DNA of 64,000 nt, from NCBI GenBank assembly GCA_002189035.1, contig CM007991.1:62001-126000 (forward strand), given 5' to 3'. Source of the stretch: Utricularia gibba (Eukaryota; Plantae; Magnoliophyta). Below, piece by piece: positions 1 through 64,000 of this stretch. The notes under the pieces were generated by a model. It worked only from the letters and a program-made list of their open reading frames with translations, searched no databases and was not told the origin of the DNA. The translations under genes were made by a program, and so were the position numbers. How positions within the stretch are numbered: the first letter of the stretch is position 1; every line of letters starts with the position of its first letter.

Positions 1-61
1 AGAAAGAGCAGCGCCTTGTAATGGATTCGAGAAATGCTCAACTTTTTTCCTGGAACTACAG

Positions 62-662
62 ACCGATGCCTATCAAACCACAGGATGCTACAATTTGCTG
101 TGTTCAGGATTTGTTCAAATCAACAACAAAATAGCAATGGGAGCAGCCATATCCCCAAGGTCATCCTACTCAGGGCGCCAGTTCGATATCCGCATCATGG
201 TTTGGAAGGTAAGAACGACTTCCTTCATAGAAGGTACCCTGTGGTTGCTGAAGTGAGCGCATTGCATTGGGTGTCATGTTTCAGGATCCGAAACACGGGC
301 ACTGGTGGCTCGAATTCGGGGAGGGATTGCTCGTCGGATACTGGCCATCCTTCCTGTTCAGCCACCTGCAAAAGCACGCGAGCATGATACAGTTCGGAGG
401 GGAAATAGTGAACGCCGGATCCACAGGATCTCACACATCCACCCAGATGGGAAGTGGGCATTTTGCAAGTGAGGGATTTGGGAAAGCTTCCTACTTCAGA
501 AACCTGCAAGTCGTGGATTGGGACAACAGCTTGAGCCCGACGAACAATCTGCATTTCATGGCCGATCATCCCAACTGCTACGACATCAGAGGAGGAAAAA
601 ACAATGCATGGGGCAACTACTTCTACTATGGGGGCCCTGGAAGAAGCCACGGATGCCCCTGA
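62..662 (+). CDS. Neprosin-domain (DUF239) protein, last two exons (62-208, 285-662); 5' part lies outside the window
   Basis: Spliced translation TDAYQTTGCYNLLCSGFVQINNKIAMGAAISP...VWK|DPKHGHWWLEFG...QFGGEIVN...YYGGPGRSHGCP* has the neprosin/DUF239 C-terminal motifs; GT-AG boundaries keep the frame. Confidence 0.9.
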
Positions 663-865
663 AGTGGAGCAAGGAAAAGGATTTACCTTGGTTTATTACT
701 ATTTATTTAATATTTTTAAAATTCATTATTATAATTTAGTCGTATGATAAACACGTTTCAAAGAGTGAATCAGATTTAAGAACCTGTACTTACTAATTTT
801 TAGTAGTTAATAATCATTTCCGATTTATTGCGTCACGCCTGGTGGGTGCATACTGAAATTTGTAG

Positions 866-873
866 TTTCCCGC
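866..873 (+). promoter_or_regulatory. E2F-type site TTTCCCGC about 105 bp upstream of the PCH2 ATG
   Basis: Exact match to the TTTSSCGS consensus in a 315-bp intergenic spacer; fits a cell-cycle/meiotic gene. Function is inferred. Confidence 0.4.
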
Positions 874-907
874 CAACGACTGTCACCGTGCATGAATCCC
901 CAAATTC

Positions 908-915
908 TAGGGTTT
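908..915 (-). promoter_or_regulatory. Telo-box (AAACCCTA) in the PCH2 promoter/5'UTR
   Basis: TAGGGTTT on the + strand at 908-915. Confidence 0.35.
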
Positions 916-977
916 GTGTAAGGAATCATCTCTAGTCGCGCAATTCCTAGTTTGTGTGTCTTTTAAGGCATTGAGAA

Positions 978-3928
978 ATGGAAATGACGGCTCCGATGGA
1001 CATTTCTGGGCCTAATCCAGGAGATATTCTTGTCCATGAGCAACAAAAGGATGGTTTTGACCAACCAGCTGTCTCAACTTCGCCTGGGCCTCCGCCTCCG
1101 AACTTCAACGAAGATAAGGTTCTTGTTTCAGGTACTCAATCGATGTGAATCCCCTTTCAAGACGCGAAATTTGTGAAATCAGTGTCTTGATTTAACGAAA
1201 GGTTTATTTTTCGCCCTTGACTCCCACCTGTGTTATCTGTTCCAGTCGAGGCGTTGTTGAAGCCGTGTAGCACAGCTAGGACTGATGATGTCCGGTTTGC
1301 AGTTGAAAGGTAAATTTGGTAAGAATGGGCATCGGTTTGACTGGTTTATCCTGATGAAAATTAAAGGTACAATGCTCTGGCCTTTTTTGGTGTAGAATGC
1401 TGGAGAAGAGATGCATGAGCTACGTCGATGGACCAGTACCCATTCCGAAGGATGATCCGTTTCTAGTGGAGAATGTGCAAAGAATATGTATATGTGATAC
1501 AGGTTTATTAAAGTTATTACCAGTAAAGTCTCTTTTCACTGGATTTGGATCAAGGGAGTAAGCCAATTTTCTGATGTTTCATGAGTTCTATGTTACACGG
1601 TATTGATGATTGACTGAACAGGAGTGTGGGTGGACAACCATGGTGTGCTTTTATTCTGGCAAGTCAAACCTGTTGTGCATGTCTTCCAGGTTAACAAATT
1701 TTTTTCTCAGGACCTAAAGTTTATCTTATATTCATTGCATATTTATGAAAAATGTCTGGTGATTGTGAAGCTAAGAAAAGTTTTTAGTTCGGTCGGAAGA
1801 GATTACATACGGATGAATAGCCAGAGTTCCGTAAAATCTTGGAAATATTTCCGTTTGTCTTCATTTCTCATTAAACGTGGCATACCAGACTGTAGTTTAT
1901 TATTCTCTTTCTTCCCGAATTTAAAATTAGGCTTAGCAAATGGTAATGTTTAGTTTTTACGCTATATTGCTTATCATCATTAGCTTAGCGAGGAAGGGCC
2001 TTGTGAAGAACTTAGCAATGAGGGGCAATTGGCTAGCTTCAACGAATGGATTCTTCCAGCGAAGGAGTTTGATGGGATGTGGGAAAGGTCTGTTGTGCAA
2101 AATACAGTATGATTGTTGTCATGTAGAAACTCAATGCATATCTAACTCTGCATTGCAGCTTAATTTATGAATACGGTCTCAAGGAGAGGTTGCTGAAATA
2201 TGCAGCAAGCGCTTTACTTTTTACTGAAAAGGGTGTCAATCCTTTCCTTGTGTCATGGAATCGGTAAGTGGTTGTTTTCTGTCGCCAAAAAAAAAACGGC
2301 ATGATTTCAAGTTCCATCATTGCACTTCTTTACATTCGTCTATTATTTTTTGAAGTTTAATAGAAACACATGTCATTTGCCCACTGATACTGGAAAAATA
2401 ATGCAGCATAGTTCTTCTTCATGGACCTCCAGGCACTGGAAAAACATCTCTATGCAAAGCTTTGGCACAGAAACTCTCAATACGCCTGAGTTCAAGGTTA
2501 TCTCGAACTGTGTTACGGTTTTCTTCATTTTCATGATTCTCATTTTCTTTGATTCCTTTATTTCCTCACCTTGTATAAATTCTTTCTAATCAGATACCCC
2601 CAGTGCCAATTAATTGAGGTCAATGCTCATTCCTTGTTTAGTAAATGGTTCTCTGAAAGTGGAAAACTGGTAAAAGTCATAAGCTATTTGTGTATTCGTT
2701 GAACATTCTATATTATGCAGATACTTTTATGGTGGTTTTTTTTCCTTTGTAACCAGGTTGCAAAACTCTTCTCTAAAATTCAAGAAATGGTCGAGGAAGA
2801 AAACAATCTGGTATTCGTCTTGATCGGTGAGCATATTTACATGGCATAGATGCCTCCTTTCTTGGAATAATAATTTGATGTATAGTAGCCTTATATTCTT
2901 AAAATATACAGATGAAGTTGAAAGCCTGGCCGCTGCGAGGAAGGCTGCTTTATCTGGATCTGAGCCCTCAGATTCTATAAGGGTAAACGCCTTTAGATGA
3001 CTTCATATTCACAGTTTGTACCTTCTGTAAGCAGGAACGTTCCTCCAGGTTGTCAATGCTCTACTGACCCAGATGGACAAATTGAAGTCTTCACCAAATG
3101 TAATCATTCTCACCACGTCAAATATAACAGCAGCTATTGGTAAGACAGCTGTTTTGCCTTGAAAAGAATTTCCTACCTTGCATGATTCTACTCCTTTCCT
3201 CAAGCTAGTATGTTAATATGCTGGCAGACATTGCCTTTGTTGATCGAGCTGATATAAAAGCATATGTCGGCCCTCCTACACTTGAAGCGCGTTATGAAAT
3301 TCTGAAATCCTGTCTACTCGAGCTTTCAAGGACTGGAATACTTGTGAATCCTCCCCACTCCAAGGTTTCTTCTTATTCTTCTTGCCTCTACTGGCTTCCA
3401 GTTGATTCAAACTCAATATCCATCTGTCGGAACTTCGTAAAGTTAAATTCATGCAGGACGATGAGCACGTGTTTTTCCCAAGTTTCAGCTGCTTGAAGGA
3501 ACGCCTGAATACTGAACCTCCCGAAGCTGTCAACCAATTGGAACTTTGTAAACAATTGCTTGAAACTGCAGTTGTATGTGAGGTAACGTTTGTCTTAGTA
3601 GTTCTCAACTTCAGCAATCTTGAACATGGGCTTGTTTTGTGTATATTTCATGTGCTTGCCTTTTGACCCAAGATTCCAAAAATCGTGCATTTCCATGTAA
3701 AAGGATAAAATCTGAATAAATGTATGGGCAACTCTCTGCATCATATATTCGTCTAACCTCGACCAACATTGACATGCTCATTTTCAGGGGCTGAGTGGTA
3801 GAACACTGAGAAAGCTTCCCTTTCTGACGCATGCAGCAATGCCAAATCTTTTTGGCTGTACAGCAAGCAAATTTCTGAGTAAGATGATCGAAACAGCGAA
3901 AAGAGAACGCTCGGAGGTACCCGATTGA
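978..3928 (+). CDS. PCH2: Pachytene checkpoint protein 2 / TRIP13 AAA+ ATPase, 14 coding exons
   Basis: Spliced protein [11 protein letters not shown]...[14 protein letters not shown]...[17 protein letters not shown]...[23 protein letters not shown] (Walker A)...[14 protein letters not shown] (Walker B)...[15 protein letters not shown]...[14 protein letters not shown]; all junctions are GT-AG and in frame. Confidence 0.95.
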
Positions 3929-4337
3929 AGAACCCGTCGGATCTAATCTTCTCCAGTCTCATGTGGACAGTCCCAAGTCATGATACAATGCAGCAGACAC
4001 TGCAAGTTGCACAAAAAGGATCAGTCAACTTTTTAGAAGAGATGCCCCAAAGGCGTGAACTTGAATTGTGATTCTTGATCTGGGGTCAGTGACGTAGATT
4101 TATAAATAACAATCAATGTTGATTAGGCGAAAATTACTTTGATTCAAAATTTCTTCAGACTTATTTTGTGTGAGAAAAATATAAAATAATTGTGTAAAAC
4201 TACATGAATACTGACTGGTACGGGGTGGGTCACTCACAAAGCCGTCATCAGCGTTCGCCGTCAAGCTTCGTTTTTCTCCCCTTATCCTCATTTTCCTTCC
4301 CATCTCTTGCTGCGACTGCGCAGGGAGCTTCTAAGAA

Positions 4338-6230
4338 ATGGCCTGTGCAGCGAAATCTCTGGTGAATTGTGTGTCAATGTCAAAAACTGGATGTTTCGTC
4401 TCCTCGCCGACGTTCTTCGGCTCGTCGATAACGCCGTACCCACAGGCGCATCTCTCAATCATCACCAGACCCATTAATACCCAGCTCTCTTGTTCGTATA
4501 CTCCTTTCCGCTCGTTCCCCTCTTTAGGGCTTCTGAAGAAGCAAGGGCCTTTTATGAGAGTTGCATTCATTGCGGCTCAGCAAGAGGGGAAGAACCCTGC
4601 TTTTCTTCATGACCAAGAATCTGAAGGGAGTTTCAACTGGGGTGAGCCGGGAAGTGAGGATGAAGGGCAATCAAGCGATGGAACTGCAGAACCTTTAGGG
4701 GATGCAGACGAAAACGATGATGAATATGTTGAACCACCGGAAGAGGCCAAGATTTATGTTGGAAATTTGTCGTATGATGTTGATAGTGAGAAATTGGCTA
4801 AGTTATTTGAGCAGGCTGGTGTCGTGGAGATTGCTGAGGTAATAAACGTATCAAGATTGAATTTTGGATGATCCCACATCGAATCTCGAGGATGGATTTC
4901 GCATCGCAGTAGCTGCTATGCTCTTTTTTTTTCCTTCGTTTAACCGGTCAGGTTTCTAAGATTCAACATTTATCTCTGCGCATTGCAGGTTATATACAAC
5001 AGAGAGACTGATCGGAGCAGAGGGTTCGGTTTCGTTACAATGAGCACAGTTGAAGAAGGGGAGAAGGCTGTTGAGATTTTTAACGGATACGTAAGACTTA
5101 ACGCCTCATTTCAATTAGTTTGGTTTTTCCAATCAAGATTTTATGCCACGCATAGCATGCAACAACTTTGTGGTTGGATTATTGTAGAAGGGAACCACTT
5201 TGTTTCAGTTATCTGTTTTCCATGTATGGTGCTGGTGCGTTTTTTAGGTTGTTTTGTGCCTAATGGTGTGGGTGATTTTCTAATTCCAGAATATTTAACC
5301 TGCGATTATGAGCAGATCAATGTTGCTTCTATGTTATTGTTTTCGGCATATGAATAATGAGGTTTAGTATCATCACCGTCTGTCATGATCATGTTGGATT
5401 TTACTTTTTCGGCTGTTTATTCATCTGCCTTCAACGTCATCTATGGTGGTTGAGGAAGTTGATCATGCTTTTAGGAAAAGAAGCAAGCCTGTATTGTATA
5501 AAGGGAATGAAAAGTGTTACTTGGACACAAAATTACCTTGAAGATGCACAGAGAAGTCAAAAAGTGCTACCATATTTATGCATTATGTGCTGATGGTGAA
5601 CTTATACGATCATCTCTGTGTCCAACAGGAATGGAATGGCAGATCTTTAACTGTCAATAAGGCTTCTCCAAAAGGATCAAGGCTGCCACCTCGTGCTTCT
5701 GCACGTACTGAGAGAATATATGTCGGCAATTTGCCCTGGAGCATCAGTGATGATCGCCTTGAACAAATTTTTAGCGAGCATGGTAAAGTAGTGAGTGCTC
5801 AGGTGATCCTCGATAGAGAAACCCGGAGATCACGAGGTTTCGGCTTTGTGGTTATGTCTAGTGCATCAGAAACAAATGATGCCATAGCAAACCTTGATGG
5901 GCAGGTATGCCATTTCTGCTTAACATTATGATTATTCTTCTTGGGAGTTCTTATGCATTACCAGACTATCTAGCAGAAGTTGAACCTAATGAACTGTATG
6001 CAGTTCTTTGAGAATTTCATTTTTTTAATTGCGTTCTTCTAGTTGAATAAAGTTTTTGTGAATGTTGGATCGAGGTCAAGTGCTCCATTTTCACCAGTAA
6101 CATGAATTTTTTTGGACACAGTTTTGAATTTAGGTACTAACGGTTTGCGTTGAACTGAATACAGAACTTGGATGGTAGAGCAATCAGAGTCAATGTTGCT
6201 CAAGAAAGGCCAAGGCGCGGTGCTTTCTGA
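4338..6230 (+). CDS. CP31: Chloroplast RNA-binding protein (CP31/cp28 type): transit peptide, acidic region, two RRMs; exons 4338-4838, 4989-5090, 5629-5904, 6165-6230
   Basis: Ser-rich N-terminus and acidic linker; [11 protein letters not shown] / [10 protein letters not shown] (RRM1) and RIYVGNLPW / [10 protein letters not shown] (RRM2); ends [21 protein letters not shown]. Confidence 0.92.
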
Positions 6231-6552
6231 GAGAGGCATGCTGCAGATGACGAAAAGCCCTTTTGTTGAGTTTTAGGGTGGTAGAGTGGTTCATTTTCTG
6301 TTGTAGATTTATCGAAATTTGTTGGCTTTGTTTGAGTTTATGCACCCTCTCCCCTCTCCCCTCCCCCCTCCCCCCAAGAATCCGAATACAGGTATGGAGG
6401 TCTGAGTGCTCTCGATTTTGGATACACATGAACTGTTCCAATATCTGCGTGAAGCAAAGTTAATACAATCAAGTGCTCAAGTATAGATAGGACTCATCCA
6501 CCCTCTTTTCAGTTGCAGCAATCAAGTAAAGTTGACATAGTGAGAGCTCTAG

Positions 6553-8927
6553 TTATCTGGCATGCTGTGCCACCTTCATCTCTAGCTTGGCCTTGTCTGC
6601 TCCCACAACTTGATCTACTTCGTCGCCATTTTTGATGAAGAAGAAAGTTGGAACACTGCTGATGTTTCTCTCAGCAGCCGCATCATTTGCCTCATCGATA
6701 TCTACCTTTAGGAATACAACTTTAGGAAACTTCTTTGCTAGGCTCGTATATTCGGGGGACATGTATCGGCATGGACCACACCATTTTGCTGTGAAATAGA
6801 CTACTGCAAGTCTTGATGCTTTTGATGCAGCATGGAGCTTAGCTTTTAGCTCTCTGGCGGAGTGAATGCTGATCACCTCCCCTGGACAACGAACGAATTA
6901 GAAGTTGTTGCACAGATAAAAAGTTTTATGAAGCATCTTGAAAAAAAAAAAATTAATGACACACTTTTGGTACACCCGGGATACAAACTGAGCAATCAAT
7001 AAATCAACATACAGGGTAGGGTATACAAAAAAGATACCATCAGTGAAAGCAGAAGCAGCCTCAGCTTTCTGAAAGATGCAAGGCGCGGAAAAGGTGAGTA
7101 TTGAAAGATAAGAGATTATCATTTTGTTAAGGACAATACCTCAGCGTTTGACTTCGCTTGCTGCTTCTCCTTTTCAATCCTAATCCTTTCCTGCTCCTTG
7201 TGATTTCTCACGCGTTCATATTTTCGGCGGTGCTCTTCAAGTCTTTTCGCATTTGGTTCAACCTGAAAATGTCCCATCAAGAATACCTCCATATTTTTAG
7301 CACATCTACAGAAGAAGAACATAGAAAGAAAATGAAATCAAGTGAGAGAAAAAGAAGACCTTTCTTAGAACCAAACCAATCTCCTCATCAAAATCTAGTT
7401 TTGATGCCAAATGCAAATCCGAAGCCGCAGCTTCCCACAAGCCCAACAATGCTCTTGCCATTCCTCGAGCTTTATATCCCTTAGCAGAGTCAGGGTTTAG
7501 CTGTACAACAAAACGTGTATTTCATCATGACTCTGTAGTGACATGCCAATGACAAATTGTGAACACCCTAACTGGATGAGTTGAAACATTTGGAGTCCTT
7601 TGAGGCTATGACGAGCAAAATTTATTGGGTTTGTGAATAAGGTGTGCATTAAGCGCATGTCTTGAATTGGTTAAGCCGATTAAGTCATATAGCACACTCA
7701 AGGCTTACTCAAACAAGGTCAAATGATAGAGATTTCTCAAAGCAAACTAAGAATAAGGAAGGAGCACATAAACAACCTTCAGAGCAAAATCTGCATCACG
7801 GATCCCGGCATTGGGTTTTTTGAGCTTGACGAAGACACTTGCTGCATATGTCCAGTGACAAAATAAATCCAGGAGAGAGACATTGAAGCAGGAATTTCCT
7901 CCAGCCTTCATACGTGTTGGCTAACTAGTGTAATAAAGCTAATTACCTCGATTTGCATATAATATTGCTGACTTGGGGTTCAGCAAAATTGCCTCTGTTA
8001 GGCAATTTATGGCATCATCAAACTTGCCTGGAATAAAAAAAAAGTATCTGACTGCAAGTACATTTTTTCCGAAACAAAGAATATATATAGATGTGGGTAC
8101 CATCCACAATCATGTCCAAAGCTTTTGCTTTTAATAATTGAGCAGGTTCTCGTTTTTCCTCCGACTCTTCAGCAGAAAGGTCTCCCATCTTCAGAGAAAA
8201 ATTAAAAAAACAAAAACCTTATGGATTTACAACATCAAATTCGCACGCATTCTCCTGTTCAACATATTCAAAGCAAAAAACGCATTAGGTGAAAATATGC
8301 TTTGTAAAAAGGAGATTAAGACCCTTTGAGGAACATCACTGTCAGGTTCCACAACATCCGAATCATCCAACTCAACATCGGACTCAACAATATCCTCAAT
8401 TGTCTCATCATCCTTCGAAAGATTAGGGGCTTCGCCGGCAGATGGCTTTGTTTCTCGATCACCCTGTATCGGAATCTTGCTTATAAGAAAGAATTCAACT
8501 CTGCATCATGATCTACCAAACAAATACTACTGAAAGCAACCACACCTTATTACATCTTAAAGTCTAAAATAATCCAAAACGACCATTAAACTTCTAAAAA
8601 AGATAATGTCAGAACTTGAGACCAAATCGCACCAAATACTCAAGTATCAGAACAAGATCGATCATATGGAAAACGCAGAAACTTACAGAGGCACCCGACT
8701 CCGGAATCCGAGCACCCAAGCTGAAAAAAAAAATGTTGCAGCATGATAAGTGAGTAATCTTGCTGAAATAACCCCAAGCCCGAAATTGCACGTACAACGC
8801 AATCCGGGAAAATAAACCTTCGGAGAAAATCCCGGAAAAAGGAAAGACTACTGGTGTGTAGGATTGAGGGGTTGCGCTCGCAGTACTCCACGAAATTCTT
8901 CAGCTCGTCAACCTTTTGCTGCTCCAT
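6553..8927 (-). CDS. TDX: TPR-containing thioredoxin (Hip-like N-terminus, TPR repeats, C-terminal thioredoxin)
   Basis: [24 protein letters not shown]...LGARIP (Hip dimerisation region), [15 protein letters not shown] exon [26 protein letters not shown], last exon with WCGPC. Confidence 0.92.
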
Positions 8928-10428
8928 TTCGCTCGTCCATTCTTTCCGCTACGCTTGCGAACAATTATACTATTTATTTATTTATTATTTGGGAATTGCA
9001 GGTCATGGGCCCCCATAAATTTGTTAATTTATGAGCCGGCCCATTTACTAAAAGTAAGGTTCATTAGAAAGTGAGGAGCATACCCATGGCCATGGCCCAT
9101 ACAAACCACACCTTGTACTCCAGAAAGGCACAGTCAACCGATCCGATGCGTAGGCAGGATCACGGCATCCCCAAAACCTCGCGGTCGGCGTAACGAAGGC
9201 GCAAGATCAAGAGGGCAAACCATGGGTTCCAGCGGCTAACGCGCCTTCAAGTCACTTGTACCGGTGTCACTGAGATCAAATGAACCTCCCTTAGCGCACA
9301 GGGCGCCAGCCTCGACAGTTCCTGCCTTTACTCAACACATCTTCAGCAGATAAAATGCCGATATCGCCGTGAAGCCCGTCGGCAAGGGATTAAAAACCGA
9401 GGGAGATGAGAGTCTGCGAGACTTTCTGGCTCACAAAACCTGATTCCCCGACAATGGAGAAGATTTTGGAAGACGAGAGGCAGAAGGATCGAGATTTCGG
9501 AAGAAATGATTAAGGTAATTCGGCTGGCATTTTCGGATTCTTGATCGCCTTCTTCTGGATGCCCTAAACAAGTATCAAAATTTTGAGTTTTTGGTTGCTA
9601 AATTTTAAATCTTGCTACCTGCTGCATTATTTTACAGCCTTTGTAACATGGAAGTACCCTACCCGTTAAATTCTCGAAGTCATTACGAAGAATGGGGAGA
9701 CAGAACAAAATTATGAGGATGTAATAGCGAAATAAAATCAAGATTTGAGGAGGAATTGAATGGGACCATTTTGGCATTCACTGCCGAAAGGATTGGAGCA
9801 AAGGGGGAAGGGGGTTCATAGCTGTGGGTGGATTAAGCGCGTACTTGGTGGACAAAAAATAACTGTTTTTTTCTGGTGAAAATGAAAAGGAGTTTCGAAA
9901 GTTTATTCTGGTTTCTGGTGTGGCGTGGAGCAGGGGTGAATTCAGCTGCAACCACTTGGGATAATTCAGAGTACAGGAACTACCAATTGGTCGATCTGTG
10001 AGTATGCCATTTTCGAGGATTTGCTCTTCAGGCGTTTGGTTTTAAAGGGTAATTGTTTCCTGAGCGGGATTGTTCGTTTTAGGACATCGGAAAGCTTGGA
10101 TCTTTATGCAGTGTTGCTGTTTGTCGAATCCCAAAGTAGGCATTGGATTTTTTTTATTAGTCGATGCCGTTCTGTGGTTTGGGATGTACAGCTGGCTTGA
10201 TCGTTTTTCAGTCTTACTTTTATGGGCTGCGTTTGATTTTCTTGTTTTGGAGGAAGGTGGAACACACGGTCTTTTAAATATTTCGATGTGCTGAAGCTTT
10301 CGTTGTACTTATATTTGGGTTGCGTTAAGAGTTCCGAGTATAATGTTTTAATTTTCATTGTTTCAGGATTGCTTGATTGGTGTAGCCAGAATCGTGTTCA
10401 CTGGGCTAATTTAAGTATTTGTACATGA

Positions 10429-11000
10429 ATGGCTGATTCGGATCATGTAGATGTTGTCCTAGAGTTCCTAGAAAACATAAATTTTCCAAAGCTGAGTCCG
10501 CGTTGAGAAATGAATTGGGTAGCAGACCAGACTTGAATGGAATTCTGCAAATGCTTTCCCTTTCTGATCAGGATTCAGGGACTGATTGAGCAAGAAATGC
10601 TTGCCAAAGGAAGGGATACATACAAATACTTCACAAAAAGCCACATGCTTTACGAAAGAAACCAGGTAGCTGCTCTTTTCGCTTCCATTTGTTCGTGTCT
10701 TGTTGCACCTCTCCTGGAGTGGATTCTGAAAAGTCCAAGTTTTGGATTTACTTGCGTGCCCTGTTCCCGCACCCAGGTTCCACTAAACTTGTGTACTTTG
10801 CACCACCCGCAGGATACTGCAAGACTGGAATACCTTATACAAAAAAGTCATCCTTGAGGCATCGGCTAACGATGGGCGACCAGGGCTTCATCGAGTTCGT
10901 TGATCATCTTCTAGAAGTAAACCCCAGGAAACGGTCCTCTGCTGCAGAAGCTCCGAAACATCCTTGTTTGCAGTACCCATAGGAACCAATATCGTCATGA
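10429..11000 (+). pseudogene. DYRK/ppk15-like Ser/Thr kinase pseudogene; N-terminal ~50 codons fused to the last two exons
   Basis: ATG 10429 gives MADSDHVDVVLEFL, then a frameshift to (R)KHKFSKAESALRNELGSRPDLNGILQ. It joins directly to GLIEQEMLAKGRDTYKYFTKSHMLYERNQ|DTARLEYLI, then a frameshift to KKSSLRHRLTMGDQGFIEFVDHLLEVNP...KHPCLQYP*EPISS*. Kinase subdomains I-IX are absent; intron 10666-10812 is retained. Confidence 0.85.
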
Positions 11001-11465
11001 GCAGGAAGTGTTGTCCCCCGCAGGAAGCACCAGGATTCGACGCTGCCCCCTCCTCTCTGATCTGAGGCGCCAGGTGAATTGCGATCACTGACGCTGGCTG
11101 GGAGCCTGGGACGTGTGTATTAGAGTAGCTCACGACGTCAATGCTCTCGTAATCTTTGTTGTTGTGGAAGGAAGGAAGAAATGCGTTGCCATGCTTGTGT
11201 GGGAAAATGTAGCTATTTATCCCCTCAGAAATGCAAACGAGCACGTTCCTAGACACGTGGTATGAAGTGGAGATGGAGGTAACTGGACAGTGCGATGGTC
11301 TGGACTCTGGTCCAGGAGAGAAGCCACACGTGTGCCTGGAATTTGTAGGAAGGTGGTAAATGGTTTTACGATGGAAGGGCAAACCGCAACGAGGAGCCTT
11401 CTTTCTTTTTGTTTTATTTGGTAAATCATTTGGCTGCGGAACCTTCCAAATAGAAGGAAGAGCTT

Positions 11466-11485
11466 TTTAGGGTAATTACCCTAAA
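11466..11485. repeat. Perfect 20-bp palindrome TTTAGGGTAATTACCCTAAA
   Basis: Read directly; equals its own reverse complement. Confidence 0.9.
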
Positions 11486-11494
11486 GTGCGTGTT

Positions 11495-11513
11495 CCCCCC
11501 CCCCCCCCCCCCC
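11495..11513 (+). repeat. Poly-C tract (C19)
   Basis: Read directly. Confidence 0.9.
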
Positions 11514-12203
11514 ACTTCCCACACCGCAACCAATACCTACCCACTCAGGTTCAGGTTCGATATTTCCGGAACCGGATGGTTTGGAACACGCGGACACCTT
11601 TTTTTTGTTTCTGCAAATTAAAAGCATAACTCGAGTCACAGTGTGAGATTTTAATAATTACTCTTTGGGCCCTAAACTTTTGAAATGTTCAACAACAACC
11701 ACAATCTGCGAAAACAGATTTTCTCGAGGGAAGGAAATAAATCCAATCCATTCACGCCTCCACTCTGCTGAGCCTAAAAGAAGCATGGTTTCCAAGTTGC
11801 AACGCTTTCTTTTTTTCTTTTCTTTTTGCTTGGGGTTTGTTCTCAACTGTCTCTGTTTTGGCTCTGTTCATGCGCCTGTCTCGTAATAAAAAGAATGAAG
11901 GAACAGTGTTTCTAAATTACATATTCGTTGGTCTTCCAGCTTTGGTTGTGCAACAGTGGCGCATTTGAGAACGACAAAGTGTTCATAAGCCTCTGAGGGC
12001 AAGGGGCTTCTTCCATAAAACGTTTCTGCGAATCTGAAAAAGAGAAATTAAAAATTAAAGTTGGGAATGGACTCAAAGAGAAAGGGCCTTGGACCCCTTA
12101 TAAGCTACCACATAGCACAAGCACGCCTTATGATCGACCGTTCGCCTTGTTACACCATTTCTTTCTCTCTCCGGGCTCAACTTAGCAGGCGGTGCTCGCC
12201 CTC

Positions 12204-13908
12204 ATGTCTCCGGTAGGACTCCCGCCCGGCTTCCGCTTCCATCCTACCGATGAAGAGCTGGTGAACTACTATCTCAAGAGGAAGATCCATGGCCTTGAGA
12301 TTGAGCTCGACATTATTCCTGAAGTTGATCTATACAAATGTGAGCCTTGGGAGCTCGTTGGTGAGTACAAATTTTAAATCATAGAATGTTGATCTTGATC
12401 AAGGTTTTCTTTTTCATATCTGATCATAAAGGTGACCCCAAGTGTCTTGTTGTAGAGAAATCGTTCTTGCCTAGCAAGGATCCGGAGTGGTACTTTTTCG
12501 GGCCAAGGGACCGGAAGTACCCGAACGGATTCAGGACAAACCGAGCGACCCGAGCAGGATACTGGAAATCCACAGGGAAGGATAGGAAAGTGACGAGCCA
12601 GAGGAGGGCGATCGGCATGAAAAAAACTCTTGTTTACTACAGAGGAAGAGCGCCCCAGGGAATAAGAACTGACTGGGTCATGCATGAGTATCGTCTCGAT
12701 GACAAGGGATCGGATGAAGCTTCCGGGATCCAGGTAGCCGCCAGTGTGCTTAAACTAATCAAACAAGTAGCATCTTCATATTAACCAAATATCTCTTTTT
12801 TTGTCCATTCTTTGTTCAAGTAAGAAGATTATTACAAGTATGGATTACTCCTCGTGCTGTTCCTTTTTTTGTCGATATCCAGCCTGTTCTTCGCTAGGGT
12901 TTTTACTATACAAATAGGTCTTCGGTTTTACGAAGAGTAAGAACCCTACTATCTGTGTTTTCTTGTGACTGAAACAACTTCATAGATGCCACCATTTGGC
13001 TCTAAAAGTCCCATTTTCAGGAAACCCTGTTTTTTCTTTTTTCGAATGGTGGATGAAAAGAAAAAGACAACATGGGTTTTTCTCTAAATTTTCACACTCT
13101 TTTTTTCTCACTTGCTTCAAAGTATTGGTATAAAAGAGGAGGATCACTGAGCTTTTAACATGTGCCCTCCTGCCCTAATTCATTTTCATTTTGTGATCCT
13201 TTCTCGCTTGGAAATAACTGGAGAATTTATTACAACAAGATGCGACGAATTTGCCTGCCATGAAAACCCTGAAAGAGGGAAGCATGATTCTTTTCTTGTA
13301 GAACCATTTCTCAAATATGTCTTGAGTGACAAAGCAGGGTTTCACTTTGCCTTTGAAAGAACCAGACAAAAAGCATGATCCTTCCACATGACTGAATCAT
13401 CTGATCTGATCTAGTTCAACCATCAATTTCTCCAGTCTTCCTTCCGCTTTCCATGCTTATCGTTTTCTTTTTCGATGTGATAGTCTTTAGATAAGCGTTG
13501 GGCTGCTTTTTTCCTACCAGATTGCAACGCAGTACGTATCAGGGGAAAAAAAAAAGAGAAGGCATTGGTCTTGTTTTTCGTGTCCAAAGAGTTTTAACAG
13601 AATGCTGGTGTTTGCTTCTGCAGGAGTCGTACGCATTATGCCGTGTTTTAAAGAAGAACTGGCTAAGCACGGAGGTAGAAGGTCAAGGTCAGTCCAGCAA
13701 CCTGCTGTTGCTTGATCTCACGCCGACGGAGAGCGAGACGCTGTCGCCGGAACTTCCCATGGCATCATCATCATCAAACATTGGGAACATGGAGGAAGAA
13801 GACGGAAATGGCAAGGAGGATGATGAGGATGAGTCATGGATGCAGTTCATCAGGGATGGTGTGTGTTGTGGTGATGAGCTCTCGCAGATGGTCTTCACCA
13901 ACAACTAA
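12204..13908 (+). CDS. NAC057: NAC transcription factor, ANAC057-like; exons 12204-12360, 12456-12733, 13624-13908
   Basis: [27 protein letters not shown]...[44 protein letters not shown]...[11 protein letters not shown]...[12 protein letters not shown] and a short acidic tail with ESWMQFI. Orthologue name is from recall. Confidence 0.9.
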
Positions 13909-15233
13909 ATTAAAGATTGCAACATATATATATATTTATACATTATTTCTTTCTCTGCAGATTTTAAAGAGGTGCCACATGGGCTAAATAGTAAATAGTG
14001 GTGAGAGAGTTATCATACTTGAAATCTACTGTTGTTTTAAATACTTTCAACCATTAAAATAATATTTTAAAACAATCTTGTAAATAATTTTACACACTAA
14101 TGTTATAACAAATTCATTTGATTCTAATGAGTTTTATTCTTTGGCTATTAATTATACGTTTTTTTACCATTAAAGGGTTATTATGCTAATTTCCTGAAAA
14201 TGTCAATACAAAAATAAATGAAATACCACATGATATTTAATGAATAAAAAGTGATGGTATGTAAATACTATGGGCATGGCTGGCTTCGTCAGAAAATGTA
14301 ATCTTGTTGATAATATGTACAGTAAATATTTTAAATAATTGTTTACAAAATTAAATACGAATCTATACCCATGCAATAAATAAAAATATATAATATGACT
14401 ATCAATGATATCGTTAATTTACATATCAATAAATAATGCAATACTTAGCAATATACATTTTTAATTTATATACCAATAAGACATACAAGATTTTATAATA
14501 TAAAGTATTTAAAGAAAAATTTAAAAAAATAACCAATACATTGATTATTGGTATGTAAATTGACAATTTAACAGTTACGTCTTAAAAAACATACCCCTAA
14601 ATGCTGCATGAGCCATGTGTATCGGCCACCAATTATAACAATTTACATATATTTTTCGTATGACTTTTCAGGAATCATTACATGCAAATGCATTAGTCAT
14701 AACATTAAACGATGTGTATTGTAAATAGGTACAATTCCGTTAATAACAATAATTAATTTTATTTTATCGATAAGTTGTGTATGACTATTATTATTATTAT
14801 TATTATATTGGTGAAAATGACATGTATTGATATTTATTTTTTAAAATTTACGTATTTATTTTTAATAAAAATATAAAAAGAAGGTAAATATTAATTAATG
14901 TTGAAATATAATTAAGATGAATATTTTTGTAATTGGTTGAGGGGAGTGGGTAGTTTTGTAACTTGAAAGAATTGGAGTGGGAAGTTTGAGAATAAGATTT
15001 GTTTGGGTCGGTTACAGTTCCCGAAGCCAGCCAGGCTGGGGCTGGGCTGGGCGACAATTTGAAGTTTGAGGCGTCGGCGCGCTGCGGACCTAGGAGTAGG
15101 AGTAGGATAATCCTTTGACAGTGGATTTTTGGGGCCGGGGGCGGTGGGGTGTGTCCCTAATCATTATACTGACCGGCGGCGGGAGTTTACTGCAGGATAA
15201 TATTTATTAATTAATTAAGAATGGTGGGAGGGA

Positions 15234-15258
15234 GTGAGGTGAGGTGAGGTGAGGTGAG
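15234..15258 (+). repeat. (GTGAG)5 pentanucleotide repeat upstream of the AGO gene
   Basis: Read directly. Confidence 0.85.
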
Positions 15259-15315
15259 GGAGGAGGAGAAACATCGAGCGCCGCCGCCTGGGCTCAAATA
15301 GGCGCGATCGTGGCG

Positions 15316-15503
15316 TGGGATAATTTAGGGATTTCGCGCTTACTGGACCCCACCCCACTTTTGCGTTCGTGAATACTTAGCCGTTACGCTACGCATCCCC
15401 CAGACCTCAGTCAAGAAGGCGCGTGTTTCGTGGGTTGGGATAAATTAGGGATTTCGCACTTACTGCACCCACTTTTTCGTTTATTAATACCTAGCCGTTA
15501 CGC
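15316..15503 (+). repeat. Imperfect direct repeat of ~70 bp (copies ~15316-15389 and ~15436-15503, period 120 bp) in the AGO promoter/leader
   Basis: Both copies read TGGGATAA(T/A)TTAGGGATTTCGC(G/A)CTTACTG(G/C)ACCC...AATAC(T/C)TAGCCGTTACGC. Confidence 0.85.
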
Positions 15504-15808
15504 ATTCTCACCCACAACATCATCGATCAATCCGAGATTAGGGCTTGCTGATCACAGGTAAATCTTGTCGCCAACTACGCTTCTTTCTCGGAAACTGCGT
15601 CTTAACTCGCGCCCTTTCCCTTTTGTTCTCCTGGTTTTTGTTCGCCGGAAGTAAATGATCCCGAGTATGTGTTGTGCCGGTTCTTTCTCTTCTCTTTCTC
15701 ATGGGTGGGGATTTGTCGTCGAATGCGTTTTAACTTTTGGTCTCCCGTTTCGGATAAGTAGTGATCCCGATGTTTCGCTTCATTTTGATATTACGTAGTT
15801 TGTGAACA

Positions 15809-18800
15809 ATGGTGAGGAAGAGGAGGAGTGCTTTGCCTGCAAGTGGTGGATCTGAAGCGCAGGAAGGCAGTGGCGACCGTGCCGATGAACAGCCTCGACA
15901 AATGCAACAGCCGACGCTGCCTCCATCGCAAGGTGGGAGAGGATCGGCTCCTCAGCCTGGAGCATATACTGGGGCTGCTGGTTTAACCGGAAGAGGATTT
16001 GCGCCTCCTGGGCATCAACAAGGGCTGGGTGCTGTGCGTCAGCACGAGGTCCCTAGTGTAGCGGCGGTTTCCGGTGCGCCGGCAAGGACACCGGATCCGG
16101 AGTTGCACCGGTCGACGCATGAAAGGCCTATAGTCGCATCTTCTCATCAACAAGGAGGATCTGTAGAAACTGGGACTTCCGATCAGTTGCACCAACTGTC
16201 TCTGCAACCTCCGTCACAGCCTGCATCAAGCATGTCCATGAGATTTCCATCCAGACCAGGGCTGGGAACTAAAGGTACCAAATGCATGGTGAAGGCTAAC
16301 CATTTCTTCGTTGAGATACCTGATAAAGATCTTCATCACTATGATGTAAGTTTTTTATATTGAGTCGTGCTTCTGTTGTTATTATGATCCATTTGTTGAT
16401 GTACCGTTGGAATGTTGGGAGATATGAATGATACGATTTGCAGGTGACCATAACACCTGAGGTTAAACGTGCAGCCTCTCGGCTAGTTATTGGTGAATTG
16501 GTGAACCGGTACAAGGAATCTAGCTTGGGGAATAGGCTCCCGGTTTATGATGGAAGGAAGAGTCTGTACACTGCTGGGCCCTTGCCCTTTGGGTCAAAGG
16601 AATTTGAGGTTACTTTAGCTGATGAAGATGATGGCCGTAGCAACACCATGAGGTTCGCTTCCATGGACTACTCTTATGTTGAACTATGATTTTTCTTTTC
16701 TCTCATGATACTCTTTGAGTTGAATTCTGTGAGCAGGAGGCAGAGGAAATTCAAGGTTGTTATAAAGTTTGCTGCTCGAGCTGATTTGCACCATTTGAAA
16801 ATGTTCTTGTGTGGAAGACAACCTGATGCACCTCAAGAGGCGTTACAAGTCTTAGACATTGTTTTACGTGAACTTCCCACTTCAAAGCATGTCTCTTTCA
16901 CGCCTTTTCATTACGTTTTCTTCTAGTCTCCACCTTTCTCCTTAACTCTCTTTTTCTCTAGGTATTGCCCTGTTGGTCGTTCCTTCTATTCTCCAAACTT
17001 GGGTAGGAAACTGCCCCTGGGTGGTGGACTTGAAAGCTGGCGTGGCTTTTATCAAAGCATTCGGCCAACTCAGATGGGATTGTCACTGAACATTGGTAAT
17101 CAGTTGGCTTGGTGAATCGGATTAATGAATTGAGCCAAGCCCAAGAGCCTTATTGGTTGTGTTTATGATCATTGTTGATCGTTTTCTTTTTTTCAATAGA
17201 CATGTCATCCTCTGCTTTCATGGAGGCAATCCAAGTAATCGACTTTGTATGCCAACTCTTGAATAAAGATGTTTCGGCAGGGCCGCTTTCTCGTGATGAC
17301 TATAAGGAGGTTTGTTCTGCTGTTTTCTGCAAAAAGAAAAAAAAAAAGAAACTGATTGTTTTCTATAGTTTTCTGATTATTGTCCCTTTGCATCTTTTTC
17401 ATCAGATAAAGAGAGCTCTGAGAAATGTACGAATTGAGGTTACCCACAGAGGGAGCCTGCGGCGGAGGTACCGCATCTTTGGTTTGTCATCACAACCAAC
17501 TAGAGATCTAAGGTTGGCGTTAGAATTATTTCGCAGCAATTCTGTTAGGAGTGTGGATCCAAGTTTAGTACATTTGTGGATATGAGTGTTGTTACATCTT
17601 TGGGATTATCTGGTGATGTTTTTTTGTACGGTGGCTTGTAAAATTTGTCCCTTTCTCTGATTATAAAATTTGTCTCTGGCTTCTCATGCATTCTGTTGTT
17701 CAGGTTCCCTATTGATGAAGGCGGGACAATGAAATCTGTAGTGGAGTACTTTAGTGAGACGTATGGGTTTTCCATACAGCACACTCAATTGCCATGTCTC
17801 CTCGCCGGCAATCCTCAAAGGCCTAGTTTTTTACCGATGGAGGTTTGCAAGTTACTTTGAGATAAGCGTGTTTTTTATGTATGCTATTGCATTATTTTTC
17901 GTTTTTTTCATGCTTAGGTATGTAAGATAGTTGAAGGTCAAAAGTATTCCGCGAGACTAAATCAAAAGCAAGTTACCGCACTGCTGAAGGCCACTTGCCA
18001 ACGCCCTCAGGATAGGGAGAATGACATAATACGGGTTGACATAACTTTTACCTTATTTGACTGCATCTCGTCTTAGAAGCATTATATTTTTCCTGATCTT
18101 CTTAACAGACTTTCAGGCGTAATAATTATGCAAATGATCGTTTTGCTATGGAATTTGGAATAAGAATTAGAGACGAAATGTCCGAGGTGGAAGCTCGTGT
18201 TTTGCCTCCTCCTATGGTAAGCATAACCTCTATTCTTGTTTTTCTAGTTCCAAATCCCATTTTCTTTGTTCTAATTGCGTTACAGCTGAAATACCATGAT
18301 TCTGGCCTAGAAAAGCAATGTCTCCCTGTAGTGGGACAATGGAGTATGGATAATAAGGTATATTTCCAATTTCGTTTGCTTTTAATGCCGTTTAGTCTTG
18401 AATACACGTTCTTCTCAATTTGATTAAAACTTGGGCTGTTGTTCCATCATATGGCGGTTAATTGTCATGTAGAGGATGGTGAATGGTGGGCAGGTGAACA
18501 GTTGGGCCTGTATTAACTTTGCTAGAAACATACCAGCCAATGTTGCACGTAAATTTTGCAGTGAGCTTGCTGCTGTGTGTGCGGCTTCTGGAATGGTTTG
18601 GCAAAACCCTTCTTGTTTTTTTTTTTCCTCAAGTTGGTTTCTTAACTAGATATAATATGGGGTATTTTTTTCAGGTTTTTAATCCCAATCCCATTGTGCC
18701 ACTTGTTACTGCTCGTCCTGATTGTCTAGAAAATGTTTTGAAGTCAACGTCTCATGATGCAATGCAGAAGTTACCACCTGAGAAAAAAGAGCTTGATTTA

Positions 18801-20549
18801 CTGATTGTTTTGCTGGCAGAGAGGGGCTCGTTGTATGGTGAGGTTAATTTCTGTAACTTAAAGCATTGAAGCTCTTAGATGAATGGGTTCATAACTTGTC
18901 CAGGTGATCTGAAGCGGATTTGTGAAACTGAGCTTGGTATCGTGTCACAATGTTGCCTTCAGAAGCATGTATTTGAGATGAAGAATCGGTACTTGGCCAA
19001 TTTGGCTTTGAAGATTAATGTTAAGGTCGGAGGAAGGAATACTGTGCTCTGTGATGCAATTTCAAGACGAATACCTCTTGTCACTGACGTTCCTACTATT
19101 ATTTTTGGTGCTGACGTCACACACCCGAGTCCTGGGAGGATTCCAGCCCATCCATTGCAGCAGTATGTTGTATTTTAAATTCTTTTATCTACATTCTTTT
19201 TTAAGTTTGTTTATACACCTGTTTTTTCTCAAGGTTGTTGCATCTCAAGATTGGCCAGAAGTTTCAAAGTATACTGGTTTAGTATCTGCTCAAACTCATC
19301 GTCAGGAGCTTATCCACGATTTCTATAGAACCTATCAGGATCCTAAGAAGGGGACTTGCCATGGTGGCATGGTAAGGTGAGATGAAATACATGTGATTTT
19401 GATACTCATTTATGTTTCCTTGCTTCCCTTGCTTTTACGGATTTCCTCACCTGATTTGTTTGTTATTTTACAGGGAGCTGCTTGTATCATTCTTCAAAAC
19501 TACCGGGCAAAAACCAAAACGGATTATATTTTATAGGTCAGTTGTCAAAAAGAGGCTGGATTAGAATGCTTTTTAAAGTACATTCGATTGATACCACGTA
19601 TCTGTTTGCCTTGCATCTGTACATTCTCTCTATTTGCAGGGATGGTGTTAGTGAAGGGCAGTTCTCTCAAGTACTGCTCCATGAAGTCGATGCTATACGC
19701 AAGGTAATGTTCAGTTTGAATTTTTCCCGTATTGATGTGGTGAAAAGATGCTAGTTTTATGACACGGTTAATCAACTGCTATCACGTGTGTGTTGTCAGG
19801 CGTGTGCTTCTTTAGAACCTAACTATCAACCGCCTATTACATTTGTTGTGGTTCAAAAGCGGCACCATACTCGCTTGTTTGCTAGCAACCATGGTGACCG
19901 TAGGACTGTTGATCGAAGTGGTAACATCTTACCAGGCACGGTTGTTGATTCAAGGATCTGCCATCCAACCGAGTTTGATTTTTATCTATGTAGCCATTCT
20001 GGCATACAGGTAAAGGTTCTTGACCCGCGTATGCATTTTATGTTGATGGCTGATACGTTTGATTTAATAACAGGGCACTAGTCGCCCTGCCCATTACCAT
20101 GTATTGTGGGATGAAAACAATTTCAGTGCTGATGGCCTTCAACTACTGACTTATAGTCTATGTTACACGTAAGTTCTTGATTGATTGTGCTTGTTTCTTA
20201 TACTTTTGTTTTTCATGTGCCCCACATTGTGTTTGCAGCTACGCGAGGTGCACACGGTCGGTTTCCATCGGTACGTGTAATCATGATCATTCAGTCTTCA
20301 AGCTTTGCATGCTTTTAGGGCGTTGTCTTTAGTTAAGAGTTCTGTTCCCCTCAAACAGTGCCTCCTGCATACTATGCTCATCTAGCTGCATTTCGTGCTC
20401 GCTACTACATGGATCCACAGTCATCAGACAGTGGTTCCATATCCGGCGGACGTGGTGCCAGAAGTTCTAGGGGCCCGGATTTCGATGCTGGTGTGAAGCC
20501 GCTCCCTCAGGTCCGTGAAAATGTGAAGAGGGTTATGTTCTACTGTTGA
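15809..20549 (+). CDS. AGO1: Argonaute, divergent AGO1-clade member, 20 coding exons; one apparent -1 frameshift at 19134-19136 and one GC-AG intron
   Basis: MVRKRR start and Gln/Gly-rich extension; [19 protein letters not shown]; PAZ (VEVTHRG...[12 protein letters not shown]); MID ([30 protein letters not shown]); PIWI with [27 protein letters not shown]; ends VMFYC*. Confidence 0.93.
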
Positions 20550-21741
20550 GGGAGGGGCGTGAAGCGTGAAGTTATCTCAAATAGGTGGTCGGTCTCTGTA
20601 CCTCAGTTGATATATGAACTGAGGTTTTTTGGGCTTGAAGTTTTTTGTGCTTCATACCCCTGCTAGGCCTGGCTAATGGGGTCTGCTTTTTGCTCTTCCC
20701 TTGTGGCTGTGTGCCGCGTTATACCAACTCAACCACGAGTTGGAGTTCATCCGGTTTTTATTTGGTGATGAAAGAAAGAAATATGTATGTTTTTAGGGTG
20801 GTATTTAACAGTGCTTTCCCTGATGGATAACTTGGAGAAATGGGTTTATATTGGTGTGAATTGGGGAGTGTGAAGAAGGCTCCCACGCCACCAATCGACC
20901 AGTGACCCTGCTAATAATCATGGCACCGCACAGCACCATTGCTTTTCTGAAACTCCCCAAAAGGAATCGACATTATCAAGAATCGTGTAAAAGAGAAAGA
21001 GTAAAGTTGAAAACCAAGCGTAGAATAAAGACCCAGAAGACACAGCCAGGCAGCCAGCCCAGCCCCACGCCGAAAAAGCAGGAGGGAAGAAAAATAATAA
21101 ACACCTGTTCTTCTGGGCACTGTAAAACTCTCCTCAACTCATGTTCAGGGTTCTTGTTCACTGAAAGGAGAATGATTAGCGAGTGAGTGTGTTGTCATCA
21201 TAAATGTAAGTAAATGGTTCTTACAACATCTGTGGTCGACTCGGAAGGACACTTGTCCCCTTTCGAATTCCTTTCATAATTCTCTGCTTTTACACTTCTT
21301 CCTTTAGGACCCCTCATCTGCCCCTCTAAGCTAAGTTGCTGCCTCCCTGCATTTCCCAATCAATAGCTGCCTCTGCCTATTCTCTTCCGCGTTTTCCATC
21401 AGGGCGTTGTGTCCCTCATTCAAGTTTCATGCTTAATGCCTGCTAGCTCCATTTTGAGAGGTTTAAGCTTTTTTGCGGTTTTGATCTGTTTGCTGGTTCC
21501 TTGTTGGTCGCTGCTTCATGGGAACTTTTTACGGTTTCTTCTCCGTTTTCACTGACTGGCTGCTTCCTTCAATGAAAAAAGAGGCGCTTCTACCCCCCGA
21601 AATGATGAAAGCTTGTTTTTCGATACCTCCTACTTTAGACATGCATTGCTTCAATTTTATCTTGCCCTTGCAAAGTTTTGTATTTGTGGGCTTGGGTGTG
21701 TGCCAAACGACGGGGACTGAATTTCTGTCTTGTAGGTGTGG

Positions 21742-23384
21742 ATGCTTAAAATGTGGCTTCGAGTTGTCCTGCTATTTTGTGGAGTTATCGCACTTCCAGC
21801 TGCAGGTTCAGCCCTAACAACAAGTCGTGCTTGATTCAAGAGCACATCCTGTGGTTATCTCATTATTGTTGCATTTTGACTGCAGATGGTTTTGTTGGGA
21901 TAAACATCGGGACGGAGGGTTCCAACCTACCTACTCCTTCTGAAGTTGTTGCGATTCTCAATGCTCATCAGATAAGTCATGTCCGTCTGTTCAATGCGGA
22001 TGCTCGAATCCTAACCGCCCTCTCAGACACAGGGGTTGAGGTCATGGTGAGTGTTGCCAATGAGGAAGTTCTTGGGATCGGGGAATTGCCCTCAAGAGCT
22101 GCTGCTTGGATTAGTCGAAACGTAGCAGCTTACTTGCCCTCCACAAATATTACCGCCATTGCTGTAGGCAGTGAGGTCCTTACATCCATCCCACATGTTG
22201 CCCCTGTTCTTGTTTCTGCCATGAACAACTTACACAAAGCGCTTGTAGCATCCAATCTTGCCTCCGCAGTGAAAATTTCGACTCCGCATTCCATGGATGT
22301 TATTCCTTTCCCCTTCCCACCTTCATCAGCCACCTTTAACACATCCTGGAGATCTACCATGTTTCAGATCCTTCAGTTCCTGAGAAATACCGAGTCCTTT
22401 TATATGCTCAACGCTTATCCATACTACGAGTATGTGAAAGGTAAGGGCATATTTCCTCTCGAATACGCCCTTTTCAGAGAACTGCCATCTGCCAGGCAGA
22501 TAGTTGATCCCAATACCCTCTTGCTCTATAATAGCATGTTTGATGCTTTGGTTGATGCTACTTACTACTCTATAGCTGCTCTGAACTTTTCGGGTGTCCC
22601 TGTTGTTGTCACCGAGACGGGGTGGCCTTCATTCGGCGGCGCCAGTGAACCTTATGCTACACCTGAGAATGCCGAGACATACAACAACAACTTGATAAAG
22701 CGAGCAGCCAACGACACCGGACCACCCAGTCAGCCGTCGATTCCTGTCAATGCCTACATCTATGAGCTATTCAATGAGGATCACAGACCTGGTCCTTCCT
22801 CGGAGAGAAACTGGGGGATACTTTTCCCCAACGGCAGCGCTGTGTATGAACTGAGTTTGATTGGACCAGGTGTTGCCTCTGGGAACTCATCATCTGGTTT
22901 CTGTGTGGCGAGGCCGAGTTCCGACGAGGGCTCCTTACGGAAAGGACTGAACTGGGCCTGCGGTCCTGGCCGTGCTGACTGCGCTGCTATTCAGCAAGGG
23001 CATCCTTGCTTCGCCCCGGATACACTGCAGAACCATGCTTCTTACGCATACAATGACTACTTTCAAAAGATGCAGAGCTCCGGAGGAACCTGCGATTTCG
23101 GCGGCACGGCCATGATCACCACCGTTGATCCAAGTAAGCTTCTAAAGTTGCTTCTGATTCAGGATCGATTATAACAATCTCGTTGGCATGATTTGATGTG
23201 TGCAGGCTATGGATCATGTAGATTCAGTGGAGCATCGAACGCCACCAGCACACAGTTATCGTCGCCAGGGATCGGACCGGCGAGATCAGATTCCAGGAGG
23301 TCCAACAATGGTGAGCATTTACTCTGCTTCAACACAGTCATCGCAGCAGTGGTGAATACGGGTTTCCTTTGGATAGCGTGGTAG
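21742..23384 (+). CDS. Glucan endo-1,3-beta-glucosidase (GH17 + X8, probably GPI-anchored); exons 21742-21805, 21886-23132, 23207-23384
   Basis: Signal peptide MLKMWLRVVLLFCGVIALPAA; FVGINIG, AVGSEV, NAYPYY, VTETGWPS, YIYELFNED; X8 FCVAR...LNWACG...HASYAYNDYFQ...CDFGG; hydrophobic C-terminus. Confidence 0.95.
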
Positions 23385-23606
23385 TTCAGTGGCATGGCTC
23401 ACGTTAGCATGGTGCGCATTTTGCAAAAAAGAAAAAAGAAAAAGAAAATCATTGGTTTGGGGCTTTATGCTGATATCGTCGAATTTCATCGGGCTTGGGC
23501 CTGGGGAGCGTACATGGGCCTAGCCAGCCCCATTAGAAATTTCCCGCAATTTAAAGAAAAAATAAACAGAAAATGCATGGGATGCAATCTCACAAGTAAC
23601 AAGAGA

Positions 23607-25371
23607 TCAAACCACCGCCCTGGCGCCGCCGTGCTCCTCCGCGTCCGACAGCCACTCCCCTCCCTCTTCCAACGTTGCGGCGGTGTGTCGGTGTCCTTGT
23701 CCAAACGCCTTTATATGATCCTTCAAGGACCTCTTATGCTTAAAATCGGATCCACAGGAACAATACCACACTTTGCCGCAATTCTTCTCGTGCGTCCTCC
23801 AGTCGCCTTTCACCGCAAACGGCTTCGAACACCTCCGGCAACCAAACGGTTTCGCTCCGTGCTTCCTCTTGTAATGCGTCTGGAGTGTGCGGAAGTCCTT
23901 CAACGGCCGGCCCCTAGGATCCTCCACATTGTGTTTGCATCCCGGCCAGCAGCAGTAACACGGCAGCCGGAGCATCGCCGTGGGCTGAGCGCCGCGGAGG
24001 GATTCCGGACCCTTCCGGTACTGTGAGCCGTGGCCCCACATGTGCATCTGGTGTAATGCAAGACATCTCGACACTGAATTGAATTGAATTATGGCAACCA
24101 CAACAAGGAACACCATTAATAAACACACTTCTATCAACAGCTGCTCCTGACATTCACTTCCATAGACAAAAAAAAAACACCGACTTTGTTTGGGTGTTAC
24201 CCTTTTGACTATTCACATAATTCACCCCATCCATGTCTTTTTTTTTTTATTATTACAGCCTAAGAAAATAGATTCCCGGGTGCAGAAATTGATATTGAAC
24301 CTGAAAGGAAAACAGTATATAGATAAACAAGCATATTGAAAATCGCATGTTGAAGGAAGGAAGCCCTATTGATTTCTATAGCGCTAAGGGGGTTTTGGAG
24401 GAGCTATGATATGTATGCAGGTAACTAGGGCGAGGAGGAGGAATCTGTAATGAACTGCACAAATTTAAAACTTGTTTTGGGTTAGCAGATTCTGAAGCGT
24501 AGGTCAACCCCAGGATTGGTGGGGATTTGTAAGAAGAGTAAGTCAAGTTATGGGGAGTATGTGAACTGATGACAAGCAGTGCAGAAGCCTCCTACTAATT
24601 CAGGAAGATAGGAATCACATCACAGCTGAAGAAGCTTATCTTTGTGTTGGACGGGGAAAACAACGCTGGAGACTTGTGGTAAGGAAAGCCGTGCAGATGG
24701 GAATCTTCACATTCACATCAGAGGTTATATTTGTACGGATAGGGAAAACAATGTTGGAAACTTCTGGATAAGAAGGAAAAGCGCAGTATTTATGAAGTGT
24801 AAAGGGGGTAAGTGAATGTCGAATTTTCATCTGACTGAAAACAGCCAAATATGGAAACTGAATGACACACAAGTCATGCACAGGAATGAATGTTTAGATC
24901 TGAATCTCAGTTTCCTTGTGTTTCAGAAAAGAGCTGGTAATTCGAAAAGAAGCACAGAACAACTAGGGCAAAGATCCTCGCTTCATTCATGAACCACACA
25001 CACACACACACACACGCTCGCACCTGTAAATTATTGTATCTGTTGAAGTTCTTGAAGCAGATTGGACATGAGAATTGGGTAGGGCCAATGAGGATCTGGG
25101 AAGGAGTGGGAATCCAGTACTGACCACCCATGTTAAGGTTGTTCAACGGCAGCCCGGAGAGTATATCAACGCCATCTTTCTCAGCCGCCTGATCGTCCGA
25201 CGAAACCCTGGATCCCAGATCCGAGGGTTTCTGGCTAGCGAGCCCTATTTGGAGGTCTACGGGGGCGTGCTCGTAGTGAGGGGAGAGGAAAGAGTTTGCA
25301 GATTCAACAACTGAAGTGGCGCTGGAATGAAGAGGAAGGAAATTGAAGCACGTTGCTTGGGCATCTCTCAT
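23607..25371 (-). CDS. WIP-type C2H2 zinc finger transcription factor (WIP2/4/5-like); two exons around a ~970-bp intron; the true start may be further upstream
   Basis: [34 protein letters not shown]|[19 protein letters not shown]...[15 protein letters not shown]...[12 protein letters not shown]...[15 protein letters not shown]. Confidence 0.93.
24995..25014 (+). repeat. (CA)10 microsatellite next to the WIP splice donor
   Basis: Read directly. Confidence 0.85.
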
Positions 25372-25900
25372 GATTGAAGGGATGGAAGGGGGTGGGAGGA
25401 GAAGCAGGAGAAAGAGAGGTGGGGATTTTTGGGCCTGGGTGCTGTGAGAGATGGTGATGATGATTGCTGTGTGCGTATTCCTTCACTTGTTGAGTGGCCA
25501 CGCTGTCTCTCTTTCTCTGCATCCGGATATCTACATACATAGACGTTGAAAATGGCAGCACGTGTGCGAGTGAAACCAAGTAAATCAGTCACCTGGTAAG
25601 CTCCATGCCAAGGAGACTGGATTCTCAAGGTCCAATTCGAGTAGCAGTACATTGCCCGCCCTGATGATCCACGATAGAATATGGCAGCAGTAGGGACGGT
25701 AGAAGTGCAAACAAGTGATAGGATTATCTCCAGATTAGCAGCTTAAGTAGCAGTCCAGTGTCAAAATGATCCTTGAAACTAACTTTTTGTGTCAAGAAAA
25801 TAATGACAGCCAGCAGCTTCCCCTTCCCGAGGGTGTCGTCCTTAATGACTAGTATTAGTGATAACATGCTCGAGGTCTGCAATTCCTTGAATAGTGATTC

Positions 25901-25904
<4 letters not shown>

Positions 25905-25930
<26 letters not shown>
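25905..25930 (+). repeat. (AG)13 microsatellite upstream of the WIP gene
   Basis: Read directly. Confidence 0.85.
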
Positions 25931-25931
<1 letters not shown>

Positions 25932-26303
25932 AGGGATCTGAGGCTGAGGAGACATGGCAGAGGGGAAAGGGACGTGAGAGAGGGCACTGGGACTGGGAGC
26001 TGCGGTGCGGGGGTGGAAAAGTATAATACCATTAAACTCTGGTGCTGCAGAGGAATAAAATTAAAAACAAAAACCCAGCCAGAGGGAGTGGGAGTGATGA
26101 CGCCGACTCACTCATGGTGCCCCCCCTGCCCTGCCCTGCCCTGCCCTGCCAGTGCCATTCAACTTTCAAGTAACCTTCATTCCATCTCCATGGGACCGAT
26201 TTTAAGATATTGCAATAAGCTGCAGCATTACCCAGCCCATGTGCCATCTACCCACCCCGCTCGCTTTCCATGAAGGTTTCCGGAGGCTCGTCGTCATCGG
26301 AAA

Positions 26304-26324
26304 ACACACACACACACACACACA
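26304..26324 (+). repeat. (AC)n microsatellite, about 10 units
   Basis: Read directly. Confidence 0.8.
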
Positions 26325-27794
26325 TATTAATGAGGGAGGGAAGGAGAAGGGATTTGTGTGGTACGTGTTGAGGGGGGTGGGGGAGGGAACAGTGAACAGT
26401 AGTAATATACTACTACTACTACTCGGCTCTCAGGGCTATGTATGTATCTATCTATCTGCTCATTTCATTCCAATCCATTTTGCCTGTGGGACCCCAAGCA
26501 CGTGATCCCGGTGGGACAAATCCCTTGTAATAATCAAAATCAAAACAAGAGCGCAAAAACTGCTCCCCGCAGTTGAAGTCGCAGCAGCGACAACGGCTGC
26601 ACTGCACTGCAGGGAAGACCGGCACCAAGGGCATTCTCGTAATGTGGTTGGTTGGTCACAAGTCGCATACACAACAGACGCCATGAATGCATGTATGTGT
26701 GTGTGCATTCGAGGAACTGGAGCAGCAGAACCAAACTGGACTGACTGGGGGAGAAGCGGGCGCCTGCTCCATTCCATGGCACCACCTTGTCGGGTCGGGT
26801 CGGGTCCCCCTTTGGGCCCATGAAACCCAATCCCTGTATTTATTGTATTTGGTTTCTCCATCTCCACATGGGCTGCTGTCCGCAGCAGCGGAGCGGAGCG
26901 GACGGACGGACATGCACTCACTCAAGCTTCCTTGAGGCGGACGCGTTGCGCTCGTCTAATTCCAAGTCCTCAGGGACAGGGCTGCATTGCATGTATAACC
27001 TTGAGACGGGACACGGGAGACTATACAAAACCCACAATCCGATGCTACTCCATAAACAAACATAACCCTCAAACTTCCAAATATTGACTACTCTGTGGTC
27101 AAGATCACCTCGTAATATCAACTCCAGATGTCTCTCATCCACTGCATTTCAACTATCAACAGTCAAGACGACACCAAATAGGCAACCGGCAATACCGGGG
27201 CAGCGTCCTCTTCCCCACCCACCTTCTCGCACTCGCCGCCTGTTGCCTCGTCCTGGGATCAACGGAGCATGCCGTTCTGGGGTTTGATTAGCTCTTCCTG
27301 AGTGCCGATTCTCTCCCCGCCGATACCTGCATCGACATAACGGATACATCTTCATCTTTTAAACGGCTCCACTGCCAAGGACACTCGAATTGGACTGGAT
27401 CTCGCAGGAAAGCCACTCATGACTCTCCGAGGATTTCTGCCAACGGTCGGTGAGTGGAAGCACGGGCACTTGCGGAAATCACAAATAGACCCCGCAAAAT
27501 ACCGAATTTCCAATTCCCTGTAAGATATTTTGAAACGGAGCCAGGTGGGACCACATCCCCCAGACACCTACACATGGTGTTCGTGCGTGTTTCCCAACAG
27601 TCACCATCGCTGCTAATCGCCCAGACATTTCATGCGCTCGCAGAATTTTCTTTCCCATTGCCGGCTACGGGATCTCAAGCCGGACATTCTCTTCCCTGTG
27701 AAGGCGATTTCACATAAGTTTTCTTGAATTGGCTTCCATTGGGGATGGCAACAATCTATTGCTGCAACACCAATGCTCAAGAAAACCCTAGGGG

Positions 27795-28458
27795 ATGGCA
27801 CCAAGATCGGCACCTCATCGATCTTTACGACGGATGCTGCCAAATAGCCCCTGCAATGCTCCGGCTTTTCAGCGAGGTGTCTCGCTCAAGAATCTCTGCA
27901 GCTCCTCTTTTCGTTCCATGGTCGCTGCCGGGATTACTTTGAGGCGGAAGGTACGGCAGTTATGCGCGATTTTTGAAGCGCATATTGGATCCCCCGACTC
28001 GCTGTCGCCGTCGAAATCGTCAAAAGCATTTCTTAAAAGCATCGTTCTTTCGCCGCCGGATTCCCCGTTCTGCCAACCTGGGACGGACAGAGGATAGAGT
28101 TGTTATACACTACATTAGTCTCCGTGCACCGTGGGATAAGGAAAACATTCAGAAAGCATCCGCATAATTTTTCGTGGGTTTCGAGTGAATCTCGATGAGA
28201 AGGATATATCAATGGACATCGGTTACAAAAAAGAATTGCGGAGGGTTCTTGTGGAAACCATCATTCGTTCATCAAACAGAAATACATTGGCGGCCCTGAT
28301 GTAATAAGGCAGTCGCACGAGAACGATGAGGTCGTGAGATTGATGCCATCGAAGCCATGTGAAGACAGTCCGAAAAGTTTCTTATAAAGACGAAGAACAG
28401 CCAAAGATGCGCCGAGGCAATGAGAATGACTTGGTATGGCCCCCGCTTTGCTGCTTGA
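27795..28458 (+). pseudogene. Glutaredoxin-like (GRX domain + CxxC C-terminus) pseudogene; boundaries approximate
   Basis: Frame-hopping translation ...GITLRRKVRQLCAIFE...PGT/EDRVVIHYISLR/GIRKTF/IIFRGFRVNLDEKDISMDIGYKKEL.../FIKQKYIGGPDVIRQ.../RKVSYKDEEQPKMRRGNENDLV matches plant GRX-like proteins (typically PGTEDRIVVYFTSLRGIRRTYEDC...IFRGFRVWIDERDVSMD...VFIxGKYVGGAD...CNENGLIRC). Several frameshifts and deletions. Confidence 0.8.
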
Positions 28459-29199
28459 GGGTGATGAGTGGCAGCAGGTTCCATCGTTGCTTCAGAACAA
28501 GAGGTGCTGTTCATTTAGTCAATCGGCTGTGGAAGTGCATGGATGCAAGGGTAGGTAAAATCCTGTTTCAGACCCTCTTATTTGCACAGATAACGCAGGA
28601 TGCATACTTTTCATAGGAAGCAAAACCCTGCTGGATTAAAATGCCTCGTGCAGGAAAACCGTTTTGATGCTGTTTTTTTTTTACAGCACTTCATCTCCTG
28701 GATTGCGTCGGCGGATTACAGAGTGCAAAAAATATTGTGATGATTCGGGGTTATAGACAAACTCGAGCACCAAGCCAAGCCTTGTGTTGGTGGGAGTGCT
28801 GGCAGCTTCAGCACATCATACATAAACTAATATAGCAAAAAACAAAAAAGGAACCAGGACCGAATCTGGGGAGGGGAGGAGTAGAGACTTCGCATACACA
28901 AGGTTTTTGTACATGCTTGAAGCACAGGAGCAGGACAAAGCTGCATTTTCCATTGTGTACAAGCAGGAACTTCAAGGTTTATGACATGCTACCTTCATTT
29001 GTTTTTCCTGATGTTGTCTCAAGCTGGAATGCTGGCGGCCAGGCAAAGATTTGTATCCAATGGGGATGAAGATTAAGCTCCTAATGATTCCAGAAGTCTT
29101 AAAATAAGCCATAATGCTGTCATGGGGACGAATAAGAGATGAAAAATTGAGTAAACAGTTAAGATTGTTTGCTGACCTTTCATTCCACCCTAAACTGGA

Positions 29200-31943
29200 T
29201 TAACAGGAATGATAACGAATGGAGGGTGTACTACTTCCAGACTGATTTGAATGGGCTATTGTGCTTGGATATTTCATGCTGTTGGAAGGCATCATCGGAG
29301 TCCTATCTGTAGTGCCCTGGAAGGAATCATCTGCTGCAGTTTTCAACAAAGGCGACACGGATGTCTCGGCTTGTCTTCCCATCAGTTCAGGGCGCCTGTG
29401 GAAAAGCAAATGCGCCACTGTTCGATCTATTGGATTCGTTTCAGTCTCAGCAGGCAGCCTGTTAAACCTGCATGAGGACGACAACGCATAAGCTGGTAGA
29501 ATTTGGTATCCAAACAGCAAGCACCAGTCAGTCCTGGAAAACACAAGGCAAAACTCTGGAAGATTGAAAAGGTTAAATCACTAACCGCTTGCTGTTTACT
29601 ACATCTTTTCTATGGTGCGGTTCATCTACGTTGTTGGCACATGTGCTACTTGTATCATCAGGGCATTGCCGTTGAGTAGCACTTTTGGCTAGACGAAACA
29701 AACTGTCCCGAACAGTAAGTCTTACTCCCATTTCCAACTGCAGGACGTTTGTCATCAGCTCCTCATACACATCATAAAAACCATCGACCTGCTCTGCCGA
29801 CACTAACCTTATGGACGGCATTTTGAAGCTGGTACAAAACTGATTCCTCCATCGAGCAATTGTTGAAGGCCATACTGATATTGCTTGAATTACCCTGTAC
29901 CTTTCCACGTTCGACAGGTGAAACCTGATTACCGAATTGCTGCTGCTGCTTTTGAATAGCAACAATTGCTCTCATTTGTTGCCGTTTTCGCAGCTTCTCA
30001 ATCTTTTCTTTTGGTGTCATTGGAGGACGATTGCAAGAAGCATTCTCAGGATTTTTGGAACAATTTGCATCCGAAGGCAGCGGTTCATAATCAGAGGATA
30101 AAAGCATAGAACGTGCAGGATGGTGAGTGATAATATTGCCATAAAAAGGAGCAGGTAAATTTGAACCGGAGAAGTGGCTTGACTGAACCCGACGATTCTG
30201 GAACGGTGGCCTATGTTGATTACTGGACAGGTTGACGGCCCCGGAAGGCATAGGGTTACCATTAGCATGCTGTAAGGAGTTGCATGAGAAGGTCAAATGA
30301 GCATCGGAATCATTAAGCACACTGTCATCCCTTTTCTCCGACTTCCCATCCTTGGTAAATCTCTTTTTCCTGTTACCCTGAACACAACCAATAACCTGAG
30401 AAAAAAGTTCTCGACGTACTTATGCAGCATCTTAGTATGCCTGTACATACCTTCGGAGCTTCATAGCCAGGAGAAGAAGCCCGACATTGATCCAGGACAT
30501 TGTGATGCTTTATCTTAGACTGGTAATTGGAGCTTGGCGCAACACCAAGTGGGACATTTGAAGAATTTCCAGAAAATGGAGGGAATTCTAAGGGTGGGCT
30601 GGCTACATCTTTGAAAGATGACCATAGCTCTTCAGCATTTACTGCTGCCATGTCTCTGAATATTGAGTCATTGTTACTGCAAAATGGTACTTGTGAGAAC
30701 ACAGAGTAAGACAGAAGATCAGGAAACCATATACTTGAATTCGCTTCACTGAATCACAAGCACAATCAATGCAAAATACGATAAATGATATGAGGTGCAT
30801 AGAACACCAACGCATAGGATGAAAGTAAAAGAATATCGGATTACCTAAATATCCCATCAAGATCATCAAAACTCCCAATATTTTCCAGTCCATGGAAAAC
30901 AAGATCGCTTTCTTCTCCATTCTCTGCAGACTTCTCGCATGCTTCATACGTTTTCTCAAACCCAGATACTTTCTCTGTAGAGATGTGGCGAAAAATACGA
31001 AACAATCCATCATTTATCTGTTGACAGTTAAAAATACACAGAATGATACTTCAAATTACCGTCTAGAGAAATGATCTTCGAACCCTTTTTCAAGTTTTGG
31101 GATGCATCAGTGCACAAAGAATCATGTTCTGTTATTGCAACATTTGAAGAAGATGGTTTAGCGGGAGCATGCAATGAGTCGCTGGAGAAACCTGATGCAC
31201 ATTCTTCACTGACATCATAAGTGCGAAGTCTACCAAACTTCTTCTGTTCAACTGTGCTAATATCTGAGCTTCCTCTGTTCGTTCCCTTCTTGAAGAGATC
31301 ACCTGAGAGAGCTTCAGCACCAAATTGCACAGGATACAAGTCCTTAAGGTTATCGCTTTCATCAGGCTCATCCCATATGATGCTCCTCAACTGAGGAATG
31401 ATAGAAGGTAACAATAAAAAGTTAGGCTACTCGAGACAAAACAGAACAATTTTTCAAAATAAATTGTTGGGCCGTGTAGATGGCCAAGTAGATATAATCC
31501 CAAGGGAGGAGAGAGGAACAAACGATAACTAGCAACAGCCTCACCCATTTTTCTAGTTAATCCATCGCAATAGAGAAGACAAAAAAAGTTCAAAATAATT
31601 GCAATCAAACCAATCAATAAAACAGAATTACCAAAACCCAATCTTCTTCTTCTATGCCCCGGAAACCAGTAAGACATGAAAATTATCACTTAACAGGAGA
31701 GATCAACAACCACATACCCTGTACATCGTACCGTTTGTACAACAAAGAAGAAAACCCAAAAGCCCGAGCAATAAACATAAAGGACGCATCATTAGCAACC
31801 CAGAAGAAAGAACCACACACCACTTCGTCGTTGTGTACACAACGAAGAAAAGCCCTAAACCCTAAACCTCAAAAGGAGCAGCAGCATAGTCGTGAATCAA
31901 AAAAGAGAGACCCAGATACCTCTTCGTCGTCCCAATCGAACAT
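29200..31943 (-). CDS. LNK2: NIGHT LIGHT-INDUCIBLE AND CLOCK-REGULATED 2-like coactivator
   Basis: MFDWDDEE|LRSIIWDE; NIGSFDDLDGIF; EELWSS; MTPKEKIEKLRKRQQMRAIVAIQKQQQQF; VRDSLFRLAKSATQR; ETETNPIDRTVAHLLFHR; all exons splice in frame. Confidence 0.92.
31853..31867 (+). promoter_or_regulatory. Two tandem telomeric units (telo-box) in LNK2 intron 1
   Basis: CCCTAAACCCTAAAC read directly. Confidence 0.5.
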
Positions 31944-32718
31944 TTCCAAGCGAATCGAAAACCCCTGATACGTGAAAGCAAGTATGGCTACGAATGCAAC
32001 CAAGCATCGCCAATTTCCTCGTTAAAAAGTTCACGTAGAAAATAAGCAGCAATCGGGAGCACCCACAAGAAGACGACGACTAGTATATATATATATGTAG
32101 GCAAGTGGGGTTCGAGGAGTGAGAATTTACAGCAAGCGAAGCAGCACTACTCCCCCTTGTGATTGATCGGGAGTCTCTTGGAAGTGCGGAATCTAGGGCT
32201 CATCGTACGGCAGGGTATCTTGAACCAGGATCCCTCGGATCAATCCCTGCTTTCCTATTGGCTATCACTGATTTGAAATACCGGGTATTAAATATTAAAA
32301 GATATTCTCATATATCGAAATTACTTAATAATTCTTTACAACATTTATTTATTATTTATCATTCTCAAAATTATAAATTTTATTTATATTTCTATAAATT
32401 CATATTAAAAATCAGAAAAACATATAACTTCTTTATGAAAATAATTTATATCTGTACAAATCACAAAACATTATTTCATCCTATTTTTATTTCTGCTTCT
32501 CTTTTTTTTTTCATTCTCATTTTTTCAGAAATTTATTTTTAAAAATTGTAGCCTAAATTTTCAAGGATGAGTTTTTTCATTTTCGGTAGGATTGGTGACA
32601 AATGACGCGCTGATCAAGTTATATGCTCTTGACTCAAGATTCTCAATGAATGCAGCAGCATCAGCAGGCAACATGAGCCAACAATCAATCCCATGTAGTA
32701 AGTACTTCACTCTTCGGA

Positions 32719-33676
32719 TCAAAAATCTGGAATGAGACTAGTTACCTCTTCCTTCACCCTGAAACTCCCTTGAACCATAGAATCATTAAGAAGGACCTGC
32801 AGCTGCAAACGGTAACCTTCCAGCAATTTTGCTTCAGAATTTGATCCGTTGCTCTTGTCCTCCTCAGATTTCGTCTCCAGTTCTCTGTGGACGAGGTGCG
32901 ACATGCTGGCGGACAAGGACTGACACCGAACAGATTCATGCAGATGCCGAAGCTCCTTCCTGGTTTCCTCATTATCAACCAGCTTTGCCTTTAATCCATC
33001 AGGTAGAGCAGTCATAGCACTTCCATGCAAAAATATGAAAGGTCAGGGTCAGAAAGGCTGCTGAATTTGCAAACTCTTTACCTGAATGGTTGGATGCAAA
33101 AGAAACAATGCCTAACTTCGTACCTAGTAATCCCTCTGATGACTCCCCAGTTGTAACCAGTGATCACTGAATCCCTGAAGCCAACATTGAACCCTTCCTG
33201 TGCTGCAGCTTCTTTTCCGGCAATAAGACCATCACGGTAACCAAGCTAGGACGATAAAAAAAAAAATGCATCAGAATAAGAAACGGAATCAGACTCATGA
33301 ACAACATATATGGAGACCTTTTACTAGGAATTACCGTATGGAAATCATTACGCCTTTTTCGCCACTCTCTATCCATTTCAGATTCCTTAATTACATCTCC
33401 AACAGACTCTTCACAGAAAGATCCATCACTGTACCAGGGATCAGCAGAATCATTTACTGGCAAAAAAAAAAAAAAAAAAACTGTTAGATCCAAGATGTAC
33501 AATACGCGCGAACGAATTCTTGACATGATTCAAATGAAACACACGTTAAACATCATACTGAGGCACAAACCATGTGAAGTTTCACATTCGTCAGCCGTAA
33601 TCCGTGCCCTGTCACGTTCACCATTTGAAGCTTCTAAAATTTCTGAATAGAGCTCGTCGGAGATACTTTGTTTCAT
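32719..33676 (-). CDS. YAE1: Yae1 N-terminal domain family protein, 4 coding exons
   Basis: MKQSISDELYSE...MDREWRKRRNDFHT|LGYRDGLIAGKEAAAQEGFNVGF...GYNWGVIRGITS|AMTALPDGLK; the GYRDG...GKE...QEGF signature is that of Yae1. Confidence 0.85.
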
Positions 33677-34449
33677 CTGCGTGAAAGGAACACATAGTAC
33701 GATGCAAAAAATATTACTTGGTGTGAACACCAAAGGCTTAAGACAAGAGGTCAGAAATCCTTATAAAGGAAAGCTCCGGAACACAACATAACTTCAAGGC
33801 AGAATCTTTCTCATTAGAACGCAGCCAGCTTTCTTCAAAGATAAAGGAGGGGAAGATTTTACAAGACACCCATGTGTAAACTGGTAATTTGATGAAAACC
33901 CGTGAAGTTTTCAGGGAGGCAACATTTCTTTCAATGAAAAAATCCTACGCACAAGGAGATGGACTTCGTCTGAGAGAAATACCTGTGGACTGTATAAAAT
34001 TGAGTGATCCTTGGCAAATCGCGATCCGACGGCGTGATAATGGAGAATTTAAGTGACGGAGGAAGAATACGCCCTCAAATTCCTTCGCAAATTGAGATTA
34101 GGCAACGTGACAAAGAGGGTTTTAGTGATTGGGAATTCTCGGATGTCGGAAAGAGGAGCTCGGTGAACCCAATCCCCAATTCTGACAGTGTACACGTGGA
34201 TTTCGGGTTTCATTTGGGCCTAACCCCATTTATTGGGCTGCAACAGCTTGAGTTCAGTAAATGTGGCCCAGTGATATCGGACCGAAACGACACCAAATAC
34301 ACAAATATCTCATTATTTATGCATAGTGTTGAAATGGACAACAGGTTATTCAAATTTCAAGGAAGTGATCAACATAATGGAACAGGAGTCTCAACAGAAG
34401 ATGCCACTCTTTATGAAGACCAGCATAACTGCCTCCGGTAATAATTCAA

Positions 34450-35828
34450 TCAATCTCCTCTTGAAATTAGTGTGAGCAACAGATCTCTGTAGTTTCCATT
34501 AGTTGCTTCTTCAATCTTGTCTCTAAGTTCCACCTCATATTTCTCACAGAACTTCTCTGATATTTCTTTTATGTCATTGTCTGCTCTTGTAACCACAATT
34601 CGAGTTAGCCCTTCTTTACCCACTTCATCCGCGGACTGTTCCAACGATGCGGCCAGTACCTACCACCACAAACTGGATCATAAAGACATGGGATTTCGAC
34701 CATGGTATGCCTGCTGCTGCAGCTTACCTTGCTGAAGTACTTCCTTGGTTTGCATAAGCATAGTGCAGTTTCCTTCATGAAATCATCGACTTCAAGATCC
34801 TGTAAGATAAGGGAAACATGTCTGCATATGCATAGAGCTAACATACTCTGAATCAAGTGGATTAGTGAAGATTGCATACGTCATCTAAGTCATTGCCACT
34901 GATTTCCTTGTAATGCTCATAAACAGCCTTCAGGTGGTGCTTACTCCTTATGGATAAAATCCTCACGATCTCATCATCTTCCATAAGAATCTTTCCATCA
35001 CCAACTTGTTGTATAGCTTCCCAAATGACATTTGCCTCGGACTGTACAGTTTCTTCGTGGAGCTTAGAGCCCTCGTAACGATAAGCACTCACAAGCCCGA
35101 GTAAAAGCTGACACCAGTACAAAAGAGATTCAGCTGGACTCAATCAGGAGCACAAAACAGCATTAGAATTACAACCTGAAATTGGTTTTACTTCTACTTA
35201 CAAAAGATAAATCTCAGAAAGGATTTCGGCTTTACCAACCTTGGTATACGGAGGTTGAACATAGCGTACAACATCTTCCTCGATTGAGCGATCGAACAGG
35301 GAATGATACGCTCTTCTCGCGCCCAGCAGCTCCTCCGATGACCTCGTACAGGCGACCTCAACAAGCACCGTGTAATTATCAGTCCCCTTATGCAGAGACT
35401 CTTTCAGTAGTCGCGCGTCTCGCTCCCATGGATGCATCATCCACAAAACAATCGCATCCTGAAAAAAGCTTGATTATTCGCTTGAAACTCTCAACTCTCT
35501 CGGATGTGGAGGAATACCTTGAATCGCAAGAATTCATTGCGAAGCTGCAGGATGTAGCGGTCGTCCCACCTCTCGAATTGGCGCTCATCTTCGATGAAGA
35601 AATCCAGCGCCCCCTTCCTCAAATCGCGTCTCTGCTCCCAATGCGACTTTCCCAATACGGAAACCAGCGTTTTTTCGTCCACCCCCAATCCTATCCATTT
35701 CATAATTTATTTGAGATTTTATTCACTTAATTGGAGAAAATTGTAATTACAAATCCAGAGGAGGGGGCAAAATGGGATTAACCTAAAAAGGCTCGCGGAA
35801 GTTCTTCCAGCTCCTCCGGGTCTGCCAT
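34450..35828 (-). CDS. ANN4: Annexin D4-like, 6 exons
   Basis: MADPEELEELPRAFLG|LGVDEKTLVSVLGK...FFIEDERQFERWDD...WMMHPWERDARLLKE...VEVACTRSSEELLGARRAYHSLFDRSIEED...LTRIVVTRA...GNYRDLLLTL. Confidence 0.9.
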
Positions 35829-35888
35829 TTGAAAAACAACTCCGGGACGGACAGTGAAGTTTTTCAGGGGCAAGGTGCTGCTGCTGCC

Positions 35889-35894
35889 TTTATA
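35889..35894 (-). promoter_or_regulatory. Probable TATA box (TATAAA) of the ANN4-like gene
   Basis: TATAAA on the - strand about 60 bp upstream of the ATG at 35828. Confidence 0.4.
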
Positions 35895-36775
35895 TTGAGG
35901 TTCAGGGGTATATTAGGCAACACCGTCAACTTTGTGAACTGCCGTTTCCATAAAGGACTTGAATGCCCCCCGCTGACCTACATTGAAATTAGTTGGATTT
36001 AATTTTCAGATGGTAACGCTGATGACAGCTTTTTTTTCATCTTTTAATAGCAATGCTTGGAACTAATGAGAATTGAATTACATTTGTACACATAGTAACG
36101 CTTCCTAAATATATACATCAGATTTAATTGTAAAAATTATATTAAAATTAATTTAACGTCAATGAAACCAATTGGGAATTAATTCAATAGAAACAGAAGA
36201 GGGTTGTGAGTAGGGGTAGATAGCAAAGTAGGTGTCACAAAAAGTCTTGATGGGCAAATGGAGATGGATTGAAGGCCATTTGTACAATGATGATTTTCTA
36301 TGATCCTAATACTTGACTTTTGTGTCACGTAGCTGCACTAATTCATCACACTTTAATAAGATAATAATTTCAATCCTCCTATTTACATCCTGTAAAAATT
36401 GGACACATGCATATGGTGAAACGGTAATTCTAAACATTATTTTTAATTTAAATAGACTAATTATTCTAGTTGTGATTAGAGAATTAAAAATTCCATACGG
36501 AATATTAGAACAGAAACTTGGGGGCAATAGGGTAAATTTACCTGAACATACGTTGCATTTCTACTGCTTTTTTTTCTTTATTCCCATCCTGCCCCTGTAA
36601 AGATGGAGGGAACTCGGAACGCCTTCTCGCCGGAGACGTTCATATACTCCTCTCCAGAAACCGGATGAGCCATCGCCGTTTCTTCTCAGAACTTCAAATA
36701 GCTCGGTTATCTAACATGTTATCAGAGTAAACCCCCCGTGCACTTTCTGAATTCTTCACTTTAGAAGACCGAGCG

Positions 36776-38102
36776 ATGGCGACACTCAACGTCCCAGAAT
36801 TTGTTCCACCTCCCGCTCAGGACTGCGAAAGACTCAACGAAGCTTTCCGGGGTAAATCCATTTCCTTATCCCATTATTCTTTCTCAATCTGAGGGTCTTT
36901 TTGAGGCGAAACGTGGCATTTGGACTTATAGGATCGGGAACAGATGAGAATGATATCATCCAGATTTTAACACAGCGAGATGCTGCCCAGAGGAAAAAGA
37001 TCAGGGAGACTTACCAGGAGCTTTACAATAATTCTCTAATTGATTGCTTGTCGTCCGAGTTATCTGGTGACTTCAGGGTAAAATTCTGGGTGTGTTTGTT
37101 CATCGCTTCGCTTGTACGTTATATTGGAGCGCACTCCTGACTAATTACACCCGGAAAAAAAACCCAGAAAGCTGTTGTCTTGTGGTCATACGATCCGGCA
37201 GAGAGGGATGCGAGGCTAGTGAACAAGGCGCTGAGATCACACAAGGAAGACATAAAGAACTTACAAGTGATAGTTGAAGTCGCCTGTGCTACATCTCCGC
37301 ATCACCTTGTTGCTGTTAGGCAAGCTTATTGTGGTCTCTTTGGTTGCTCTCTCGAGGAAGACATTGCCTCCCGCATCTCCCATCCCATTCAAAAGGTTAG
37401 CTTTTTGTTGTTCGGTCTGAAGTTTTGATAGATACACTGCACTGATGTGAGATTCTTTAGCAGATCTTGGTAAGTTTAGTGAGATCATATAGATATGACA
37501 AGGAAACTGTGGATTCTGACATAGCAAACATAGAGGCGGCCAAGCTGCATGATGCCATAGAGGCAAGGAAATTAGATGATGAAGTTATCATACAGATACT
37601 CAGTACAAGAAACATATTTCAGCTCAAGGAAACATTCAAGCGATACAATGAGAACTACGGGACATCAGTGGATCAGGTTCCAAATTTTCCCTATGTTGTA
37701 TTGATCGATTCACGAATCTCATATGCAACAAAATGTATCAGGACATCATAGCTAGTGGGGATGATCTACTAGAAAAAGTTATGAAGGTGGTTGTTCTGTG
37801 CCTAAACTCACCTGAAAAACACTTTGCTGAGGTAACTGGATTCTGAGCATATTTCTGTACATCCCTTTTCTACCTCATGTTTCATCTTCCGTGATTAGGT
37901 TGTAAGAACTGCGGTCCTAGGACTCGGAACAGATGAAGATGCACTGACCAGAGTTATTGTAACACGAGCCGAGATTGACCTGTGGAACATCAGAGATGAG
38001 TATTTATACAGCTACAAATCTAGCATTGTGGATGATATCATTGATGATACATCTGGGGATTACAAGAGATTCTTAATGGCTCTGCTTGGAGCAAGCATAT
38101 GA
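36776..38102 (+). CDS. ANN3: Annexin D3-like, 6 exons
   Basis: MATLNVPEFVPPPAQDCERLNEAFRG|SGTDENDIIQILTQR...SSELSGDF...WSYDPAERDARL...VEVAC...SLEEDIAS...GLGTDEDALTRVIVTRAEID...DTSGDYKRFLMALLGASI*. Confidence 0.92.
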
Positions 38103-38522
38103 TCCAGCGTTTCAAGCCACACACACTCCAACCACTTCCTTCCTGTTTCCAGTTCAAGAAACCAGCATGTGACGACTACGCTTTATAGCGTGTCATTCGT
38201 TGCCTGCCTACTATGCAGACTGAGAATAAAGTGTATGTAGGATGATGATGTAATTGACAATCATGCACAGCTTTCAGCAAATTGCATAAAAGATGTTTGG
38301 TTTTCTAAGTTTTGGCCACATAAAAAAATAAAATAAAATAAACGCACAACAACAATGGAAGGCAGCTTCATATTTTTCCTTATTATCGCCAATCCTTCCC
38401 ACAACTACTACTGCTTGGCCACATGTATCTGAAATCGGATAAACCATCCAAACAAAAACTCTGGAGAAGAGGGTTGTTGAGCATAGTTGAAGGTGAGAGT
38501 GCAGAGAATGGTACCAGCATCT

Positions 38523-40035
38523 CTACTCCATCTTCTTCTCTTTCTGAACAGGGTCATCTGGTATCCATTTTGACCACAGGACAGGGAAAACGGTGCACGC
38601 AGCCTGTATCAAAAGGCCTTGCGGCAAGTGGGAGAAATCATCCCCACTGACTCCAACATATGAGGCTAATGCCACACCAAGATACCCACTTACGATAAAT
38701 GCAAGTGCAATAGCGGACATGATGAATGCCATGATGGAACCTTCGCATCCTGGTGGGCAAAGTTTAGCCATTAAAACGCTGAAGGGGAGGATCTTGAAGA
38801 AATAGAGCACCTCCAGCAAGCCTGAGAAGATGATAACATATGCCGAATCCGAAACTCCGAGCTGGTAATAAACTCTTTTGACAAAGAGATAATCAGATAT
38901 CATGAACATCGCCATGGAGACTTGGACAGCTGAGATAAGTTTCCTAGAAGACATGGATTTGAAACACTGGTTGTAGACAATGCCCCATGACAGCATCGCT
39001 GCCTGTCCAAACACCTTAGAGATTCCAAGTAGTGACGAATCAATCTTCAAATGTTGCGTTTGGTAGTAAAACATGGTGCCGGTTAAGGCTGGGATAACAG
39101 CATAAGAGAAAGCGAAGCACAGCACTGGCTTAAGAAGCTCCGGTTTCTTCAGTGCGACTGCTAGTTCAGCAAGCTGTGCGTCGAAGCTAAGCTTTTTCGA
39201 ACTTTTGGGTAGGTCTAAAGAGCTCTCACGAATGAATGAAGTCACTACGAACTGCAAACAAAGCAGAATTCCGTAGATAGAAAACATCATCTGTGGAGAG
39301 AACTGGTTAATGAAAAAACCACCAATGAAATTCCCCATAACTCCACCAATCGACGAGGCCATCCAAACGAATGACTGCAGCCCTCCTGATGAAGAAGTGT
39401 ACGACTTGGCCGTCTCTGCAACCATCGCATCATTCGCAACCTCAACTATAGACGCGCCAAGATTGCCAAGTAGTAGATAAAACGTGATCCAAAAGAATGA
39501 AATTCCTGATCCAGCTAAAGCTGCAATTGCTATCCATGAAATTGCCTGTAAAAACGCTGTAACACCATACAAGGTGTTCAGTGACAGATCCCAAACAAGT
39601 TACAACTACCATCGTGTTGTAATGCAGATGATACCAAATTGATTCAGAAACCCTTTCAAAACGCAAACAAAAGTAAAAATATAACAATTAAATGCACTAG
39701 TTCTCCAGAAACCGAACTGCGCGAGCAAACAAAAAAAGAACACACAGAGACGATAAAAAGGAAAAATTCAAACCTCCAAATGCTACGTAGGGGACGCGGT
39801 GCTGGCCAAAGATGTAACATGAATCAGAGATTATGCCATAAAAAGGTTTGGCCACCATGGGTATATTAGCCGAATTTTGAAGGATTTGAAGAGTCGCAGG
39901 ATCCACTCTGAGCCCATCTTTGAGGAAAAAATTCACACCCATCCACGGGAAACATCTCAACCCCTGCACCCAAAACCCGACTCCCAGCAACAATTTGCGA
40001 TTCCTGGAGACCTCATTCTCACGAACATCAGCCAT
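38523..40035 (-). CDS. Folate-biopterin transporter (BT1/FBT family, FBT7-like), 2 exons
   Basis: LLGVGFWVQGLRCFPWMGVNFFLKD...QNSANIPMVAKPFYGIISD...|AFLQAISW...NLGASIVEVANDAMVAE...LCPPGCEGSIMAF; multiple hydrophobic helices. Confidence 0.9.
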
Positions 40036-40502
40036 CTTTATGATATTCAATCCCTCAAATGGAGAAAAAAGATCACGCCTTCTCCATAAAACTCCACAAA
40101 CTTAATCCCAAACCCCACCTCCCGCAAGAAATCAACATTACGATACCGGTTTCATCAGATCCTTCAGCGGAAAGAGCAAGACCGTTCCAATTTAAAGCAC
40201 GTTAACGGGAAGGCAGATTCTTCACTCGCCGCTGACTGAACTCGAAGAAGCATAAAAATATTGGAAAGGCATCAGGAACGCCCATTTGTCGAGTAAGGAG
40301 ATGGGCATAAAACCATCTGTCTCGAAAAAAAGCTTCCGAATTCCACCAATCTTTGGACAAGCACCGCGTGGCGCTATAACCGACCCTCTGCTCTCCAGAA
40401 GACAAGAACGGCGTCCTCCATAAGTTTTTTTTTTTTTCTTTTAATTTTAAATGAAATAACTTTTCATTTCCACGTTTTAAAAGAAGTGTACAACAGTATA
40501 TT

Positions 40503-43438
40503 CTAGCCAGCTTCCTCGAGATTGTGTGCATTCTCTTGTACAGTGTAAAAGGGCCGACTATGTGTAGGAAAAACTCTGTCTGCCCTCAGATAATCTTCGA
40601 CTGAGATGCCCTGCTCGGTGCTGGAACTAGACTCGGAGTCCTGCTCAAGATTGCGCAAGGCAAGATCCAGGAAGGACTGGATGTTTGCGGCTGACTGATG
40701 ATCATCACCGTCATCGGCTTCATCACAGGTTCGCTGCGCTTCCTCCTTTGCCCATTGGACGACTTCTCGCTCACATTTCAGAAGTCGGAGAATCTGTTCA
40801 TGGAATGTGGTCATGTCAGCATGCATGATCGGAGTGCTGACGGAATGAGGACTGCGAACTATTCCATACCGTGTTGATTCCTGGGCGAGTTTGATGGGAA
40901 GATCTTATACACAAAAATGCAGCTATGGCCATTTGCTCAAACTGATCAGAGTTGCAAGAATCTGCCAACTTGGGGTCCTGCAGTTCGGAAATTTTACCAC
41001 CTCGGAAGATGTGTTTTGCCTGAAACAAGACACCAAAATAACTGTAAGGAGAAAAATGAAATACTTGTTATGTGAATGGCTGAGTTCTTTGACGTGGTCC
41101 AGCAAAACCTAGCTTCTCTTGATACAGGATACGCATGAAGGGGGAGTGAGATGATTACCCACATCACCAAGCTGTTCTGGGCTTTAGGTGATTCACAGTC
41201 AACCGGCTTTCTTCCAGATAAAAGCTCCAGAAGTACAACCCCAAATGCATAGACGTCGGCCTTTTCACTCAGCTTCCCATCGAAAAAATATTCGGGTGCC
41301 AAGTATCTGCAAAAGAAACTTCCAGTTGCATAATTTGGCGATGGTAGACAAGGAAAGAGAGGAAAGTACACCGACCCAAAGGTTCCTGCGACTCCCATGA
41401 TATCCAAACGATGCGAGCTCGTAGAAGCCCCGGTTGCAAGGCCAAAATCTGAGAGCTGTTGCGAAAAAGCAAGATTGAGCAAGCTATAACGAAAAAGCCA
41501 GAAGAGACGAAATAGTAAACAGTGGACCTGTGGTTCAAAATCATCGGAAAGAAGAATGTTCGAAGATTTAACATCTCGATGTATGATTGGTTCTGCACTG
41601 TTATGCAAGTGGTCCAGTGCCTTTGCAACTCCTACGGCAGCCTTATATCTTTCCTTCCAACCGAGTACCCTTGCAGTACCTAATCCATAATAGGATCATG
41701 AGACCAACAGAGTATCATACTAGATTGATAGACTATAATCTACTTAATACAGAAGAACTTCATATGCATACCGTGGAGATTTTGTTCAATGCTTCCTCTA
41801 GATAACAAGTTATAAACCAAGAGCAGCTTTTCCTCCTCAATACAAAGACCAACTAAAGAAATTATGTTTCTGTGCCGCATGGATGCTAGGATCTCAACTT
41901 CTGAAACAAACTGTTCCAAAACATCTTTCGATGGCTTCAGAATCTTCACTGCCAAGGCCATGCCACCTGGCGCACAGCCTCTATATACCAAACAGCTCCC
42001 TCCTTTTCCAATTAAGTTATCTATAAGGCAATAATATATGAGCACATCAGTAGAGAGTTGAATAAAATAAGATGGAAACACCTTTAGAGAGAATACCTGG
42101 CAGGAAGTTGTCGGTTGCTAACAGCAGTTCCTGATAGCTGAACCATTTGCAGGATGTTGAGAACTTAACCCGAATGGCATTTAGTTCTTCCAATAAATTA
42201 TTGTGTATATTAGCATCCCCCTGTGGCTTGAAATTGACGTGGCCATAATCTAGATGGCTTACATCTCCATCAGATGCTGTACTCTGGTTTTGAGTAGCAT
42301 AATTAACAGAATCATGTGGTGGAATTGGTAGTCTCGTTGCCAATGGCGCCATTAGAGCTTTTTTTGTAGATGAGATCCCAAAGGCTCTTTGAGCCACTAC
42401 AGAGAGCGAATGCAGTAATCTCAGTCTTGGTTTAGATTGCAGTAATTTCTGCTTCTTGGAGGGAGCAAATGCACTTGCATGCTCACTATCACTGCTTGCT
42501 GAAGATAAAAGTTCAGGGTGTACATGAGACCCAGAGCTTTTGGGTAAGGTAATTCCTTCCGCTCCAGGCATATCAAGCTTATCATCATCAACAGATATAA
42601 CTGATATACTCTTTGGAAGATTCTTGGCACAATAATCCCCAACTGAAATCTTATCCCTGATCCTGTGATTGACTGCAGAAGTACCAGTGACTAACAACTT
42701 TGTACCACAAGATTTTGCCTCCCGAACCAGGACCTTACGAGCCGAAGACCCTTTACAGATCTTGAACTTTATTTCAGCCTAATGAGGCAAAATAAAAAAA
42801 CGGATATTCAAAAAACAACTGCGTAAGGCGGAGTCACACCACAGGATGACAAAAAGACACTACATTTTAAACTCCAACCGAATGCATCGACAAAATTTTA
42901 AAAACATTAACCTCTAGCGTCGGAGGAATAAGAAATATACCTGGTTCAGGTTGCAGAAACACTCATAGTCATCGGGAATTGAAGCAAAACTCTTCATCAA
43001 CCCATGCAGGGCCAATTCATCTTCGCCGCGGAAACAGAAACATAAAATAGAAAAGATGAGAATTCTGAGGAATTTAAAAACTACAGAAACAACCAAGATT
43101 AACACACGAATGTTACATCAGAAACTACGTTTGTAAATAAGGCGGAATTAAAAGGTCTCAAATTAAAAGAAGCGATGAAGAGTCTACACTAAGCGACGGT
43201 TTCATTATCAACCAAGAAGTCCGCCGTGTTGATACAGCACAAGAGGAAATTCCTTACCGGTGTCAGGGTCCACGACGTGAAGAGCGATGACACGATCCCC
43301 ACTCTGAACCACATTTTCTAACGCCCAAGCCAACAACTCTCTGCCGGGTTTATGCATCTTCATTCCGACCACCACAACCGCTCCTCCCCCGCCACCGGAC
43401 AAGGTAACGACACCGGAACTCGGGGGCACATACCTCAT
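40503..43438 (-). CDS. Receptor-like cytoplasmic kinase with an N-terminal UspA/adenine-nucleotide alpha-hydrolase-like domain
   Basis: VVVGMKM...ELLAWALENVVQSGDRVIALHV (USP); FSYQELLLATDNF, LIGKGG, AVKILKPS, IHRDVKSSNILL, LSDFGLA, GTFGYLAPEY, DVYAFGVVLLELLSGRKP; exons in frame. Confidence 0.9.
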
Positions 43439-44707
43439 GTTGAGAAACAGAGCAGTTCCAGATCAAGAAACCGCCCAAGGACTCGTCTACAAGTAACCGT
43501 TTCTCCCTCCCTGGGGCTTGTGGGTTTAAATAGACGTCGGGTGAGTGCGCGGGCTACTTAGTTATCCTGTGTGCGCTGGCCTACCTCCATAACATGCGAC
43601 CCAAATGAGCCACCAATAACATAACGCCATTCAAATCTTTCAAAATGATACACCACGAAAATATGGTAACAAATGTCATTAATTACCAGGTGATGTATCC
43701 TCCTTTGGTCTGCTACCCGCCAAAAAAAGGATCACGTGTATCCCGTGTAGATCGAATTTCAGATGTACTTGAAAAGGATATTTAAAATCAAATAAAAATA
43801 CGTCTCCTTGTAGTATGAAAAAGCTCCATGTATTTGGTGCATTTCATATCTATAACTCGGAATTTCATTTTTATGATTTAGAAAAAAATAAAAAATATAT
43901 TTTCCAGGAAAATTACATCAATAATTAAAGCCAGATTCTAGCCGTTGATTGCAGAAATCCAATAAATAGTTTGTGGGCCGGGTCGGGCATGAGCAACCCA
44001 ATTTGGGTCCATCGGGCCACTATCACGGGTCAGGTCCGCATGCCAACATGAATGGTTACAGAAACCTTGTCTGGAATTCGGCATCAATCAAACAAACGAC
44101 CCATTTGAAGTTTTTATGTGAAAGTGTCAGAGTGTAATTTCACGTTTTATTATCTTTTAATCACTTGAAATTATATTTTATATTCATAAAATATCTATTT
44201 TTTGGCTAAAAAAAACTAGCTTGAGCATAGGCCTGTTAATTTTTAGTAGTTATATATAATTCAATAAATCTCCACATAAAAAATAAAAATGGGTAATAGG
44301 AATATAAATAGATCCACGGGCCTATAAATACGGGGCCGGACGCAGCATCGTGGCCCGGAAAACCACCAAACCCTGGGTGAACTCAAGCAAAATGCCTCAT
44401 CAGTTCTGCAGATTTCTTTAGGACCATCATTTCTCCTCCACGTGATCGATGATTAGCAGCAGAGGGGATGGCGGCAGGTGAGCGGGCGACGCTGGAGAAA
44501 GTGCATTTTAGTGTGTGAGTGACATGGAGATTCAAAAGTGTAAACTTGGAAAGATGAATGCTCAAATACATAGGAGAAAGTAAGTATGAAGAAGCTTATG
44601 AGTTGTCAAGCATGCACAGGCTCATAAAAACAACCAGTGCAGCTAAAAAATAAAATGTGCGGAAATTGGAACGTTCCCTTTCACCTGCAATCTCATTTCT
44701 AGGCATT

Positions 44708-46092
44708 TCAACAGTGCATGGTGCTCTGGTATTGCTGTAAAGTCCTGTCCCTCTTTCTGTAACTCTCATTAAACTGCCTTCTATTGTGGTTGAATCTCTG
44801 ACTATGGCCCCACGATTCATTCCGGTCATTCCTCCAACCGCTAGATTCATTATTATTGCCTCTCCATCCCCATGATCTGTCTGTCTCCTTTCTGACCCAA
44901 GATGCATTCTTTTCACCATTCCATCCATTGTTTAGTTTAGAATCATATCCAGATCCTGCACCCGCATTACTGTGGTTCCAACTTGAAATGTTATTTCGTT
45001 TAGATCCCCAACCATCTCGTTGTGCGGTCACATTTTTCTTGCTACTGGAACGAGAACTTCTAAATCCATGATCAAGGAAAGTAAATGACCTCTGCTGCAC
45101 ATCACAGGGTTCATTCCCGGCTTTCCATGCCTGGTTCCTAGATTTGTAACCACTTTGCATACAATCATCATCCTTTTTTAAGGTTACAGAATCATCCCAG
45201 GCACCCCACATATGCAAAGCATCTTTCAGAGTTGTTTGCTCATGATTTTCTTCCCAGGGATTAGTTTTGGTAGATTTAATCTTTTGAGGCTCCAAATTTT
45301 CACCTTCTTGTGCTTTATCAGGATCAAAGTGCAGGCGATCAACTTCAGCCATCATTTCAGGATCCATGAACGGGTTCCAGTCAATTTCATCAATGTACAT
45401 ATTTGGATCCGGCAAAAGACTGCCACAGGGACGACCACTGATCTTAGCCAAATACCGTTCCTTTGCACCTTCTAAAGCTTCCTGGCCAGCTGAGGCGTCC
45501 CAATCTAGAACACTTGGATAACAGAAAATATATCTTTTTGATGCCACAATCTTGTTCCAAGGAACTTTTTCGGAATAGCAATAATCCACTTCCCACGATG
45601 GAATCCCTTTTGTGCCTATAAAACAAAACCCATAAGAATGACGCGCAGTTGACAACACCACTAGTAATCCTTCACGCAAGAACAAAGGAGAACTCTGACA
45701 ACCAAACACCATCATTTCTAGATGAAAGAACAACTGGAATCAGATGCAGAATGAACTTAAACCCTCAAAATCTTGATACAGATTCAACGCATCTTTCCGA
45801 CTAGGCCTCGTTTCAAATCTCCACGAACAAAGAATACATCAAAGAGAAGGAAATACAAAACAGAGAATTCCCAACTCTCACTACCCGCCAATCACGAAGC
45901 CCGAATTCACAAAATTTGTACTTTTTTCAACAAATTTCCAGCAACAGCAGAGGAGGGAGCCAAGAGACGCAGCAACGTACCAGAAAAAGCGCATGAATTG
46001 GCGCGATCCGACGGCAGTGGATTCTCCCATTCGTTGTGTCTGAACTTCTTTGTTCTAGGCAGATCCAGATACCTTCGGTTCCATTTTCCCAT
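44708..46092 (-). CDS. Uncharacterised plant-conserved protein with a Trp/Gly/Asn-rich tail; 2 exons
   Basis: MGKWNRR...FSG|TKGIPSWEVDYC...VPWNKIV...WDASAG...LLPDPNMYIDEIDWNPFMDPE resembles a conserved plant family of unknown function (recalled At5g03990/At3g51940-like); long open second exon. Confidence 0.75.
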
Positions 46093-46483
46093 TTCCGGAA
46101 TCAAACCCTAGAAGAAGCTTCACCATTCCATACGTTGAATCATGACCCAGTAGTAAAAATAAATTCCACGGAAAAAGCGAAAGCAAATATTATTTATTTT
46201 TTGAAATATCATTTCCTCAATTAAGGGCAGACTTTGATTTATGGATCTGACGTCATAATAAATTTATAGCATCATGAAAAAATCATAATTAAATTATTGT
46301 AATTATGCTTTCTATTTTTACATATTAATTTCCTGGATTAAATGAAATGATATGTTGCCGATTTTGGTTGAATTTCTATTTTTACATGATGGCCATTAAT
46401 CTACGCTCGTGTGTGGACCGTACCGTAGGCTTCATTCAAAGCAAATTGAACATCTGGTAAGAAAAGTGAACCGCGCGTCCTTA

Positions 46484-47803
46484 TCACACGCCCTTGAAGC
46501 TCATGGTTGCCTTCAACCCTGGCGATCTTACGAAAGAGCTGGGTGGCACTTCGCTGTGCATCGACGACACCGGCGAGATTCTCCCGTACGTGTACGGGTA
46601 GTTATTCTCAGAGCACACGTCGAAGCTGAGGTTCCGATTCCTGGGGGTGCTGATCGATCTCGTTTTCGCTCTGGCAGACTCGGTGGCCGCCATGTACGCC
46701 GGCAAGGAAGGAGACCCCATCACCTGAATCTCATCGCCACTCGAGTGCTGTTTCCGATGGCGATGCTGATGCGATCTTCGGGCGCCGGCGGAATTCGGGA
46801 GCTCTAGTGGACGAAGATGTTGTCTCTGTGTTTTGGAATTGGCTTCACTTTTAGCGAGCTGGGTGTCCACCCATTGCTCTAACCAATACCTCTGTTTCTG
46901 GTAGAGCTTGTCGCGCTCTGTATCGGCTGACCTCTGAAAATCACAAGAAGCAGGGGGGTTGACGACAATATTGCGGCAACCATGAGACTAATTTATTGAA
47001 AAGATAGAGAAGGTCGTGGGAACTCACCCGGTGGCTCAAGTAGTCTCTGATAATTCTGTCTTTCAGAGCATTTGGCTCTTTCCTTGATGCTGCATCCCAA
47101 TTCCTTTGGCTGCTCAAGTCTACCTACAGAGTTACAGAGGATTAGTAGAATCTACGACGAAATCCTAGTTGAACAAAGGGGGAAGACTCTGACTACTCAC
47201 ATTTATGTGCTTTTCTCCAAAGCAATGAGAATAGAGGAATTCTTTCGAGTGAAGCCTTTCCATCACCTTCTGGCTTCTCTTGGCACACACTTCTGTCTGT
47301 AAGTTCACAATGGACTGTAGACACTTCAGAGTGTTGAGAGCTTGCTTCCGAACCGTCCAGCCGCGAATCAAAGCTTGAAGCTTTACGATTCCTTTCAGCG
47401 CCCGCAATGCTTCCCGTGCCTGCGATGCCAGTGTTACCAATCCCCACATCGATAACAGGGTCAAGATGCAGAGTGGTACTCACCAGGTAACCTCGAAAAG
47501 CTGCTTGAATTCTAATGACGGCTAACTCATGGGACTCGTAACTGCACGGCGGCGGCCTTGTCCGGAGAGCTATCTTCTTCGGAGTCGATGCCTCAGAAAG
47601 CGGAGCAAGTCTTTTCATCTTCAGTAACCTGAAAATCCATTTCCTCCTCCCCTGTAGGGGAAATCGGGTCGATTCAGATACCGATGACAATCGAAAAGAC
47701 TGGGCCAATTCATCAAGCGATTGTCTACCTTTTCTGCCCCTGGGTGGCGCCCCGATCCGAAAAAACTCTTCACCACGCAGAACCAGGCGGTCTTCTTAGA
47801 CAT
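46484..47803 (-). CDS. IQ67-domain calmodulin-binding protein (IQD11/12-like) with a DUF4005 tail, 5 exons
   Basis: MSKKTAWFCVVK...AVIRIQAAFRGYL|AREALRALKGIVKLQALIRGWTVRKQA...WLEQWV...PAYMAATESARAKTRSISTPR. Confidence 0.9.
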
Positions 47804-49836
47804 TGTGCATGAAATTGGTGGAATGCTCAATGGGAGTTAAGCTTCTACGCCATCCCTCACCTGCTATCTTTATCTAGTGACGAAGCTCAATCATTCCTAT
47901 GGAGCATCTTCGTCGCTTTGAGCACGTGGCGGGCCTTGCCTACTTTAGGAGAGAACTTTGTACATGCTCCATCCCCTTTTCGAAAGCACGCACTTTCTAG
48001 ACGTGCGACAGTCTCCCAACCAAAATTACTAAAAAGGAACACCTAATAGGCAACATTTGCTCACACACTCGTGTGTTCTGTTTATAAACCCAGCTCTAGA
48101 ACACGATAATTGATGCCATCTCACTCAAGCGTTGATGGACCGGACCGGACCATCTTCTGCAGGTATTCCAAGTTCTTGGAGTTTTTTTTATAAAGGGGAA
48201 GTGTGGTAGTTGGTGGTGGCGCCATGGTTCATCATTCGTGTACAACTCAGGTTCAGGCACCCACTTTGTGGCTTGGGTGTGTTTCATGTTTGCACTCAGT
48301 GGGCACATGATTGTGCTGCCATCAACCCACACTGCCTGCTGTCAATAAGCACATGCTTCCATGTTGCTTGTGGATGACCCTTCTTTTTTGTTTATTTATG
48401 GCATCTTTGCTATGAATCACCCTTCATTCCCATTTATCTATCGTTGGTTTTCTGATAAAAATGAATGATGGTTTTCTAAAAACAAAGAAATGGGATTCAA
48501 TCAGTGGGCATGCTTCAAGTGCATGGTCATGGAGATGAGGAGTTCAGGTGTGCTTAAAAGCTAATCACGGTATCCCTTCCACTTAAAAAATGGAAGCCAG
48601 AGACACTGTCGACGTCGTAAAGAACCTTATTTTGGAAGCATTCCTTCTGCTAGATTCAGTCTTTTCACCTTTTTTTAAACAAAAAATTGTCAGTGTCACT
48701 GTTCGGATACCAAACACATGTCAGAGTGTGTACTCTCCATTCAATGCAAACCCTTTGGAAAAAATGATCCATTGAATAGTGGGGAGGAGCTGCTGTGTAC
48801 CTTCAGTTTTCATGTCTGATGCTCCTTCTTAAAACCCTCATGTCTACTTGTCTGCTGCGGGACTCGAACAAATGCCATCACAGTTCCCATATGCTGAGCT
48901 CAGAGTCTGTCATGTCTTCATTCCCCTCATCCACAACAACTCACCCACTACGCCGTGTAAATAATTGGATACCACTTTTAACGGAAGGTGGTGAAGAAAA
49001 GAAGAAACTTGGGGTGATGGGTGAGCTTGGGCAGGGTATGTGCGTTTAGGTGGGGACTAGCGGGGAATGAATGAAACTCCATTCATTCATTATTGGAGGA
49101 GGTGGGGAGAGGACTAAACTCTAGGGCCAGGGCCATCAATTGGGAAAGCTTAGCTCCACAGCCGGAAACAACACAGCTGTTCAGGGCCCCCAAGCGTCCT
49201 TCCTCCTTTGAATAGTCAGTCAGTTCAGTCTTCCCTTCTCTTCATTCCCCAGAGTATGAACCAACTCCGATCAAGATACTCCAAATTCCAAACTGAAGAA
49301 CTCCGCGTCTGGTGCTGATGTGCTGTGTTGTGTTTTAGAATCCGATGGTTAAGTACAGTCGACTCGAACCCTGCTGATCTATCGGCCGGTTCATTATCTC
49401 GGGTCGAGTCTACCTTTTGATCGCCAATAAAATCAAATGATCGAACCGGATCGACATTCTGTACGGGCGGGATTGGTATCTTACGTGGGCCTGGTTTGTA
49501 ATGAATTGAATTAGTCTATATTTGGGCCCCCAGGAAGTGACCGGCCCAAATAATGACTACTACCAGGGGCCACTGGCCGCGCCTTCACCGGAGCCGGAGG
49601 TTTGCCAGGATGTTCTAAATATGTACACCAAGATGATGGCGTGCGTCTACGGAAATTGCTTGGCGTTCCTTGAAAATGGACGACCCCTGGGTCACCGCTC
49701 TTCCACCCAAAACGCTAACCTTCACGGTGCGCTACATAAGCTGTTTTGTGGCCTGCCTTTTCTTGATTCCTCCGAAGCTGTGGCCCGATTTTGTCCTTGA
49801 CGCTCGTGGGTTTCCTCCGGGATTATCCACGGCGCC

Positions 49837-51333
49837 ATGGCTGAACGGTAATCTTATGGGGATTTCGTAATCTCCGTCGTTTCTTCCCGTTGCTCGTATG
49901 GGTGTTTGTGGTATCCAAAGAATGATTTTTGTTAGTTTTTATGTTTTCTGTTGATGAATCTGTTGTTGTTTACTTTGTTTTTTTCAGCTGAACGCTGTGA
50001 AATAATGGCATGATTGTATATAGATTTAGGATTCTTGGGGACTGGAGATGGCCTGGCTAGGGACGAACCCTTGGTTTTATCACCATTTATTTGATGATCT
50101 GGTTGCTGTTTGATTTGAAACTGTCTAGCTTCCAAAATGTTCGTGTCTTTTACTGCTTTCCTTTAAATTTCTACCATGAAAAATGTGGTATGAACACCAC
50201 CCTGAAATGAATGAGAAATAAAGTAGAGCATTGATCTATGCAATGTCTATCCCTCTTTCAGGGTTCTCTGCAAATTCTTTGCTCGTTGGGAATGTTTAAA
50301 GGGCGAGCAGTGTGAGTTCTCACACTACTGGAAGGTTCCAGCTAACAATGTAAGCTGCTTCTGAATTTAAGAATTTTCTTCTTGACATAAATATCAAAGC
50401 ACGCCTTTTTATCTGCAGGTATGTATATTCTACCAAAAGGGTGCGTGTGCTTATGGTAGCTCTTGTAGTTATGAGCATATAGAAGTTTTCCAATCGCCTT
50501 CCTCGGCTCAACTGGCACCCGAAACTCAAGTAAATGTTGAGGACATTGTTGAAGATGTGGAAGAGGAGCATTCTGCTTCTGATATGTCTTCTCCATCCCC
50601 AGCATTGCGTGGTATGGATGCCTCTGGAAGTGAGCAAAGGCAGAAGCATCTTGATGCACTTAGGCGCAGTCAAGAAATAGAGTGTTGTGTGTGTTTCGAG
50701 CCTGTCCTATCGAAGCCTACACCATCAGAAAGGAAATTTGGGATTCTATCAGAATGTGATCATTCTTTCTGTATCTCCTGTATAAGGACATGGCGTGGTA
50801 GTTGTCGATCATCTGGTGTGAATGCCAGTTCGGCCTCAAGGGCTTGCCCGATGTGTCGAAAAGTATCATACTTCGTCATCCCCAGCATGACATGGTACTA
50901 CTCAGAAAACGAAAAGCAGCAAATAGTGGACAGCTACAAGAGAAAACTAAAGTAATATGTCACCTCTCTTCCTGCTCTCCAGCGCTCCTGTTCACCTTCA
51001 GCATTGAAGCTCATCTGTTTGTTATTCTCCAGGACCATTGACTGCAAGCACTTCAACTTTGGAACTGGAAAATGCCACTTTCGGATGCACTGTTTTTATC
51101 GGGTAAGATCCTTTTATCTCGAACATGAATGTTTGTTGACATTCGAACTCACACCCTCTGCCTATGTTAACCCATCCCTGCGTATGCTTGAGCAAGATGA
51201 TCTTTTCCGAACTCAGTAGCAAGCTATCCCTCATGCAATCTTATATGCTGCATGAGTGTTGCTGGATGTCCATGCGACCATGCACTTGCTGATTTCCTGC
51301 ATCCCCTGTTTCCAACAGCATGCTTATGGATAA
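49837..51333 (+). CDS. MKRN: Makorin-type CCCH/RING E3 ligase, shortened; exons 49837-49847, 50262-50349, 50419-50951, 51033-51102, 51319-51333
   Basis: MAER|[21 protein letters not shown]...|[20 protein letters not shown]; C3HC4 RING CCVC...[12 protein letters not shown]...ACPMCRK; C-terminal CKHFNFG...CHF...CFYR|HAYG*. The last micro-exon is inferred. Confidence 0.82.
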
Positions 51334-51704
51334 CCGGATAGGAGCAGCCACTTTTACTCTGGACTCAGTCCAACCAAGATCTAAGAGTGTGGGCTGGTCA
51401 AATTTTTGTAACTTAATGTGCCTTTTTATTCTCACTGTCAGTTAACTTGTACATATTTTATTTATTAATTTGAACTAAAATATGACCATAAAATAAAACG
51501 GGTCGAATATTCCTTTAGAAAGAAAAAGAATAAAGTAATTAAAAGTCAATTATTAATCTCTAAAAAAAAAGTTCACCCGCTGGCCCCTACTACACACAGC
51601 ATGTATGAAACAAGGAGCAGGTATTGATTCGTGTATCAGAGGCCAAAACTGTGGTGCATCATGTCTCTGAACACCGGTTTCTGCTCCGCCTGAGCAGTGA
51701 GTTC

Positions 51705-54700
51705 TCACAAATGATCCTCGTCCTCATCCTCGTCTCCACTGCTTGATTCCACGGCATCGCTGTCGTCTTCCTCCACCCCCTGCGCCAGAATCTCCAAAAT
51801 GCCACCACCATCGAACCCAATGTCATTCATGAGGAAGTCCCCATCTTCTTCTTCGTCATCGAAGTCACTTGCGCCGCCGTCTTCATCGGCATCACTATCA
51901 CCATTCTCGTCGATGTCGACGTCCAGGACCGAATCGTCGTCACCCTCATCATCCTCTTCCTCTTCTTCACTTTCCGCATCGTCTGGGTCAGAGTCGTCAT
52001 CTGTCGGCTTTCTCCTTCCGATTTCGTACACCCGGACGAAAGAACACATGCCATCCGGCTCGTCATCCACAGTGATTAAACCAACAAAGGAATCTGTTGG
52101 TTCTGCAGCTAAATCAAGCACGCATCTGTCGGCTGAAATTGTTGCAATATCTGAGTAGTTAACTGCATCCACTGTACGAAAAGCAGAGTACAGAGGATGC
52201 TTCTGCCGACGGCTTCTGAATGCAGAGTGCATATCCTCAACCCTCCTCTGGATCGCGTAGATGACATCCCCAGTGGAATTGAATGTTATTTCGGTGTTAG
52301 ACAACGATGGCACGGTCTGCAGAAGCCCGAACTTGCGCAAATCCCACACATCTTTGTCTATAATGACCTGCAGATGTTTCCTCATTCAGAGTAGGAAAAG
52401 ACAAGTCGCCAACATGGCAAGCTGATAAGAATGAAACAAGGAGGCGTACCTGATTCCTGGTTGGGTGAAATCCCCCACCACCATAACTATCAAACTTGTC
52501 GAAACGATACACAGGCTTTGGCTGCCTATAATCCCACAACACTCCATTCCACAGAACACTAGAAGAGTCTTGGCTAAAGTGAATGAGAGAATGCGGACAG
52601 TAGGTGCTGGATGTATCCTTCAGTGTCACATCCAGCTGACAAGTATGAACATCATACAGAAGTATCTCGCCACTGTGTATATCATGCCGTAATGCTGCAA
52701 ACATTGAACCAGAATTATTGAATCTTGCAGCTTTAATACCGTCAAATGTATGCTTGGGTCCTCCAGAGACTGAGAGTGCATCCCATAATCGAACTTCAGC
52801 TTCACTTGACGAGAGCAGCAGTTCAACTTCTCCAGAAAAATGGGACTGGAGAAGAGTTACAGGGGATTGATGGCTGGTGTAACTGTCCAGCAGATTGTTG
52901 GTATTGGATTCAAATACCTTCAGCTCACCACTTTCTCCAGCAACAGCAATTTTAGAAGAATCCCCGAGAAAAGTTATGCAAGTCAAGAAAGTAGCACCAT
53001 CATCTCGGGACGTTCTCCACGGCCTGAATCTACTGTATACAAAGTGGCGATCCTTTCGCTGTCCATGTAGACAACCATACATACTTCTAAACTCACGCAT
53101 ACTGAGCCGAGATGTGACATTTGATGGAGCATCGAAACCTCGCCTGGATTCAGGACAAACATGTGGGTGCAGAAGTGAAAATGGGGGTAAAGTTGTGATT
53201 GGAGAAGGGCACTGCCGGTGTTGATGCTTCAAACACTGAACAACAATAGATTCCAAAGTTTGCCTTTCTGAGCCACAGTGTTGTTGATCGTATGTAGATG
53301 CCTGCTGAGAAGTGTTGCTGACTAGCTGACTTCCATCAAGATTAGAAACCAAAGTATTTGACAAAGGTCGATTTACTTGATCTTTCACCAACGGTGATGG
53401 AGCTAGGGGTTTCGCATCCATCTGCAAGCTGCTTTTACACACAGAATTTGGCGATATAGATTTCATCAAATGCTCACCAGTTGCTGGCTTTTTTGCTGAA
53501 GGAAGAGGCCCACCATCTCTCATTTCAGCCTTCCGCTTCTTTGGCAATGACATTGGTGTCTTAAACTGAACACCCTCATCTACGCCAGGTTTTATTGGAC
53601 TGACTGAAACAGGCCATTTAGCATCAGTCGCCACAGGAGCATCCTGAGAAATGGCATTTCTGGAAAATTTAGATAGTACGGGACTGTCTTCTAATCTCAG
53701 TTGGAGCTTTAGATGACCAGAAACAGCTGATGCAGGCAAGTGTTTTTTCCTCGAAGAAACTAGGAGCGAATCACAACTCCCTTTAGGTTTAGGCTTATCC
53801 ACCAGGAACCCTGAAGCAGCCCGACCAGATGGCAATGGAACTTGTAGAGCTGAATTTTCAGGCTTAGAGCATGGATGCACTGATGATGATTGGGAAGGCA
53901 GAGGTGTCAGATTGGATTCTTTGAGAAGCACTGCTGCACTATGCGGACAACCAACTGCTTGCAAGTGCTCATGAATAAGGAGCAGAAGTTCCCTGGAAAA
54001 AAAAAAAATGAATGCTCATACTGAGTACAATGCAAAGTAAATAAAAAAAAAATTCAAAATCTTACTTTGAATCGTAAGTGATAGGTGTGGCAGCAGTTAT
54101 GGCATCTCTTTCAATACGTCTTAGTGTTGGGGTAGCAGCATCATTTGCTACCAAAGTGCTTGCACGACCAGAATTAGTAATGACCTTCAAATCATCAAAA
54201 TTTTTAACAACTTACATATATTAGTATCTAAATAAATGGAAATGATCAGCGCCCAGATCCCGAGTCTAAGAAAGATTGCACAGAGCAATCAACACTTTTG
54301 CATAGAAGAAAGAGTGACAAGCAATAATAATCCGCGTTCTAACTAAAACATTACCAGCCATGAAAAAAAAATCAGTAAAATGCTAAATCAAACAGATTAC
54401 AAACGAATGTTAAAAGATTCTTTCAGGTGCGAGCTTACCCCAATCAGCTCAACAGCAACTTGGGCAAGCTCAGATTGCCACCTGTTTTGCTCACCACTAG
54501 ACGTCTGGTTCCCAGAATCTCGAATCAGTTCTGAAAGCTTCTCCCGAACCTGTATGACAAGGTTTATCATGTGGTATGTGCGCAAGTTTAACTCGATGAA
54601 TGTAAAGAAACCACTACCCACCTGAAGAATATCAAGCATGCGTGCAATGGTATCATCCCTTGCTAGACCAAGAAGCACACGGCAAGTCAAAGCTCGAAGA

Positions 54701-57700
54701 CAGTCAAGTGCAGCAGGAGATTTTACCATCTGAGGCTGAATAAGCCTTAGGAGAACGCCTATACCATCATTTGCACGAACAGCATCTCTAGCTTGCCGAT
54801 AGCCTTGTTCTATCTGCGCAGAAAGCCCAGCAAATCGTGCTCTAGCACCCAAAGATATACGGCCATCACCGACTAGTCCAGATGGCACTGTCAAAGTAGA
54901 CGGCTCTGTAGGATCACCCTGGCTATGGTTATTGACAGGCTGCCCGGATACATTTCTCTCGATGATTTTATCCCTAGATTCCAAAATAGGAACATTTCCA
55001 CTTTGTGAAGCAGCAGCATGCTGACTTTGCAGAATGTTACTAGGTTTATTGCTGATAGAGGGAGGAGGGCAAACAAGATTTATCAGCACATTTAGTGCTG
55101 GCACAACAACCTGATATCCGGCAGGAATTTTTAATCAGCAACAAAAGAGCCTTACGAATAAAACATAACTGCATAAGGATAATTACCTCAGGCTCAACGC
55201 AACCAGCAACATTTGCAAGATCCAAAATTACTGCTATGCCAATTCTACCATTGCTTAGTGTGGCATTCACAATAGGCTTACGGCTATAAAACGACAAGGT
55301 GACAATGTGCAGTACACCGAGTGCATACTCAAGTAAACCATGCAAGTATCCCTCAACCGGTGGAGCCTATGATAAGAAAAGAAAATTGTTTCTCACACCA
55401 TGATTAGTTCAATAAGGAGGAAAAAAATTAAAGTTAGCAATAGATAAGACTGGGGTACGTTTACAGACCTGACACAACTCCAGCATGGTAATATGACCGC
55501 TTGAAGCAAGAAATCGGTCAACTACATCCCAAGGAGTCCTCACAAGCGCAGGGCCAAGTTTCCTATCCTTATGTATTTGACGAAACAGTGCACTCATTGC
55601 CTCATCACTTATGTCAAGTGGCTTACAGGAAACATTTGGCATGTTTCTTGGTGCATGCCGAACATTTTTTGATGGCCTTATGGTATCAATGAGCAAGAGA
55701 AGATGCGCTTGGAAATATCGACTTAGTGCAAGACATGTATGATAGGCAATTTGTTTCTCAGAGGAGGTCAGAACCACTGCAGGAGAACGGTCACTTCTAA
55801 GTGAGGCTCGGTTATCTGATGGCCCCGAGCAACACCAGATCTAACCAAGGCAGCCTCATGCAAAAGTGAGAGCAACTTTAGCAGACCATTCTGTTTATCA
55901 AATGCATCAATGACGGGTCTGAAAACAAAAACAGCAAAAAAGAACAAAGAGGCATTCTTCCTTGCTGCAGGGTCCTCACACTCAAGCAGTTGAAGAGCCA
56001 ATCGAACGAATTGATAAACTACATTTGAAGAGAGGGCGCACACACGCTCCATTATCCCTGCACAGTGGACGTGAGAAATAAAACAATCTCTTCATAAAAA
56101 AATATATTAATAACCAAATCGTAGGAATTCAATTATTAAATCACCCTACTATTTAGTAGAGCGTATAAATAGTAAGAGACACTACAATGTGAGCTTGCAA
56201 AGAACCATGATTTACTAATAAAATCTAAATCATACAATACGAAACAAGAATGGAAGGAAAACTAGGAAACGAAATATACCTGACTTGACCCAACTGCCTG
56301 CAAGCAGGAAGACAGACCAGAAAATGTCTCGGATGTTCTTGGCACATTCAGGAGTCTTTGAATCCCACCACCATCAACAAACGATGCAGCGAAATTCCGG
56401 TGAGTAGCCAAGGCAGAAATTAACTTCAAAATATCAGGCAAGAGGGTCACTGAATTCAGTTTCACTTGGTCCTTGGAATTGTTAACCAGCAATGAAAGGC
56501 ACACATCCACTCCCATTTCATGCAGTACTGGGCCAAGAACTTCAACATACCCGCCAACAGATCCGAGACATTGGATACAAAACTTCTCCCTCAGTTTTCC
56601 TAAAGTGTAACTATCTGGAATGTAAAATTCAGTATCTTCTTCAAATGCAGGTTCAGCAGGTTTTAGATTTCCAGAATCACACTCAGTATTGGTCGAGTTT
56701 CTAAAAACAGAAGCAAGCACTGATCAGAATAACAAGCCAAAAAAATGAATAGATATAAATACCTCTTGCAATCCAGGAAGGAGTGACCTCATGAGGTATA
56801 AAAAAATGCCAACCTGGAAATATAAACAGCACCAGCAGCATCTATAACAGAGGTTGCAGCTCTCGATGCAGCAGCAACAGCAGCCTCCTCATCATATGAT
56901 TTAGCATATTCCTGAATTGACGCAAAAACCACTTGGTAAAAGATTAATAGACATCGATAGACAAAAGACAAGGGAGCTGACCTCCAATGCAACACTTTTA
57001 ACCATCTCAGCAGCATCATCACCTGCCACCTTAATGGCCTCTGCAGAAGCATTGGCTTCTCTCGCTTCAGCTTCTGCTGCTTGCACAGCTTTTTTCACCA
57101 AGTCACTAATGTCTTTGGATCCAACTTTACATCCTTGAAAACAATCATCATTTTCATGTCTTCCAGGGATAGAGCACTCAATTTTACTAGCATTCCAGTC
57201 ATTACACTTTGAATCTCCTTTTAAATCCAGTTTATTAGTAGCATTCTTAACTTCAGCAGTTTGCACAAGCCCTGCTGTACCACAAGGCGGAGCCAATGGC
57301 AGCTCACTCTCAAGCAAGAATTCGTTGGGCTTTGATTTTCCATGTGACCTTGAAATCCCACGAACTGATCTTCTTCTCAAAGAGCCACCCATCAGATTTT
57401 CATCCGATTCCTCATTTTCGCCAAAGTGATCATAAGAATCAACCTTATGCACTTCACCATCAGGACCTTCTTCATTGGCACGTGGTTGCATACTGAGACA
57501 CCTCTCATTGTCCCCAACAGCATTGTCCAGTTGGAAGGGGTCCCTGCCATGATCCTTGTGCAAGTGTAGTCTTGAGGTCCCTGCATCTGAGGGAGAAGTC
57601 TCTGATCCTGAGCGCAACCTCACCTTTGCCTCATCTCTGGTTCTTTGACAAGCCACATTTGCATGTATTTTACGAATCAATTGACTCCCCTCCTCCTGAT

Positions 57701-59257
57701 GAGTGCTATTGCCACCCAAAATGCGAAGGCGCAGATACCGCATTAGCTTAGCTGATAAGCCAGAAGTAAGGACATCTTCCACAAGTTGGTCAAAACTGAA
57801 ATCATAAGGATATCATATAATTTTTTATGGAAAAAAAAACTCAGAAAAAATACAGTAGGAGAAAACACCAAAGTTCAAGAACATGCCATTCCAAGCATAC
57901 AGCAAGAAGCCCAATAGAGTATGTCAGTAGCATTTCAGAATCTTCCGTCTTCTGTTCATTTGTGTTTACATTGATGTTATGCTCATCATTTGATGACAAA
58001 GTTATCCCTTCCATCACCCAGCCTCTTATGTTAGCCAGAACATCATCATCGAAGATATGGGATACTGCACAGGGAATGCATATTTATCTACATCAGATTC
58101 ATCTGAATAAGAAAACAAGACAAAGAAAATCCTATAGCTGATTATTATTCGTTTTAATATGACACAATGGACAAGCTTGCCATTGGTATACCATCCAGGT
58201 TGGTGAGCAACTGACAAGAAGCCTCACAGAAGCAGCCCGTACAGAAGCTGAATATGTAGTCTCAGTGAGAAACTTTGAAGATATCAGCATAAAAAATTCA
58301 TCATTGTCCTGTAGAAGGGAAAAGGGAATATTTACAAACAGAACATGAATATGCCCACATTCAAAGCACTATTTTCCTACATCACTCTACAAACCAAATA
58401 AGACAGCCACACGGCCTTTCACGGGGTGGAAATACCATCAATAAGGGGAGGAGAAATGGCAAAAAAAAAACCTATTACCCTGATTAGATTCCCAAGTTGT
58501 CCGACAATGTGGGAAGACCGTCCACTACTTGATGATGAATCTGCTGCATCTTCCAAGTATCTAGAAAAACAAGTTACAGACAATAAAAAAAAAAACTAAA
58601 AAACTAAAAATCTTGGGGAAAAGGTGACATCACAAGTCATTTATTGACTGGTATTGAAAAAGAGCTTTATTGAAAAAAAAGCACACATGTGGCGTTCTTG
58701 TTTCACTCATCACAACTTATAATTAGACGTCCAACAACTAACAAAATGACAAATAAGAAGCTTCTTGCTTGAGGAGAAGGTAGCGGGTGCATAAGAACCC
58801 CGTGAACTCATTCAAGGCGAAATCCCAGTGCATGCAACCTCCTAATACACTTATGCAGTTTTCCTTTATGACGATCATTGATGGAACCAGGGGCCTTTTC
58901 CTTATCACCCCAAAAAACAAATATCCAAACATCACCCCACCACATCGCCCCCACGACAAAAATGCAATAATAACGCCAATTAGACGCATGTATGCAAGAA
59001 TTTTAAGTGAAAAAACATCCAATCTCTCATGCACATCATGAGGACAACCTGGCCTCCTGAGTCTCCAGAAGAGTGGACAGAGCATGAAGCACCTTCGGGT
59101 TCGGGTTGTCTGCATTCCCTGTTATTCTTTCAATCAAAGAATGCGCCTTCGCGATGACTACATCATTTTCCAGCTCTTCATTCTGCAGCCTTTCTTCAGT
59201 CGACTCGGGATTAACTTCGTCCTGTGGCTCCATCAAGCCTTCCACAGGACTCTCCAT
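51705..59257 (-). CDS. DCAF1: DDB1- and CUL4-associated factor 1 (VprBP homologue); two apparent -1 frameshifts and one GC-AG intron
   Basis: NPNPKVLHALSTLLETQE; VEDVLTSGLSAKLMRYLR; YVEVLGPVLHEMGVDVC; TSSEKQIAYHTC; LisH-like ELLLLIHEHLQAVG; RKDRHFVYSRFRPWR; WD40 region; acidic tail YEIGRRKPTDDDSDPDD. Confidence 0.93.
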
Positions 59258-59859
59258 CACGATGATCACTTCACAGAGCTACAATCAAGCATTAAAACGA
59301 GAAAAAAACTGTTTACTGCAAGCTTTCCGAGTACTAGAAATGTCTTAAGATGACCGAGATATGATGATTTTAGTCACTAGAAATTAGAAAGAAAGCACGG
59401 CAATAATCGAGATATGCTTTGCACATCCACAAATTTCTGCAAATTCAAAAAAGTTTCCTCACCCCTTGATTTTGGCTCGTGCGGCTCCAACCTAGAGAGT
59501 GGGGTTTGATGGTGGAACTCTGGCGAATTTGAGATCTTTTTTATTTTTCGACGAGAACCTGCTCTCGGATTCTCGCGTCGCGTCTTCAAGGCAGGCGCTC
59601 TGCCTGAAAAGAACAAAAAAAAACAACAGAAAATGGAGAAAAAGAAGAAGAAGCTAGCTTCATCAATTTGATTTAACCCTCGTTCTGCAAAATGGACTAA
59701 TCGGGCCCATATCCATTAACCCAGCCCAACAACAAACCAAGGAAGGTCTAAATCTCCTTCTCTTTCAGTCGGGAACCGGCCCAATGTTCATCATCTTTCC
59801 CAAAATAGACAACCGTTGATAATGGCCGACATTATTTCCACAAATAGACAACAAAAGAC

Positions 59860-59868
59860 TATATTAAA
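59860..59868 (+). promoter_or_regulatory. Probable TATA box of the AG-peptide gene
   Basis: TATATTAAA about 65 bp upstream of the ATG at 59932. Confidence 0.4.
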
Positions 59869-59931
59869 AGGCTCCAAACACCCATCGATGGAAGCACAAC
59901 GCCAGCACACACAACGTAAAGATCCTGTTCA

Positions 59932-60093
59932 ATGGAGACGAAGAAGATGGTCATCATCGCCCTGTTGGCGTTCGCCATCGTGAACGCTGTGGCTGCTCAG
60001 GAGGCGGCACCAGCCCCGTCGAGCGCTGCCACTGCCGCCGTGTCGTTCATCGGGGCCTCCACATTGACACTGCTTCTTCTTTACATGCGTTAG
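59932..60093 (+). CDS. Arabinogalactan peptide (AGP12/13/14/21-like), 53 aa, intronless; below the ORF-track cutoff
   Basis: METKKMVIIALLAFAIVNAVAAQEAAPAPSSAATAAVSFIGASTLTLLLLYMR*: signal peptide, a short AP-AP-S mature core and a hydrophobic GPI-type tail. Confidence 0.88.
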   Translation: METKKMVIIALLAFAIVNAVAAQEAAPAPSSAATAAVSFIGASTLTLLLLYMR

Positions 60094-61751
60094 CTGCTTC
60101 AAAGACCTTCATAGAAATGAAAATGCCGGGTTGCACCTCAACACACCCAATTCATTCATATCAACCATTCAGAGCACATCCTCCTTTTTTTGAATTTATT
60201 TTTTAAAAAAATGTTAAAAAATAAATTAAGTGGGGGAGCCACTCAATCACAATGTCACAAATCTTGGATACACTATTCAATTAAGCCAGCATGTTGATTT
60301 GAAGTTGAAGTGAAAAAATGAGAAGTAATTTTTATAATTAAACGGCACATTTAATTAGGTTTATCAATAATTATATTTTATAAATCATTTACATAATAAA
60401 TCTTAAAATTTTATTCTATATTATCTTTTAAAGAATGGCAATAATTGCAACTCTTCATAAGAAATAATTTTTGATAAAAAAAGATATTCTTTTTAATTTC
60501 TATTAGAATTGAAATGATTCTTAAAAAATTATTTTCGATAAAAATTGAATTGAATAAATATTTAAAAAGTATAAGCGATTTTTGGAACAAAATAGATAAT
60601 TTGAAGAGGGAGTTAATTTTACAAACGTGACGTAAATTAATCATCCAAATTTATAACTTCCCATACCAACCAATTCATTGAAGCTACTGTGCAATGTTAT
60701 AACTCAGATTGTGGTCGTGAATTGAGACAAGAACACCGTCAAATTCCATCCATATCTCTGTCCTAGGGAATCATGGTGTTTGTTGGAGTGAGATGGTCTG
60801 GCCCAATGAGCGATCCTTGTCGCGGTCTCTGAACTACCGCCACCGCTTTCATAATTCGGATGGATATGGGAAAGACGTAGCAGACACCCCAGAAGCTTAT
60901 CCCATCTCGGGAAAAACCCCAACTCCCTCATCTGCTGCGAAAAATGTGAAACTTTCCCTGGATCGATTCATCACCAAGCATTACCTCACAGAGTACACAA
61001 ATGAAAAATGCAATCAGGTTGCTTCGCTGACTCAACTTGTTACTGCCATCCACTCTCTAAGTCTTTTTACTGTAAACACATGTAAACAGGATCAGATTAC
61101 TGAATGAAAAAAATATTGATGTGGGCAATGGGGTGATTGATTGCTCCTTGACAAGAGGTACTATACAATTTTTAAGGAAATTTTGTCAGCTGCGTCGGCT
61201 CCTCATGAGGCATGTCATGTGGTGGGGGCTCAGAAGACGTGTAGACAGACGTATCTTTTCATTTCCCCCCAAGAGGAGAGATGCAGCAATATCTTTCAAA
61301 GTGCACAGAGCCGTTAATGTTTCCAACTGCCGTCTTCCTATTCTTCTGAATCCACTCCCTGACATGCATTTAAGACACATGCTTGTCTCCCTGGCGCGCA
61401 TTTGCAACCCCAAGATATTCAATGATCGGCAACTGGTAGAGGGTCTGGTCTAAATCCCCACCAGCGCTCTCAACTAAACACGAATCTGCAATTTTATTCA
61501 TTAATTCGACAACCCAACTGACCTCCAAAACCCTACTTTCCTTTTTTCTTCGATTTCCTTCAATCAGTAGTATCCAATAAACAGGTGTAATTTTTTTTTT
61601 ATCTTCATTCCAAGATATCATGTATATGTATATGTATGCGTTCTGGAGTTTGGGTTTCTTTAATGTCAACACGTCCGCATGTTCTTCATCTCTCTTGGTC
61701 ACAGCTTGGTCTTAACTTCATCCTATCCTCGGTAGGCCTCTCACCAGCAGG

Positions 61752-64000
61752 ATGACTACCAATGAGCTGGCGGCGAGCTCCCTCAGCCGGAGATTCAGCT
61801 TTTCATCGATAAGCTCCCGGCACTTGTCGCCAGCGTTCGGGTTGTCCGGCCGGGATGTCTTTCAGAGAAATGGGAGGCTCTATGAAGATGACCAAGATGA
61901 GCTGGTTTGGGCGGCTATCGAACGGCTGCCGGCGCTCACCGCTGCGAACGCGGAGGAGCGAGGAGTCGATTTCTCCGGAATCGGGGTTCAGGCCAAGCGG
62001 GAGCTCCAGGAAAGTTCGAATAGAATCTATGAAGACGATAACGGGAGGTTTCTCAGGGCACTCAGAAACCGAGCTGAAAGGTATTCGATTATGGAATTTT
62101 TCTTTTTCATTTATTGCAAAAAAGTCTGCATTTTTGGTTATAGGATATGCTTTTTAATTAATTGTTTTACAATTTTTATTTCTTTTTGTTCGCCTACCCA
62201 AATTTTCATGTTGGTTATAGGTTTAATAAAAATTATTAATTTTCAACTCATTACACATTTTAATAAAATATTTTTATTAATAAAAGTACAAAAATTAATA
62301 TTGAAAATAGCCATGGTCACTTTTAAAGTCACATATCTCAGATCTATTCATCATTGAATGCTAATTAATATTTAGAAATTAATGTGTTATTTTATATTCA
62401 TCATTATGTAATGAGCATATGAAATCATGGGAGGATAGAATATTTTTATTATTCTTTTTTAAATTAAACGATTAGAATTAATTATCAATAATTTGAAGTA
62501 ATAATAATGATTATAGTAAAAAAAGAGAGATTTTCCTAATGAAACTCATAATGGGCTACTGATTTGTAACTACGGCCGGGTATGTTTTTGGAGTAGAGTT
62601 GGGATAGATATACCAAAGGTGGAGGTTCGTTACGAGCATTTGACCGTTGATGGAGATGCAGCCGTGGGATCGAGGGTGCTCCCCACATTGTCGAATTCCG
62701 CGCTCAGCTTTGTAGAGGTAATGTGACATGAACCCTTCCCACGTATTCTGGTTTCGGCCTGCTGTTACTCAAAAAGTGGCCGCATTTTGATTCTTCAGGG
62801 AGTGTTTGAGAAATTCGGGATTCTTCAATCAAGAAAAAGGTGTATCAGAATCCTCAACAATGTCAGTGGGGTCATAAAGCCTTCGAGGTAAAAACACTCC
62901 TGTTTCTTGCATATCCATGAAAGGGAATGATTTTCTTGCATTCAAGATTTGAAAGATTTTTTTTTTCTTTGAAGGCTTACCTTGCTTCTTGGCCCCCCTG
63001 GAGCTGGGAAATCTGTATTTCTCAAGGCGCTTGCAGGAAAGTTGGATGAAGATCTCAGGGTGTGTGTTGATTTAGTGTGTGGGGTGCAAATTTCGGCGAT
63101 ACAGTTGCTGATGGATGTCTTGTTCTTGTGTTGTTAGGTAAGTGGGAGAGTTACCTACTGCGGTCATGAGCTTTCAGAGTTCATTCCTCAGAAGACATGC
63201 TCTTATATCAGTCAGTATGATCTTCACCATGGGGAGATGACAGTAAGGGAGACTCTGAACTTTTCAGCTAGATGTTTAGGAGTTGGAAACCACTACAAAA
63301 TCCTTAAGGAACTATTTAGGAGGGAGAAGGAGGCAGGCATTGAACATGACCCTGAGATCGAAGCATTCATGAAAGCTATGGAAGAAGCTGGCCGAGATTT
63401 TGGTCTTATAATAGACCATACTCTTAAGGTATGCATTCATCTACCTGTTTCTCAACGAGGGATTCAACAAATAAAAAGTTCATTTAAACCTGTTTTGAGT
63501 TCAGCATCTTGGGCTAGATGTATGTGCTGATATTCTTGTGGGAGATGAGATGCGACGAGGTATTTCAGGTGGACAGAAGAAGCGGCTCACTACCGGTATG
63601 TGAATGGAATTGGCACATGAGCAAGCTATTCTATCTTCTGGCTTAGTTTTGAGTCATTTTCATCTTTGCATGGCGTAGGCGAAATGCTAGTTGGGCCTGC
63701 AAAGGTTTTCTGCATGGATGATATATCAACTGGTCTTGATAGTTCAACAACCTTTCAAATTGTGAAGTACATGAGACAGATGGTGCATATCATGGATGTG
63801 ACGATGGTCATCTCCCTTTTGCAGCCTGCTCCTGAACTATTCGATCTTTTCGATGATATTATCTTGATCTCTGAAGGAAATGTTTTGTACCACGGTCCTC
63901 GTGAAAGCATACTCCCATTTTTCGAGAGTGTCGGATTCAAGTGTCCCGACAGAAAAGGAGTTACAGATTTTTTGCAAGAAGTAACTTCGATAAAGGACCA
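61752..64000 (+). CDS. Full-size ABCG / pleiotropic drug resistance (PDR) transporter, 5' part; runs off the window
   Basis: [12 protein letters not shown]; [15 protein letters not shown]; [13 protein letters not shown] (Walker A); [24 protein letters not shown]; [13 protein letters not shown] (ABC signature); [18 protein letters not shown]; SLLQPAPE; [18 protein letters not shown]. Confidence 0.95.

Follow-up and report, generated by a model that had tools for sequence, protein, structure and literature searches.

An expressed, strongly diverged AGO1-derived gene of Utricularia gibba with a decayed miR168 target site that is predicted to escape miR168 control

Within the window, i.e. the whole 64-kb stretch of Utricularia gibba DNA analysed here, lies a gene, termed AGO1x in the following, which we consider likely to be an expressed, intact and strongly diverged derivative of AGO1 that has been uncoupled from the miR168/AGO1 loop by the decay of its miR168 target site. 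Plant AGO1 is under feedback control by miR168 (PMC7356095). For U. gibba, three AGO1 homologues and one AGO10 have been reported, in the context of an unusual small-RNA machinery with a truncated DCL3, no AGO6 and few 24-nt siRNAs (PMC8333044), and AGO1x is most likely one of these three AGO1 homologues.

The exon structure of AGO1x was derived from the splice joints of RNA contigs, with an uncertainty of about 2 nt at the exon boundaries. The gene is compact with introns of 64-191 nt, its ORF starts with MVRKRR at 15809, and the reading frame runs without interruption through every joint in a joined protein model that carries an X at a homopolymer break (19134-19136). This model was used for local comparisons only, and database searches were made exon by exon. 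The features of the locus are as follows:

15809-20549, forward strand: AGO1-derived gene AGO1x, 20 coding exons, about 1007 amino acids
15809-16345, 16444-16650, 16735-16886, 16962-17094 and 17199-17307, forward strand: exons 1-5
17404-17510, 17702-17840, 17916-18033, 18108-18216 and 18286-18357, forward strand: exons 6-10
18473-18594, 18674-18836, 18903-19159, 19234-19376 and 19474-19536, forward strand: exons 11-15
19640-19701, 19798-20005, 20070-20168, 20239-20269 and 20358-20549, forward strand: exons 16-20
15797-20847, forward strand: transcribed span according to RNA contigs, with one contig (run X6) beginning further upstream, at 15656
19134-19136, forward strand: G-run that is one base short, GGG in the window vs GGGG in all contigs of the gene from the runs X6, X7 and X8

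Expression was assessed with assembled contigs (Logan) from three presumed RNA runs of two studies, referred to as X6, X7 and X8. In X7 and X8, one spliced contig each (3368 and 3371 nt, respectively) spans 15797-20847, and in X6, which stems from an accession with SNPs, the locus is covered in pieces; AGO1x is transcribed and correctly spliced. The contig depth in X7, which is a poor measure, was 24 for AGO1x and 81-92 and 12-20 for two other AGO-like copies. As assembled, the window contains a frameshift in the PIWI exon at 19134-19136, and an extra G behind 19133 restores the conserved reading. Since all RNA contigs disagree with the window at this position, we attribute the frameshift to a homopolymer that was miscalled in long reads. 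Apart from this position and one further homopolymer in the 3' UTR, X7 and X8 agree with the window, and the X6 contig piece that covers exon 1 shows seven other differences, one of which is located in the 5' UTR. The miR168 site is unchanged in all three runs, including this X6 piece.

16095-16115, forward strand: decayed miR168 target site on the codons (D)PELHRS(T) in exon 1 of AGO1x

At this site the window reads ATCCGGAGTTGCACCGGTCGA, which encodes P-E-L-H-R-S, and a base-by-base comparison with canonical miR168 (UCGCUUGGUGCAGGUCGGGAA) yields the pairing string |||x::||||||:x||x|||x, counted from miRNA position 1. This reproduces the pairing count of the sequence-only reading, which had listed mismatches at positions 4, 14, 17 and 21 and G:U pairs at positions 5, 6 and 13, and it bears out the claim of a disrupted seed, given that the mismatch at position 4 is joined by the G:U pairs at positions 5 and 6 and that the seed match has changed from CAAGC to CGGTC. 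The penalty of the Allen/psRNATarget-v1 type (1 for a mismatch, 0.5 for a G:U pair, doubled at positions 2-13) amounts to 8.0, compared with usual cut-offs of 4-5, and the duplex energy calculated with RNAduplex is -25.1 kcal/mol, which corresponds to 57% of the perfect match at -43.7 kcal/mol (ratio 0.57). The Arabidopsis/Brassica site UUCCCGAGCUGCAUCAAGCUA, in the form quoted for Brassica AGO1 in PMC9916703, reaches a penalty of 4.0 and -34.1 kcal/mol, i.e. 78% of the perfect match (ratio 0.78), and the canonical site of Arabidopsis also has a mismatch at position 2 and a G:U pair at position 8. Near-complete complementarity, meaning a penalty of at most about 4-5 together with an intact seed, is thus absent at 16095-16115, which lies outside all of these usual limits. 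In dinucleotide-shuffled versions of the 5-kb transcribed region, a score of 8 or lower is reached by chance in 7% of cases. Since the sequence at 16095-16115 retains part of the complementarity and falls precisely on the PELH codons, we regard it as a decayed form of the ancestral miR168 site and not as a random match. Anywhere in the 64-kb window, we found no match to miR168 with three or fewer mismatches, no MIR168 locus and no Rfam family.

The extent of the decay becomes apparent when the site is compared with those of other AGO1 genes. Six comparators were fetched as DNA, five of which come from named Lamiales genomes and one from a Logan contig, and their sites, which are located on the same codons as the site in the window, show penalties of 4-5 and energies of -33.6 to -36.7 kcal/mol. 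Even an Andrographis AGO1 copy with the peptide PELRQA has a miR168 site that is still within the 4-5 penalty range. Relative to the comparator consensus CTCCCGAGCTGCACCAAGCTA, the six sites carry 0-2 base differences, whereas the window site differs at 7 of the 21 bases. Three of these seven changes are synonymous and affect the Pro, Leu and His codons, and the other four, which turn Gln-Ala into Arg-Ser, sit opposite the miR168 seed. At the protein level, we sampled about 95 N-terminal fragments and 119 full-length AGO1s, in which the region reads PELHQA, PELYQA, PELRQA, SELHQA, PDLHQA and similar. The Gln after the His/Tyr/Arg position is kept in every sampled AGO1 N-terminus that has the region, and the Ala that follows it is missing from four fragments only (three with PELHQT, one with LELHQH). 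Arg-Ser at the seed-matching codons was found in none of the about 200 sampled N-termini.

A decayed site could still be functional if the miRNA had changed along with it, and the sequence-only reading had named such a co-evolved miR168 variant as a finding that would refute escape. The miRNA list published for U. gibba (Cervantes-Perez et al. 2021, PMC8333044, Table S2, ShortStack) contains three MIR168 loci (unitig_748, unitig_32 and unitig_747), each with canonical UCGCUUGGUGCAGGUCGGGAA. Neither a variant that matches the site nor any small RNA with the sequence required of a co-evolved miR168 is listed. The in silico results provide good support for an escape of the AGO1x mRNA from slicing by miR168, and the expression of AGO1x may, as we infer, be unbuffered.

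The assignment of the gene to AGO1 relies on several lines of evidence. Matches to the Pfam domains ArgoN and Piwi were obtained on individual exons, and the protein model can be aligned over its full length with named AGO1 proteins in which all six Pfam domains are present; on this basis, AGO1x possesses the domain set N, L1, PAZ, L2, MID and PIWI. AGO1x shares 70-73% identity with AGO1s and 60% with an AGO10-like protein across the same region. The AGO10-like protein for its part is 71% identical to AGO1, which is about the distance of AGO1x itself from AGO1s (about 72%). The MID exon matches the MID of Arabidopsis AGO1 with E = 5e-11 and that of AGO10 with E = 1e-7. In maximum-likelihood trees, AGO1x falls among the asterid/Lamiales AGO1s with an end branch of 1.07-1.21 compared with a median of 0.12-0.15, i.e. 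a branch about nine times longer than those of other AGO1s, but a placement of AGO1x outside all other AGO1s was not rejected by the AU test (p = 0.51), so that its position within crown AGO1 is insecure. The sequence-only reading had described the gene as AGO1-like, which agrees with the MVRKRR start, the PELH remnant, the AGO1-type C-terminus (ending in KRVMFYC) and the higher identity to AGO1s than to the AGO10-like protein. We base the conclusion that AGO1x derives from AGO1 on its first residues, the remnant of the miR168 site and the pattern of identities, and not on the tree.

How strongly the protein has diverged was quantified on a set of 590 near-invariant columns from 38 AGO1s. AGO1x keeps 519 of these columns (88%) and changes 71 (12%), whereas the worst of the other AGO1s changes 36 (at most 6%) and most change fewer than 10. 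The altered positions include Q101R and A102S in the site codons as well as P650A, D651E and N652R in the MID loop. The catalytic motifs with Asp, Glu, Asp and His, including YYAHLAA, are present according to our reading of the model, and we take the residues within them to be the slicer tetrad Asp-Glu-Asp-His.

18816-18827, forward strand: MID nucleotide-specificity loop AERG, which is PDNNG in AGO1/AGO10, placed by alignment to 4G0P

Aligned against LLIVILPDNNGSLY from the structure of the Arabidopsis AGO1 MID domain (4G0P), the MID loop of AGO1x reads AE-RG and is one residue shorter than PDNNG. Of the 119 full-length AGO1s, 111 carry either PDNNG (107) or PDING (4). The very long branch and the changed loop provide indirect support for a neofunctionalisation of AGO1x, which we regard as plausible.

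Searches with the exon-1 protein, an exhaustive representative search and a search with the exon-12 ORF revealed no orthologue of AGO1x outside U. gibba. For the AE-RG loop in particular, the exon-12 ORF search returned three matches at about 54% identity, none of which is orthologous. The best exon-1 match (Logan DRR494324, L001) was considered as an orthologue and ruled out, as it represents a canonical AGO1 with an intact miR168 site. Regarding the other AGO1 copies of U. gibba, the exon-1 protein search for their N-termini gave distant fragments, none above 46% identity, with the same outcome in the exhaustive representative search, and a profile built from full-length AGO1 and the window exons retrieved 120 canonical AGO1s of other species and no U. 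gibba protein. The RNA contigs do contain other AGO-like copies, whose 30-nt loose ends read AGO1-like (RPGKGVDGIR) and AGO10-like (RPGFGHLGTK), and most of those contigs that fit AGO1x at all are less than 90% alike to it.

These observations suggest the following course of events. In the ancestor of AGO1x, the PELHQA codons would have contained the miR168 site that is shared across euphyllophytes, and seven bases of this site would then have changed, three of them synonymously and four giving Arg-Ser opposite the seed. Canonical miR168 would now meet a seed mismatch flanked by two G:U pairs, in addition to three further mismatches and one further G:U pair. Such pairing should be well outside the tolerance of plant miRNA slicing, so that the AGO1x mRNA most likely stays uncut and AGO1x would be uncoupled from the miR168/AGO1 homeostatic loop. 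The loop itself is presumably retained on the other AGO1 copies of U. gibba, which might account for the persistence of the three canonical MIR168 genes. Together with the long branch, the changed specificity loop further suggests that AGO1x could sort a different set of small RNAs, in which case the miR168 feedback would be irrelevant for this protein.

16213-16233, forward strand: weak second miR168-complementary stretch GTCACAGCCTGCATCAAGCAT on the codons SQPASSM

It could be argued that AGO1x is still controlled by miR168, the degenerate site or this second stretch giving rise to weak slicing or translational repression, so that the site would in effect have been relocated; we consider this quite improbable. 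The second stretch, which was found by scanning the whole transcript for miR168 complementarity, pairs contiguously with miR168 positions 3-15 (two G:U pairs), leaves positions 1, 2, 16, 18 and 21 unpaired and scores better than 16095-16115, with a penalty of 7.5 at -25.2 kcal/mol (58% of the perfect duplex). A score of 7.5 or lower was obtained in 4% of shuffles and two sites of 8 or lower in 0.1%, the same register in the six other AGO1 genes shows penalties of 9.5-12.5, and a synonymous change from GCT to GCA in the window closes a position-9 mismatch that is present in all six comparators. Moreover, the canonical Arabidopsis site is likewise imperfect at positions 2 and 8. However, both stretches remain at 7.5-8.0 vs cut-offs of 4-5 and at 57-58% of the perfect energy, the 3' part of the pairing at 16213-16233 includes three mismatches, and the likeness of this stretch to a miR168 target is largely due to conserved Ser-Ser codons (TCAAGC, in the PASSK motif of all AGO1 genes), which mimic a seed match. 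The stretch may thus be seen as a weak candidate for relocated or residual control, i.e. a minor rival, and probably not as a working site. Alternatively, AGO1x might be buffered by another small RNA, either a lineage-specific miRNA or secondary siRNAs from miR168-cut canonical AGO1 transcripts, in analogy to mosses and liverworts, where AGO1 is targeted by other miRNAs (PMC5426797), and to Arabidopsis and tomato, where secondary siRNAs from AGO1 mRNA are known (PMC6193080). This appears highly improbable, since none of the 11 non-conserved, lineage-specific U. gibba miRNAs (PMC8333044) pairs with the AGO1x mRNA (best penalty 10) and since, with contigs of other AGO-like copies that are mostly less than 90% alike to AGO1x, few perfect 21-mers for trans-acting siRNAs are to be expected.

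The loss of the site might also be a side effect of relaxed selection, acting on a redundant copy from whole-genome duplication that drifts to loss, without adaptive escape and without a new function. Such a scenario, which we judge to be unlikely, would account for the degradation of the whole N-terminal extension, which comprises about 150 amino acids vs 190-250 in other AGO1s, is about 40% identical to their N-termini and lacks a detectable Gly-rich_Ago1 domain (Pfam PF12764) on exon 1, a domain that most AGO1 N-terminal fragments carry. It would also be in line with the excess of altered columns (12% vs at most 6% in any other AGO1) and with the frameshift in the window assembly. The frameshift, however, is absent from all AGO1x RNA contigs, and a frame of 1007 codons has stayed open after about one substitution per site, with 88% of the invariant columns kept, along with the catalytic tetrad as read from the model. 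In addition, AGO1x is spliced and expressed in three runs, with a contig depth (a poor measure, as noted) that is intermediate between the values of two other AGO-like copies. The 10 SNPs between accessions are split into 5 synonymous and 5 non-synonymous ones, or 4 and 2 when the disordered N-terminus is left aside, a ratio that would fit purifying selection and that, with such small numbers, provides a weak hint of it. Taken together, we favour an intact AGO1-derived gene that has probably left the miR168 loop.

Across ferns and seed plants, few regulatory circuits are as conserved as the miR168-AGO1 loop. Against the about 200 AGO1 N-termini sampled here, in which the Gln-Ala codons matching the seed are essentially never lost, their loss in AGO1x stands out. 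If the prediction holds, AGO1x would represent a ready-made experiment, i.e. an AGO1-type protein freed from its own feedback, with which new Argonaute functions after genome duplication could be studied. AGO1x also indicates that the three AGO1 homologues reported for U. gibba are not equivalent.

With respect to known systems, AGO1x is best compared with canonical AGO1, which Vaucheret et al. reportedly described in 2004 and 2006 as being under miR168 feedback in Arabidopsis. Both share an exon-rich gene, the MVRKRR start, the PELH codons in place, the homology across N, PAZ, MID and PIWI, the tetrad and the C-terminus, whereas in AGO1x the seed match is destroyed, the N-terminus is short and without detectable Gly-rich_Ago1, the loop reads AE-RG and the identity is about 72%. 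An engineered counterpart is 4m-AGO1, which Vaucheret et al. are said to have reported in 2004 and in which silent mutations in the miR168 site of the wild-type single-copy gene reportedly lead to over-accumulation and developmental defects. In both genes the pairing is reduced by mutations within the miR168 site, but 4m-AGO1 is engineered and its mutations are silent, whereas the change in AGO1x is natural, alters two residues and affects an extra, diverged copy.

AGO10, AGO5 and the AGO18 of grasses are members of the AGO1 clade without a known miR168 site and with specialised cargo or roles, and AGO18 is said to sequester miR168 in rice (Wu et al., 2015). Like these AGO1-related Argonautes, AGO1x is predicted not to be a miR168 target, but they represent old and widely shared clades, whereas AGO1x keeps a remnant of the site together with an AGO1 N-terminus, and no orthologue was found elsewhere in our searches. 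By analogy, it is conceivable, if doubtful, that AGO1x is a eudicot counterpart of AGO18, i.e. a recent AGO1 derivative outside the miR168 homeostat with a changed loop for 5'-nucleotide sorting, which might carry a different small-RNA load or act as a decoy. Finally, AGO1 homeologues of Nicotiana benthamiana and tomato differ in their sensitivity to miR168, according to what PMC6193080 relates of Gursinsky et al. 2015. As in the case of AGO1x, these are paralogous AGO1 copies with unequal miR168 control; in the account given there, the target site is intact and an adjoining indel of 18-21 nt modulates cleavage, whereas in AGO1x the site itself appears to be lost. Overall, the interpretation given by the sequence-only reading is partly supported, and we regard AGO1x as a natural, predicted miR168-insensitive and diverged paralogue of AGO1.

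The diverged AGO1-derived gene carries, in addition to the decayed miR168 target site in exon 1, a second stretch (16213-16233, at the QPASSM codons) that is weakly complementary to miR168 and that, owing to a synonymous change, surpasses the equivalent register of six further AGO1 genes. One intron of the gene (16887-16961, joining 16886 to 16962) has the ends GC..AG rather than GT..AG, which is backed by RNA contigs in all three runs with spliced contigs of this gene.

Compared with all RNA contigs of the gene, the window as assembled is one G short in the G-run of the PIWI exon (19134-19136), and a 3' UTR C-run (about 20656) lacks one C; the gene appears frameshifted in this assembly. Both one-base deficits are probably long-read homopolymer miscalls.

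Short spliced contigs of the same diverged copy, with 0-3 differences, were also found in run X12, from 2024, whose label gives another organism (organism B). This run may stem from a close relative, or else from a sample with this plant in it.

Contigs of the diverged copy in the run labelled as organism B (coverage without exon 1)
16472-16653, spliced contig coverage
18484-18827, spliced contig coverage
19929-20389, spliced contig coverage

The next gene, encoding a beta-1,3-glucanase, lies about 1.2 kb downstream, and two minus-strand ORFs resemble, judging by the ORF list alone, exons of a C2H2 zinc-finger protein.

Features downstream of the AGO1-derived gene
21753-23174, plus strand, glycosyl-hydrolase family 17 beta-1,3-glucanase that ends in an X8 domain at its C-terminus, largely a single ORF
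23607-24137, minus strand, candidate C2H2 zinc-finger exon
24907-25371, minus strand, candidate C2H2 zinc-finger exon

Contigs that match conserved exons of the AGO1-derived gene (18903-19121 and others) at less than 90% likeness reveal at least two other AGO-like copies, with contig depths, a poor measure of expression, of 81-92 and 12-20 in run X7, one of the three RNA contig runs. Loose contig ends of these copies read RPGKGVDGIR, which is AGO1-like, and RPGFGHLGTK, which is AGO10-like. One of these copies encodes the canonical MID loop (...LLPDNNGSLY...). In the diverged copy, the MID nucleotide-specificity loop (18816-18827) reads AE-RG, where almost every AGO1 or AGO10 protein has PDNNG.
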